Origin: Eledone cirrhosa
Taxonomy: Eukaryota
Direction of reading: 5' to 3'
Length of the DNA stretch: 64,000 nt
NCBI GenBank assembly: GCA_964016885.1
Contig: OZ024740.1
Span: 58,280,001 to 58,344,000 of the forward strand
Shown: positions 1-64,000 of the stretch, in pieces
How positions within the stretch are numbered: position 1 is the stretch's first letter
Layout of the letters: each line of letters begins with the position of its first letter
Translations under genes and position numbers: made by a program
Notes under the pieces: generated by a model
What the model was told of the DNA's origin: nothing
The model's database searches: none
Seen by the model: only the letters and a program-made list of their open reading frames with translations

Positions 1-329
1 TAGGATTTTGCTAATCTTGAGAGCCACTTCCGCTTGCCTTAACTCAAAGACTCAGATCTTCAGATGCTGTCCTCATCTGAAATCGCATCTGATCTGTAAC
101 TGGATTGACACTCCTATGATAAATCAACCGCCTTGAACTCCTTTCCTGCTCTTTACTTCTGCTACGGTTTTTTTATTTTGCTGAATCTACGTTCTGTACT
201 CTTGTATATATTTTTTTCTCCCTTATCTCCCCTTATATTTCACCTTTTCCTATGTCTTCCCCTCCCCATATATTCTTTTTGCCTTAGCCCTTCACATACC
301 CTATGTGTATGTGTATGTATGTTTATGTG

Positions 330-424
<95 letters not shown>

Positions 425-722
425 TCATCATCATCATCATCACCGTTTTACGTCCGTTCTTCCACGCTAGCATGGGTTAGACGGGTTGTCCTGTTGTGGG
501 CAGTGTCTGGTCGGCTGACCATGCCTTGCTCATACAGGAACTGATCTGGCTTGATTTCTACAGCTGGATGCCCTTCCTAACACCAACCTCATTTACAGTG
601 AGTGCTGGGTGCTTTTTCGTGGCGCCTACACGTCCACTTTACAGTGTGGGCTGGGTGCTTTTTTGCCGTGGCACCTCCACGACCACCTTGCGGTGGGGGG
701 GGGGGCATATTGTTTATATGCT

Positions 723-3700
723 TCAGCATGTACCCATGGGAGGTCGGGTACCCTGTATTACTGCGTGACGCCAGAAGTCACGGTCGTGTGTCATTGACTT
801 TGAGAGGTGTAGTTGGGTAAGGTCGGCTTTTATCACCTCATCCCAAGTCATCTTGGGTCTCCCCACTCCGCGGTTTCCATCAACTTCTAGTGCTCTGCAC
901 CTTTTTATGCAGCTGTCATCCTTCATACGCATCACATGTCCATACCAGCGTAACCGCCTCTCCTGCACGCAGCATTTGATTCCTCTTATGCTCAGTCTCT
1001 CTCTCAATTCATTTATGCTTTGTCGTTCACGTATATTACTGTTACACATCCATCGGAGCATGCAGGCTTCGTTTCTCTCTAATCTACGTAAGTCTTCCAC
1101 CTTCAGCGCCCAGGTCTCACTACCATGCAACATCGCTGTTCGGATACACGCATCATACAGTCTGCCTTTCATTCTGAGGGAGAAGCCTTTTGCAGCTAGC
1201 AGTGGTAGTAGTTCCCTAAACTTCTTCCATCCCGTTCTTACCCTAGTTATTGTACTTTCTGAGCACCCACCTCCGTTGCTAATTCGGTCACCTAGGTAGC
1301 AGAAGCTGTCTACTGTTTCTACAGGGCCCTCCCAGAGATTGGTGGTACTTGTTTCCTGTGGCTGTTTGCTTGCTGTTTCAGCACAGCTGCTGCATGTGAA
1401 TCCTACATTCTTAATTAAGCTTCCTGAGATCCCGCTACATCTCTTGTGTACCCATTGTTTGCATTTGGGGCAAAGAATGGAGTTCCTACCTACACCTTTC
1501 CTACATACTGAGCAAGGCCATTTCCCTGAGGGGATCTGGGTTCTGTTTTCTCGTCTACTTATAAGGACCTTAGTCTTTGTCATGTTGACTTTGAGGCCCT
1601 TTCTCTCTAGTCCCTGCTTCCAGGTTTGGAATTTATTCTCTAGTTCTACCATAGATTCAGCTATGAGTGCGAGGTCATCAGCATACAGGAGTTCCCATGG
1701 GCATCCGGTCTTAAACTCCTCCGTTATTGCCTGCAGGACTATGATGAACAGGAGAGGGCTAAGAACAGAGCCCTGGTGGACCCCAACCTGTACGCTAAAT
1801 TCCTCGCTATACTCATTGCCAATCCTAACTTTGCTGACTGCTCCCCTATACATGGCTTGTACCGCTTTCACAAGCCATTCATCTACTCCTAGTTTTCTAA
1901 GAGCCCACCAGATTACTGCACGTGGAACTCTGTCAAAGGCTTTCTCAAGGTCGACAAATGCCAAGTAGAGTGGCTTACTTTTAGCTAGGTACTTTTCCTG
2001 TAATTGCCTCACAAGGAAGAGCGCATCAGTGGTGCCTTTCCCTGGAACAAACCCAAATTGCATCTCGTCTATATTCACCCGGTCCCTAATCAGCTGTGCT
2101 ATAACTCTTTCTGTTACTTTCATGACCTGGTCCATCAACTTTATACCTCTATAGTTTCCTCTATCTAGTGCATCGCCTTTACCTTTGTAGCAGTTGACAA
2201 TGATGCTACTGCACCAATCTTTTGGTATGGCCCCCTCTAGTATTACCTGGTTAACGATACGTGTGGTTATAGTGTGACCTACAGACCCAGATGCCTTCAG
2301 CATCTCGGCAGCTATACCCGATGGACCGGTTGCCTTCCCTATCTTCATATCTCTGATTGCCTTACTTACTACGCTGCCGCTGACTTGTACTGCTGGTCCC
2401 TCTATAGGGTCTACGTGGGGTAGGGTCTCTTCTTCCCATGCATTCTCCTCATTTAGTAATCTATCATAATGACTCTTCCATGCATCTTTCTTCTCAGCAC
2501 TTGTGAGGGCAAGCTCACCTTTATCATTCCGGATACACTTCTCTCCAATGACATCACAACTATCTCTGACACACTGCCTCGCAATCTTGAATACCTCCTG
2601 TTTCTGGTCCTCACGTTGTAAAACATGCTTGAATTTTCTATCCTCTGCTTCCCTCCTAGCTAAGTATACTTGTCGCCTAGCTTCCCTCTTGGTCTCTATG
2701 TAATGTACCCTGCTCCCCCCGTTCTTCCATTCTTTCCATGCCTGTCTCTTGGCCTTGACTGCTTCATCTACCTTATTGTTCCACCACCAAGTCACTCTCC
2801 TCCTGCTTGAGGTCTTACTCCAGCCACAAGCCTCATCCGTCGCCTCTAGTAAGTTATTTTTTAGGAACTCCCAGTTCTCTTCTACGTTAAATGTCTCTAT
2901 CTGTTCTTCTTTACTGTCGTAGGCGTTGAGTAAAATATCTTTAAATCTGTTACTGGTTGAGGGGACTTTCAGCTTCCAGATCTTTCTCCTCCAGGTTGGC
3001 CTCTGTTTCAGGGCTCGCCTAGTTCTGACCGTGAGGTCGCTGACAACTAAGCTATGTTGGGATGTACATTCCTCACTAGGGAAGGCTTTTGTGTTTACGA
3101 CCGTCCATCTGTCACGTCCTCTGATGAGGATAAAATCTAACTGACTAGAGTGCTCCCCTGATCTATAGGTGATCAGGTGGTTGTCGGGTTTTTTAAAGTT
3201 TGTGTTACATATCGACATGTCATTGGCGTCGCAGAATTCTAGAAGTCTGAATCCTTCCTCATTCCTTGTGCCAACTCCATGGCCTCCATGTACTCTATTG
3301 AAGCCGTCGCAGTGTTTACCTACGTGTCCGTTAAAATCTCCTGCAATGATTAGGAAGTCCTTGTCGTCTGTTAGAGCAGTAGTGTGTATTAGGGACTCGT
3401 AAAACCTATCCTTAAGTTCGTCTGGCAGCCCCGATTGGGGTGCGTAAGCTGATATTATTGTGGTAATTGTCTTATTCAGGACTAGTCTGAGTTTAATGAT
3501 TCTTGCATTTACCCTGTACACTGAGATTACTTTATCTACCCACTTGTCAGCTAATAGTATACCTACACCACCCATCCCATCGTCATTTCCCACCCAGAAA
3601 AATTTGTAGCACTGGCTTTTTCCTACAAGGACTCTAGCAGACCCTCCTCTCCATCTAGTCTCTTGCACACAGCATACATCAACTTCCTTTCGCTCTAGCA

Positions 3701-3842
3701 TTTCTACGATTTCTCCTGCTCTTCCTTTCATTGAGCCTACATTGATGGTACCAACTCGGAGTTTTGGGCATTTGTCGACACTCGTAGGGGAGGGTCTCTG
3801 GGTTGGCGCTTCACGTGGGTGCTTGGTAGCTCGCAGATTCAT
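723..3842 (-). CDS. RTE LINE polyprotein: APE endonuclease + reverse transcriptase with inserted PHD-type zinc finger (1039 aa, uninterrupted)
   Basis: APE motifs GTINV, VQETRW, YAPQ, GDFNGHVG, LDFI and SQHSLV. RT motifs NYRGIKL, QFGF, FVDLEKAFDRV, GVHQGSVLSPLLF, YADD and FCYLG. RTE-type C-terminus RLRWYGHVMRM...GRPKMTW. Confidence 0.96.
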   Translation of the reverse strand: MNLRATKHPREAPTQRPSPTSVDKCPKLRVGTINVGSMKGRAGEIVEMLERKEVDVCCVQETRWRGGSARVLVGKSQCYKFFWVGNDDGMGGVGILLADKWVDKVISVYRVNARIIKLRLVLNKTITTIISAYAPQSGLPDELKDRFYESLIHTTALTDDKDFLIIAGDFNGHVGKHCDGFNRVHGGHGVGTRNEEGFRLLEFCDANDMSICNTNFKKPDNHLITYRSGEHSSQLDFILIRGRDRWTVVNTKAFPSEECTSQHSLVVSDLTVRTRRALKQRPTWRRKIWKLKVPSTSNRFKDILLNAYDSKEEQIETFNVEENWEFLKNNLLEATDEACGWSKTSSRRRVTWWWNNKVDEAVKAKRQAWKEWKNGGSRVHYIETKREARRQVYLARREAEDRKFKHVLQREDQKQEVFKIARQCVRDSCDVIGEKCIRNDKGELALTSAEKKDAWKSHYDRLLNEENAWEEETLPHVDPIEGPAVQVSGSVVSKAIRDMKIGKATGPSGIAAEMLKASGSVGHTITTRIVNQVILEGAIPKDWCSSIIVNCYKGKGDALDRGNYRGIKLMDQVMKVTERVIAQLIRDRVNIDEMQFGFVPGKGTTDALFLVRQLQEKYLAKSKPLYLAFVDLEKAFDRVPRAVIWWALRKLGVDEWLVKAVQAMYRGAVSKVRIGNEYSEEFSVQVGVHQGSVLSPLLFIIVLQAITEEFKTGCPWELLYADDLALIAESMVELENKFQTWKQGLERKGLKVNMTKTKVLISRRENRTQIPSGKWPCSVCRKGVGRNSILCPKCKQWVHKRCSGISGSLIKNVGFTCSSCAETASKQPQETSTTNLWEGPVETVDSFCYLGDRISNGGGCSESTITRVRTGWKKFRELLPLLAAKGFSLRMKGRLYDACIRTAMLHGSETWALKVEDLRRLERNEACMLRWMCNSNIRERQSINELRERLSIRGIKCCVQERRLRWYGHVMRMKDDSCIKRCRALEVDGNRGVGRPKMTWDEVIKADLTQLHLSKSMTHDRDFWRHAVIQGTRPPMGTC

Positions 3843-4160
3843 ATTTCATCTATTGATTCAGAGTTGCTCGTGTATTCCCAGCTCATCCATCCATAACGGT
3901 GGGAAAATTGAGGGCTAGAAGGACAGTGGTGGTGGGGTAATGGCAGGGTGTGTTGGGATGCGCCAGAGGAGGAGAGAGTTAGTTAGGCAGGTAGTAGCAG
4001 CAGCAGCAGTGGAAATGGCATGCTAGGTTTGATTGGTCGAATAGACTATGGTGGTGTGTGGGGGTGGGGGGGAGGGAAATTGTGAGGTAGGAACTGAGGG
4101 TCGCATGGTAAATATCCAAGTTAATACTACATCAGTAAAATTAACAATAATAACGTCATG

Positions 4161-4453
4161 AAAAAAGCTACTAAGAGAAACCCTCGAAAATTTATCGCTA
4201 ATACAGCAGGGAAAATTTAACGCTAATACAGCAGGGAACATCATAATATTAACGACATGAAAAAGCTACTAAGAGAAACCCTCGAAAATTTATCGCTAAT
4301 ACAGCAGGGAAAATTTAACGCTAATACAGCAGGGAACATCATAATATTAACGACATGAAAAAGCTACTAAGAGAAACCCTCGAAAATTTATCGCTAATAC
4401 AGCAGGGAAAATTTAACGCTAATACAGCAGGGAACATCATAATATTAACGACA
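4161..4453. repeat. Three tandem 98-bp units upstream of the LINE ORF, with a fourth partial unit at ~4765-4833
   Basis: GCTACTAAGAGAAACCCTCG recurs at 4167, 4265 and 4363 (period 98). Each unit contains CGCTAATACAGCAGGGAA twice. Confidence 0.93.
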
Positions 4454-4830
4454 ATATGTAGGCTAAAATACCTTCGTAGATTAGGTGGATGGCTGGCTGG
4501 GAAAATTTGGATCAGCTCTACTGGTACATTTTAGCAGAGAAGAATGGCAAAGTGTCTTATCTCTTCAATATTTTCAGATTGAATGAATTAGGTTAAAGAC
4601 AGGGTAGTAAGCCTTAAAGAAGTGCATAGAGGGGGGGGGGGGGTAGGAACTGAGGGTCGCATGGTAAATAACTGAGAGAGATACAATAGGATTAGAATAC
4701 CGCATGGTAAATATCCAAGTTAATAAGTTAATACTACATCAGTAAAATTAACAATAATAACGTCATGAAAAAAAGCTACTAAGAGAAACCCTCGAAAATT
4801 TATCGCTAATACAGCAGGGAAAATTTAACG

Positions 4831-4864
<34 letters not shown>

Positions 4865-5066
4865 GATAGACCAGGTTTTTTTCATTCTGAGGATTGAAGG
4901 CAAAATTCTTTTGCTTTTAAGAAACCACTGGTGAATGGAATAATTGCCTTATGCTGCTTATTACTTTACTACTATATATATGTATATGTAAGGTTCATAT
5001 GAATTATCTAAGACTGAGTTTTACACATACACACACATGTATATGTGTATATATGTATATATATAT

Positions 5067-5675
5067 ATGAGACAGGTTGTACTGGGATACATGTTACCAT
5101 CAGCACCAACTGGTGACCTACATGGTCGGGTCGTTGGCGACTAAACTGGCAACCCCACCAAGGTTTCTTGGTGAGGAGGGTGACTTTAGACATCCTGCAG
5201 GACTAAAAACAAAACCTGTCAAAGGGCAAAGGAGCTCTTAAGAGTCAATGGCCATCCAAAATCACCGGGAGAGATGACCCCTTAGCCTTTGTCAAGGCAG
5301 AATTCTAGGAGAAGGAAAACTCTGATATAACACCTGCAACCCTGATGGTATCCAATGATGTTGACTTGTTCTTCTTTTTGGTAAATAGCATCTTGGTTAA
5401 GAGAGTGGGACTGGCTTTGTGCAGTGCCTTTGCTCACTATGAAAGCTTCACGGCACAGGCATTGCTTTATATCTGGAGATCTCTCTGCACTTGTCGTCAG
5501 ATGGTACCATGGGCCCAGCACTATGTGTCAATAATTGTCACAAGTGTAGTGTTTGTATCAGAGTTTTCAAGTCGCCGGCTGGACTAAAATGTCACACTCG
5601 TTCAGCGCATCGGTAGGGGTTCTCCTACATGGATATAAAGTAGTGGCCGTACTCGAAAACGAGTTGGCAGCCACC

Positions 5676-5677
<2 letters not shown>
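5067..5677 (+). mobile_element. Non-autonomous bipartite RTE-derived retroelement, copy 1, with 5' inversion
   Basis: RTE 5'-UTR-like motif CTAGGAGAAGGAAAACTCTGA. The 3' part encodes a C2H2 remnant CSVCIRVFKSPAGLKCHTRSAHR* followed by a short UTR. Five copies are present in the window. 5067-5120 is inverted relative to copy 5. Confidence 0.8.
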
Positions 5678-5709
<32 letters not shown>

Positions 5710-5852
5710 TTGTATTTGGTTGTGCGTGTTTATGATATGTACGTATTTGTATGTGTATAATTGTATAGCTATGTATGTGTGTGTGTATGTATACATATAT
5801 ATGTGTGTGTGTCTGTATTTTTATATTTATATATATATATATATCATCATCA

Positions 5853-7072
5853 TTAAAATTAACCTGGCTAAGACTAAAGTTCTAGTTTGTAGGAAAGAAA
5901 ATATGGCGGCAGTCCCATCTGGGAAATGGCCATGCTCAGTGTGTAGGAAAGGCGTAGGTAGAAACTCCATTTTATGTCCCAAATGCAAAGTATGGGTGCA
6001 TAAAAGATGTAGTGGGATCACAGGTAAGCTAACTAAGAACATAGATTTTACATGTGGCCGGTGCTCTGGTGCAATAAGTAGCAGCAAGTGCCCACAAAAT
6101 ACTAGCTCCTTCAACTGCGCAGAGGGTTCTATAGAAATAGTGGACAGCTTCCGTTACCTGCGTGACAAAATCAGCAGTGGGGGAGGGTGCTCTGAAAGTA
6201 CAGTAGCTAGAGTCAGAACTGGATGGAAAAAGTTCAGAGAGCTTATACCACTATTAGCCGCTAGAGGGTTCTCCCTAAAAATGAAAGGCAGGTTATACGA
6301 TGCCTGCATACGAACAACAATGCTGCATGGCAGCGAGACCTGGGCATTGTGTGCAGAGGATATACGCAGACTAGAGAGGAACGAAGCTTGCATGCTCCGC
6401 TGGATGTGCAATAGTAATATACGTGAACGGCAAAGCATAAACGAACTAAGGAAAAAATTAGAAATAAGAGGGATCAGATGTTGTTTACTCGAGAGAAGGC
6501 TACGTTGGTACGGTCACGTGATGCGCATGAAAGACAACAGCTGTATAACAAAGTGCAGGGCAATAAAGATAGACGGTAGCCACGGAGTAGGCAGACCCAG
6601 AAAAACATGGGACGAGCTGATAAATTCCGACCTCACACGCTTACACCTCTCCAAGACAATGTCACTGGACCGAGACCTTTGGCGGTACTCAGTAATAGAG
6701 AAGACCCGCCTTACCTAAATACAAAGTAAAAACCTACTACAGTCAGTAGGCATCTCTATCAACCCTTTCAATGTACAGTTATGTTGGTCCCACAACATCC
6801 ATGCCGAAACAAATGAGATCGTGTAGGTGTCACGACAAAAAACACACAGTCCACGCTGTAAATGTGGCCGTGTAGGCAACACGGTAAAAACCTCCCAGCC
6901 CCACACTGTAAATGTGGTTGGTGTTAGGAAGGGCATCCAACTGTAGAAAACCCGCCAGACAGTCCTATGCGAGCAAGACAACCACTCTTGCCTCAAGTGG
7001 GAAAACCCCTGTCCAAACCCATGCAAGCGTGGAACACGGACGCTAAACCTGATGATGATGATGATGATGATG
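5853..7072 (+). mobile_element. 5'-truncated RTE LINE, subfamily B
   Basis: The frame to 6718 encodes the RT C-terminal part with the PHD finger (KINLAKTKV...WPCSVC...RLRWYGHVMRM). It has a 3' UTR and a (GAT)n tail at 7050-7072. Confidence 0.92.
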
Positions 7073-7073
7073 T

Positions 7074-9443
7074 TCATCATCGTTTAACGTCCGTGTTTGA
7101 CGCTTGCATGGGTTTGGACGGGGGTTTTCCCACTTGAGGCAAGAGTGGTTATCTTGCTCGCATAGGACTATCTGGCGGGTTTTCTACAGCTGGATGGCCT
7201 TCCTAACACCAACCACATTTACAGTGTGGGGCTGGCAGGTTTTTACCGTGTTGCCTACACGGCCACATTACAGCGTGAACTGTGTGTTTTTTTGTCGTGA
7301 CACCTACACGATCTCATTTGTTTCGGCCTGGATGTTGTGGCACCAACATAACTTTACATTGAAAGGGGCAGTGTGGATGGGGTGGGGGTGGTGGGACGGG
7401 GGTGTATTTCGTTAGAGATGCCTACTGACTGTAGTAGGTTTTACTTTGTATTTAGGTAAGGCGGGTCTTCTCTATTACTGAGTACCGCCAAAGGTCTCGG
7501 TCCAGTGACATTGTCTTGGTGAGGTGTAAGTGTGTGAGGTCGGAATTTATCAGCTCGTCCCAGGTTTTTCTGGGTCTGCCTATTCCGTGGCTACCGTCTA
7601 TCTTTATTGCCCTGCACTTTGTTATCCAGCTATCGTCCTTCATGCGCATCACGTGACCATACCAACGTAGCCTTCTCTCGAGTAAACAACATCTGATCCC
7701 TCTTATTTCTAATTTTTTCCTTAGTTTGTTTATGCTTTGCCGTTCACGTATATTACTATTACACATCCAGCGGAGCATGCAAGCTTCGTTTCTCTCTAGT
7801 CTGCGTATATCCTCTGCACACAATGCCCAGGTCTCACTGCCATGCAACATTGCTGTTCGTATGCAGGCATCGTACAACCTGCCTTTCATTTTTAGGGAGA
7901 ACCCTTTAGCGGCTAATAGCGGTATAAGCTCTCTGAACTTTTTCCATCCAGTTCTGACTCTAGCTACTGTACTTTCAGAGCACCCTCCCCCACTGCTGAT
8001 TTTGTCACCCAGGTAACGGAAGGTGTCTACTATTTCTATAGAACCATCTGGGCAATGAAAAGGAGCTAGTATCCTGTGGGCACTTGCTACTTATTGCACC
8101 TGAGCACCACTCATATAAAATATATGTTCTTAGTTAGCTTACCTGTGATCCCACTACATCTTTTATGCACCCATACTTTGCATTTCAGACTCAAAATGGA
8201 GTTTCTACCTACGCCTTTCCTACACACTGAGCATGGCCACTTCCCGGAGGGGACCGCAGCCTTATTTTCTTTCTTACAAACTAGAACTTTAGTCTTAGCC
8301 AGGTTAATTTTAAGTCCTTTTGATTCTAGGCCGTGCTTCCATGTTTGGAATTTCTTCTCTAGCTCGGCCATTGATTCAGCTATGAGCGTTAGATCATCTG
8401 CGTATAGGAGTTCCCATGGGCAGCCGGTCTTGAACTCCACTGTTATAGCCTGAAAGGCAATAATAAATAGTAGGGGGCTAAGAACAGAGCCCTGATGAAC
8501 ACCAACTTTTACGCTAATCTCTTCACTATATTCGTTGTTAATTCTAACCTCGCTGACTGTTTCTTTATACATGGCTTGTATAGCTCTCACAAGCCATTCA
8601 TCAACACCTAGTTTTCTAAGAGCCCACCAGATAATGGAACGGGGGACTCTGTCGAAGGCTTTCTCCAAGTCAACGAAAGCTAAGTATAGGGGTTTACTTT
8701 TAGCTAGGTACTTCTCCTGTAGTTGTCGTACAATGAAAAGAGCGTCTGTGGTACTTTTGCCTGACACAAACCCGAACTGCATTTCATCTAGATCAATTCT
8801 CTCTCTGATTAGTTGCGCTATTACTTTTTCCGTGACCTTCATGACCTGGTCGATTAATTGAGTGCCTCTATAGTTACTCCTATCTAGGGCATCTCCTTTA
8901 CCCTTATAACAGTTAACGATGATGCTGTCTTTCTCCCATTTATTCCCCTCATGTAGTAGCCTTTCATAGTGACACTTCCAAGCTACCTTCTTATCAGCAT
9001 CGGTGATGGCAAGTACGCCGTCATCATTAAGTACACACTTCTACCCGACAATATCACGGTTTTCCTTGACACATTGCCTAGCAATCCTGAACACCTCACG
9101 TTTTTGGTCCTCGCGTTGTAGAACATGCTTGAACTTTCTTTCCTCTGCTTCCCTTCTTGCGAAGTACACTTGTCTGCTAGCCTCCCTCCTGGCCACTTGA
9201 TAGTCTTCTCTGCTTCCCCCATCCCGCCATACTTTCCAAGCCTGCTTTTTGGCCTTAATTGACCTCTCCACCTTACTGTTCCACCACCATGTTACTCTCC
9301 TCCTGCCTACAGGCCTGCTCCAGCCACAGACTTCGTCTGCCGCCATCAGCAAGTTTGCTTTCAGGAATTCCCTCTGTTCCTCTACCTTGTACGACTCTAA
9401 TTGCTCTTCCTTACTGTCGAAAGCATCAAGTAGTATACTTTTG
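7074..9443 (-). mobile_element. 5'-truncated, frameshifted, internally deleted RTE LINE, subfamily B
   Basis: ORF pieces 7452-7889, 8111-8842 (YADD) and 9041-9443 are homologous to the 1039-aa ORF. There is a deletion near 8925. The 3' UTR matches the + copy at 6719-7050. Confidence 0.92.
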
Positions 9444-9455
9444 ATATATATATAT

Positions 9456-11078
9456 ATCATCATCATCATCATCATCACCGTTTTACGTCCGTTCTTCCAC
9501 GCTAGCATGGGTTAGACGGGTTGTCCTGTTGTGGGCAGTGTCTGGTCGGCTGACCATGCCTTGCTCATACAGGAACTGATCTGGCTTGATTTCTACAGCT
9601 GGATGCCCTTCCTAACACCAACCTCATTTACAGTGAGTGCTGGGTGCTTTTTCGTGGCGCCTACACGTCCACTTTACAGTGTGGGCTGGGTGCTTTTTTG
9701 CCGTGGCACCTCCACGACCACCTTGCGGTGGGGGGGGGGGGGCATATTGTTTATATGCTTCAGCATGTACCCATGGGAGGTCGGGTACCCTGTATTACTG
9801 CGTGACGCCAGAAGTCACGGTCGTGTGTCATTGACTTTGAGAGGTGTAGTTGGGTAAGGTCGGCTTTTATCACCTCATCCCAAGTCATCTTGGGTCTCCC
9901 CACTCCGCGGTTTCCATCAACTTCTAGTGCTCTGCACCTTTTTATGCAGCTGTCATCCTTCATACGCATCACATGTCCATACCAGCGTAACCGCCTCTCC
10001 TGCACGCAGCATTTGATTCCTCTTATGCTCAGTCTCTCTCTCAATTCATTTATGCTTTGTCGTTCACGTATATTACTGTTACACATCCATCGGAGCATGC
10101 AGGCTTCGTTTCTCTCTAATCTACGTAAGTCTTCCACCTTCAGCGCCCAGGTCTCACTACCATGCAACATCGCTGTTCGGATACACGCATCATACAGTCT
10201 GCCTTTCATTCTGAGGGAGAAGCCTTTTGCAGCTAGCAGTGGTAGTAGTTCCCTAAACTTCTTCCATCCCGTTCTTACCCTAGTTATTGTACTTTCTGAG
10301 CACCCACCTCCGTTGCTAATTCGGTCACCTAGGTAGCAGAAGCTGTCTACTGTTTCTACAGGGCCCTCCCAGAGATTGGTGGTACTTGTTTCCTGTGGCT
10401 GTTTGCTTGCTGTTTCAGCACAGCTGCTGCATGTGAATCCTACATTCTTAATTAAGCTTCCTGAGATCCCGCTACATCTCTTGTGTACCCATTGTTTGCA
10501 TTTGGGGCAGAGAATGGAGTTCCTACCTACACCTTTCCTACATACTGAGCAAGGCCATTTCCCTGAGGGGATCTGGGTTCTGTTTTCTCGTCTACTTATA
10601 AGGACCTTAGTCTTTGTCATGTTGACTTTGAGGCCCTTTCTCTCTAGTCCCTGCTTCCAGGTTTGGAATTTATTCTCTAGTTCTACCATAGATTCAGCTA
10701 TGAGTGCGAGGTCATCAGCATACAGGAGTTCCCATGGGCATCCGGTCTTAAACTCCTCCGTTATTGCCTGCAGGACTATGATGAACAGGAGAGGGCTAAG
10801 AACAGAGCCCTGGTGGACCCCAACCTGTACGCTAAATTCCTCGCTATACTCATTGCCAATCCTAACTTTGCTGACTGCTCCCCTATACATGGCTTGTACC
10901 GCTTTCACAAGCCATTCATCTACTCCTAGTTTTCTAAGAGCCCACCAGATTACTGCACGTGGAACTCTGTCAAAGGCTTTCTCAAGGTCGACAAATGCCA
11001 AGTAGAGTGGCTTACTTTTAGCTAGGTATTTTTCCTGTAATTGCCTCACAAGGAAGAGGGCATCAGTGGTGCCTTTCC
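9456..11078 (-). mobile_element. 5'-truncated RTE LINE, subfamily A (near-identical to 421-2041)
   Basis: ORF 9760-11078 gives the same protein as the C-terminal part of 723-3842. It has the same 3' UTR and (GAT)n tail. Confidence 0.96.
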
Positions 11079-11543
11079 ACATACATATATATATATGTAT
11101 GTGTATATGTGTGTGTATAATTGTATACGTTTGTGTGTGCGTGTTTGTGCATGTATTTGTGTATGTGTATGTATGTGTTTGTATATGTATATTTATGTGT
11201 GAGAGTGTGTATGTATTTACTATTTCCTACATATGTATACGTGCATTTGTGTGTATTACTTACCACGCGTGTCTGTTAATCTACCCGCCGTTTGTATCGC
11301 TGTCAACTCTATAATAATCTTTATTATTATTTTATTTTTTTTATATATATTTTTTTTTATATTTATTTGCATGTGTGAATATGTAGAGGAGTGTATATTT
11401 TTCTAATTTTGTACATGTATATGTACGCATTTATGTATGTGTATGTATGTACGTGTGTATATATGTATGATTGTGTGTATGTATGTATGTATGTATATGT
11501 ATGTGTGCATGGCTATGATTGTGTATGTGTATGCATGTACATA

Positions 11544-11840
11544 TCATCATTCATCATCATTTCATTTTTATGTCCTCTTTTTCCCTGCTTGCAAGGGTGG
11601 GACGGGAACTGATTTGGGCTTGGTTTATACAGCTGGATGCCCTTCCTAACACCAACCTCATTTACAGTGAGTGCTGGGTGCTTTTTTGCCGTGGCACCTG
11701 CACGACCACTCTACAGCTGAGTAAACTGGAGCAATGTGAAATAAAGAGTCTTGCTCAAGGAAACAACACATCACCCAGTCTGAGAATTGAACTCACAACC
11801 TTTCAATTGCAAGGCCAATGCTCTAACCACTAAGCCATGT
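11544..11840 (-). mobile_element. tRNA-derived CORE-type SINE with RTE-derived tail
   Basis: The minus strand has A-box TGGCTTAGTGG, B-box GAGTTCAATTC, a CORE-like TTTCCTTGAGCAAGAC...CCAGTTTACTCAGCTG segment, an RTE 3'-UTR segment and (GAT)n. Confidence 0.8.
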
Positions 11841-12051
11841 CTATATATATATATGTATATATATATTTTTGTTTCTATATGTATGTATGTGTGTATATAT
11901 GTGTGTGTGGTTGTATATATGTATGTGTATGTATGGATGTGTTGATATTTATGTGTGTATGTATGTGTTGATATTTATGTGCATATGTATGTATGTGTAT
12001 ATGTATGTGTATGGGTGTATATATGTGTGTGTGTGTATGTATGAGTGTATG

Positions 12052-12083
<32 letters not shown>

Positions 12084-12384
12084 AGTGTGTATGTATGCTT
12101 TTGTGTGTGTGTGTGTGTGTTTGCATGTGTGGTTTTATTTTATTTTTATTTTCCTTTCTCCGGCCTCACTTTCATATAGATTGCATTTTTGTTTTTTAAA
12201 ATCCAAATTCAATAAACAGACCAGGATTTTTTCATTCTTAGGATTGAAAGCAAAATCTTTTGCTTTTAAGAAACCACTGGTAAATGGAATAATTGCCTTA
12301 TGTTGTTTATTACATAACTATTAAGCTCTGTTACCTACATAGAGCACTCTTTTTTCCTGGACTTTTCCGACGGAATTACTTCAC

Positions 12385-12431
<47 letters not shown>

Positions 12432-12436
12432 CATAC

Positions 12437-12477
<41 letters not shown>

Positions 12478-12525
12478 GCATGCATGCATGCATGCATACA
12501 TACATACATACATACATACATACAT

Positions 12526-13440
12526 CTCTCACCCAGAGAAATCGGAAGATCCTATTCAATGTTCAAACAAGATAAAAAAATTGACCAATTTACAGAAAAA
12601 GTTGTGCATGTATACTTGTGGTGTAAAACACAGACCATAGAGGGGATAAACCACTCAAAAAGCCTGGCATGGAGTTCCGACAAGTCTATGACATCACACC
12701 TTGAGGGATATCTCTATGCAATACAGGAACAAGAACTCCCTACCAAATATCTGCTGCACAAAAGAGGAGGGCCAGCAGCTGACAATAAATGTAGGCTATG
12801 TAAAACAAAGATCGAGGATGTAAGCCACATTGTTGCCAGCTGCGAAAGAATGTCATCTCGCTACTACCTCCCCATGAGACACGATGGGATAGCTAGAACC
12901 ATCTGGAATGCACTTCGGAAAACAAAATTAACAAACGAGGAAGAATATATTGAGACAGATGGCACTAAGGAATACTGGTGGAACCTGAAAATAAAAACTG
13001 CCACCAAATTAAAACACAACCGGCCTGATATTGTAGTTTGGGATCACACATTGGAAACGTGTTCTGTTGTGGAGATCAGCTGCCCACTTGATGTAAACGT
13101 TGTCAGAAAAATACAGGAGAAGGAGGACATCTACGGACCATTGATGAGGAATTTACAAATCCAGTATCCAAGATACACCTTTAGCTTCATACGCATCATT
13201 ATTGGTGCTACGGGTTATATACCAACCCGCTTGGACCAAAGTATGACTGAACTTGGATTTGTGGACAAAAAGCGCAGCTCCCTAATTCATAGTCTACAAA
13301 TGGCTGCGATAGCTGGCACCTTCAAAATTTGCAAAACATTCTTGCGATTCAAGGGATGACAATTTCTTTTCTTTTACAACCTTGCCACCAGGAAGGTGGC
13401 CGGTCAAAAAAATATACTCGAAATTAAGAGAAAGAGAAAA
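12526..13440 (+). mobile_element. 5'-truncated R4/Dong-like non-LTR retrotransposon (restriction-like endonuclease)
   Basis: Open frame to 13359 with EGYLYAIQEQ, CCHC knuckle CRLC-x8-H-x4-C, RHD, and RPD..E..K nuclease motifs. It has an ~80-bp 3' UTR and is flanked on both sides by (TACA)n. Confidence 0.88.
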
Positions 13441-13489
13441 CATACATACCTACATACATACGTACATACATACATACATACATACATAC

Positions 13490-13636
13490 ATGGTGGCTGC
13501 CAACTCATTTTCGAGTACGACCACTACTTTATATTCATGTAGGAGAACCCCTACCGATGCGCTGAACGAGTGTGACTTTTTAGTCCAGCCTGCGACATGA
13601 GAACTCTGGTACAAACACTACACTTGTGACAATTAT
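13490..13636 (-). mobile_element. Bipartite RTE-derived element, copy 2 (3' end only)
   Basis: Matches the reverse complement of ~5531-5677. Has an (ATGT)n tail. Confidence 0.85.
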
Positions 13637-14409
13637 CCACTGATGCCTTCAGCATTTCAGCAACTATTCCTGATGGTCCAGCAGCCTTACTATTTTTCAT
13701 TTCCTTAATCGCCTCATGGACCCTATATTCGTCAATCTCAATAGCTGGTCCCTCTGTCGGATCTACTAAGGGTAATTTCTCTCTCTCCCATTCGTTCTCC
13801 ACATTCATCAGTCTCTCATCATGTCATTTCCAGGCCTCCTTTTTCCGATCATTCGTGACACTAAGTACACCGGCATCATCCCGGACACATTTATCTCCAA
13901 CAACATCCTGATTTGCATTGACACACTGCCTTGCAATGTGGAAGACCGCACCCCTCTGATCTTCCCATCGCAGAACATTGGCAAACCTCCTACTCTCCGC
14001 CTCCCTGCGTGCTAAGTACACCTGACGTCTAGCTTCTCTCTTAATGGCTGTATATTCTTCCCTACTCCCACCCTTTTTCCAAGCCTTCCATGCTAGTCTT
14101 TTGTCTCTAATGGCCTTATCTACTGTGCTGTTCCACCACCAGGTCACTCTCTGTCTGGTTGGAGATGATTGTCAGTAGTCTCCTGCCTACAACTAATCTA
14201 AGCTTAATTATTCGATTACTAACTCGAACTACCTCTATTGTCTTTATTGATCCATCTCTCAGCCAGGAAAATGCCTACTCCCCCTAACCCATCATCCTTA
14301 CCTACCCAGAATAGCTTATAGCTAAGACTTTTGCCTACGACTAGTCTCGCAGAGGCATCTCTCCATCTCACCTCTTGCACGCAGCACACATCCACATGCC
14401 TTCTCTCCA
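13637..14409 (-). mobile_element. Internally deleted RTE LINE fragment (another subfamily)
   Basis: Peptides [16 protein letters not shown] (APE start), TWWWNSTVDKAI and KAAGPSGIVAEMLKAS, joined across deletions and frameshifts. Confidence 0.85.
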
Positions 14410-14429
14410 TATATATATATATATATATA

Positions 14430-14465
<36 letters not shown>

Positions 14466-14511
14466 TATATACATACATACATACATACATATATATACAT
14501 ACATACATACA

Positions 14512-14547
<36 letters not shown>

Positions 14548-14559
14548 TACATACATACA

Positions 14560-14599
<40 letters not shown>

Positions 14600-14626
14600 T
14601 ACATACATACATACATATATATATAT

Positions 14627-15151
14627 ATGGTGGCTGCCAACTCGTTTTCGAGTACGGCCACTACTTTATATCCATGTAGGAGAACCCCTACCGATGCGCT
14701 GAACGAGTGTGACTTTTTAGTCCAGCCAGCGACTTGAAAACTCTGGTACAAACACTACACTTGTGATAATTAGAGCAGAGAGATCTCCAGATATAAAGCA
14801 ATGCCTGTGCCGTGAAGCTTTCATAGTGAGCAAAGGCACTGCACAAAGCCAGTCCCACTCTCTTAACAAAGATGATATGTACCAAAAAGAAGAACAAGTC
14901 AACATCATTGGATACCATCAGGGTTGCAGGTGTTATATCAGAGTTTTCCTTCTCCTAGAATTTTGCCTTAACAAAGGCTAAGGGGTCATCTTTCTCGGTG
15001 ATTTTGGATGGCCATTGTCTCTTAAGAACTCCTTTGCCCTTTGACAGGTTTTGTTTTTAGTCCTGCAGGATGTCCAAAGTCACCCTCCTCACCAAGAAAC
15101 CTTGGTGGGGTTGCCAGTTTAGTCGCCAACGACCCGACCATGAGACAGGTT
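14627..15151 (-). mobile_element. Bipartite RTE-derived element, copy 3
   Basis: Matches copies 1 and 5, with a ~40-bp internal deletion near 14772. Flanked by TA/TACA repeats. Confidence 0.88.
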
Positions 15152-15770
15152 ATATATGCATATATATACATATACACATACATATACATATATATACACA
15201 TATACATATATATACTCATACACAGATATTCACATACATATACATATATACACATATATACCCTTTCTAGCAGTCTCTCTCTCTGTTAGCCTCTTCCTCA
15301 CCCTTCACTCACTCATTCTCTGTCACTACCTCTCCTCCTCCTCTTTCTTCCCGTTTGACCTGTGAGTAATTCTTTTCTCTCACATTCTCGGCCAAGCTGG
15401 TCGGAATTTTTTCTCTCTCTACGATTTCACAGAACTTATGTTTACCGAATTCGCAGACCAGACCCCTTCTTCCTCCCGTTAGACCTGTGCAAAATTCCTT
15501 CCTTGCTCACATTTCAACCAGGTTTGATGGTCTTTATTCTCTCGTTCACGATTTCACCGAACTTAAATTCATAGAAATCTGGGACTTGTCTCTTTCTTCC
15601 TCACTTTCTGTTGCTCCACCATTTTGTTTGTTTACCCTCGCGTCCCCTTTATTTACGTGTCCCAACGACTTTTTTTAGCCGTTGCTCGCACCAACCGGAG
15701 GTATATGGTCTTTAAAGCGATGAAATGCCTATGATAGTTGGAAGATCACTGATGAAGGACAAACTTTTTT

Positions 15771-16470
15771 CATATATATATATATACATACATATATATA
15801 TATATATACATATACATATACATACACATATACATACACATATACATACACATATACATGCACATATACACACATATATACACACACACATACACACATA
15901 CATATATATATATATATACATATATATATACATATATATATACATATACATATATACATACATATACACATACATATACATATACATATACATACACATA
16001 TACACACATATATACATACACACATACATATATATATATATACATATATATACATATATACAATATATATACACACATACATACATATACACATATATAT
16101 ATACACATACACATACATATACATACATACACACATACATACATATATACATATACATATACATATATACACACATATACATATATATACACATATACAT
16201 ACATACACACATATACACATATATACACATATAGATATACATATACATACATGTATATATATATATATACATATGTTCACATATACGGATACATACATAT
16301 ATATATATATACATATACACATACATACATATACACACATATATATACACACACATATACACATACATATATACATACATATACACATACATATATACAT
16401 ACATATACATATATATATACACATATATATATACACATATACACACATACACATACATACATATACACAT

Positions 16471-16503
<33 letters not shown>

Positions 16504-16518
16504 TACATACATACATAC
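15771..16518. repeat. Compound (TA)/(CA)/(TACA) microsatellite
   Basis: About 750 bp of alternating purine-pyrimidine sequence. Similar tracts lie at ~300-420, 11079-11240, 11842-12120, 12383-12525 and 14410-14626. Confidence 0.95.
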
Positions 16519-16929
16519 ATGGTGGCTGCCAACTCGTTTTCGAGTACGGCCACTACTTTATATCCATGTAGGAGAATTCCTACCGATGCGCTGAACGACT
16601 GTGACTTATTAGTCCAGCCAGCGACTTAAAAACTCTGGTACAAACACTACACTTGTGACAATTATTGACACATGGTGCTGGGCCCATGGTACCATATGAC
16701 GAGAAGTGCAGAGAGATTTCCAGATATAAAGCAATGCCTGGGCCGTGAAGCTTTTATAGTGAGCAAAGGCACTGCACAAAGCCAGTCCCACTCTCTTAAC
16801 CAAGATGATATTTACCAAAAAGAAGAACAAGTCAACATCATTGGATACCATCAGGGTTGCAGGTGTTATATCAGAGTTTTCCTTCTCCTAGAATTCTGCC
16901 TTGACAAAGGCTAAGGGGTCATCTCTCCC
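16519..16929 (-). mobile_element. Bipartite RTE-derived element, copy 4 (5'-truncated)
   Basis: Matches copy 5. The two are head-to-tail, separated by a short (TACA)n run. Confidence 0.88.
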
Positions 16930-16945
16930 TTACATACATACATAC

Positions 16946-17541
16946 ATGGTGGCTGCCAACTCGTTTTCGAGTACGGCCACTACTTTATATCCATGTAGGA
17001 GAACCCCTACCGATGCGCTGAACGAGTGTGACTTTTTAGTCCAGCCAGCGACTTGAAAACTCTGGTACAAACACTACACTTGTGACAATTATTGACACAT
17101 AGTGCTTTGCCCTTGGTACCATGTGACGAGAAGTGCAAAGAGATCTCCAGATATAAAGCAATGCCTGTGCCGTGAAGCTTTTATAGTGAGCAAAGGCACT
17201 GCACAAAGCCAGTCCCACTCTCTTAACCATGATGATATTTACCAAAAAGAAGAACAAGTCAACATCATTGGATACCATCAGGGTTGCAGGTGTTATATCA
17301 GAGTTTTCCTTCTCCTAGAATTCTGCCTTGACAAAGGCTAAGGGGTCATCTCTCCCAGTGATTTTGGATGGCCATTGACCCTTAAGAGCTCCTTTGCCCT
17401 TTGACAGGTTTTGTTTTTAGTCCTGCAGGATGTCCAAAGTCACCCTCCTCACCAAGAAACCTTGGTGGGGTTGCCAGTTTAGTCGCCAACGACCCGACCA
17501 TGGGACAGGTTGTACTGGGATACATGTTACCAGTAGCACCA
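16946..17541 (-). mobile_element. Bipartite RTE-derived element, copy 5 (longest colinear copy)
   Basis: The minus strand starts GGTGCTACTGGTAACATGTATCCCAGTACAACCTGTCCCATGGTCGGG and ends GCAGCCACC(ATGT)n. Confidence 0.88.
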
Positions 17542-17563
17542 CATACATGCATACATACATACA

Positions 17564-17616
<53 letters not shown>

Positions 17617-17627
17617 TGATGTGATTC

Positions 17628-17905
17628 CTCAGACTGGGTGATGTGTTGTTTCCTTGAGCAAGACACTTTATTTCACATTGCTCCAGTTTACTCAGCTGTA
17701 GAAATGAGATGATAGGGACTGGGGTCACTATCATTCCATTGCAAAGTGGTCGTGGAGGTACTACGGTAAAAAAGCACCCAGCACTCACTGTAAATGAGGT
17801 TGGTGTTAGGAAGGGCATCCAGCTGTAGAAATCAAGCCAGAATCAGTTCCCATCCCACCCTTGCAAGCAGGGAAAAGCGGACGTAAAATGATGATGATGA
17901 TGATG
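17628..17905 (+). mobile_element. 5'-truncated CORE-type SINE with RTE-derived tail
   Basis: Same CORE-like and tail sequence as 28586-28909. Ends in (GAT)n. Confidence 0.8.
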
Positions 17906-17982
17906 TGTGTAGTAGTAGGAGTAATAACTTATAGGCTATCCAAGGTGTATAGCCACTCAAACCTCAGGCCAAGTTTTAATAT

Positions 17983-18142
17983 ATTATTATTAAGAACAGT
18001 ACTATAACGAAGACATAACAAGAAAGCACATTTCATTGGCTGGACAAACTTTTTGACCTAAACACAGGTTGAAAAGTTAGTCCAGCCAACAAAACATGCA
18101 CTCCTGTTATATCTTCATTGTAGTATTGGGCTTAATAATAAT
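17983..18142. repeat. Imperfect palindromic (foldback) element
   Basis: ATTATTATTAAG...TTGGCTGGAC.AACTTTT is mirrored by AAAAGTT.GTCCAGCCAA...CTTAATAATAAT. Confidence 0.8.
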
Positions 18143-18345
18143 GATTTCTAGTATAGGCACAAGGCCAGTAATTTGGGGGGAGGGGAAAGTCAATTAAATC
18201 GACCCCAGTACGTTACTGGTGCTTTATTTTATCGATCCCGTAAGGATGAAAGGCAAAGTTAACCTCAGCAGGATTTGAACTCAGACCGTAACTCTATGCT
18301 GCAAAGCATGGTGTCCAACTCTACCGATACAGCCAATCCATTGCC
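18143..18345 (-). mobile_element. tRNA-derived SINE with Meta-like core
   Basis: The minus strand has GAGTTCAAATCC and TTTGCCTTTCATCCTTACGGGATCGATAAAATAAAGCACC. Confidence 0.72.
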
Positions 18346-18492
18346 TTTACTCATAACCATAACAATATCAGCAGATGACACCATGCTGGAATGAATGCTA
18401 ACTACACGTGCTCTTTTGGTGTCACGTGAACAGTAAAGAGGTTGGGTATGACTCCGCCATATATAACCTGATTGACTATGCATGCAACCAGT

Positions 18493-19160
18493 TTAGTTCC
18501 TACTTCTCCTGATGCTTTCAGCAACTCTCCCTGACGGTCCAATGGCCTTACCACTTTTTATTTTGTTAATTGTCTCTTTGACCCTATAGTTGTCAACCTC
18601 AATAGCTGGTCCCTCCATTGGGTCTGTCGAAGGTAGTTTCTCTCTCTCACATTCATTCTCAACATTCATCAGACTCTCATAATGACATTTCCAGGCCTCC
18701 TTATTTTGAGCATCAGTAACGTTAACTGCACCAGCATCTTTTCGGACACACTTATCTGCAACAACGGCCTGATTTACACTGACACACTGCCTTGCAATGC
18801 GGAACACCTCGTGTCTCTGATCCTCTCATTGCAGAACATTGGCAAACCTCCTACTCTCAACTTCTCTGCATGCTAAGTATATCTGACGTATAGCCTCTCT
18901 TTTATCGGCTGAGTATTAGTCTCTACTCCCCCCCCCCCATTTTTCCAAGCCTTCCATGCTTTTCTTTTGTCTTTAATGGCTCTATCTACCATGCTGTTCC
19001 ACCACCAAGTCACCCTCTGTCTGTTTGGAGCTTTGCTCCAGTCACAAGTCTCTTCTGTTGCATGCAGTAGGTTGTCTCATGAGAACTTACAGTTATCTTC
19101 TATGTCATAGAATTCTAATTTGTCTTCTTTCTCATCATACACATCTTGAAGGGCTTTCCT
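18493..19160 (-). mobile_element. Decayed RTE LINE fragment (APE-RT linker)
   Basis: FRIARQCV, EAWKCHYESLMNVENE and KAIGPSG, homologous to the 1039-aa ORF. Confidence 0.85.
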
Positions 19161-20884
19161 AATATATATATATATTTTCTGTCTGCTTTTCAATGTTGGT
19201 ATGGGTTTGATGGGAAGTTTTGAGCCAGTGTGTTATGGCTTGATACTCTTTCTGATGCCAGCCTTTTTTATCATCTCTCACAACCTTCAGTTATATGGTG
19301 TACATATTCTAAACACTGGGATACTTATTTTGTTATATCATTTATATTCTGAGTTCAAATCACCCTGATCAAATCACCCTGACCATCTTTCTGAGTGTGT
19401 TAAAGTACCAGTTAAATACTTGGGTTGATTTAATTGACTACCAAACTTTGTAGTCTTGCACCATAGTTAGAATTCATTATTGATTATGTAAAACCATGAA
19501 ATCACAAACTAATTAATGTTATTTTATTATGAAAGAAAAAAGAAAATCGTGCAGCTCATCTTTATACAAAGTTACAAAACTGTTCCAGAAACTTCAAATA
19601 TCTTTTTATATTCAGCGTTTTTCAGCAATGATTAGATAATTTGAAGTTTGTACAAAACCAGTTGATACCAGTTTGCTTGACATCACTGTAATTAGGACGA
19701 GCAGCAACAATTAAATCAACTTTTGTTTTTGTCATTCTAGATTTAGGTTTGAAGACTTTGTTTAACAATCAGACCATTTTACAGTTTTGAGTTTTTCTAT
19801 GCTATCTTTAATAGGGTGGGTTCTCTAAAATTTGGACAAATGCATATTGCTAGAAAACCATTTCTGAATGTCCTTCCTGCTATAAATCATTCAGGACTGA
19901 AAGCTAAAGCCTAGGGAGGCTAGATGGATGTGTAATGTTAGTGTGCTTCAGCAACATAGCATAAACAATCTGAGGGAAAACTTTGCATAAGGGGAACTGG
20001 ATGTAGCATGCAAGGGAGAAGACTGCATTGCTTCCTCATCACTTCTTCAACCTCACTGCACATTCTCCCCATTCCTAGCAGCTGCCCACCTCTGATGAAA
20101 GAATTGGTGATGGTAAGGGCATCCAGCCATAGAGGGCTAAACAAAAAAAATGTAGGGAGGACCCTTCAGTCATGTCAAGGACATGACATCCTCCTAGTGT
20201 TTGATGATCTACATGATATACCCACCCAGTACACTCAAAGTGGTTGGTTATAGAAAGGGCAACCAGCTATAAAAAGCTTGCCAAACAAAGGGTCAAGAGG
20301 ACCCTTCAGCCATATCATGGATACAACAACCTCCCTTGAGTTGATGATCAATACGATAAACACACCCTGTACATGTTATAAAGTGGTTGGTGATAGGAAG
20401 GACATCCAGCCATAGAAATCTTGTCAAACAAAAGGGTTGACAGGCCCTTAATTGTGTCAAAGACAGAACAACCTCGCCTATGCACTCAGTGGAGCATTGA
20501 TTGTACATAAAGCAAGAGACATGTCCCTGGCCTGCCGAAGTGATAAGTGGCTACACTTCACTACTGACTTGCTCTGTGTAGATCTGTTCAATTCTTGCTA
20601 GCAGAGAAAGAAGACATAAAAACAATGATGATATTATTTAGTTATCATAAAATTCTTGTGATGCTCAGAAGTTTTTCTAAAAGAGATCCTGTTCTCCAAT
20701 AATTTATGTATGATGATAAAAAAATGGATGTAAAATTATGTGTTCAGGTGGTTTATTCTCTTTTAAGCTGATCTTGGTATATGGATTCGGGCAGTATAAT
20801 GAATTTTTTCCATTTACCATATACTCCACATTCACTTTGTTGAAATACACTTAAAACTAATAACATCCTTCATAATCTTTGTAT

Positions 20885-21033
20885 TCATCATCATCATCAT
20901 CATCAACGTTTAACGTCCGTGTTCCACGCTTGCATGGGTTTGGACGGGGGTAGTCCCACTTGAGGCAAGAGTGATTGTCTTGCTCGCATAGGACTGTCTG
21001 GCAGGTTTTCTACAGTTGGATGCCCTTCCTAAC
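20885..21033 (-). mobile_element. 3' tail of RTE subfamily B
   Basis: Matches 7074-7208. Has a (GAT)n tail. Confidence 0.8.
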
Positions 21034-21047
21034 CTGTATTATATATA

Positions 21048-21175
21048 TATATTATAAAGAGTCAGAGCACCAACTGCTGAGCTCTTGCCGTTCCAACAGC
21101 TGTTGTGTCCAGGTTGGAATGACCTGTTGAAACAACAAGAGCTCAGCCATCAGGGTCCTGACTCTTTATAATATA
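21048..21175. repeat. Imperfect palindromic element
   Basis: TATATTATAAAGAGTCAG...GCTGAGCTCTTG is mirrored by CAAGAGCTCAGC...CTGACTCTTTATAATATA. Confidence 0.8.
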
Positions 21176-21475
21176 ACCATACTCTACTACCCCAAGTATC
21201 AAGTACTCTGGTGAGTTATGGTTTAACCAGTTTCAAACTAAATTCTTCCTGATTTATATATATATATATACACACACATATCATCATCATCATCATCATC
21301 ATAATTTAATGTCCATTTTCCATGCTAGCATGAGTAAGATGGGCTGTCGCTTTGTGAGAGATCAGGTCAGAGGACTGTGTCAGAACTGATTTTGGCTTGG
21401 TTTCTACATCTCAATGCCTTTCCTAACACCAACCACACTTATAGTGTATGCTGGGCGCTCTTTTCATGACACCAC

Positions 21476-22075
21476 AGCAAAGCATAAACGAATTGAGAGA
21501 GAGACTGAGCATAAGAGGAATCAAATGCTGTGTGCAGGAGAGGAGGTTGCGTTGGTATGGACATGTGATGCGTATGAAGGATGACAGCTGCATAAAAAGG
21601 TGCAGAGCACTAGAAGTCGATGGAGGCCGCAGAGCACTAGAAGTCGATGGAGGCCGCAGAGTGGGGAGACCCAAGAAGACCTGGGATGAGGTGATAAAAG
21701 CCGACCTTAACCAATTATGGCCATGACCTCTGGCGTCACGCAGTAATAAAGAAGACCCGACCCCCCACAGGTACAAGCCGAAGCTGAACCATATAGACAA
21801 TATTCCCCCACCCCTTCCCACTGCAAAGTGGTCGTGGAGGTGCCGTGGCAAAAAAGCACCCAGCCCACACTGTAAAGTGGACGTGCCATGGCAAAAAAGC
21901 ACCAAGCACTCACTGTAAATGAGGTTGGTGTTAGGAAGGGCATCCAGCTGTAGAAATCAAGCCAGAATCAGTTCCCGTATGAGCAAGTCATGGTCAGTTG
22001 ATCGGCTACTGCCCACAACAGGACAACCCATCTAACCCATGCTAGCGTGGAAGAACGGACGTAATACAGTGATGA
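21476..22075 (+). mobile_element. 3' fragment of a subfamily-A-related RTE LINE, abutting an older opposite-strand RTE tail (21280-21475)
   Basis: QSINELRERLSIRGIKCCVQERRLRWYGHV, an internal tandem duplication encoding RALEVDGGR twice, and an A-type 3' UTR. Confidence 0.9.
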
Positions 22076-22258
22076 ATAATTGTTTCTACTTTTGGCACAA
22101 GGCCATCAATTACCCCAGTGTATTACTGGTGCCTTATTTTATCGGCCCTGTAAGGATGAAAGGCAAAGTTAACCTCGGCGGGATTTGAACTCGGACCGGC
22201 TGTAACTCTTTGCTGAAAAGCATGGTATCAGACCCCCTACCGATACTGCCAATCCGCC
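22076..22258 (-). mobile_element. tRNA-derived SINE with Meta-like core
   Basis: Minus strand GGCGGATTGGCAGTATCGG (A-box), GAGTTCAAATCC (B-box), GCCTTTCATCCTTACAGGGCCGATAAAAT. Confidence 0.8.
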
Positions 22259-22350
22259 TGTTGAATAATAATAATAATAATAATAACAAAAAGAACTATT
22301 TGTTATGTCTTCATTACGTTTATTGAGTAGTTGCGAGCATTTTGCTATTG

Positions 22351-22384
<34 letters not shown>

Positions 22385-23526
22385 CAATGCCCATGAACCA
22401 TTCCAAGGCTTCCAAAATTTGTAGAAGGGAAGAAGAGAGGAAGGTATCTTCAAATTAGAGACCTTGCTTAAATATTTGTACCAAAATATCATTTGAATCT
22501 CATGGTTTTTGTTCTATATCCGTAAATTAGGAGTTATAGTAAATATGTATAGAGAGGAACATGGTGATTATTCAGTTGTAAAGATTCAAGTTGTGAGCAA
22601 ATGTGGATATTTGTAACAGAAAATTATCAAAACTTAGAAGCAACTTTTCATGATAGCATAGGAGATTTGATGTTAGTCAGTTCAAGCATTACAGTTGACA
22701 TTATTCTAAATGTTTGAATATTTTATTTCTCTTTTGATTTGGGTGTTTTTTTTATCTTAAAGATAAATAAATGATGAATAAAACTATCATTTAACCTTTC
22801 GATTATTTTTGCATAAAATACAATAGAAAGTTCTTTCATATAAATATAGTGTATAAGTTGTGTATAGCCATTATTTATTCACATAATACTCCAACCAAAA
22901 AATAAAGAAAGCCAAATTACAATTTATATTTCTTTGGTTCATAATAGTTGTTATAGAATTACCATCATTACTAATCAGTATTCTCTTTGATGTATTAAAC
23001 AAAATGTTTAGATCTTTTGTATATCATATTTTTATATAACACTTTTCAACTATGACAAAATATGGCAATGTCATGAACAAGGTTGCAGCATATGTGACAA
23101 AGTGGGCCTTACAGGCATACATTACTCCTGGCATTTACTCATAGCAATTGATAAGGTATAACCAAGCTTCATAAGTAAATGAACATATCAAAGGAATAAG
23201 AAATCAGAAAAAAAAAGAGTATATGAGAATATTTATTGCATTTCCTCACAATAATATGTGACTTTATTAGTGCCTTTATTTAAAGATAGCTAATGAATAT
23301 TTTTTACTATATGTGGGCATGTTAAAGATTAAATGTCATTCTTATTAAGGTTACTTCATTGCCATTCTTATTAAGTTGCTGGCACCAACTTTATTAGATG
23401 TAATATAGTTGATCCCACTCCAAGTTACTGTGAAATTTCTTTGTACATATTGAATTTTTCTGTTAATAAATAGCTAAAATTTCTTTTTATATATCCATTT
23501 TGTTGCTCTTTGAGGATATTGTGTTT

Positions 23527-23579
23527 GTTGATACATATGTTGATACATATGTTGATACATATGTTGATACATATGTTGA
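23527..23579. repeat. 12-bp tandem repeat (GTTGATACATAT), about 4.5 units
   Basis: Directly visible. Confidence 0.9.
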
Positions 23580-26118
23580 AATAAACCTACAAACAGAAAG
23601 CTTTTCTTTTTAAATTTAGATTCTGAAATCATCTCTTATATTCATCTAGAGAATATGTTTCAATATTTGCTTATAACAGTAGTATAGAGAAATTGTATGA
23701 TAGAAAGATGTATTTTATAGAAACCTTTATCTGAAATTCTGATTATTAGTTTAAACTAATTTAATGCTTCCACTAAATTACAATTCAACTAAATTACATA
23801 ATTTAATCCTAGCATTGGGATTATTGTAAATCTCTTCCCTTAGATATTTTCTATAATGTTGTTTCAGACTGGATTCTAAAATGTAATTTTTGTGATGTAT
23901 ATAGTTAAATTTGGTTTTAAATGTTTTTAATATTTGATAGTTTGGCAGTTACACTATTTCAAAATGTGAATACAAACTCAATTAATCATATAAATTACAA
24001 AAATAGCAAAAACAATATATTCAAAATTAACTATTTAAAAGTCTAATTTCATTTACTTTTGACATTAATGAAATATATATTTTATGAACTATCCTCATAT
24101 TTTTCAGTTCATGTAAGGAATATTTTTATAACAAATTTATATGCAGCATCATTGTAAACTGTGAAATGGTTTTGAATTTAGATATCAATCATGTCAGTTA
24201 TACTAAAAAAAAAAAAATTATAAAAAGAAATTCAAATATGGAAACAAAATTTCCTGCATTCTTATAATGAAATAGAGTTTTCTCAATAATCTTCAATTTA
24301 ATATTGTTCATCACTTTGCAAAATCTAAGAAGCCAAATAAAGAGTAAAATATCCAGTTAACTAGAGGCAGTTGCTGACATGAAGATTTGTCAGCTGTCGG
24401 ATGTAAACACTATTTCTAATACTTAAAATAAAGTTGTTTATGTTTTTGTTGAAATCAAGAATTAAGGCAAGTAATTATGAGTTAAGATAATTTTGGTTGT
24501 TAATTTCATGTGAGGCTATTTATTAAGTTATGGCTCAATAGAGGTATCCAATGTTTATTTTTTCCTTGAAATGATAAGGTAACAATTTCATATATTCAGA
24601 AAATACAAGCCTTAGAAATGCATGATTTATATGACTTGGTTCAATAAAATTATTCTTGTATATTGTGAGCAAAGGAAAATAAGAAAACATTTAAATAAAA
24701 TTATAAAGAAAATTTAAAATATTTGTCCTATAGATAGAAAAATAATGGCCACATCTACACCCCACCCCACAGATATCACAGTTTTACTAATCTTGCATTT
24801 TATACTTTCTTTATTCTTTCTCTTTTTCTGAAGATATAAGTAGGTATAAGATAAAGATTAAGAGGAATGCTGTTGGGAATAGAACCAGTGAAGAATGTTG
24901 TGAAGAGAAATGGAATGAGATGGTTGGGTCATGTGTTGAGGAAAGTGACTAGGTGAGAAGAGTGATAGGAATGGATGTGGAAGTACAGGATGGGGAAGAC
25001 AGGCTAAGAAAGATATGACTAAAAATTATGGAGGAAGAAATAAAAGCCATGGGGTTGGTGATAGGGAAAAAATTGATGTTTGTCATGGGGCCTCCAAAGC
25101 ATAACCCCTGCCTTAGCAGGGAAAATTGTCTTAAAGCACTTGTATAAAGATTAACAAGAAGAGAAAATGAAAATCCATAAAGTAATCAAATGAACAATAA
25201 GTATAATGGTTATTGATAGTTTTAGAAAATGAATTTCTAATATTAGCTGATCAAATTTGATAGAAAAGTATTAGTTATTCAAATAGAAATATGTATGTGT
25301 GGACTTTTAAGACCTAGTAATCATAGGGGTGCTGTCGTGACATACATTTTTAACTAGCAAACCCTCTCCAGCTTTGAATACACTTGATTTCTTCCAAAGA
25401 AAAAGAAAGAATTATAGAGAGGAAGTGAGAAAGAGATTAGAAGAAGAATCAACCCCAGTCCTGGACTAGCACTTTTTTTTATTTATTTTATTTTTTTTAT
25501 TAACTTTCAAATAATGAAAGGCAGAAATGACCTTGGCAGAATTTAAACTCGGAGTTCAGAGAGCCAGAATGAATACTGCAAAGCATTCTATCCAACATTC
25601 TAACAATTCTGTCTATTCACTGTCAATTCACTGCCAATTCAAATGGAAATACAGCCAACTATTGTTTAATTTCTATAATATGACTGCCAATGTCATCATG
25701 ATAATAAGATATAATTGCTATTGCATGATTACATCAAATGCTACTCCTTTGTTGTATACTTTGAGTATTTTGCTGGCTTTAGTGATAGGACTATGACCAT
25801 ACTGAGGCTTCAACTTCAATGGATTTAGTTAATGATATTGTTTGATATTAATTTTATCAATTTTACCAATTGTTTGATATTAATTTTATCAATTTCCAAT
25901 GAATGTTTCGATTCAGCTCATGAGTTAGTCCCTTTACTGATGAACATACCTAAAGCTACACCAGTTTATACTCACCCATACACACATAGACACTCACTTG
26001 TGTACGTATACTCACTCATACATGCACACTCATACACTCACACACTCATTCATTTACATACACACACCTATTCATTTACATACACACACTCACACTCAAA
26101 CGCACTTATTTATATTCA

Positions 26119-26149
<31 letters not shown>

Positions 26150-26664
26150 ACACAGACAAACACATAGACATGCAATTTTTGTCTTTTAAATTTCACTCGT
26201 GAGACATAAGTTGACCTGAGACTTTGAATGAGAAAACTTGTCCAAGGTATCATACTGTTGAACTCAGAACAAGTTTCTAAAAGGATCTTCTTAACCATGT
26301 GACCATGATTAGATATATCATACATATATTTTTCACTGTATATTGAGGCAATACTTCTTTTACCCTCATTTATTTTGGTTCAGAGAATGCATTAGATTGT
26401 GGATACTTGTATGAATCTGCTTCATACACTTCCTTCTACAGTAGAAAGGATCTGTTATCATATATAAAACAAATTTTGTTTTTCTTTACCCCATTCTCCA
26501 ACTACTAATATACTTATGACACTGGTCTACATCACTTTCAAACTCCTATTCATTTTGCTCATCACATCTCGATCTAAAGCAATAGAATTATATAATAGAT
26601 TCTATAAAGTAACACAAAATTATTTACATTTTTGTGTACTGTTTCTATATTTTAAATTGTCATA

Positions 26665-27290
26665 ATCATCATCATTTTACATCTGCTTTTCTCTGCTTGC
26701 AAGGGTGGGACAGCCCTCTTCAGCACAGCATCTCTCCATTTGTCACAGTCCTTCATCATCTCCTCTGCGAGTTTCAGCAATCTGAGGTCAGCTCTCATCA
26801 CCTCCGCCCATGATTTATATGGTCTTCTTCACCCAGCAGTCATCTTCCATGCACATCACATGGCCATACCAATGCAGTCTTCTCTCCTGCTCACTACAGT
26901 TTATTCCTCTTATACACAGTTTCTCTCTCAACTCATCCATCCTTGGTCGTTCACACACATTGACATTGCACATCCATCAGAGCATGCTTGCTTCATTTCT
27001 CTCCAACCTTCGCATATCCTCCACAGTTGCTGCCCATGTCTCACTACCATGCAGCGTCGCACATCTCACACAGGCATCATACAACCAAATTTTTTAGCGT
27101 AGGGAGAAACCCTTCATTGTCAACAGAGGAAGCAGCTTCCTAAATTTCTTGCATCCAGCCCTTATTCTAGATACTATGGCCTCGGAGCATCCTCCTCCCT
27201 TGCTAATCTGATCACCTAGATATCTGAAACTATCAACCATCTCTATAGATCCTACCTGTGTTTGAAAAATGTGCCTATCACTGACATATA
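26665..27290 (-). mobile_element. Old RTE LINE 3' fragment
   Basis: SIEMVDSFRYLGDQISKGGGCSEA...KFRKLLPLL, a short 3' UTR and (GAT)n. Confidence 0.85.
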
Positions 27291-27295
27291 TCCAT

Positions 27296-27478
27296 TGGAT
27301 TGGCAGTATCGCTAGAGGGTTGGATGCTATGCTTTCCAACATAGAGTTATGGCCCTTTGCATTCAAATCCCGCTAAGGTTAACTTTGCCTTTCATCCTTA
27401 TGGGGTCGATAAAATATAGCACCAATAATGCACTGGGGTAATTGCTGGCCTTGTGCCAAAAGTAGAAACAACTATTTA
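27296..27478 (+). mobile_element. tRNA-derived SINE with Meta-like core
   Basis: Same family as 22076-22258. Confidence 0.78.
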
Positions 27479-28585
27479 TTATATGTTATTTATCTCTATA
27501 ACATATGTTACACCCTCCTGTAATATTGCTAACAGATACCTTTATAATTGAAGTTAACCAATTTGATTGCAAAAGAAACCTTTACTTTTCATTGTTAATG
27601 AAAACAAGCTATGAGAACGTCTTTATTAAACAACCTGGAATCCCATATAAAGCAAAAGGTTGATGATTGAGTATTAAATTTCCATTAGAAGCTTAAAAGC
27701 TGAGCTATTGTATGGTCCATGACCTCTAGCTTCTAAACATTTTAAGTATTCATCCAAATATATGAAACAAAACTAAAATATGAAATTCTCTTTTTATTAT
27801 CTAATCAGGAGAGGATACGTTTTTGAATGCATTTTCAGAATTGTAAAGTTGAGGTGATTAATGTTTTACTTGAATTTCTGCAGGATGATGCCAGGAAAGA
27901 ATTATAGGTAGGGAGATTGTTCTGTTGTTGAAAAGCTAAGAAAAATGTAAGATCTAGATTTTAGAATATATTCTTTCGAAAGCAATAATGAAAAGGGAGA
28001 TAGGGTGTAGGTACTGGCAGACAGCATTGCCCTACTTCTCAGATTCCCTCTTCCTCCCAACTTTCTCCTTGTGGACCTTAGTATACTCCTAGTTTTTGAA
28101 ATTCATTTTCATCACTGTTGGAGTGGTAAAACATGAGATGCCCTGTAGAAGTGATATGTCATTAACTTACAAGGATGAGCTCTGATCTCCCCATGATCAT
28201 TAAAATAGAGAATAAGAAACTAACATGCCCTCACTATCTTAGCACTGCATCTGCAGTCAATGACTGAATCATCTAACAGGTTTTCAGACATTTCTTACAG
28301 ATACAATAACCTTTGTGAGTCTTAATGCTTTTTCTTACTAAAGTGTTAATATAACAGTAGCATTTCAACTATTTATCTGTATCACATATTAAAAACTGAA
28401 CGAATATGCCCCCCCAGCTTGATTTCTGCTAATCAATCTATACAAATGTATGAAAAGGAAAAAAGTACATTTTTCATGTGTGAATGTTACACACTCATAC
28501 TGGCATATTTGATTTTGCAGTTTATTTAATTTAATTCAATTATATTTATTCTGTATAAGAGAGGTGCACTGACATTGTGTTATAT

Positions 28586-28909
28586 ATCATCATTTTACGT
28601 CCGCTTTTCCCTGCTTGCAAGGGTGGGACTGATTCTGGCTTGATTTCTACAGCTGGATGCCCTTCCTAACACGAACCTCATTTACAGTGAGTGCTGGGTG
28701 CTTTTTTGGCGTGGAACCTCCGCGACCACTTTGCAGTGGAATGATATGGACCCCAGTCATATCATCTCATTTCTACAGCGGAGTAAACTGGAGCAATGTG
28801 AAATAAAGTGTCTTGCTCAAGGAAACAACACATCACCCGGTCTGAGAACTCAACTCACAACCTTTCGATTGCAAGGCCAATTCTCTAACCACTAAGCCAT
28901 GTGCCTCCA
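28586..28909 (-). mobile_element. Full-length CORE-type SINE with RTE-derived tail
   Basis: tRNA-like head TGGAGGCACATGGCTTAGTGGTTAG, CORE-like middle and RTE tail. About 23 bp of the 5' end are duplicated just downstream at ~28925-28947. Confidence 0.85.
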
Positions 28910-28943
28910 TATATATATATATAAACCACTAAGCCATGTGCCT

Positions 28944-28988
<45 letters not shown>

Positions 28989-29220
28989 CATCATCATCAT
29001 CATTTTACGTCCGCTTTTCCCTGCTAGGTGTAGAAATCAAGCTAAAATTAGTTCTGTATGAGCAAGACATGGTCACCTGACTTGGCATTGCCCACAACAA
29101 CACAACTCTTCTAACCCAGGCTAGCATGGAAAAATGGACGTAAACGGTGATGAGGATGATGATGATATATATATATAGAGAGAGAGAGAGATGAAAGATT
29201 TATACTAATAGCACTAATGA

Positions 29221-29410
29221 AATAATTGTTTCTACTTTTGGCACAAGGCTAGTAATTATCCCAGTGCATTACTGGTACTTTACTTTATCGACCCCGTAAG
29301 GATGAAAGGCAAAGTTAACCTAGGCGGGATTTGAAATCAGATCATAAAGGGCTGTAGCTCTTTGCTGCAAAAGCATGGTGTCCAACACTCTACCGATACT
29401 GCCAATCCAC
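29221..29410 (-). mobile_element. tRNA-derived SINE with Meta-like core, followed by a ~20-bp tandem repeat (to ~29508) of its 5' end
   Basis: Family match. GTCAATCCACCACCCC(T)T is repeated. Confidence 0.8.
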
Positions 29411-31086
29411 CACCCCTGTCAATCTACCACCTTGTCAATCCACCACCCCTGTCAATCCACCACCCCTTGTCAATCCACCACCCCTTGTCAATCCACCACC
29501 CCTTGCCAAAGTGAAAGTATCTGAAAAATCCATTTTTAGAAATATATGACTGATAAATATATATGTAAAAGTTCTAAAATTTTAAATCATGTAATTTACA
29601 TAATTGAAAAATATTGTACTGAAAATTAGACAATATCAGAAAGTTTTCCAATGACAATTAATAGATAATGTGTCATTACCTTTGGTCATTAGGGAATTTT
29701 TCTTGTCAATTTTGATATAGTCTAGCCTGTTTATGAATTCCTCAGAGTAGTAGTGTTGGTGCGGCTACATTCTAAATGACTGTTTCATAACTTTTTCATG
29801 GAGCTGATACAGAGAGAAAGATGGGCAGGGGGAGGGGTCAAACTAGTACTTGATTGATACTTTATACATCAATCCTGAAGTAATGAAAGGCACATTTGCT
29901 TTTGACAGGACTTGAACTCAAAACATAGAAAGCTAGAACAAATATTACAATGATTTAATAACTTCAAATCTGATAATTTATTTTGTTAAATAAATGGTAA
30001 CTACAAAAATATATTTATATCATGTATAAGAAAATATAATAACACTTGATTCTTTACAATATAATACATTTTTTAAATTCTATTTTGGTCCATATTTCAT
30101 GTAGGATGAATCTTGTTTCAAAGAATAAACATAATCATTCTAATGCTCCAGTGGTTTTGATATCTTTCTTCTATGTCTATAATGATTTGGTGAATAAAAA
30201 TCTTGACTTTCATGTTATTCAAGTCAAAATTTTCAAGAAAATAAGAATGTGAAGGTGTATTTTTACATTCATCCAGCATTTAGTTTTTTGAAATCTATTG
30301 TCTGATTTTTAGAGTCGTGTCTACTTGATTTTATTATGACATTGCTAGTAAACAAACTATTAGCTAACAATGGAGTCTGTACATTATTGCTAAATCTTCT
30401 AGAAATAGCAGCTAAAGCTTCTTCAAATCAGAACCTTGCCTTAAAAACAGAAATGTATTTAATCTTAGATACACTATACTTGGATGTGAAAAAAATATAC
30501 ACATATGTCATATATGATAAATGTCATGTATAGTTTGGTGGAATCAAAATTGCCAAATGGTTAAGGAGTTTACTTTATAATCAGTAGCTCTTAGATTTAA
30601 TCCCACTGCATGGCTTCTTGGGCAAGTGGTATTTACTCCAGTCTCAAAGCGTTGTGGGTGAAATTGGGTAGATAGAAACTGTTTTGATCGTCCACACCTG
30701 TAATTAAAAGAATGTCATGCTGAATATCCAGGAAAATTACATTAATGGTACTGTGTGTAAACAATTCTCAGTCACACATTAATTTCATGATCAAGCTGTC
30801 CCATTGATCTAACAACTGGAACACTCATCATTGAAACTGATGGAGGCCCATTACATTCCAGTGGCTTTTGAATCACGTATGGTTTTCAATTAAGAATTGG
30901 GAGGGATTCAATAATATAATAACCATCATTGTTAAGCCAGTGTCTGTATATTATTGCTAAATCTTCAAGGAATAAGCAGCTAAAGCTTCAAGTTACAACC
31001 TCCTGTCTTGAAAATGGAAATGTATTTAGTCTTAGATACACTATACTGGGATGGGGGGGGGGGGATATACACATATGTCATGTAAG

Positions 31087-31305
31087 GGCAGTGAATTGAC
31101 AGTATCGGTAGAGTGTCAGACAATATGCTTTGCAGCATAATTATGGCCCTTTATGTTTTGAGTTTGAATCCCGCCGAGGTTAGCTTTGCCTCTCATCCTT
31201 ACAGGGTTGATAAATAAAGCACCAGTCGTGCACTGGGGTAGATTTATTCGACTTTCCCATGCCTCCAAAATTGTTGATCTTGTGCCTAAATCAGAAATCA
31301 TTATT
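31087..31305 (+). mobile_element. tRNA-derived SINE with Meta-like core
   Basis: Family match, diverged. Confidence 0.72.
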
Positions 31306-33559
31306 AAGCTGGTGTCTGTAGCATTATTTTTTAAAGATTCTTACCTAAAACTATACTGGAAGTTTTTTAGATAAATATAAACATTAAAAAATAATCAGTT
31401 TTGTTTTGTAGAACCAGGATCTGACTTAAATTGTTTGTTTAAAAGAGTTGAGTCAATGCTGAGGTTATCTTAGATAAAGGACATTATAGTAATCAATGGA
31501 GATAATGTAAAATTCATTATCAAAATAGTGAATAGTACAAGTTCTGTATATGCAAATAATACATAGAATTTTCAACTTGGTGAACATTTTTGTGTTGTAA
31601 CTAATATAATCAAACGATTTTTTAATATTAAGTTAACTTAGAGTTAATAACTTCAATACACGTTTTTGACTATGAAAAATAGTTTAATAAGTTGAGATGG
31701 AAAAAAGTGAACAGTGTGATGCTCTCCAGTTATTTCTCTCTCTCCAGGGATTTTAAGCCTAATAAGGCTATTTTTTCCTAATAGTCATAAACGTGTTGAA
31801 GCCATTAACTTAATATTAAAAATTTGTAATTTGTCCACTAGGTCGCAAAATAGATTGTTTAGAATCAACAGATATAAATTTTAGAAATATCAACCTTGTT
31901 AGAAAGATTCTTCTTCAGATTATTGTTGTGAATGAGGAGTTTTCATACAAATATTAGGGCTATGTTATGAGTAATTTCTGCAAGCTGCAGTATAGAAATA
32001 TGTGTAGGAAATGAATCAAGTTTATGGGATGAAAGCAACAGCTATATTGTTTGCTTATAAAGTTGATATATGGATTACAATTTTGTTTTGTATTTCAGAG
32101 ATACATCGTCGTCTTTTTCATCATTTTACATCTGCTTTTCCATGCGTGCATAGAATGGACAGAACCTTTCTAGCACAGTCTCCCTCCACTCGTAGCATTC
32201 CTTTGTCAGCACTTCTTTGGGGCTCAGCTCTAATCACCTCTGTCTAGGTTTTTCTCAGTTTTTCTCTACTACAGAACCTTCCACTAGCATCTCCTGACAT
32301 TTCTTCTCCCAGCATTCAACATCCATATACATAAAATGTCCATACCAGCATAGTTTTCTCACTTGCATACTTCATCTGACTACTTAGCTTCTCTCTCAGT
32401 TTATCCATACCATCACTTCTACATATTAACATCACACTTTGAATGGAGCATGCTCACTTCCTTTCTCTCCAGCCACTGCACATCCTTCCCATGTCTCAGT
32501 GCCATACAGCATTGCATTTGTCATGTAGGTATCATTCAATCTATTCTTTGCTTGTAAAGAAAATCCCATGTTTTATATTTCAATTGTAGTTGTACATGAG
32601 ACAATCAAACAATGTTCGCATATAATTAGTGTCTAATAGATGACTTTATGGTGCTGTTCCAATCATAATGTTTTATTTCACACTATAAACAGTTACTTTG
32701 CAAATAGTTTAGCACTGTGAAAATGTTTAAGTTTCTTTAGATTTGAAATGATATACAGCTATAACAAAACGAGCAGGAAAAATTATAGAAACAGCTAATC
32801 TTGTTTAAACACCAAAAATAATAAAGTGATAATGCAATAACTACTTCTTTAAACCAAGGAAGATAAAGAATTTTTCAGCTGAATATATATCTAATCTAGT
32901 AAACCCTCATGTCATTTGCAAATTACCAAATAGCTGTTTCTTGATAGTCCTGGTGGACAGTTTAAATTTGTAGATCACCCTAACTCATGTTAATATGAAA
33001 AATGGATGTGAAATATTTAAAAACCTGAAACATAAAAAAAACTTTTATAAAACAATACAGACTATTTAAACACATTTAAAGTAGGCTAATATTAGTTAAT
33101 TCTTTTTCATCCTGATAATGTAATTGAAAAAGCTCCATTTAGTACCAATTGAATGTTGATAGAATGAAATGTTTCTAAACTATTCATTATCTCTTCCTTT
33201 AAATAATTAGCTTGTCAGTTGAATAATCAGTCTAATGAACAGAATTTCTTTTTATAACTCTTCACTTGTTAAAGCTTTAGATATTTTTTTTTCATCCTAA
33301 ATTTATAATTAATGTTTGCTTGCTATTATTTTACTATTCTCATAAAATTAAAAAACATGAGTTAGTAGTAATGGTTTGCTCCACATGTTATTAGGTTGAA
33401 TTATATGATTTAAATTTCACCTCATATTTTTGAGTTAGAATTGTACTTTTTATATATCTCAGTAACATATGATAAGGCTTATTTTTATATTTGATTTATT
33501 TTGATTTATTTTAAACTCCATTTTTACATGCAGCAGCATAATATATTTCTAATATCTTC

Positions 33560-35158
33560 TGCACATTCATTACTGGTGCCATGATGAAGTTCCTTCTCCA
33601 GCTTACCCTGTCTAGCATTGCCATGTGAAGTTCCCTTGCCTCCATTCCAGTGTCTTCTTCAAGAACATCCTCCAGTATGATGTTTGGTTTCTCAACTTAT
33701 GTGCATACATCTGGTTTCCAGAAAAGAACTCTGCCAGCAGGTTCATTGTGACATTTCACATGTCCAGCTAATGCGAGTCTCCTTCACCTTATTATGTGAG
33801 AAAGGCAAGGATTTACACCATAGAGCAGTTTATTTGCTACGTGTATTTTCCAGGATATGCTCAGGATCTTTCTCAACATTCACGGCAATGTGACATTGAT
33901 CTGCTTGAGTGATTTTGTTAATGTCCATGACTCATATCCATAGAGGAGAATGGGCTCGACTATTGCTTTGAATAGCATCATATTCATAGTTTTCTTGGTT
34001 GGAGACATCCACACCTTTGATAGGGAGTTGAGAGCGCTCAATGGAACTGCCAAGGAATACAGAGATATCTACTTTTTCAATTGTCAAACTGTCTAATGCA
34101 TGCAATTGGTCGTTTTATGTTGCACTGAAATGCATGAATTTTGTTTTGTTAGCATTCAAGAAGAGTCCAATTGACTGTGCTACAACCTCCACTCTGTGTA
34201 ACATGTCCTCAGCTTCTTTGCTGGTGTTTTCCAAGAGAGCTATGTCATCTGCATAAGCTAGTTTGGTTACAACTTCCTCCAGATGTTGGGTATTTTGCAT
34301 AATCAAGGTATATCACAAAAAAGGAAGGAGGCAGAGGATCTCTCTGGGGACTCTGGTAGCTATGGAGAATAAGTATGTTTTCTTTGTGTGTTATTACAAG
34401 TGCTGAAGTACTCTCTTATACATGACTTTAATTGCATTCACAATCTGATGAGATATCTCTTATGCAAACAGAATTTTTGAGCACCTTCCAGTTGATTGAA
34501 TCAAAAAGTCTTGAAATCTATGAATACAATTACTACCATCTTCTTGTGATTCTGTACTTCCTCAACAATCCTTCTTCAAACCAAAATATGTGAGGTTGTA
34601 GAGAGCAACATAGCTAAAAACCCCTTTCAACTGGAATGTAAAATGTTGTTAATACATCGTCTGATTCTATTCAGTATCATCCTATTTGAATTCTTTGCTG
34701 CTATTTGTGTAAGACTGATGGCTCTATAGTTGGTGCAGATGGTGATGTTACCTTTCTTGGGTATTGCCACTATTCCTGATATTCCCCATTCCTTCAAAGG
34801 TTTCAATGTAGAAATTTCTTTTAAAATGTTCATGGTTTGAGTAGTTTCCATAGGTCTAGAGTTAGGCCATGAAGCCCAAGAGCTTTACCTAATTTCATTG
34901 CCTTTAGTGCATTATTCACTTCTATAGAGAATTCAATGATGCTTAATCTCTAGGTGGACTTCAAATGCTGGGTCAAGCACTTTATCTGGCTCACAATGAT
35001 TGTCATCTGTGAAGAGTTTGTGAAAGGGCTCCCTCCAAGTTTGATGACAGATGTCCCCTTGGATATATATCACACTCTTCCTCTTCCTAATAGAAAGTTC
35101 TTTTATTAGTTTCCAAGATTCTCTGGGGCTGTTGTTAATATTCTCAAAATCAACCTGC
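33560..35158 (-). mobile_element. Old APE-type LINE (RTE/RTEX-like), RT half
   Basis: IPKKGN..NYRAISLTQIAAK and LAYADDIALL...IGLFLNANKTKFM, with many stops and frameshifts. Confidence 0.8.
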
Positions 35159-36698
35159 AAAGCTCATATCAGCTAGATTTTTCTGGCCAAATATGAGGCG
35201 TGAAATTGCTGCTTGGTGCCGTTCCTGCGTCGCTTGCCAGAGATCAAAGGTCCATCGACACGTCAAGGCTCCCCTGGGTACCTTTGCTAACCCAGATGCG
35301 CGTTTTTCACATATTCATATTGACATAGTGGGACCTTGGCCTGTCAGCGATGGTTTTTCTTATCTGCTGACCGTCATTGACCGTTTTTCGAGATGGCCTG
35401 AGGCCATCCCCTTGAAAAACATCACCGTGGAGACAACAGCACGTGCTCTTGTGTCTGGATGGATCTCTCGTTATGGAGTTCCATCCACAATAACTACCGA
35501 CCGTGGACGACAGTTCGAGTCAAGCCTTTTCCTCGAGCTGTCAAAATTAATTGGTGCTAAACGCATTAGAACTACGGCGTACCATCCCGCTTCGAATGGT
35601 ATGGTGGAGCGTTTTCACCGACAACTGAAGGCCTCCTTAATGGCCTCAATGGACTCGGCGCATTGGAGCGAGTACCTCCCTATTGTGCTACTAGGGATTC
35701 GGTCAACGGTGAAGGTCGACTTTGGATTTTCACCGGCCGAAGTACTGTACGGTGCCCCTCTGACGTTGCCCAGGCAAATGCTTGCCCCTATCGATCTTGA
35801 TGCCCAAGATCACGCTTCCTACGTGTCCCATTTGCGCTCCTATTTCCAGGATTTGCCGCCAATGGACACTAGGAAACAAACTGTCCAGACTGCTGTCCCG
35901 AGGGATATTGCCTCGTGGACGCATGTCTTTGTAAGGAAAGATTCTGTGAAGCCTCCGCTCACACAGCCTTACACTGGACCTTACCGTGTCTTAGCGCGCT
36001 CGGCTAAGCATTTCACATTAGATATTAAGGGGTCCAGAGAGACAGTTACAATAGACAGGCTTAAGCAGGCACACCTTGACACAGACGCTGTGGTTCCTGA
36101 TCCACGAACCCCTTCGCATTTGCCTGTTGAGCGAACGCCTGTTCCTGAACCACCATCATCGCCTGTCCCTACACCACCACCATCGCCACGTTACAAGACC
36201 ACAACCCGTTCAGGTCGTAGGGTTCACTGGCCCAAAAAATTTTGCAGCACCGTCTATATTTAGACTATGTTAGCTGCACCTTTTTTTTGCCTCTGTGTTT
36301 CTGCTTTTTCTTTGCCTTGTTTTTTATGCATGCATGTTGTTTTTTTTTTAACATTTTTCAAATCCTTATTCTGGATTCAATTTTTGGTAGAGCGAATAGC
36401 TCCCCCTTGTTGCATTGTTCGCCATCTTACTCCACATGTGAGTAATGACATCGATTTTCGATGATTTGAAAATCTGGCAGGGGGTACTGTAGTAAGACGC
36501 CTCACACCTCTTGATAGAACAACGCTGGTTGAGAACGCGAGAAAAAAAACAGACAGCCACTGGAAAGCAGACTGATCACACGCCAGAAACCATCCTCTGT
36601 ACCACACCATTGTTTGTGCTACATCAAAAATAAACATATATTTCATCTCTAATTTCTGCTGTTGAAATCATTATTATGTCACTCGTGTCTCAATAACA
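35159..36698 (+). mobile_element. Ty3/gypsy LTR retrotransposon 3' fragment (integrase, PPT, 3' LTR)
   Basis: Integrase ORF, purine tract GGCAGGGGG at ~36476-36484, then an LTR TGT...ACA at 36488-36698 containing AATAAA. Confidence 0.88.
35193..36263 (+). CDS. Ty3/gypsy integrase (3' part of pol, lacking its own start)
   Basis: CRSCVACQ (end of HHCC), [29 protein letters not shown] (DD35E) and PYTGPY (GPY/F). The frame extends upstream as [11 protein letters not shown]. Confidence 0.92.
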
Positions 36699-37740
36699 TC
36701 TATAAACCATACTGCTAAAATCCTTCAGATGTTCAAAAGTATAGGGCTGAATTTTCTGGTAATACTGCGCATCTGAAACAGTAGATTTGCGGGTTTCTCT
36801 TCTAACTGTAGTGATTGCTGCACTTTCCATTAGGTATGGCACAATGGGGGTGTGTTTGTGGGATTTTCCTACCTACTTCATTACAGATGGACACAAATGA
36901 AGTATAATTTTTCTCTTCAACTGGCAAGGATTAAAATCTATCAGCAATTGATTTGTCAGTTGTTCTTGCAATCTTGACATCTTCCCTTAGCACCCTCTAG
37001 TAAAGCTGTTTCTTGTTAGATCTCCTGTTGAGTAATGGCTGAGTTTAACTTTGTCTGGAATGATATCGTTATCTCTCCCTACAACTGCAGAGAAATTATG
37101 TGCCTGATAATCATGAATATTGTTTGTCCACCATTTCCTATCAATGATAAGTCAATTTGGGATAAGATGCCTATCTGAGTGTCATCAATCCACAGTTTCC
37201 ATTTCAGTTTCTGGAAAATGGTGTTCTCAGCTAAGGGATTATGTTGATGTAGAAACGCTAGAAATATGCCATTTGTATTTGTACTCTGGTGGTATAAAAA
37301 TGTTCCTCCAATTGCATGTTGGAGTCTCCTCCAATAATTAGCATGGCATGTTGGAGTACTCAGTTGGTGGTAAAACTTCTATATCCTTTTCCAGTGGGGT
37401 GAATAACAGCTTATAACAGCAGTTTTTGGATTTCCTTTGAACATTGCTGTGACAATCCGGTTATTGACTTTAGTTTCCTTTGTATGTAGGAGCTGTGTTT
37501 GTACTGTCAAACCAACTCTTCCAATAGCACCACCAATGTCATTTTTTGATGTTGATGCAGTAAAGAGAGTGCTTTTGCTGATGTTATAGGCAATGTTATG
37601 AGTGTTGATATGATTGTTGAGCTCCTCATGGGAAGAGTAGGATGTGAGTGAACAGTTTAGAGAGCCAAAAGTGTATGGTCTCTTTGGTTGAGATAGTCCT
37701 CTCTTATTTCTAACATTGGAAGATGCTCATCCAGTTTGAT
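36699..37740 (-). mobile_element. Probable 5' (endonuclease) half of the old LINE interrupted by the gypsy fragment
   Basis: Decayed APE-like remnants on the same strand as 33560-35158. Heavily degraded. Confidence 0.55.
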
Positions 37741-38098
37741 TTAGAAATCATCTGCATAGGAAGAAGTTGAACCTTCTTCAGGACCATGCAGTGACAAAAT
37801 CATGGGCTCTCAATGTGGAGTTGTTGTTTGTACCAGTCAAATTTATATTTCTTAATTTTTTGAAAATGAATGTTGTTGCATTAAGGACAAATTTTAGTTT
37901 GTTCTATTCATATGAAAATAATTAAGCATTCTGAATAAATAACTAATAAGTAACAAACATCAGAAATAAAATTTTTACTGAAATTCAACCCTAAATTCCA
38001 TGACTACTTAATATTTTCTGAATTAGCAACAGGGTGGTTTAACATTTTTCATACAAAACAGCTTGAGACTACTGCTTGTTTGTTTTAAAGTGTTTATA

Positions 38099-38205
38099 TC
38101 TTCTTCTTCTTCTTCTTCTTCTTCTTCTTCTTCTTCTTCTTCTTCTTCTTCTTCTTCTTCTTCTTCTTCTTCTTCTTCTTCTTCGTCGTCGTCGTCGTCG
38201 TCGTT

Positions 38206-38240
<35 letters not shown>

Positions 38241-38322
38241 TGTCGCCGCCGCCGCCGCCTTCTTCTTCTTCTTCTTCTTCTTGGTCTTGGTCTTGGTCTT
38301 GGTCTTGGTCTTGGTCTTCTTC
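38099..38322. repeat. Compound microsatellite (TCT)n-(TCG)n-(CCG)n-(TCT)n-(TCTTGG)n
   Basis: Directly visible. Confidence 0.95.
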
Positions 38323-38675
38323 AGGTGGAGTTGTTCAAGTATCTCAAGGTCATGTTCACGAGTGATGGGAGGCAGGAGGCTGAATTAAATGCCAGAATTG
38401 TAAAAGCTGGTGCAGTAATGCACCAGCTTCGGCATTCAGTAATCAGAAGGGAGGTAGGCATAAAAGCCAAACTTGCTGTCTTCAATTCGGTTTTCATGCC
38501 AACCCTTACCTATGGTCATGAATCTTGGGTAATGACTGAAAGAATTTGATCGCAAATACAAGTGGTCAAAGTGCGTTTCCTCCGAAGGATCTCCGGAGTA
38601 ACGTTACTTGATAGTGTCTAACTAGAGATCAGAGAGTCACTCCAGGTAGAGCCGCTACTTCTCTGAATTGAGGGG
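38323..38675 (+). mobile_element. Fragment of a different RTE family (3' part of ORF)
   Basis: QVELFKYL..FTSDGRQE.E..ARI.KA...PTLTYGHESWVMTERI. Overlaps in sequence with 58725-59065. Confidence 0.8.
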
Positions 38676-41600
38676 TTATGTTTTTTTATTAGTTGAAATT
38701 CTGTGATGACTTACCAGGACTCTCACAGGCACAGCGCCCCAGTGATTGAGGCAGAGTTCCCCTTCATTGATTCCTCCTCTGGGTGAACAAGCACTGAATA
38801 CTGAGACAACTGTTTATCAGTGCCCACTTTTCAGCGCAATTACTATTCCTGCTCCCCAAATGGATTTTTGCATAACTCAGCATGGCATTATGACTGCCAA
38901 AGGGTAACCTGGGATTTAGTCCAGGACTGCTTATTCAATATATTTGTAGCTAACCTTCATATCTGAAGGTTCTACACATGAGGGTCCGGTGTTATGGGAG
39001 TTATTTTCTCCACAACACAATCTATGCGATTATCCCCTTTTTTTAAAATCTAAAACAGAAAGGTGTAAATAAGTCCATTCACATCTATCAAACTTGGAAT
39101 TATTTCAATAGGATAAATCTTAATATTTTAACATCAAAATCTATCATCATCTTATATGAAATAAAAGGAAAATTCTAAATTTACACAAACTATGATTATA
39201 ATTATATGAAAAAGTAGTGTAGGGAAATGTGGAATACTTTCTAAGTAGTTATTATATAAATAAATAGTAGTTCTTGAGTTGAAAGCATTAATCATTAAAT
39301 CATTAGTTATGAATCAGACTATAACCATAAATTTTTGAATTACAAAACTAGAACTTATAATTAGAAATAATTACCTGCTCGTGAATAAAGTCAGCTTCAT
39401 CTCATTTTTCATGTCAGAATGGATTGCTTTGGCATAGAACTACCATTATTTCTATGAAATGTTCAAATGAAGCATTTTGAGTATTTTGTCTTGAGATTTA
39501 ATAGTTAAAGTATGCCTGTTTTGGATGATTTCTGAAAATGATTTTGATGCATGCTACGATATCAAAGATCATATACTAACCAGCAATATGATTTTTAACA
39601 TTGACCAACAATGAATTGGTAAAAATGTTAGAGTTCAAATCTACAGGTTTTGTTGAGGTCAATTTTGCTTTTCATTCTTCTGGGGTTTGATAAAAATGCC
39701 TTGTGTTTCTTTGTGTTATGAGTTTAAATCCTGCACTGGCCTTCTTAGGCAATACACTACCTAGTTTATCTCTGCCACCTGGCCATTGGGTGCCTTTAAC
39801 CAAGTCCATTCTGTTGTATCCATTTGGACAAGGTCACAATTTTAAGAATACTCCCCCCCCCTTTATTTTCAGAGGCTTTGTAAAGGGCCATGGACATGAC
39901 TACTCAGAGAAAGATAACAAAGAGAAAGGTACCAAACTTTTGTTATAAATATGTATAGCACTAAACAAAATCTATTTCCTAGTCACAAATTTGATCTTTG
40001 AATCTCCACATTCACAAAACAAAATAAGATCAGTAGAACAGTACACCAAGTATATCAGTTATCTATCTCCCATTCCTTCATAAAATAATTGTAGTTGTTT
40101 CTTTATAACAAAGAAAGTATCATTGTATAAAAGATGTCTGATTATTAAATGATTCCTATGGAATCTGTTATGTTAAAAAGAGAGATGTAATATCAGAATT
40201 TACAAAACATTCATTAAAGAATTTTAATTATCGATAGAATCACTAGAAGATTGGACAACTGCTGTATGTTCTGTGACATTCTAATTTCAAATCCTGCCAA
40301 CATTGATTTTCTTTTACTGTCATATATAATTTAAACATTCCTTGTGCTCCTATTAGAAATCATTTCTTAATGTATATTTTATACATGGTATGTTCATAAC
40401 TTTTTTCTTGGTAGCCTAAATATTTAAAATGCTTTCAAAGAGAATCATGACCAGATGCAGATTTTATGCACACCTCATGCAGTTTAACCCTGGTGTGTCA
40501 TGTTCCTGCTATAGCGGTAATAGTCTAAATGTAATCTCTACCAGAGATTACCTGTTAAAGTAGTAATAAACAACATATGCAGAAAAAGAAAAAAAAAGAA
40601 GAAAAATAGACATCTGATCACATTGTAACTTTGTAGTTACATGTGTTTATGACTCATTGTTAATGGTGTCCTTTAGAGCTGTTGTTTTGTTTTTGATAAA
40701 AAAAAAGATGGATTTTTTTTCAATGAAATGAGTGTGTGCTGAACCCAGTACTTCATCTGGTCAGCAAGCATGGCCTTGACTCTTTGCAGTTGAGGAAATT
40801 ATTGATGATATTTATTCTATGGATGAAGGTGAACAAGAATTTCAACAAGTTTACCTCTACACAGACAGTGAGGGGGATTCGGACAATGAAACATGTGAAA
40901 GTGGTGAGGAATGTAGTGATTGAGGTGAACAGATTCCATGTGACCCTGGCACAGCTGATAGTGATAAGGGTGGTGGTGGAGATTATGTAAATTTAGATGA
41001 AGGATGGGTAGATACATTTACTGCACCTTGGGTCGATTCTATCCATTAGTTTGCTAACAAAGTGTTTCTTCACTGCATAAAGCTGACTGCATAAATCATG
41101 AGTATGAAGTGCTATTCTACATACTAAAAGACCTTGGGATTTGAATGTGTTGAGTCTGATCTGTTTCATATAAAATGGCAACTTGAATGAAAGACCAAGC
41201 CGAAGAAATTAAAAACATTTCTGGACATTAACTTTTACCAAATTGCCTGAAACCACCCTTAATTCTATGGTATAAGGATGTCTATTTTAAAGTGCTTATA
41301 TTTATATAAACCTTTTCATCATAGCTTTATATAAGAACATTTGCTAAACTTCAAACACTGGTTTAATAATGAGAAAGTTAGTTATATTAATAAATCCCTC
41401 CAAATTCTTAATTTCAAAATTATAGGTAGTGTCATTCATTAGCCAATGTTCACAGGTGAGTTTGCTGAGTTGTTATGGTATGTGATAAAAATGTTTCACA
41501 CCTGCTGAATGAAAAGCTATATGTTGATAGTCGTCCCACGATGTTTGATTTCACAGTCAATATGATACAGTGCTAAAAACTTCTGTACAATAGATCAATC

Positions 41601-43329
41601 CAAGACAAACCAGTATGGAAAAATGGATGTTATCATAAGGATTATGATGCTGTGAAAATTTTGTCTTGGAGACAGATGCAGAATGTTCCAAGAGCTTACT
41701 GGCCACTAGCACAACCCCAACTATTAATCTTTTAAACTGAAGATTACTAGTTGGCATATAGGAAGGAAGTAAAAGAAAGAAAAGCTTACATTTTATTCTT
41801 ATTTTGTTTCTGTGTGAAAAAAACCCAACTATTTTTCAATATTAGATTTAAAAATTCTAATCTATATTAAATAGTGACAACTAAAAAACACATTATATTA
41901 AAATTGTCTAATCAATAGTTGAATTTAATTACATTAATCTGTCAGGTATATTAACTTTATAAAGCCTCCTTGTGAACAGTTTCAACTCAGTTCCTTCATG
42001 TTATCAAACTTTCTTGACAATGTGCATAAAATTTATATTAAAATCAAATTTTTAATTATTATATATCTGGTATTTGGCATCTATGATGAAAATATTAATA
42101 TAACTAGGTTAAATGTTAACCTTTTTGCTTAGTTTCATAATAGTTTGGTTTATTTGGAATAAAAAGATTAATTCAAATCAGAATAGAACCTTCTTTCAGA
42201 TTCATCTTTTAAGTATAAATTTATTTGGCTTAATTTTCCACTCCATTTTTAATTTTAGCATATATTTCTTTTTCATTGAAAATTTCTTTTGATTCCTACT
42301 CTGAAGGAAATTGATTTCTTGAAATATTATCTTCCTTAGCATATTGATCTTAAATTTCTATAAAGCTATACACTATAGACATTTTCAAAAAGATAATGCC
42401 ATACTTGAGAATTTGTAAAAGTAAATAAATCCCTTGCCAAACAAGTATAACAAAAGGGGAAAAATTCACCATAATTTAATCTACCACAACCCCTAATCTG
42501 TTGAATACAGTTTTCTCATCAAGAGAAAATGATAGGAAGAGTTATAATCCATTTTAAATTAGTTTTTTTTTCTTCAAAATAAAAGAATTAAATTACCTTT
42601 AATTTAAAAAGAAAAGTCACTTGTTAAATATTAACCACTAAAGAGTTCAGATATAATTCAATTTCATTTATTAAATTAACTCATATACTTATATTGAATC
42701 CATTCATTATTAACTGAATTATGGTCTACAGTTGATCTTTTCATTTAAACAGGCTATATGAAAACTGCTTTAGTATTTTGATATAGACAGTATAACTGCA
42801 ATTTAGTTTCTAATATGTTTAAGAATTAAATAACTAGCTAATAATTTAATTGCAAATTTATCAAAATGTGGTTTGAAGAAATTATAAAGATATTACGATA
42901 AGCTGTTATTTTGCTATCTTACCCTCTTTTAATTCATATTGGTCAAAAATTCACATTGATCTTTTCCTTACAACAAAAATCAATGCTTTTTATGAATTAA
43001 TTAATTTATTCACAACATAATAAATCTGAGATAACATACAAAATATTCTATTTCTACAGCTGGGAATCTCTACATGCCTACCATTTGGGAATATGTTAAT
43101 GCTATAATAATTTAGAGTTTTCTGTACTATGATGCTGTTTGTATTATTAAATAATTGGGCCAAATATCAACTTCATCTGTAACAATTTTTGTTTGTACAT
43201 TTTGTGTGAATTTTTGATTTAATTCACATATTTGTTTAATCTGAGGACAAAGATCAGAGTTAAAAATCAGTTGACATTTTAAAAGTTGAAAGTAAAGTCA
43301 TAAGCTCATCAGGGTTTTATTTGTGTTCA

Positions 43330-43968
43330 GGGATTGAGAGTACAAGCCTTCCCCTTGGACAGGACACCAGTCCATCACAGGGTCAACTCCCAGCAACTGG
43401 CAGTATTCACTTTTAGCTGAATGTACTGGATTAGCATGAAATGAAGTATTTTGCTCAAGAACACAATGTGCCACCTGGTCCAGGAATCAAACACATGACA
43501 TTATGATTGTAAGTTCAACACCTTAATCACCAGGCCACACTGGTTTAAGTTAATAATTGTTTCTACTTTTGGCACAAGGCCAGCAATTACCCAGTGGATT
43601 ACTGGTACTTTATTTTATAGACCCCGTAAGGATGAAAGGCAAAGTTAACCTTGGCGGGATTTGAACTCAGAATGGCAAGGGCTGTAACTCTATGTGTCAA
43701 AGCATGCCGTCTGACCCTCTACCGATACTGCCAATCCACTGCCGTTTAAGTTAATAATGTTTTCTGATTTAGACACTAGGCCAGCAATTTGGCAGGAGGA
43801 GTAAGTCAATTACATTTACTCCTGTATTTGACTGATACTTTATTTTATTGGCCACAGAAGGATGAAAGGCAGAGTTAACCTCAGCTGGATTTGAACTCAG
43901 AACTTAAAGAGCTGAAACAAATGTGCAGGAAAGTATTTTGTCCATCACCTCAACGATTTAGCCAGCCT
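43330..43968 (-). mobile_element. Three adjacent SINEs (one CORE-type, two Meta-like)
   Basis: CORE-type at ~43330-43540. Meta-like at 43551-43743 and ~43752-43968. Confidence 0.7.
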
Positions 43969-44899
43969 ATTTGAGTTAAAACAGTCAGTTGGCTCTCTCT
44001 GATGTTTTACCATTTGAGGTAAAACATAAATTAGGAGGTAGTTTTTTAAAATTATAGTTATTTGGAGAAATTGTTTAGTGCCATATTTAATAGTGTTAGC
44101 TGAGACTATTGTAGTTGTTTTAAAAGGGACAATGTAAAGATGACACTTAAAGAATGGGCAAATGGTTGAAGATCATTGGTAAGTGACATTTTGCCTATTA
44201 TGTACATTTCTATGAGAGGATAAAGTCTAGAATGTACATTTTTATAGTGGGATGTGTGAGGAGCATTCTAATTTAAATTGAATTGATCACTTTCTGATCA
44301 CTTGCTGTTTTATTGTGAGATATTTTCTTGCCCACAGTATAATGTGGGTGTACTACACACCAGATATGTGAGGAGCATACTAATTTAAATTAAATTTGCA
44401 CCTTGTATAAAGTCACTTCCTGTTTTATGTTGAAGCATTTTCTTAACCAGGAAAAGAAGCAAAACATTTTTGAAGTAATCTTAGCCTTATGGTAAATGGA
44501 GTAATCATGTGAAGACATCAAAGATTGTACCCCTAATATTTTTAGGGGGTGATGGTATTATTTATGAGTAGTGATAGTGTAGTCTTGTAAGTTTTCTTGG
44601 GATGTATATAAGCATTTGGAATAAGACTAGAGTGCCATGCCACTATTGTAATGTTTAAAAAAAAATTGTCTGTTCATGGAGGATGTACAGTTTTCTAAAC
44701 AATTTAATAGCATCAGCAAAAGTATGGGGAAGCTATATTAAATCTATTTTATAAGGTCCTTTAATAACTGACAACATCTCAAACCTTTGTTTTAGAAAAA
44801 CTAAAGTGTACTATGAGCCAACCTGATAGCAGAAGAAAAGGGTGGGTTATTGTGATGCTATCTATATAGAAGCACATGTAGAAGGTATGTCACTATGCT

Positions 44900-45290
44900 G
44901 CTCACTGTGGCTTCACATTATAATTTTAAGGCAGAGTTTTGAAATTGCATATCACCTTTAATTTCATTAATCCAAGAATGCACCATTGAAAAGAAAGGGA
45001 ATAATGTATCACACTGCCTCCCCCTAATCCTCAGTAACGAGCTTAGCATATGGTTAGAGAGGAGAGCAACAGGATCATTAATATGAAGAAAAGTACGCCT
45101 GCATTAATGGAAGTTGGGCATGAGGAATCTCCATTAAGAATCTGAAAAGAACCTTTTGATGCAGTTTATTTGAAAGAAGTTTAGCCTAATAGTAGTTAGA
45201 TTTGCCAGAAGTCTCAATAATGCCTAACATGGTTAAAAAGTTTGCTAATATCAAAGGCCACAACATTGCTTTTGCAAGAGTTTTCAAGAT
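44900..45290 (-). mobile_element. Highly decayed CR1/jockey-like RT remnant
   Basis: Minus-strand remnants VVAFDISK and SINAGV...HIND. Weak. Confidence 0.4.
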
Positions 45291-45710
45291 CAAAAAGTTG
45301 TTGCTCCCCAGTGGGTAGGGCTGTAAGGAAATCATACTAGGAAAGAGGGAATTGTATTATTTTGGATTTTGTTTTTTTTAACATTTTGATCATTTTGAAT
45401 CGACAACCTAAATTGCATATTTGTAAACAAATACATTTTCATGGAAAGCTGATTGTTTGCTTGGAGCTACTTATTTCTAAATTCCCTTTGGATATTTTTC
45501 ATAGCTATATTTGCAGAGGAGAAATGCTTAACAGTTTCACAATAGATTTTGTTTTCTTATATTTCTTTTCTATTTAGTCCTCTTATAAGTATTAGTGCAG
45601 CTTTGTAGTGAAAACCTCAATATTATGGCAACATTCTATTGTAACCCTTGTGTAAAAGTAGAAAATAATTTTTTCAATCATACTATTGCTGTGAGGCACT
45701 ATAAATTTGA

Positions 45711-45967
<257 letters not shown>

Positions 45968-48900
45968 TTTAAGATGTTCAAGCATTCAGCTTTGCTTAAA
46001 TACCACCTGTCTTGCCTCTCATTGGTCTACCATCCTCAATGTATTGGCTAATATATTTCAATACACTTTTTTAGTGTCATGTGTAGAAATGGTGATTATA
46101 TTATTTAGTAATTTGAATTCTATTATCAAAATTTGTTTTGCATTTCAAAATCCACTGTCATAAATAATTAATTTAGGCAATCTAGGCATATTGCTAGCTT
46201 CTCACTCCTATTTCAACAATATTATTTTATTTATATTGCTGATCATATGATTGAAAGAATACATTTTTCTTTAAGTAAAATGTAAATTGATACCTAAAAT
46301 ACATTTCCACAGCCCCAAGAATTCAGGGATAAATGACTAAATATTGCTATATACATTTCTGGCAAGACCAAGATTAGTTAAATAACAGCATAGAAGAAAA
46401 CTCGATAAAATAGTGCTGGTGGCAGTTAGAGTTGTTATATTATAGTCAGTGAATGAATAAAATGTTTATGATTACATTATATACATCAAAAGAAATGTTG
46501 TCCACAATCTAACATTCTTCAAAATTATCCAATAATACATCAGTCTTCCACTTCACTTCTATGAACATGCTGACTTGATGCTGCTATATCTAAACCTATT
46601 TGAGGGATCTCTGTCTCTTCCTACTATTCACTAAATATATCACACCTATAAGATGTTATTCTAAATACTTTGCTGGCCTTTCATCATAAATTGGCTCATG
46701 CCTAGAAATATATTTTTCCTACAATTTCTCTTCCAATATTAATCCTTTTGTTATCATATTTCTAATGTAAAAACAAAACAAACAACAAAAACAAAAAACA
46801 CTGCCTATAGTTTACAAATAATTTTGAAAATAATCAAGAGTTTGAAGAGATTTTGTAACATAACAAAACTTTTCGTTATTAGGTTGATGTTTGGAGCATA
46901 ACATGACAATAGTTCTAAGATAAAATTATAAAGGATGTTTTCTAGATAAATATAAATAGTTTGAAATAAATTGTTTCCTATCGTAGAACCAGAGGTGGCT
47001 TCAGGTAGTTTGGTATCAAATAGTTATATCATAACATTAAGAAAAACATAATTTCATTAACTTTACTTATTTACGTTTGTTCAATCCAATGAGTAAGCCT
47101 GTTTGTGGTTATTTGTCCTGCTAGAGATAGTAATTAAATCTCCCTTGGCTTTGCTTCTCAACCAAGTGGTTCTGGATTTGATCCTTCTGAATGGCACTTT
47201 GAGCAAGTATTTTCTACCATAGCCTGAAGTTGACTCATACCTTATGATCTCTCTTCATCAAGTCGTTTTACAAGAGTGTAAGTCAGACATTTTACTAAAC
47301 AAAATATTTTTTATATGAACACATACTCCAGTTAATAAGTCAGTTTGTTAGTCAGTAAAACACCAAAAGTGTTTACAGTTTTAAATTTTATTCAGTGGGG
47401 CTATGTCAAACAAAGAAATATTTAATGTTGTCATTGTATCAAGAACTTCCCTTCATATTAAAGTGTGTGTGTGTGCACGTATGCATATTATTTCCTATTC
47501 CTAGATTGCAAAAGCACATCCTTCAAAGTGAAAGCTAATATACTGGTTGCTGATCCAAGATAGACTATTTTAGTTATCTATATTACTCCCACATTGAAGC
47601 TTTCTGACAACATAACTATGCATGACTTTTTTCTGATAAGCACACAATTTTTTTATCAACTGATCTTTTGCAGTAGTACTCTGCAATTTCTCTGGGGGTG
47701 TGTTTTTGGTAATCATTCAGGAAGTACTTCATGAAAAGTTCCTTCTCAACTCACATGGTTTTATCCACCTTGTGCAAGCAGACTATGGGTGGGCTTCTAT
47801 GCTTTGTGGTTAGTAAATGTTGTTGAAAGGATATGATGTGACATTCAAAAGCTGTTTAGATTAATGTTAAGCCTGTGCCTCCTTGTTTAAGTTTTAGATA
47901 GAGGTGTTGTATGTGGAAATTTTCAGTTTTAACATCAATGGTTTAGATCTCATGTAGTGTCCAGTCAAGTAGTTCAAATATTGGTGTTAGTATGTATGTT
48001 AATATGTATGTGTATTACTTTGAGGAAAGATATAAATATGGCTAAAAAATGAAAACATTGGCAAATGAAATAAAACCAAACAAACTGGTAATTTGGAATG
48101 CGAAATCCTTGTGATGTGTATTCTGCTTGAATTGGTCAGACAATTTCTTATCACACTTTCCATCATAAATGCAGTGAACCAGTAACTGGCTCATTGGAAA
48201 CCTCTAACAAGCAATACTATTCTCCATAAAATGTTTAACCTATAATAAATAAATAGATAAATCATATCTTACCAACTTAAAAAAAAGGAAGAACATATTG
48301 GATAATATAGCTTCAGATATATTTACCAAGACAGAATGGCCACTTCAGAGATGTGCTTGATAAGAGCTGATTTGGAGCTAAACAGCAGTAATAACAACAG
48401 CCCCCATTCAAAAATGTAGATTGCTGCACAAAGACTGCTGTTGTTATTTCTTCAGACTAATCAATTTAAAAACATGTTTCAAATGTAACCTTAAAATGAG
48501 AATACCTGAAAAGTCCATTTGATGAATTCTAAAGAAAACTTTCTTTAGAATAATATGAAGAAAAAGGTATTATAGATTGATAGATATTATACCATAAAAA
48601 CTCAGAACTACATTCACAAACAACTTAAAATCTCCATGTCAATGCCAGGTTTTTTGGCATGAATAACAGTTATGAGATACAATTTCATATTTCATCCTTT
48701 TAAAAGTTAGAATACATATACACAAAATTAAGAATTATGCTCTTGTATGCTCACACATGTACATTTGTACACATAAGTATATTATCTTTTTAAATTTTAC
48801 AGTAAATTATTCTAAAATTTATTTGATAAAACTTTATATTTCTCTAGAGTTTCTAGTTACTAAACCAACAGGGATGATTTTATATGGTTTCTTGACCAGC

Positions 48901-49217
48901 TAGAAATAGCATCCAAATCTCCTACGATTCATATCCTACCATCTTCAAATATGAAGAACAGTTTAATATATACTGTTTGAAACTAAAGTATGAGATTGTC
49001 ATGGCTGGAATGCCTATAATCAAAGGACTTCTAGATCTGATACGAGTTGTGTTAAAACAACAACAAGAGCATTATCATCTGGCTAATACAACTGGTCACT
49101 GTAATGATATTATGATAATGAATTGAAGTCTTGCTTCTCTATATAAATATATTTATAAATTTTTAGTTTACAGTCTATAGAAAAGAAACTTTTTCATATA
49201 ATCTAATTTTGTGATGT

Positions 49218-49278
<61 letters not shown>

Positions 49279-49762
49279 GGTGGGAAAACTTTGTATATAA
49301 GTAATATTTGGAGAAACCCAAGGGAAAATAAGAAATTTTGGTATTTCTGAAAAATAGATATTGAGGGGAAAACATCTGAGCAGAATAATATTAACTTTTC
49401 TAATATAAATAAATTTGATCATTTCCTAAACTTCATAAAGAGAGATTTTAAAATCAATATTCATTATAAGGAGTAAGCAGAATACAGACTTAGAGTCTGA
49501 ATTGCAGAAAAGATTCTTAATAGATATTGGCAGATTGTTTCATTTTGAGAGTATAATTTACTATGCGACTTTCCCCATAACTATTGCTCATTAGTGTGGC
49601 TAAGTAAAGCTGGGAAAGTTTTCTGAGTAAAAATTGAAAGTACTTTGTCCAATAGAAAGCAATTATGTTGATTATTTTGTTGTATATGGTCTTGGTTTTC
49701 ATGATGATATATGTATGCATATGTGCTTATTTATATATATATATATACATACATGTATGTGT

Positions 49763-49797
<35 letters not shown>

Positions 49798-50274
49798 ATA
49801 TAAAGAAAAAATGAGGTTTCACATAGATACTTTAATCAATAAAACCTTGATGTGATACCTCTTTTTGTTTTTATTATATACACTCTGCTGTAGCATAGAG
49901 TGCTAATATTGCTACCTTCTTCAGTAAACCACAAATCTACTGAATCACCTAATATATATATATATATCAACAGTAACAGTATTATATCCATTTTTCCAAT
50001 CTTGCATAGATTGAAAGACACTGTTTTAGACATAATTCTATAGCGAACTTCCCTTATTGATACCAGCCTGCACTTGTTTTTTCTAAGTAACGTATAGATG
50101 TTCATATGTCTAATTGCTGGACAATGAGATCTTTGCTTACATAGAACATGTATGAATATAACCACCCAAGGTAGGTGAATTTCTCCAGTGCCTGAAGAGA
50201 GGTGTTTTTGACTTATTTTTGATTTGGTATACTCTTAACTTGTGGGTTGGTACAGCACTTCAATTTATTTGGTA

Positions 50275-50439
50275 GCGACTATTGGTTTCGGATTCCAGTT
50301 ATGACCACCACTGTGTATTGGATGAGGCTTTTCCAAACTGACGCTTCAATTGTCTTTGAGCCAGATGATGGGTCAGCTTGGAAGAGCCTCCTCTAATACA
50401 CAGTGGTGGCCATAACTGGACGCCAAAACCAATAGTTGC
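50275..50439. repeat. Imperfect palindromic element
   Basis: GCGACTATTGGTTT...CCAGTTATGACCACCACTGTGTATT is mirrored by AATACACAGTGGTGGCCATAACTGG...AAACCAATAGTTGC. Confidence 0.85.
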
Positions 50440-50715
50440 ACATACATGTTAAGTGTATGAAACTTTATTTATACTAAATAAGTTCTCTTGAAATAGATTG
50501 AGCATTGCCTTCCTTGGATCTTTCATCTACAGATATCCTACATATCATATATAGATAATTCTATAAATTGATAAAACAACAATAAAGCATTCAGATACTT
50601 ATTTAAATCTCAAAGGTCGTTTATTATATATCCAGAAAAGCAAGAAATATTTTAGAGGAAAATCCAGTTGGTATACTTCTGGTTACCTTAGATTTATAAT
50701 CACAGAGCATATATT

Positions 50716-50878
50716 AACAAAGAAATAAATCACCAAGTTCAACAGTTAATACATTATTTATTTGATCTACATGTGTTTCATTCACTTGGGATATTATTTA
50801 CAATACCCTTATGAATGAAACATGTAGATCAAATAAATAATGTATTAACTGTTGAACATGGTGACTTATTTCTTTGTT
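50716..50878. repeat. Near-perfect AT-rich palindromic element
   Basis: GTTCAACAGTTAATACATTATTTATTTGATCTACATG is mirrored exactly at ~50821-50857. Confidence 0.9.
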
Positions 50879-50888
50879 TTATATATAT

Positions 50889-51277
50889 ATCATCATCACC
50901 GTTTTACGTCCATTCTTCCACGCTAGCATGGGTTAGACGGGTTGTCCTGTTGTGGGCAGTGTCCAGTCGGCTGACCATGTCTTGCTCATACAGGAACTGA
51001 TTCTGACTTGATTTCTACAGCTGGATGCCCTTCCTAACACCAACCTCATTTACAGTGTGGGCTGGGTGCTTTTTTGCCATGGCACCTACACGTCCACTTT
51101 GCAGTGGAATGATAGGAACCCCAGTCCTATCATCTCTTTTCTACAGCTGAGTAAACTGGAGCAATGTGAAATAAAGTGTCTTGCTCAAGGAAACAACACA
51201 TCACCCGATCCGAGAATTGAACTCACAACTACTCGATTGCAAGCCCAATGCTCTAACCACTAAGCCATGTACCTTCA
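50889..51277 (-). mobile_element. Full-length CORE-type SINE carrying the subfamily-A RTE 3' UTR
   Basis: 50889-51100 aligns with the LINE 3' UTR at ~433-680. tRNA-like head with A and B boxes. Confidence 0.88.
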
Positions 51278-51300
51278 CCACGTGCATTCATATGTATATA

Positions 51301-52563
51301 CAGGGTGCGGACGATATTTGTTCGCAAGATTACTGTCTAGGAAAAAATAACACAGTAGTTTTATTTTTTAAGATATATTTATCAAACTTGGGTCAGTTTG
51401 TCTTCATGACTTGTTCTTTCGATCTCACTCGATAAACCCGCCATTGGCTTTGATGACGGCCTCAAGGCGGCTTCGGAACTGGCTACAGGCCTTCGTCACT
51501 GTCCCCCGACTTAGGCCCCTAAAGGCACTTGTGATCCTGGCTTTCAGATCGTCTTTCGTATTGCAGCTAGATCTGTTGGTGTCTCGTTCCACTGCGCCCC
51601 ACACAAAGAATTCGAGGGGGTTGCAGTCAGGCGAGCTGAGAGACCAAATGTCAGGTGAAGTGTGGTCGACGAAGTTCTCTGACAGCCAGGCTTGGGTCTT
51701 TCAGCTGGTATGGCAGGGCGCTGAGTCTTGCTGCCACAAATACGGCCTACCTGCAGCTACCTGGTCGATCCAGGACTTTATTACCTCGCTCAGAACGCGG
51801 ATGTAGCCATCGGTGTTCAGGATGAGGCCCTCAGGGAAGAAGTGAGGTGGCATGACGTCACCTTGACTGCTGATGACACCTAAGACCAATGTTGTCGCTG
51901 GAAACTTTGCATGTATCTGGGCACGTCTATGGATGAGACAGCGAGCCACCTGTTGTTCTGGGAGTTGATCTTCTGGTCCTGGCTCCAGTGGGTGTTTCAA
52001 CTTGTTGATCAGCTTCTTTGCGTGCTTCAGTCGCTTTTCTTGCATAGTCTTTGACAGAAATTGTCCTTTCCTCATCTTGTATGAAATGTAGCGAATGTCT
52101 TCATGTACCCTCAGCCTAATGAGCTTTTTATCCACGCCTTTCTCCCTTGCAAGGGCATGCATCGACTTGCTAGGTTCATTGTTGATGATATCCTGAACTT
52201 CAGCGATGAACTCGGGCGTTCTGAAGGCGTCAGATCGTCGATCATGTGTTTTCCTCTCCGATGTTGCTTCGTAGTCGAATCCTGAATCTTCCAATTCCTT
52301 TCTGACCTTTTCCACCATTCTCCTGCTGATGCTGAGAAAGTCTGAAATTTCCTTATTTGTCCTCCCGGCGCGGATTCCAAGAAGAACTCCGTGTCTCTTC
52401 CACAAATTTGGAGGTTCAAAATTATTCATAATCAATTATTCTGAAAATAAATAATGGAAATATAGTCACTGTTTTTATGAAGACAAGAGTGACAACGGAA
52501 GTAAAAAAAAATTTGCATAAAATTAGCAGTTGAAAATTGCGAACAAATATCGTCCACACCCTG
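51301..52563 (-). mobile_element. Tc1/mariner-superfamily DNA transposon, maT (DD37D)-like, defective
   Basis: 27-bp TIRs CAGGGTG(C/T)GGACGATATTTGTTCGCAA with 1 mismatch, flanked by TA on both sides. Confidence 0.92.
51425..52435 (-). pseudogene. maT-like transposase pseudogene
   Basis: HTH region, GDVMPPHFF, WQQDSAPCHTS*, then in-frame SPDCNPLEFFVWG...KANGGFIE. There is an in-frame stop at 51701, and the first catalytic-Asp region appears deleted or frameshifted. Confidence 0.85.
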
Positions 52564-52652
52564 TATATATATATATATATATATAGTAGTGATAGGTAGG
52601 TAAAAATATCCAAAGTATAGAGTAACTCAGGTCTGCAGAGAGAGAGTTTGAA

Positions 52653-52849
52653 TATAATTATTAAGGCCAGTTACTACAATGGCGCCATACCAGGTACATA
52701 TATTTTGTTAGCCCTGAAGCCCGACTTGTTCAGCTTGTGCCGATTTTCTGTTTCATTTTCATTGCCACAGGTTGAACAAGTTATTACTCAGGGCTAATGA
52801 AATGTACATACCTGGTATGGTGCCATAGTAATTGGCCTTAATAATTATA
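52653..52849. repeat. Imperfect palindromic element
   Basis: TATAATTATTAAGGCCA...GCCATACCAGGTA is mirrored by TACCTGGTATGGT...TGGCCTTAATAATTATA. Confidence 0.85.
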
Positions 52850-55151
52850 CACACATACACACACAGACACACACACACACACACACACATACACATACAC
52901 ACACACATATATAATTGTCATTTTTTATGTTGACTTTTCCATGTTGGCATGGGTTGAATGGGACTTTTTGAGGCAATATTTTACACTAACTCTTTTAGCT
53001 GCTTCTTACCTATTCTAAACTGGATACACGTGGCCTACCTAATACACACAATGCTTGTGTTATGATAAATTGCACACAGTACAATCTGTGGAGTGTTCTT
53101 ACTGGTACCACAATGCACCCAATACATTCAGTAAATTATAGGTACTAGGGCCATGTTAAAATGCACCCAATACACCCTATAAGTGGTTGATGTTAGGAAA
53201 GGCATTTATCCATAGAAAACATGGAAAATCTAGAACATAAGAGCAAGATAGCATTACTTTGATATAACTAACCTCAGACTGTGACAGCCCCTCCGTAAGG
53301 GTGATGATATATGTACACACACACATACACACACGTATGTACATGTGCACCCAGACACAATTTGCTTCCTTTTGGTTGCCAGTACTGGAGATAAATATGA
53401 ATGGTATTAAACTCAGTTCAACTATTGGTCAACTGGAAAAATGAAGTACATTTGTCTCAAAGTGCCAGTGATCAAGTCTTCTGATTTCCACTGTAACTTC
53501 AAATGTTATTCATAATTCAACATTCAGCCTTATTTGAATCATTTCCAGATGTTATTTGTAACCATAGTTCTCCGAAGAAACATTATATGAAATGGATTTC
53601 AAGCTATTCAATTCATGTTCTCCAGCAATTTACTTAAACCACTCTAGCTATTTGGTGAGTATATTCAATCAGATGACAATATCTGTCTCATTATTTCTGT
53701 GAAAGAAATTGATGATATGGTTAACATATGCATCAATATTCACAGAAGTAAAATCTTCCTTTCATTTTATTATTTCAATTTTACATATATGCTAGCATCT
53801 GTAACCTGTTTTCTGAAGATCATGTTCTAGTTAATTATATTTATATAAATCCTGGATAAAAACAGATAGTATATGATGTATTTAAACTGGTCAATATGCA
53901 ACTATTTACTGCTTTCGTATTTACATCATCATCATATGTCCTTTTACCATGCTAGTTTACACTCAATCAGACTGGCTGGTGGCCACAATCTGCTTATATA
54001 CATTCCTGATGAGTCCCCTGAACTCTTCAGACATGAATTCTAAGGTGGGATGTCCTTCCTAACACTTTACAGAGAATACTGGATGCATTTTATTGTGCCA
54101 CTAATACTAGATACCCTTGGTGTGACTGAAGAGTCCTCTCAACTTTTTGGCATGGTTTCTATGATAGGCTGCCCTTACTAACACTAGCCACTTTATAGAG
54201 CGTACTAGGTGCATATTTATCATGGCACCAGCACTTTTTGAAAACTCATGGAAATTCCTTGGAGAAATTATGAAAGACATCCATTAATATTTTTCCAGCC
54301 AGCATAGATATTTAACAATCTCTGTTACACTTGTCAGTTCAATCAGAGGTATTCTTAGGATATTAGAATTTATAACTGCATCTAAGTTTAGTCTTAAATC
54401 TGGCATATTTTTCTATGTACTTAATGTCATAATGTTTTCATAACACCAAAATAGGAGTCTTGTTAGATCCTAGGCTCATCGCCAAGCTTTGGTGCTTACC
54501 AGGACTTCAGAATATTGGGTGAGGTAGGTGTACTCTAATTCAAAGTTATTGTAAGGCAGTTTCAGCATAAGCATATCACCATAATTTGTGTGTGTGTGAG
54601 TGTGTGTGTGTGTGGGGGGGGGGGGGTACAGTGCCTCTCCTCCATTTTGATAATGGGCCTAGTTACAGAATAGGGCAAAATGCTTTTTGATATTTGTTTT
54701 AGCCTTCTACACTCTGAGCTCAAACCCCACTGAAGTCAAATGTCTTTTAACCTTTCAGAGTTGATAAAATAAAATACCAGTCAAAGGGGTGGATTGGTAG
54801 AATTATAAATATTGGATGATATGCCTTGTGGTATTTCTTTCAGTTCTTTACATTTTGAGTTCAAATCCTGCTGAAACCTACTTGGGTGGTAGACTTAAAT
54901 CGTCACCTAGTTTACCACCACCACCTTTAGTAGTGTTTGCTTAGTTGCAAGCATTCAGACGAGGACTCCAGTTTGAGGATACATTTCTCCCTTTACCTTA
55001 ACAGTCTTAGAGGCCCTGAAAACTGTCATGGGCACCACTCCTTTCTCTCTGTCTGACTAAAGTGTAAAAGAGAGAGAGAGAGAGAGAAAGGGAGCGGGGA
55101 GAAACACTCTACAATTATTTTAGATAGTTGTGAAGCTACATTCTGTTAAAT

Positions 55152-57850
55152 TATCATCATCATCATATGTCTGCTTTTTCATGCTTGCATAGTTTGGATG
55201 TCTCCACTCATCACAATCCTTTATCATTACTATGAGCTTCAGTAATTTGAGATCAATTCTCATGACTTCACCCAGGTCTTCCTTGATCCTCCTCTACTGT
55301 GGCTTCCTTCCACCGGGATTTCTTGGCACTTCTCCATTCATCTATGAAACATCATCTACATGCATCACATATCTATACCAGTGCAGTCTTCTCTCCTGCA
55401 CACAACATCTGATTCTTCTTATACTCAGTTTCCCTCTCAGTTCATCCATGCTTTGTCATTCCTACACATTAACATTTCATGTCCATTGAAGAATGCTTTT
55501 CTGTTCTATCCAGCTTTTGCATATCCTCAGCAGTCACTGCCCATGTTTCACTACCATACTACATTGCACACCATACACAGGCAGCATACAACTGACTCTT
55601 CATTCATAGGGAGAAATCTTTTGTTGTTAACAGGAGTGATAGCTCTCTAAACTTCTTCCATGCAATTCTTCTTTTAGCTGCTATGCTCTTGCAGCACCCA
55701 CCTCCACTGCTAATTTGGTCACTTAGATAGTAGAAACTATCAATAACTTCTATGGATCCTACCCTGGATTGAAAAAGGTGTATTTCACTGACACTGTTAC
55801 TATCAATTTTCCCTGAGCATCAATTGCATACAAGTATTTCCTTTCCTGTTAGTCTGCCTACTATCCTGCTACACCTATTGTGTACTCAAGATTTTCATTG
55901 CATACATAGTATAGAGTTTCTACCTATTTCTTTTCTGCATATCAAGTATAGCTATTTCTCTGATGGGATCAGGGCCTTGTCTCCTTTCGTTTTTGCTAAG
56001 TCTACTCTCAGCGCCCTTTTGATTCTAAGTTCTGTTTCCACATTCTAAATTTGTTCTCTAGTTCTCCTACAGATTCAGCTATAAGAACCAGATCATCAGC
56101 ATATAGAGGTTCCCTTGGACAACCTGTCTTAAACACCTCTGTTATGGCCTGAAGGACTATAATAAACAGAAGTTGGCTGATGACAGATGACAGATCATGT
56201 TAATTTTCCAAAGGCCTTCACTAGATTAATGAAAGCTAGATATAGTGTTAGATTTTTAGCTAGGAACTTCTCTTATAGTTGTCTCACTAAAAAGTGAGCA
56301 TTCCCTGGCACAACATCAAACTGCATCTTATCTGGTTTAACTCTTTCTCTAGTTAGTTGTGGTAGAACTCTTTCTGTCACTTTCATAACTTAGTCCATTA
56401 GTTGTAATCCCCCGTAGTTGCTCCTTTCTAGAGCAACACCTTTTCCCTTTTAGCAATTAATGAATATACTTCTGCATCAGTCATTGGATATGACCCCGTC
56501 CTGTAATATCTAATTGACTGTGTGGTTACTAGTTCAGCTCCGACTTCTCCAGATGCTTTCAATATCTCATCAACTCTGACATCCAGCAGCTTTAACATTC
56601 TTCATATTCTTAATTGATTCTTTTAATCCTATAACTGTCTATTTCAATAGCTGGTCTTTCTGTTGGGCTATTTGGGGCTACCCTCCCATTCTCCCACTCA
56701 TTCTCCACATTCATTTCCAGGCCTCTTTCTTTGGAGCATCATTTTGAACACACTTTTTCCCAACAGCATCCTGATTCACACTGACACACTGCCTTGCAAT
56801 ATAGAACACCTCTCGTCTTTGATTCTCACCTTATAAGACATTGACAAACCTCCATCTTTCAGTCACTTTGTGTGTTCTGTATATTTGACATTTAGCTTCT
56901 CTCTTAGCTACCTAGTGCTGGTCTCTGCTATTCCCATTTTTCCAATTTTTCCATGCTTGTCTCTTAATGCTCCAGCTACAAGTCTCATCAGTAGTCTGTA
57001 TTAGGTTGTCACATAAGAACTTCTAATTGCCCTCAATGTTATATGTATCGAACTCATCTCTCTTCTGATAATATGCATCCTGTAGAGCCTTTCAAAACCT
57101 GCACTTTACTAAAAGGCCCTTAAGCTTCCATACTTTCCTCCTCCAGATTTTCTAACATTTTTTGTTCTGTCTTGTGTTTAATTTGATGTCACTAATAACT
57201 AACTTATGTTGGGCAGTGTATTCTTCCACTGGGAAGGACTTAACATTCATAACCATCTTTCTATCCTGTTATCTAACAAGCTAGAAATCAATCTGACTTG
57301 TGTGATCAGATGAATGACCAGTTTCCTGAAATTAGTGTTGCAAATGGTTAGTTCATTTGCACCACAGAATTCCAGGAGCTTCACTTTCTCTTCATTTCTT
57401 GAGTCAAAACCATTGCCACCATGTACCTTGCTGTAGCCATCCTGGAGCTGTCCAACATGCCCATTGGAGTTGCCAGCTAGGATGGTGAGGTCCCTGTCAT
57501 CTGTCACTGCAATTGCCTGTAAAAGTTCCTCATAAAAATGATCCTTATCTTCTTTACTCAGTCTTGCTTGTGGAGCGTAGGCATAGATAATTGTCATCAT
57601 TCTATTACTTATGACCATTCTGAGCTTGATAGCTATGACCTTATTTATCCACTTCTCAACTAGTAGAATGCCTACTCCAACTATCCCATCGTCATTTTCT
57701 ACCCAGAAGATTTTGTATATACGTGTTTTGCCTGTGAGTAGTCTTGTTGATACACCCCATCATCTCAACTCTTGAAAACACTGTAGATCCAAACCTTTCC
57801 CCTCAAGTAACTCCATGATTTCTCCAGATATACCTCTCAATGAGCCAGCC
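55152..57850 (-). mobile_element. Old, nearly full-length decayed RTE LINE (PHD-containing type)
   Basis: YAYAPQ..FYEELL..GHVG..LLEFC, YADD region near 56090, and a PHD remnant near 55820-55950. Ends in (GAT)n and has many lesions. Confidence 0.87.
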
Positions 57851-58200
57851 CACTTTGAGAGTATCAGCCTGGAAGTATGTTACCTGACAGTAATGATTAT
57901 GTCCTCTAGCATTTATTCTTTTTACCTGGGAGGGAATAAAGGTGTGTGATTGCTTGCTGATGGTCGTGGAGTTCTTGCACGCAGCTATGTGAGCAAACCC
58001 ACTACCATGCACAGCACTAACATGACTAGTGTTAAGTCTGTATATGCAATTTATGTTGTGCTTTTCATATTTGGTAGGGTTTTCTGGCTGGATGCCCTTC
58101 CACTGACCACTTTACAGCATAGACTAGGTCCATTCTTTGTGCAATCAGCTCTAGATAGGTTGTCTGATTGAACTTAAGGGTCTCCCCAACCTGTATCAGA

Positions 58201-58498
58201 TTTTATTCAGAGTGACGGTTCTCCTAGATAGGCTACCTTCACTGTAGCTTATAGAACCCATGTCTGCTCCATATAGCTTATTTATTCAGAATGATTGCTC
58301 TAGTAGATGGGCTGACTCCTCTGTTATTTACAGAGCCCATGTCTACCCACACAGTCTTATTTATTCAGAGTTCTTTCTTTCTTACATGAGTTGCCTCCAT
58401 AGTGGCTTGTAGAGCCCACATTTTTCTGTGTGCAGTCTTATTTAATCAAAGTGGTTGCTCTGCTAGGCAAGCTGGATTTTCATGGCTCATAGAGCCTG
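58201..58498. repeat. Four diverged ~79-bp tandem units
   Basis: TTTATTCAGA.T...AGAGCCCA...CTTA recurs at ~58202, 58281, 58360 and 58441. Confidence 0.75.
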
Positions 58499-58724
58499 CT
58501 TCTCCCTGGAACCTATACAGATAGGAGGGTGGAGTTTACATGATGCAGCTATTGAGTTAATGAGAGAAAGGTAAATAGACAGATAGATAGAAATGTGGTG
58601 AAAAGATCATTCAGAGGCTTTTTTTATTGATTAAGCCAAGAAAAATAAAAGTAGAATGTTATAATTTGTTTTAGTTTATTTCAAACATGTTATTTCTGTC
58701 AATAAAAAATACCATATGATATTT

Positions 58725-59065
58725 TCCTTCACCCACCTATTCCTGAGAGGGTCATGGGGGCAGAGTCCTCAAACATTCCCTCCAGCGGGTCCTGCCAGAA
58801 GCAACCCTCTCCAACTGATCCGGCTGGATCCACAAGCATGACCAGCCAAGCTTGAGGTCTACCCCTGGATCTTCTATCTGTTGATTTTGCCCATAAAGTC
58901 TCTCCAGTGATTCTTTCCTGAGACATTCTAACCACATGCCCATAGTATTGAAGCTCTGATCTTTCAATTCGGAGAAGTAACAGCTCTACCTGGAGTGAAT
59001 CTCTGATCTCCGAGCTACACACTTTATCAAGTAATGTTACTCCATATTTTCCTGATTGTCATAAT
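58725..59065 (-). mobile_element. RTE 3' fragment (same family as 38323-38675)
   Basis: SSEIRDSLQVELLLLRIERSELQYYGHVVRM...RGRP. Confidence 0.8.
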
Positions 59066-59204
59066 TTTACATCATCCTCGTGACATTCCAAAGTACTAAA
59101 AGGACTTCTTTAGAAATATAAATTATATTAGAAATGATATAGTATTAAATGCTTTTCTTCTAGCTCTTTCTGCTCTGAGTTCAAATCTTGCTATGGTCAA
59201 CTTC

Positions 59205-59873
59205 GCATAGTTTTCGATGACAAGTGAGCAGTGATATATGATATTAGAGAGTACATTCACTATATATGTTCTCACTTAAGAGGATTCAATGTTCATTATC
59301 ATTTCCAACATTTTCGCAGTTACAAACCAATGAGAAAGCCTCCAAATGGTCACTTGACCTGTTAGAAAAAGAAAACAAATCACCAGGTTTTAGCCTACTA
59401 TCTTGACCATCATTGGTCAGTTTAGTAAGAGTTGACATGGTTCTAAAAAACAACAGCAATCTTATTTCTCAATGTTTAGCCTGCTATCTTGAAAAGGAAG
59501 AGATACATTCGATAATGTAGAACTAGATATATGTAATACCTCAGAAAAAGATGGGATGGTATAGCTGGAATACCTTTCATCATTGGTCTGCAGTTGACTT
59601 GGTGCTAAATAACAATAACTTCATCTCTTTATCTCTAAAGCTCCTTTACATAAAACATTAAAGCATGCAACTCAGTTTCTCAGAACTAAGAAAGGTTAAA
59701 TCTCTTAGGTTGTTAACTAGCAGTCTTTTGCCTTCACTTATTACACTTCTAATATGTTGGGAATGATAATGAACATTCACCTTTTACATTACTTTGACTC
59801 CTCTTAAGTGATAACACATATAGAGATTCTACTCTCTAAAGTCATATATCAGTGGTCACTTGTCATAGAGAAT
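59205..59873. repeat. MITE-like element with ~100-bp imperfect inverted arms
   Basis: ATGACAAGTGA...CACTTAAGAGGA...AATGTTCATTATCATT is mirrored at ~59755-59870. Confidence 0.75.
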
Positions 59874-62800
59874 TTTGTGGAGATTTCTAATCATAGTTGC
59901 TGTGAGAATCTTCTGGCAAGGCTAACTGTTTATAGTCTGTAGCCAAATCATGTTACATGGAACAGAAGTTTTCTGTATTGATTATTGAGTGTAATCAGTA
60001 GTGCCAAGTCGTATTGTCTAGTGTTGCTTCAGAGTAGTGCAATGGTTGATTTGTTTAGTGCAACTGTTAATCTCTTCTGGTGAAGCCAGAATCTAATTTG
60101 CATGTGTTTCATTAGAATTATTAAAAAGTTGCATCTCATTTGATGGAGGAATATATGATTGTGATGTGGCTAGCATAGTGTTTTATATGTATTTTGAGTG
60201 AAGCTCTAAATGCAAACAGGTATTGAAGTCTGAAGGCAAAATAACTGTGTAAGACTTTATTTGTACAGTCATATATTTAAGATGATGTATCCATAGGATA
60301 GTCCCCTAAAGATATTTTTGTTGAGTTGCAATAAGGTGAAATATTAGAAACACAATTACTGTTGAGTATGGTTAGATGTACGTGATTTGTCTTTATTAAC
60401 TTAATAATCAGTAATTTATTGTAACATCTAGAAATTCTCTTTGTTCTTGCTTATCAAAGAAAACATCTTTTTCTATACAAAGTATTATATTATTTGAATA
60501 GTTTAAAGATTTTGTATATACTGTCTATTAATCATCATCATCAACATCATCACCATTTAACGTCCATTTTTTTCCATGCTTGCATTTGTCAGACTGGTCA
60601 TCCACGTCATACCTTGCTTTGATGGGACTATAAATTTGGCTGGGGTTTTTACAGCTGCATGCTCTTCCTAACATCAACCACATTTAATAAAAGATCAGAG
60701 ATAAATCTAATATAGGTATAATTACATTTTTTTAAAATTATAAACCTGTAAATACATTTTGTTATCCTTTTCAGAGATAGAAAAACATGGATTGCCTTTA
60801 CTTATTCACAGCTAGTTGGTTGTTGATCAGAAAACAAATACTGTTATCCTGCCATTTACATAACAAATTATAATAAATCAGTATTTATGTTAAACACAAA
60901 CCAGAACTTAATTTAAATAGCCAGTCTAATTTGCATTAATATGCATTCATTGGAAACATAATTAAATAATTAATATTTATGCCCAGCACAATTATATTAG
61001 AAAAACATGAAATAAATTTATTATTAACAATTAAAAGATACCTGTTGACAGATTTCCACATTAATACTATTTAGTACATCTGTTAACTAAATACTATTTA
61101 GTTACATCTGACAAATAAGATCTAAGTTCATTCAATAGTGGAAGGCCATGAAAGTGTGTGAGTCTTCTTTTCTTGATATAGCTGAATATATTCAGTTATT
61201 TAGATAATTTAAACAAAGTTGGGGCAGAATTAGTGATGGTCTTTTGGCTTTAGACCATAGTATCAAAGAAATCTTAGAACTTTCTCTAGAAATTATGAAT
61301 GCTATGAATGTAAAAGAATCCCAGCAGCTAGGAAAGAATAAATTTGGCCTTATCTTCTATATTTGCAAAGACAAGAAAGTAAATGAGTAAAATACAAGCA
61401 TTCAGAAACATCTGTCAATATTGATAAAATAATCAAAGATTGCAAACTTGGTTAAAGACTTTCAAACTTTGATACTAATCTAATTCAAATATAAAAGAAC
61501 ATCTAAAATATTTTTGGATGTATGGGAAAAGTTGACAGAAATTCTGATTGATTCAATGTAATTTCTTCAGAGAATGTGTGTTGTAAACCACTTCTTCCAC
61601 AGTGTCTTCCTAGAAGATAGTCCTTATTTGATAATGATTAAAAGAATAATTAAGTTCATTAGACTGAAGGTACTGAAAATAGATAAAACATCAAGCTTTA
61701 GGGATTGATAAGATAATTATTGAGTGAATTTGCTAAAGCTTTTCATTAACCTGTGTATATATTAGACAATAAATTGTTGCATGGTGGAAGGATTTGTTCA
61801 TCACTCCTTTGTACCCGGTGTCCACATTTTCAGATAAAATACTATATACCAGTTAACTTGACATTTGCATCAATCAATGTGTTAACATCATCAGAGATAA
61901 TTTTTGTAGATATAACTTACTACAATCTGTTTATTAAAGAATATAAATTTATGCAACACTGAAGTTGTATAAGACCTCCATTCTTCAGGGGAAAAACCTT
62001 ACATTAATATGCTTTACTTAAAAAACTCTCAACCAGAACTGCATTAGACTGGTAGCTTGGAAATTTTAATGAATTGATAAAGATAAAAATGTTCTTAGCT
62101 TGATCATTGGTAGACATTTTCAAATTGCCTAACACACTACGAATGAAGTTGATAAAGCTCATTACATTCCGTAAATAATGAAGGTAATCTTTCAAGTGAA
62201 CATTATTTTAGCAGATTAAACAATCCTGAAATAATTTCAAAAGCATGTGAAAAATTGCCAATCAAATAAAATATTTCTACTGCTTATAAATTAAGTTGGA
62301 TTCAATATAGCTTCTTCAGAGGATAAAATAATGCCTTAAACCATTTCTTCAGTAACATCTTCACAGTAGAAGATAACCATTATTTGATAATATAAAAAAT
62401 AACAATGATGTTTATTAAAAAATTCTCTCATTTAATTACAACTATCACTTGTCTACTCACTGAACAACATTCTTAATCTTGTAAAAGCAGACAAGGGTAT
62501 TGATACATTAATAATTCTAGAATACACACTAAAATAAATATAAAATATATTGAAGTGTTCATTTCACAATTCATTTTGCATTTCCTATTAATATCATTTC
62601 TATGAGTGTAACTATTGTACACAACTCCAAATTAATAACATTTAAAATATAAGAGCATGTCTATACTGCTGTTTAATTTAAATATTTTGGAGGTTTAACA
62701 CAATGTTGTTTATTAAAACGATGCTTTTAAATCTTTTGAGGTTTTGTATTTTCTTCAGCTTTATTGTACAGTTGATTCAGTACAATGTCACAAATGTAAA

Positions 62801-64000
62801 CATGTTTATTTCAAAATTAAATTTAAAAAATATATATATTGATTATGTAGATTACTGAGATACACATATAGCAATGGTGACACCTGCCATTATATATGAC
62901 TATCATCATCAGAACAATCAATACCACCATCTTCATTTAACACCCATTTTCCCTGCTAAAAAGGGTTAATATGTTTTAAAAGAAATCAGCTTTGCTTCAG
63001 ATAGAGAAAGCTGAATGAGTAGCTGGTTTACATTTGTTAAATAGAAGTGAATATAATAATTATGTTGAAGATGGTATTTTGGGCATTAAAATACTTTGCC
63101 TGTTCCCTTCATATTTCTGACTAAATCTAAATTATGTGTCTGTGTATTTATTTTTTATCCAATATTGAAATAAAAGGGAAGGCATCAATATCAGATACAA
63201 ATATCAGTGGTTTGTCAATATCGTTCCCATGTACACTGCAACATTGATTTCAAATATGTAAGGAATATTGAAAATAGTAAACAGAAATATTCTTGGCAGT
63301 TTTCTGCATGCTGCAGAATAGTAAATATTGAATGACTTGTATACATTCTAGCATTTTGATTTGAGATAAATTTAAAGAAGAAAATATGTATTTGTACTGC
63401 CTTTACTGAATAATCACAAGACTTGTATAATTTCCCTTGTTGTAACTTTAAACAATGAAATATTCTGATGTAATCAAGGTATTTTTTGTTATTAGTTAGG
63501 AAATCAACTTTTTATATATTTTTTTTAAATTCCTGGAAACATTTTTTGTATTGATTTATAATTTCAAAAGTTATATTATCTAATACGATATTGTCTCATT
63601 CATATGCCTTGGGCTTTTTTCTTATGAATTCCATATTTCTTATTTTCTTCTTGTCTTGTTGCCATAAATCTGCATCTTATTTATGTTTGTTAGGAGCTAG
63701 TATTTTCTGAGAAAGATAAGGAACACATCTTGTTTTGTCAAACATCTGTAGGGACACTTTACACAAATAACTACGTTCTCTAGTGCACAGATACTTTATA
63801 CTAAAACTATGAAGAATTGAGAATGCTCTTATGCTGAAGCACATTTACTTGCTTAGTTAATCAGGTAAATCCATAGGTGCCTTTTCTAATAGCTGATACA
63901 GCAATATCTCTACATTGCTATGGGGTAAAAGAGGTTCCATGAAAAAGAACAGAATATGTTAAAAACTACGGAAAAATGTTCCAAACGTGATAAACTTATT

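Follow-up and report, generated by a model that had tools for sequence, protein, structure and literature searches.

The short retroelement family N1 in the genome of Eledone cirrhosa carries at its 5' end an RNA head that, judged by model matches and predicted pairing, quite probably folds as a class 1a exoribonuclease-resistant RNA (xrRNA). N1 is a ca. 610-nt bipartite non-autonomous RTE element, represented by five damaged copies with a common 3' end in the window, that is, the whole stretch of 64,000 nucleotides analyzed here (assembly GCA_964016885.1, contig OZ024740.1, positions 58,280,001 to 58,344,000, forward strand). The first ca. 60 nt of the element, its true head, match the class 1a xrRNA of flaviviruses. 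We propose that a host 5'-3' exonuclease would trim read-through transcripts back to this knot, in place of a promoter or a ribozyme, and assign this reading a probability of roughly 0.55.

N1 copies and the autonomous element RTE-A

All five copies listed in the preliminary description (at 5067, 13490, 14627, 16519 and 16946) were recovered with one shared 3' end and show 90-98% identity to the full-length copy L025 (Table 1). Their variable 5' truncation was likewise confirmed, with starts at element positions 15, 42, 200 and 464, while the 5067 copy carries an inverted head instead. The 16946 copy had been taken to hold the 5' end of the element. It lacks the first 14 nt and the 3-nt leader TAT, and its xrRNA-like head is thus incomplete. 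The inverted segment at 5067-5123 (first 56 nt) contains nearly the whole xrRNA-like domain, and nothing else in the window preserves a trace of the true 5' end. Because no window copy has an intact head, the 5' end could only be guessed in the preliminary description.

Table 1. Positions of N1 copies in the window and of the parts of the 16946 copy
Feature	Position	Strand	Remarks
N1 copy	16946..17541	-	element positions 15-610; 97.7% to full-length copy L025
3' tail common with autonomous RTE-A	16946..16979	-	85% over 33 nt
C2H2 zinc-finger remnant and stop codon of donor ORF	17007..17078	-	
RTE 5'-UTR-derived middle	17158..17364	-	conserved domain motif at 17298-17318
Hairpin CACCAAG/CTTGGTG	17448..17466	-	changes compensated in family N3
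Second module (P1.1/P4/J4-2/P2 of the preliminary description)	17474..17498	-	predicted H-type pseudoknot, GTCG/CGAC and TYGG/CYGG
Variable 3-nt linker, then CATG as 3' strand of predicted PK2	17499..17505	-	
Junction CA (predicted PK1 partner of 5' TG) and 3' strand of P1 (ACCTG)	17506..17512	-	
P3 hairpin TACTGG/CCAGTA, 6 bp, 11-nt loop	17513..17535	-	
Loop CATG, 5' strand of predicted PK2	17523-17526	-	in P3 hairpin; its A-U pair is the predicted triple partner
P2, 3' strand (GGTG), with the one unpaired junction C at 17536	17536..17540	-	
Tandem neighbor N1 copy	16519..16929	-	5'-truncated at element position 200
N1 copy	14627..15154	-	5'-truncated, starts at element position 42; 41 nt deleted internally
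N1 3' fragment	13490..13636	-	from element position 464
N1 copy	5121..5677	+	element positions 54-610
Inverted head of 5067 copy	5067..5123	-	94.8% over 58 columns

One exact 36-mer of the N1 head has 11,071 matches in the 3.0-Gb genome and its reversed control has none. Thirty N1 loci taken in genome order show a median identity of 97.7% to their majority sequence and are mostly 604-609 nt long. The (ATGT)n and (AT)n runs previously described as tails lie on either side of the element and are mostly target sequence, with duplications that begin with AT. Analysis of N1 target duplications was mostly uninformative because the targets are microsatellites. Frequent among the copies are inversions at the 5' side and partial duplications of the head whose end coincides exactly with the start of the head; they are often joined by TAT or AT (window 5067-5123, loci L040, L068, L077 and others). 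Many N1 copies lie directly behind the tail of one other repeat (L098, L099, L101-L104), an insertion hot spot, and one where read-through transcripts would be available.

The view of N1 as a bipartite, tRNA-less and non-autonomous RTE derivative was borne out, as its 5'-UTR middle, zinc-finger remnant and tail all match one autonomous element, RTE-A, found beside N1 copies. RTE-A has one ORF encoding an endonuclease, a reverse transcriptase and three C2H2 fingers, with an unbroken frame of 1181 codons in L204 and 977 exact-motif matches genome-wide. The motif CTAGGAGAAGGAAAACTCTGA belongs to the conserved RTE 5'-UTR or Ceph domain given in the supplement of PMC5786205, and the stretch holding it aligns with the RTE-A 5' UTR over 229 columns at 70% identity. 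The C2H2 remnant (C-x2-C-x12-H-x4-H) is present and resembles the RTE-A fingers at 13/20 residues. This agrees with the donor being an RTE different from the local PHD-type one, which shares 26% protein identity with RTE-A and has a different tail. No tRNA genes were detected in the 5/5 full-length N1 loci scanned. Given the matches of 5' UTR, fingers and tail, N1 belongs with the bipartite non-autonomous RTEs treated in PMC5786205 (Bov-A, RTESINE1/2, WALLSI3, RTE-N2_Lch). With these it shares a 5'-UTR part joined to an ORF end and a tail, the conserved RTE 5'-UTR domain, target duplications and the lack of a tRNA head. It differs from the elements described there in that its head is an xrRNA-like fold and not a described ribozyme, and its direct autonomous parent was not found.

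An autonomous RTE sharing both ends had been anticipated. RTE-A accounts for the UTR middle, finger and tail but does not carry the N1 head, since ORF-reaching copies have a different 1.7-kb leader (7/7). The head was joined to an ORF in none of these seven copies and in none of 20 further loci, two apparent cases being tandem insertions, and a search for an ORF-linked copy of the N1 finger gave only one match, a truncated N1 copy. N1 probably derives from a relative of RTE-A, and RTE-A probably mobilizes it, as judged from these shared parts. The RTE-A leader (L205, L206, L207) is ca. 1.7 kb long, rich in simple repeats and of fixed start, with a GT-AAGT donor-like motif ca. 45 nt in; this swapped 5' leader may be a captured host promoter or first exon. 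The N1 family may already be named in Repbase or Dfam, though probably without the xrRNA reading.

The window further contains a PHD-type RTE with an open frame of 1040 codons at 409-3845 (-), ca. 99-nt tandem repeats upstream of it (4102-4836) and further decayed PHD-type copies at 5855-11226. Another SINE-like repeat, whose tail region is common with the PHD-type RTE, is found at 17616-17895, 28586-28909 and 50990-51277, the first of these directly upstream of the 16946 copy. Three open frames we take to be parts of other mobile elements: one at 35139-36263 (+) resembling a Ty3/gypsy integrase, one at 51372-52435 (-) resembling a Tc1/mariner transposase remnant and one at 12343-13359 (+) resembling the restriction-like endonuclease end of a LINE.

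The predicted xrRNA fold of the head

The best Rfam match on the N1 head was RF01415 (flavivirus SL-IV xrRNA), which covered the whole model with 23.4 bits (E 0.062), and the head of a second family, N3, reached 26.8 bits (E 0.012). Scores of 23-30 bits against RF01415 are below its gathering cut-off of 54.5 and amount to about half of it. When 64 of ca. 217,000 candidates were scored in a genome-wide RF01415 search at E<=10, three matches were kept (29-29.6 bits, E 6.6-9) and all three are heads of knot-headed families; below-cut-off matches also occurred in 7 of 14 control genomes. Compared with the printed RF01415 consensus, N1 is identical at 27/31 core positions and the four changes form two compensated C-G to U-A swaps. 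Rfam searches of the truncated window copy returned microsatellite noise only, and RF01415 was not listed for N2 when whole 3-kb loci were searched at E<=1. A possible likeness between the SRP Alu domain and the L3/P3 stretch was dropped, as it had no Rfam support on the N1 and N3 heads.

Subclass 1a xrRNA (RF01415; MVEV, ZIKV, Aroa virus) is the closest known fold, as far as the available parts of PMC4829329, PMC8374639, PMC8571300, PMC13161572 and PMC5760640 describe it. The viral fold and the predicted fold of the head have in common the three-way junction, a 5-bp P1, a variable P2, the single C, overall length, a 2-bp PK1, the bases of the U•A-U triple, a PK2 of 4-6 bp and a boundary 5 nt before P1. 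All features of the subclass (P1, P2, single C, PK1, triple bases, PK2) can be traced in the sequence of the head. In the viral members PK1 spans 1-2 bp and PK2, formed between L3 and the strand after P1, spans 2-7 bp. Lengths in the head differ by no more than 1 nt from those of the assayed Aroa virus xrRNA (57 and 58 nt, compared by eye; PMC13161572 supplement).

Junction P1-P2-P3 is both the minimum-energy and the centroid fold of the first 101 nt in the 2/2 copies folded at that length, while a rival long hairpin is preferred over it in windows of 116-146 nt. The folding energy of the head is ordinary (z -0.5 to -1.1). Two alignments of 17 and 16 rows, both consisting of hand-picked and related sequences, were used to assess the individual elements. 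The predicted 5-bp P1 is 100% paired in 16/16 and 17/17 rows, and the single junction C between P2 and P3 is invariant in the alignments. It is also invariant in majority sequences of copies that had been selected through motifs lying outside the domain (30 copies of N1, 30 of N3 and, for N2, 10 of 30 loci), in which P2 is rebuilt with fully complementary strands. PK1 is predicted as 2 bp of TG with CA, with no covariation seen. All three bases of the predicted U•A-U triple are invariant and at their consensus places. Predicted PK2, between the P3 loop and a strand 3 nt after P1, has 4 bp in N1, 5 bp in N2 and 6 bp in N3 with its core 95% paired, and the linker before its 3' strand (2-3 nt) is of fixed length and free sequence. 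Overall, the xrRNA model pairs 92.5% (17 rows) and 94.9% (16 rows) of cells compared with 23-47% when slid. Whole-structure covariation is modest in these related sequences, with 0/500 shuffles as good for 17 rows and 15/500 for 16 rows; the tertiary core shows no covariation of its own because it is invariant. A class 1a descriptor, written after the RF01415 match was seen, matched the N1 and N2 heads but 0/3000 and 0/600 shuffles. Applied to 850 kb of fetched loci, it yielded 140 matches, 133 of which were heads and 7 one microsatellite.

Mosquito-borne xrRNAs have only C-G pairs at the junction, according to the accessible text of PMC13161572. This rule does not hold for the head, where two of the three junction pairs are U-A in N1-N4 and N6 restores one. 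At P1 the junction pair is U-A in N1-N4; in N6, in which 5/7 copies keep the head, it is C-G in 3 of these and U-G in 2. Beyond these pairs, the head departs from viral 1a xrRNAs in its score below the Rfam cut-off, in its resistance being predicted and in its place at the 5' end of a chromosomal retroelement rather than in a viral 3' UTR.

The same head was found on further short families (N2, N3 with an unrelated tail, N4/N5 and N6), in which the fold is kept while the P2 stems differ; N3-N6 were found partly with patterns that fixed core letters. In total, five non-autonomous families retain the head, and their tails are of three kinds. P2 is rebuilt from family to family (CACC/GGTG, CACT/AGTG, CAGGC/GCCTG, CGCT/AGCG), as it is in viruses, and pairs poorly in the few N4/N5 copies seen. 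At L152, near 221.06 Mb, a ca. 59-nt N3 xrRNA-like unit forms a head-to-tail array of at least 11 units in 700 nt. The old family N3 (L170-L199) carries the Ceph-domain motif given in the available part of PMC5786205 behind a knot and not behind a tRNA head. Further, a high-depth contig of run X4, from another organism, shares the stretch from P3 to the second module and keeps CAGGT, with a longer, different P2 hairpin and a different downstream hairpin. Thirty letters of this variant head were seen, and it is absent from the present genome at <=2 mismatches. A metagenome scan for the element gave five GC-rich chance matches, none with the head, the viral contigs scanned contained neither the head nor an RTE relative, and the element was not found in any run recorded as RNA.

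Downstream of the head, the predicted H-type pseudoknot of the second module is 87% and 91% paired in the two alignments. It resembles the coremin xrRNA-C of beny- and cucumoviruses, as far as PMC6546385 and PMC10520033 could be consulted, in its GUC/GAC hairpin, the hairpin that follows and an AAAC spacer whose letters could pair with the preceding loop. It differs in its loop (UYGG instead of YGAD/YGNNAD), its spacer (AACYG instead of AACUA), the absence of the required U-A and the presence of 1 nt instead of 3 before AAAC. We thus rejected the second module as a coremin xrRNA-C by these published consensus letters, as loop and spacer consensus failed although the outline is alike.

The 5' boundary and its possible origins

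Of 49 sampled copies, 37 reach a common start at which TAT is followed by GTCAGG, and 34/37 of these have T at -1. Among 30 copies picked for non-microsatellite flanks from at least 55 listed, -1 is T in 29, -2 is A or G in 28 and -3 is T in 26, while -4 is random. Conservation therefore extends exactly three bases beyond the first G on its upstream side, to a point 5 nt ahead of P1 and 2 nt ahead of PK1. On mosquito-borne xrRNAs, Xrn1 halts 5-6 nt before P1 (PMC5760640, part available), and its halt site is placed two positions upstream of PK1 (PMC13161572, part available). The genomic 5' boundary of N1, read from aligned copies, thus fits the Xrn1 halt site of viral xrRNAs. The TAT leader may be target-derived or untemplated, because TAT is also the microsatellite target and the number of extra bases at clear N3 target duplications varies from 0 to 7.

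From the match to viral xrRNAs we infer the following sequence of events. N1 copies located in introns or behind other elements would be transcribed passively, with no promoter of their own. Debranching, decapping or cleavage would then let Xrn1/Xrn2 degrade the transcript from its 5' side until they halt 5 nt before P1 at the knot, which would leave a unit-length RNA. The protein of RTE-A or of a close relative would bind the shared tail and prime reverse transcription at AT-rich microsatellites, and the reverse transcriptase, arriving from the 3' side, would pass the knot. Passage of viral xrRNAs by reverse transcriptase from the 3' side is reported in the accessible text of PMC4829329.

The boundary was previously explained by an HDV-like ribozyme with CCAGT/ACTGG as P2, GTCG/CGAC as P4 and a catalytic C in CUAA, a proposal that now appears hardly tenable. 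Such a ribozyme has a 7-bp P1 that begins at the 5' G and whose 3' strand follows P3 immediately, and the proposal called for full-length copies starting at GACCATG, the P1 strand. They instead start with TAT followed by GTCAGGTCAC and have no strand complementary to CATGGTC at their start: GACCATG was found within 300 nt upstream in 0/30 loci, where the best G-started 7-mer had 2 mismatches in 28/30. In N1 alone P2 and P4 can pair, and CUAA is well conserved. Across the five families, however, the middle pair of P2 is broken in 9/16 aligned heads, and in every family CCAGT has a longer partner in cis, TACTGG, with which it forms P3 of the xrRNA model. The proposed P2 and P4 together pair 81% of cells in the 16 rows compared with 95% for the xrRNA model, and P4 alone pairs 79%. 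A P3/L3 together with P1.1 and a conserved P2 was not found, there being no room for P3/L3; no HDV-type family of Rfam matched the 16946 copy or the N1 and N3 heads; and a relaxed HDV descriptor gave 1-12 folds per head that differ by family, look chance-like and never start at the element end. It is the missing GACCATG strand, the broken P2, the longer CCAGT partner and these inconsistent descriptor folds that leave the HDV model unsupported. The underlying idea of promoterless release from read-through transcripts by a 5' RNA structure survives, with another structure and another mechanism. HDV-type heads do appear to occur on another short RTE of this genome: at L220:728-912 (-), such an element, different from N1, adjoins an N2 head fragment. 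RTE derivatives with ribozyme heads and others with knot heads thus seem to coexist in this genome. Below-cut-off Hammerhead HH9 matches (30.4 and 25.6 bits) were also seen at L060:69-139 and 406-438 (-). The head could also be an undescribed self-cleaving ribozyme cutting 3 nt upstream of the first G, which we consider very unlikely. The precise boundary and the conserved double-pseudoknot core would suit it, and RTE elements use HDV-like and twister ribozymes at their 5' ends, as covered in parts of PMC5786205 and PMC8501958. Against this, no ribozyme family matched the two full heads (N1, N3) at E<=10, and the xrRNA model already accounts for every conserved unpaired base. Mapping the head by eye onto a Perere-3 type twister (L1 UAA, P2, GUCCCAAGC loop pairing with GAGGG; Table 1 of PMC8501958) breaks at a variable linker base and would place the cut inside the element; this candidate was rejected, as the loop base varies between C, U, G and A across families and Rfam gave no match on the N1 and N3 heads.

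Two further explanations accept the knot but give it another role. If it merely stabilized or marked the RNA, the 5' end would be the transcription start of an internal promoter, which we regard as unlikely. Any fixed start would give a sharp boundary, the middle of the element retains the conserved RTE 5'-UTR domain, and transcription of bipartite RTEs is not understood according to the accessible text of PMC5786205. A start coinciding with the Xrn1 halt site would, however, be chance, the five full-length loci contain no tRNA-type promoter, and autonomous RTE-A has its different 1.7-kb leader. As judged from L1 elements, a copied cap would leave an excess of G upstream of the start; G at -4 is not in excess in N1 (5/30). 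Alternatively, the fold could be a signal by which the RTE protein recognizes or packages the RNA, acting at the template 5' end or in second-strand priming, with its likeness to xrRNA having no part in nuclease resistance. R2 proteins bind a 5' pseudoknot (available part of PMC6765202), partial duplications and inversions often end exactly at the head, and retention of the fold across the five families and three tails would be expected from such a signal as well. This explanation leaves the identity at unpaired tertiary positions of the viral fold unexplained, and ORF-bearing RTE-A copies lack the head, yet RTE-A has reached its 977 exact-motif copies, so that we judge it quite unlikely. Trimming to the knot by a host exonuclease remains the reading we prefer.

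Relation to known systems and implications

Ribozyme-headed non-LTR elements (HDV-like in R2, SIDE, L1Tc and RTE, PMC6765202; twister in Perere-3, PMC8501958; both sources in part) resemble N1, as proposed here, in that an RNA structure at the 5' end fixes where the element begins on read-through transcripts made without its own promoter. N1 differs from them in that no catalytic core was found, the boundary lies upstream of the structure and a 5'-phosphate is expected instead of a 5'-OH. It is the position of the boundary upstream of the structure that makes the head roadblock-like rather than ribozyme-like.

A stronger reading combines several claims: a working xrRNA that shares ancestry with its viral counterpart and passed between a virus and a retrotransposon, Xrn1/Xrn2 as the means of 5' maturation, a second coremin-like roadblock immediately downstream and the first endogenous eukaryotic xrRNA, present in more than ten thousand copies. 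We hold this combination tentatively, at somewhat less than even odds. Candidate origins are capture from a marine invertebrate flavivirus, the reverse, or convergence; a shrimp flavivirus has an Xrn1-stalling motif, as stated in the available part of PMC8632102. A 2021 review describes xrRNAs as characterized only in viruses and asks, in the part available, whether eukaryotic genomes hold any (PMC8374639). No xrRNA in a retroelement was described in the literature searched, which comprised listings and the beginnings of abstracts outside subscription journals. Element type and fold are each known, and their union is new within that literature.

If the head resists Xrn1, the question posed by the review would be answered. 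Besides promoters and ribozymes, non-LTR elements would then have a third means of defining their 5' end, and the traffic of RNA modules between flaviviruses and retrotransposons would become a question in its own right. For the host, the element would mean thousands of potential decay roadblocks in introns and UTRs.
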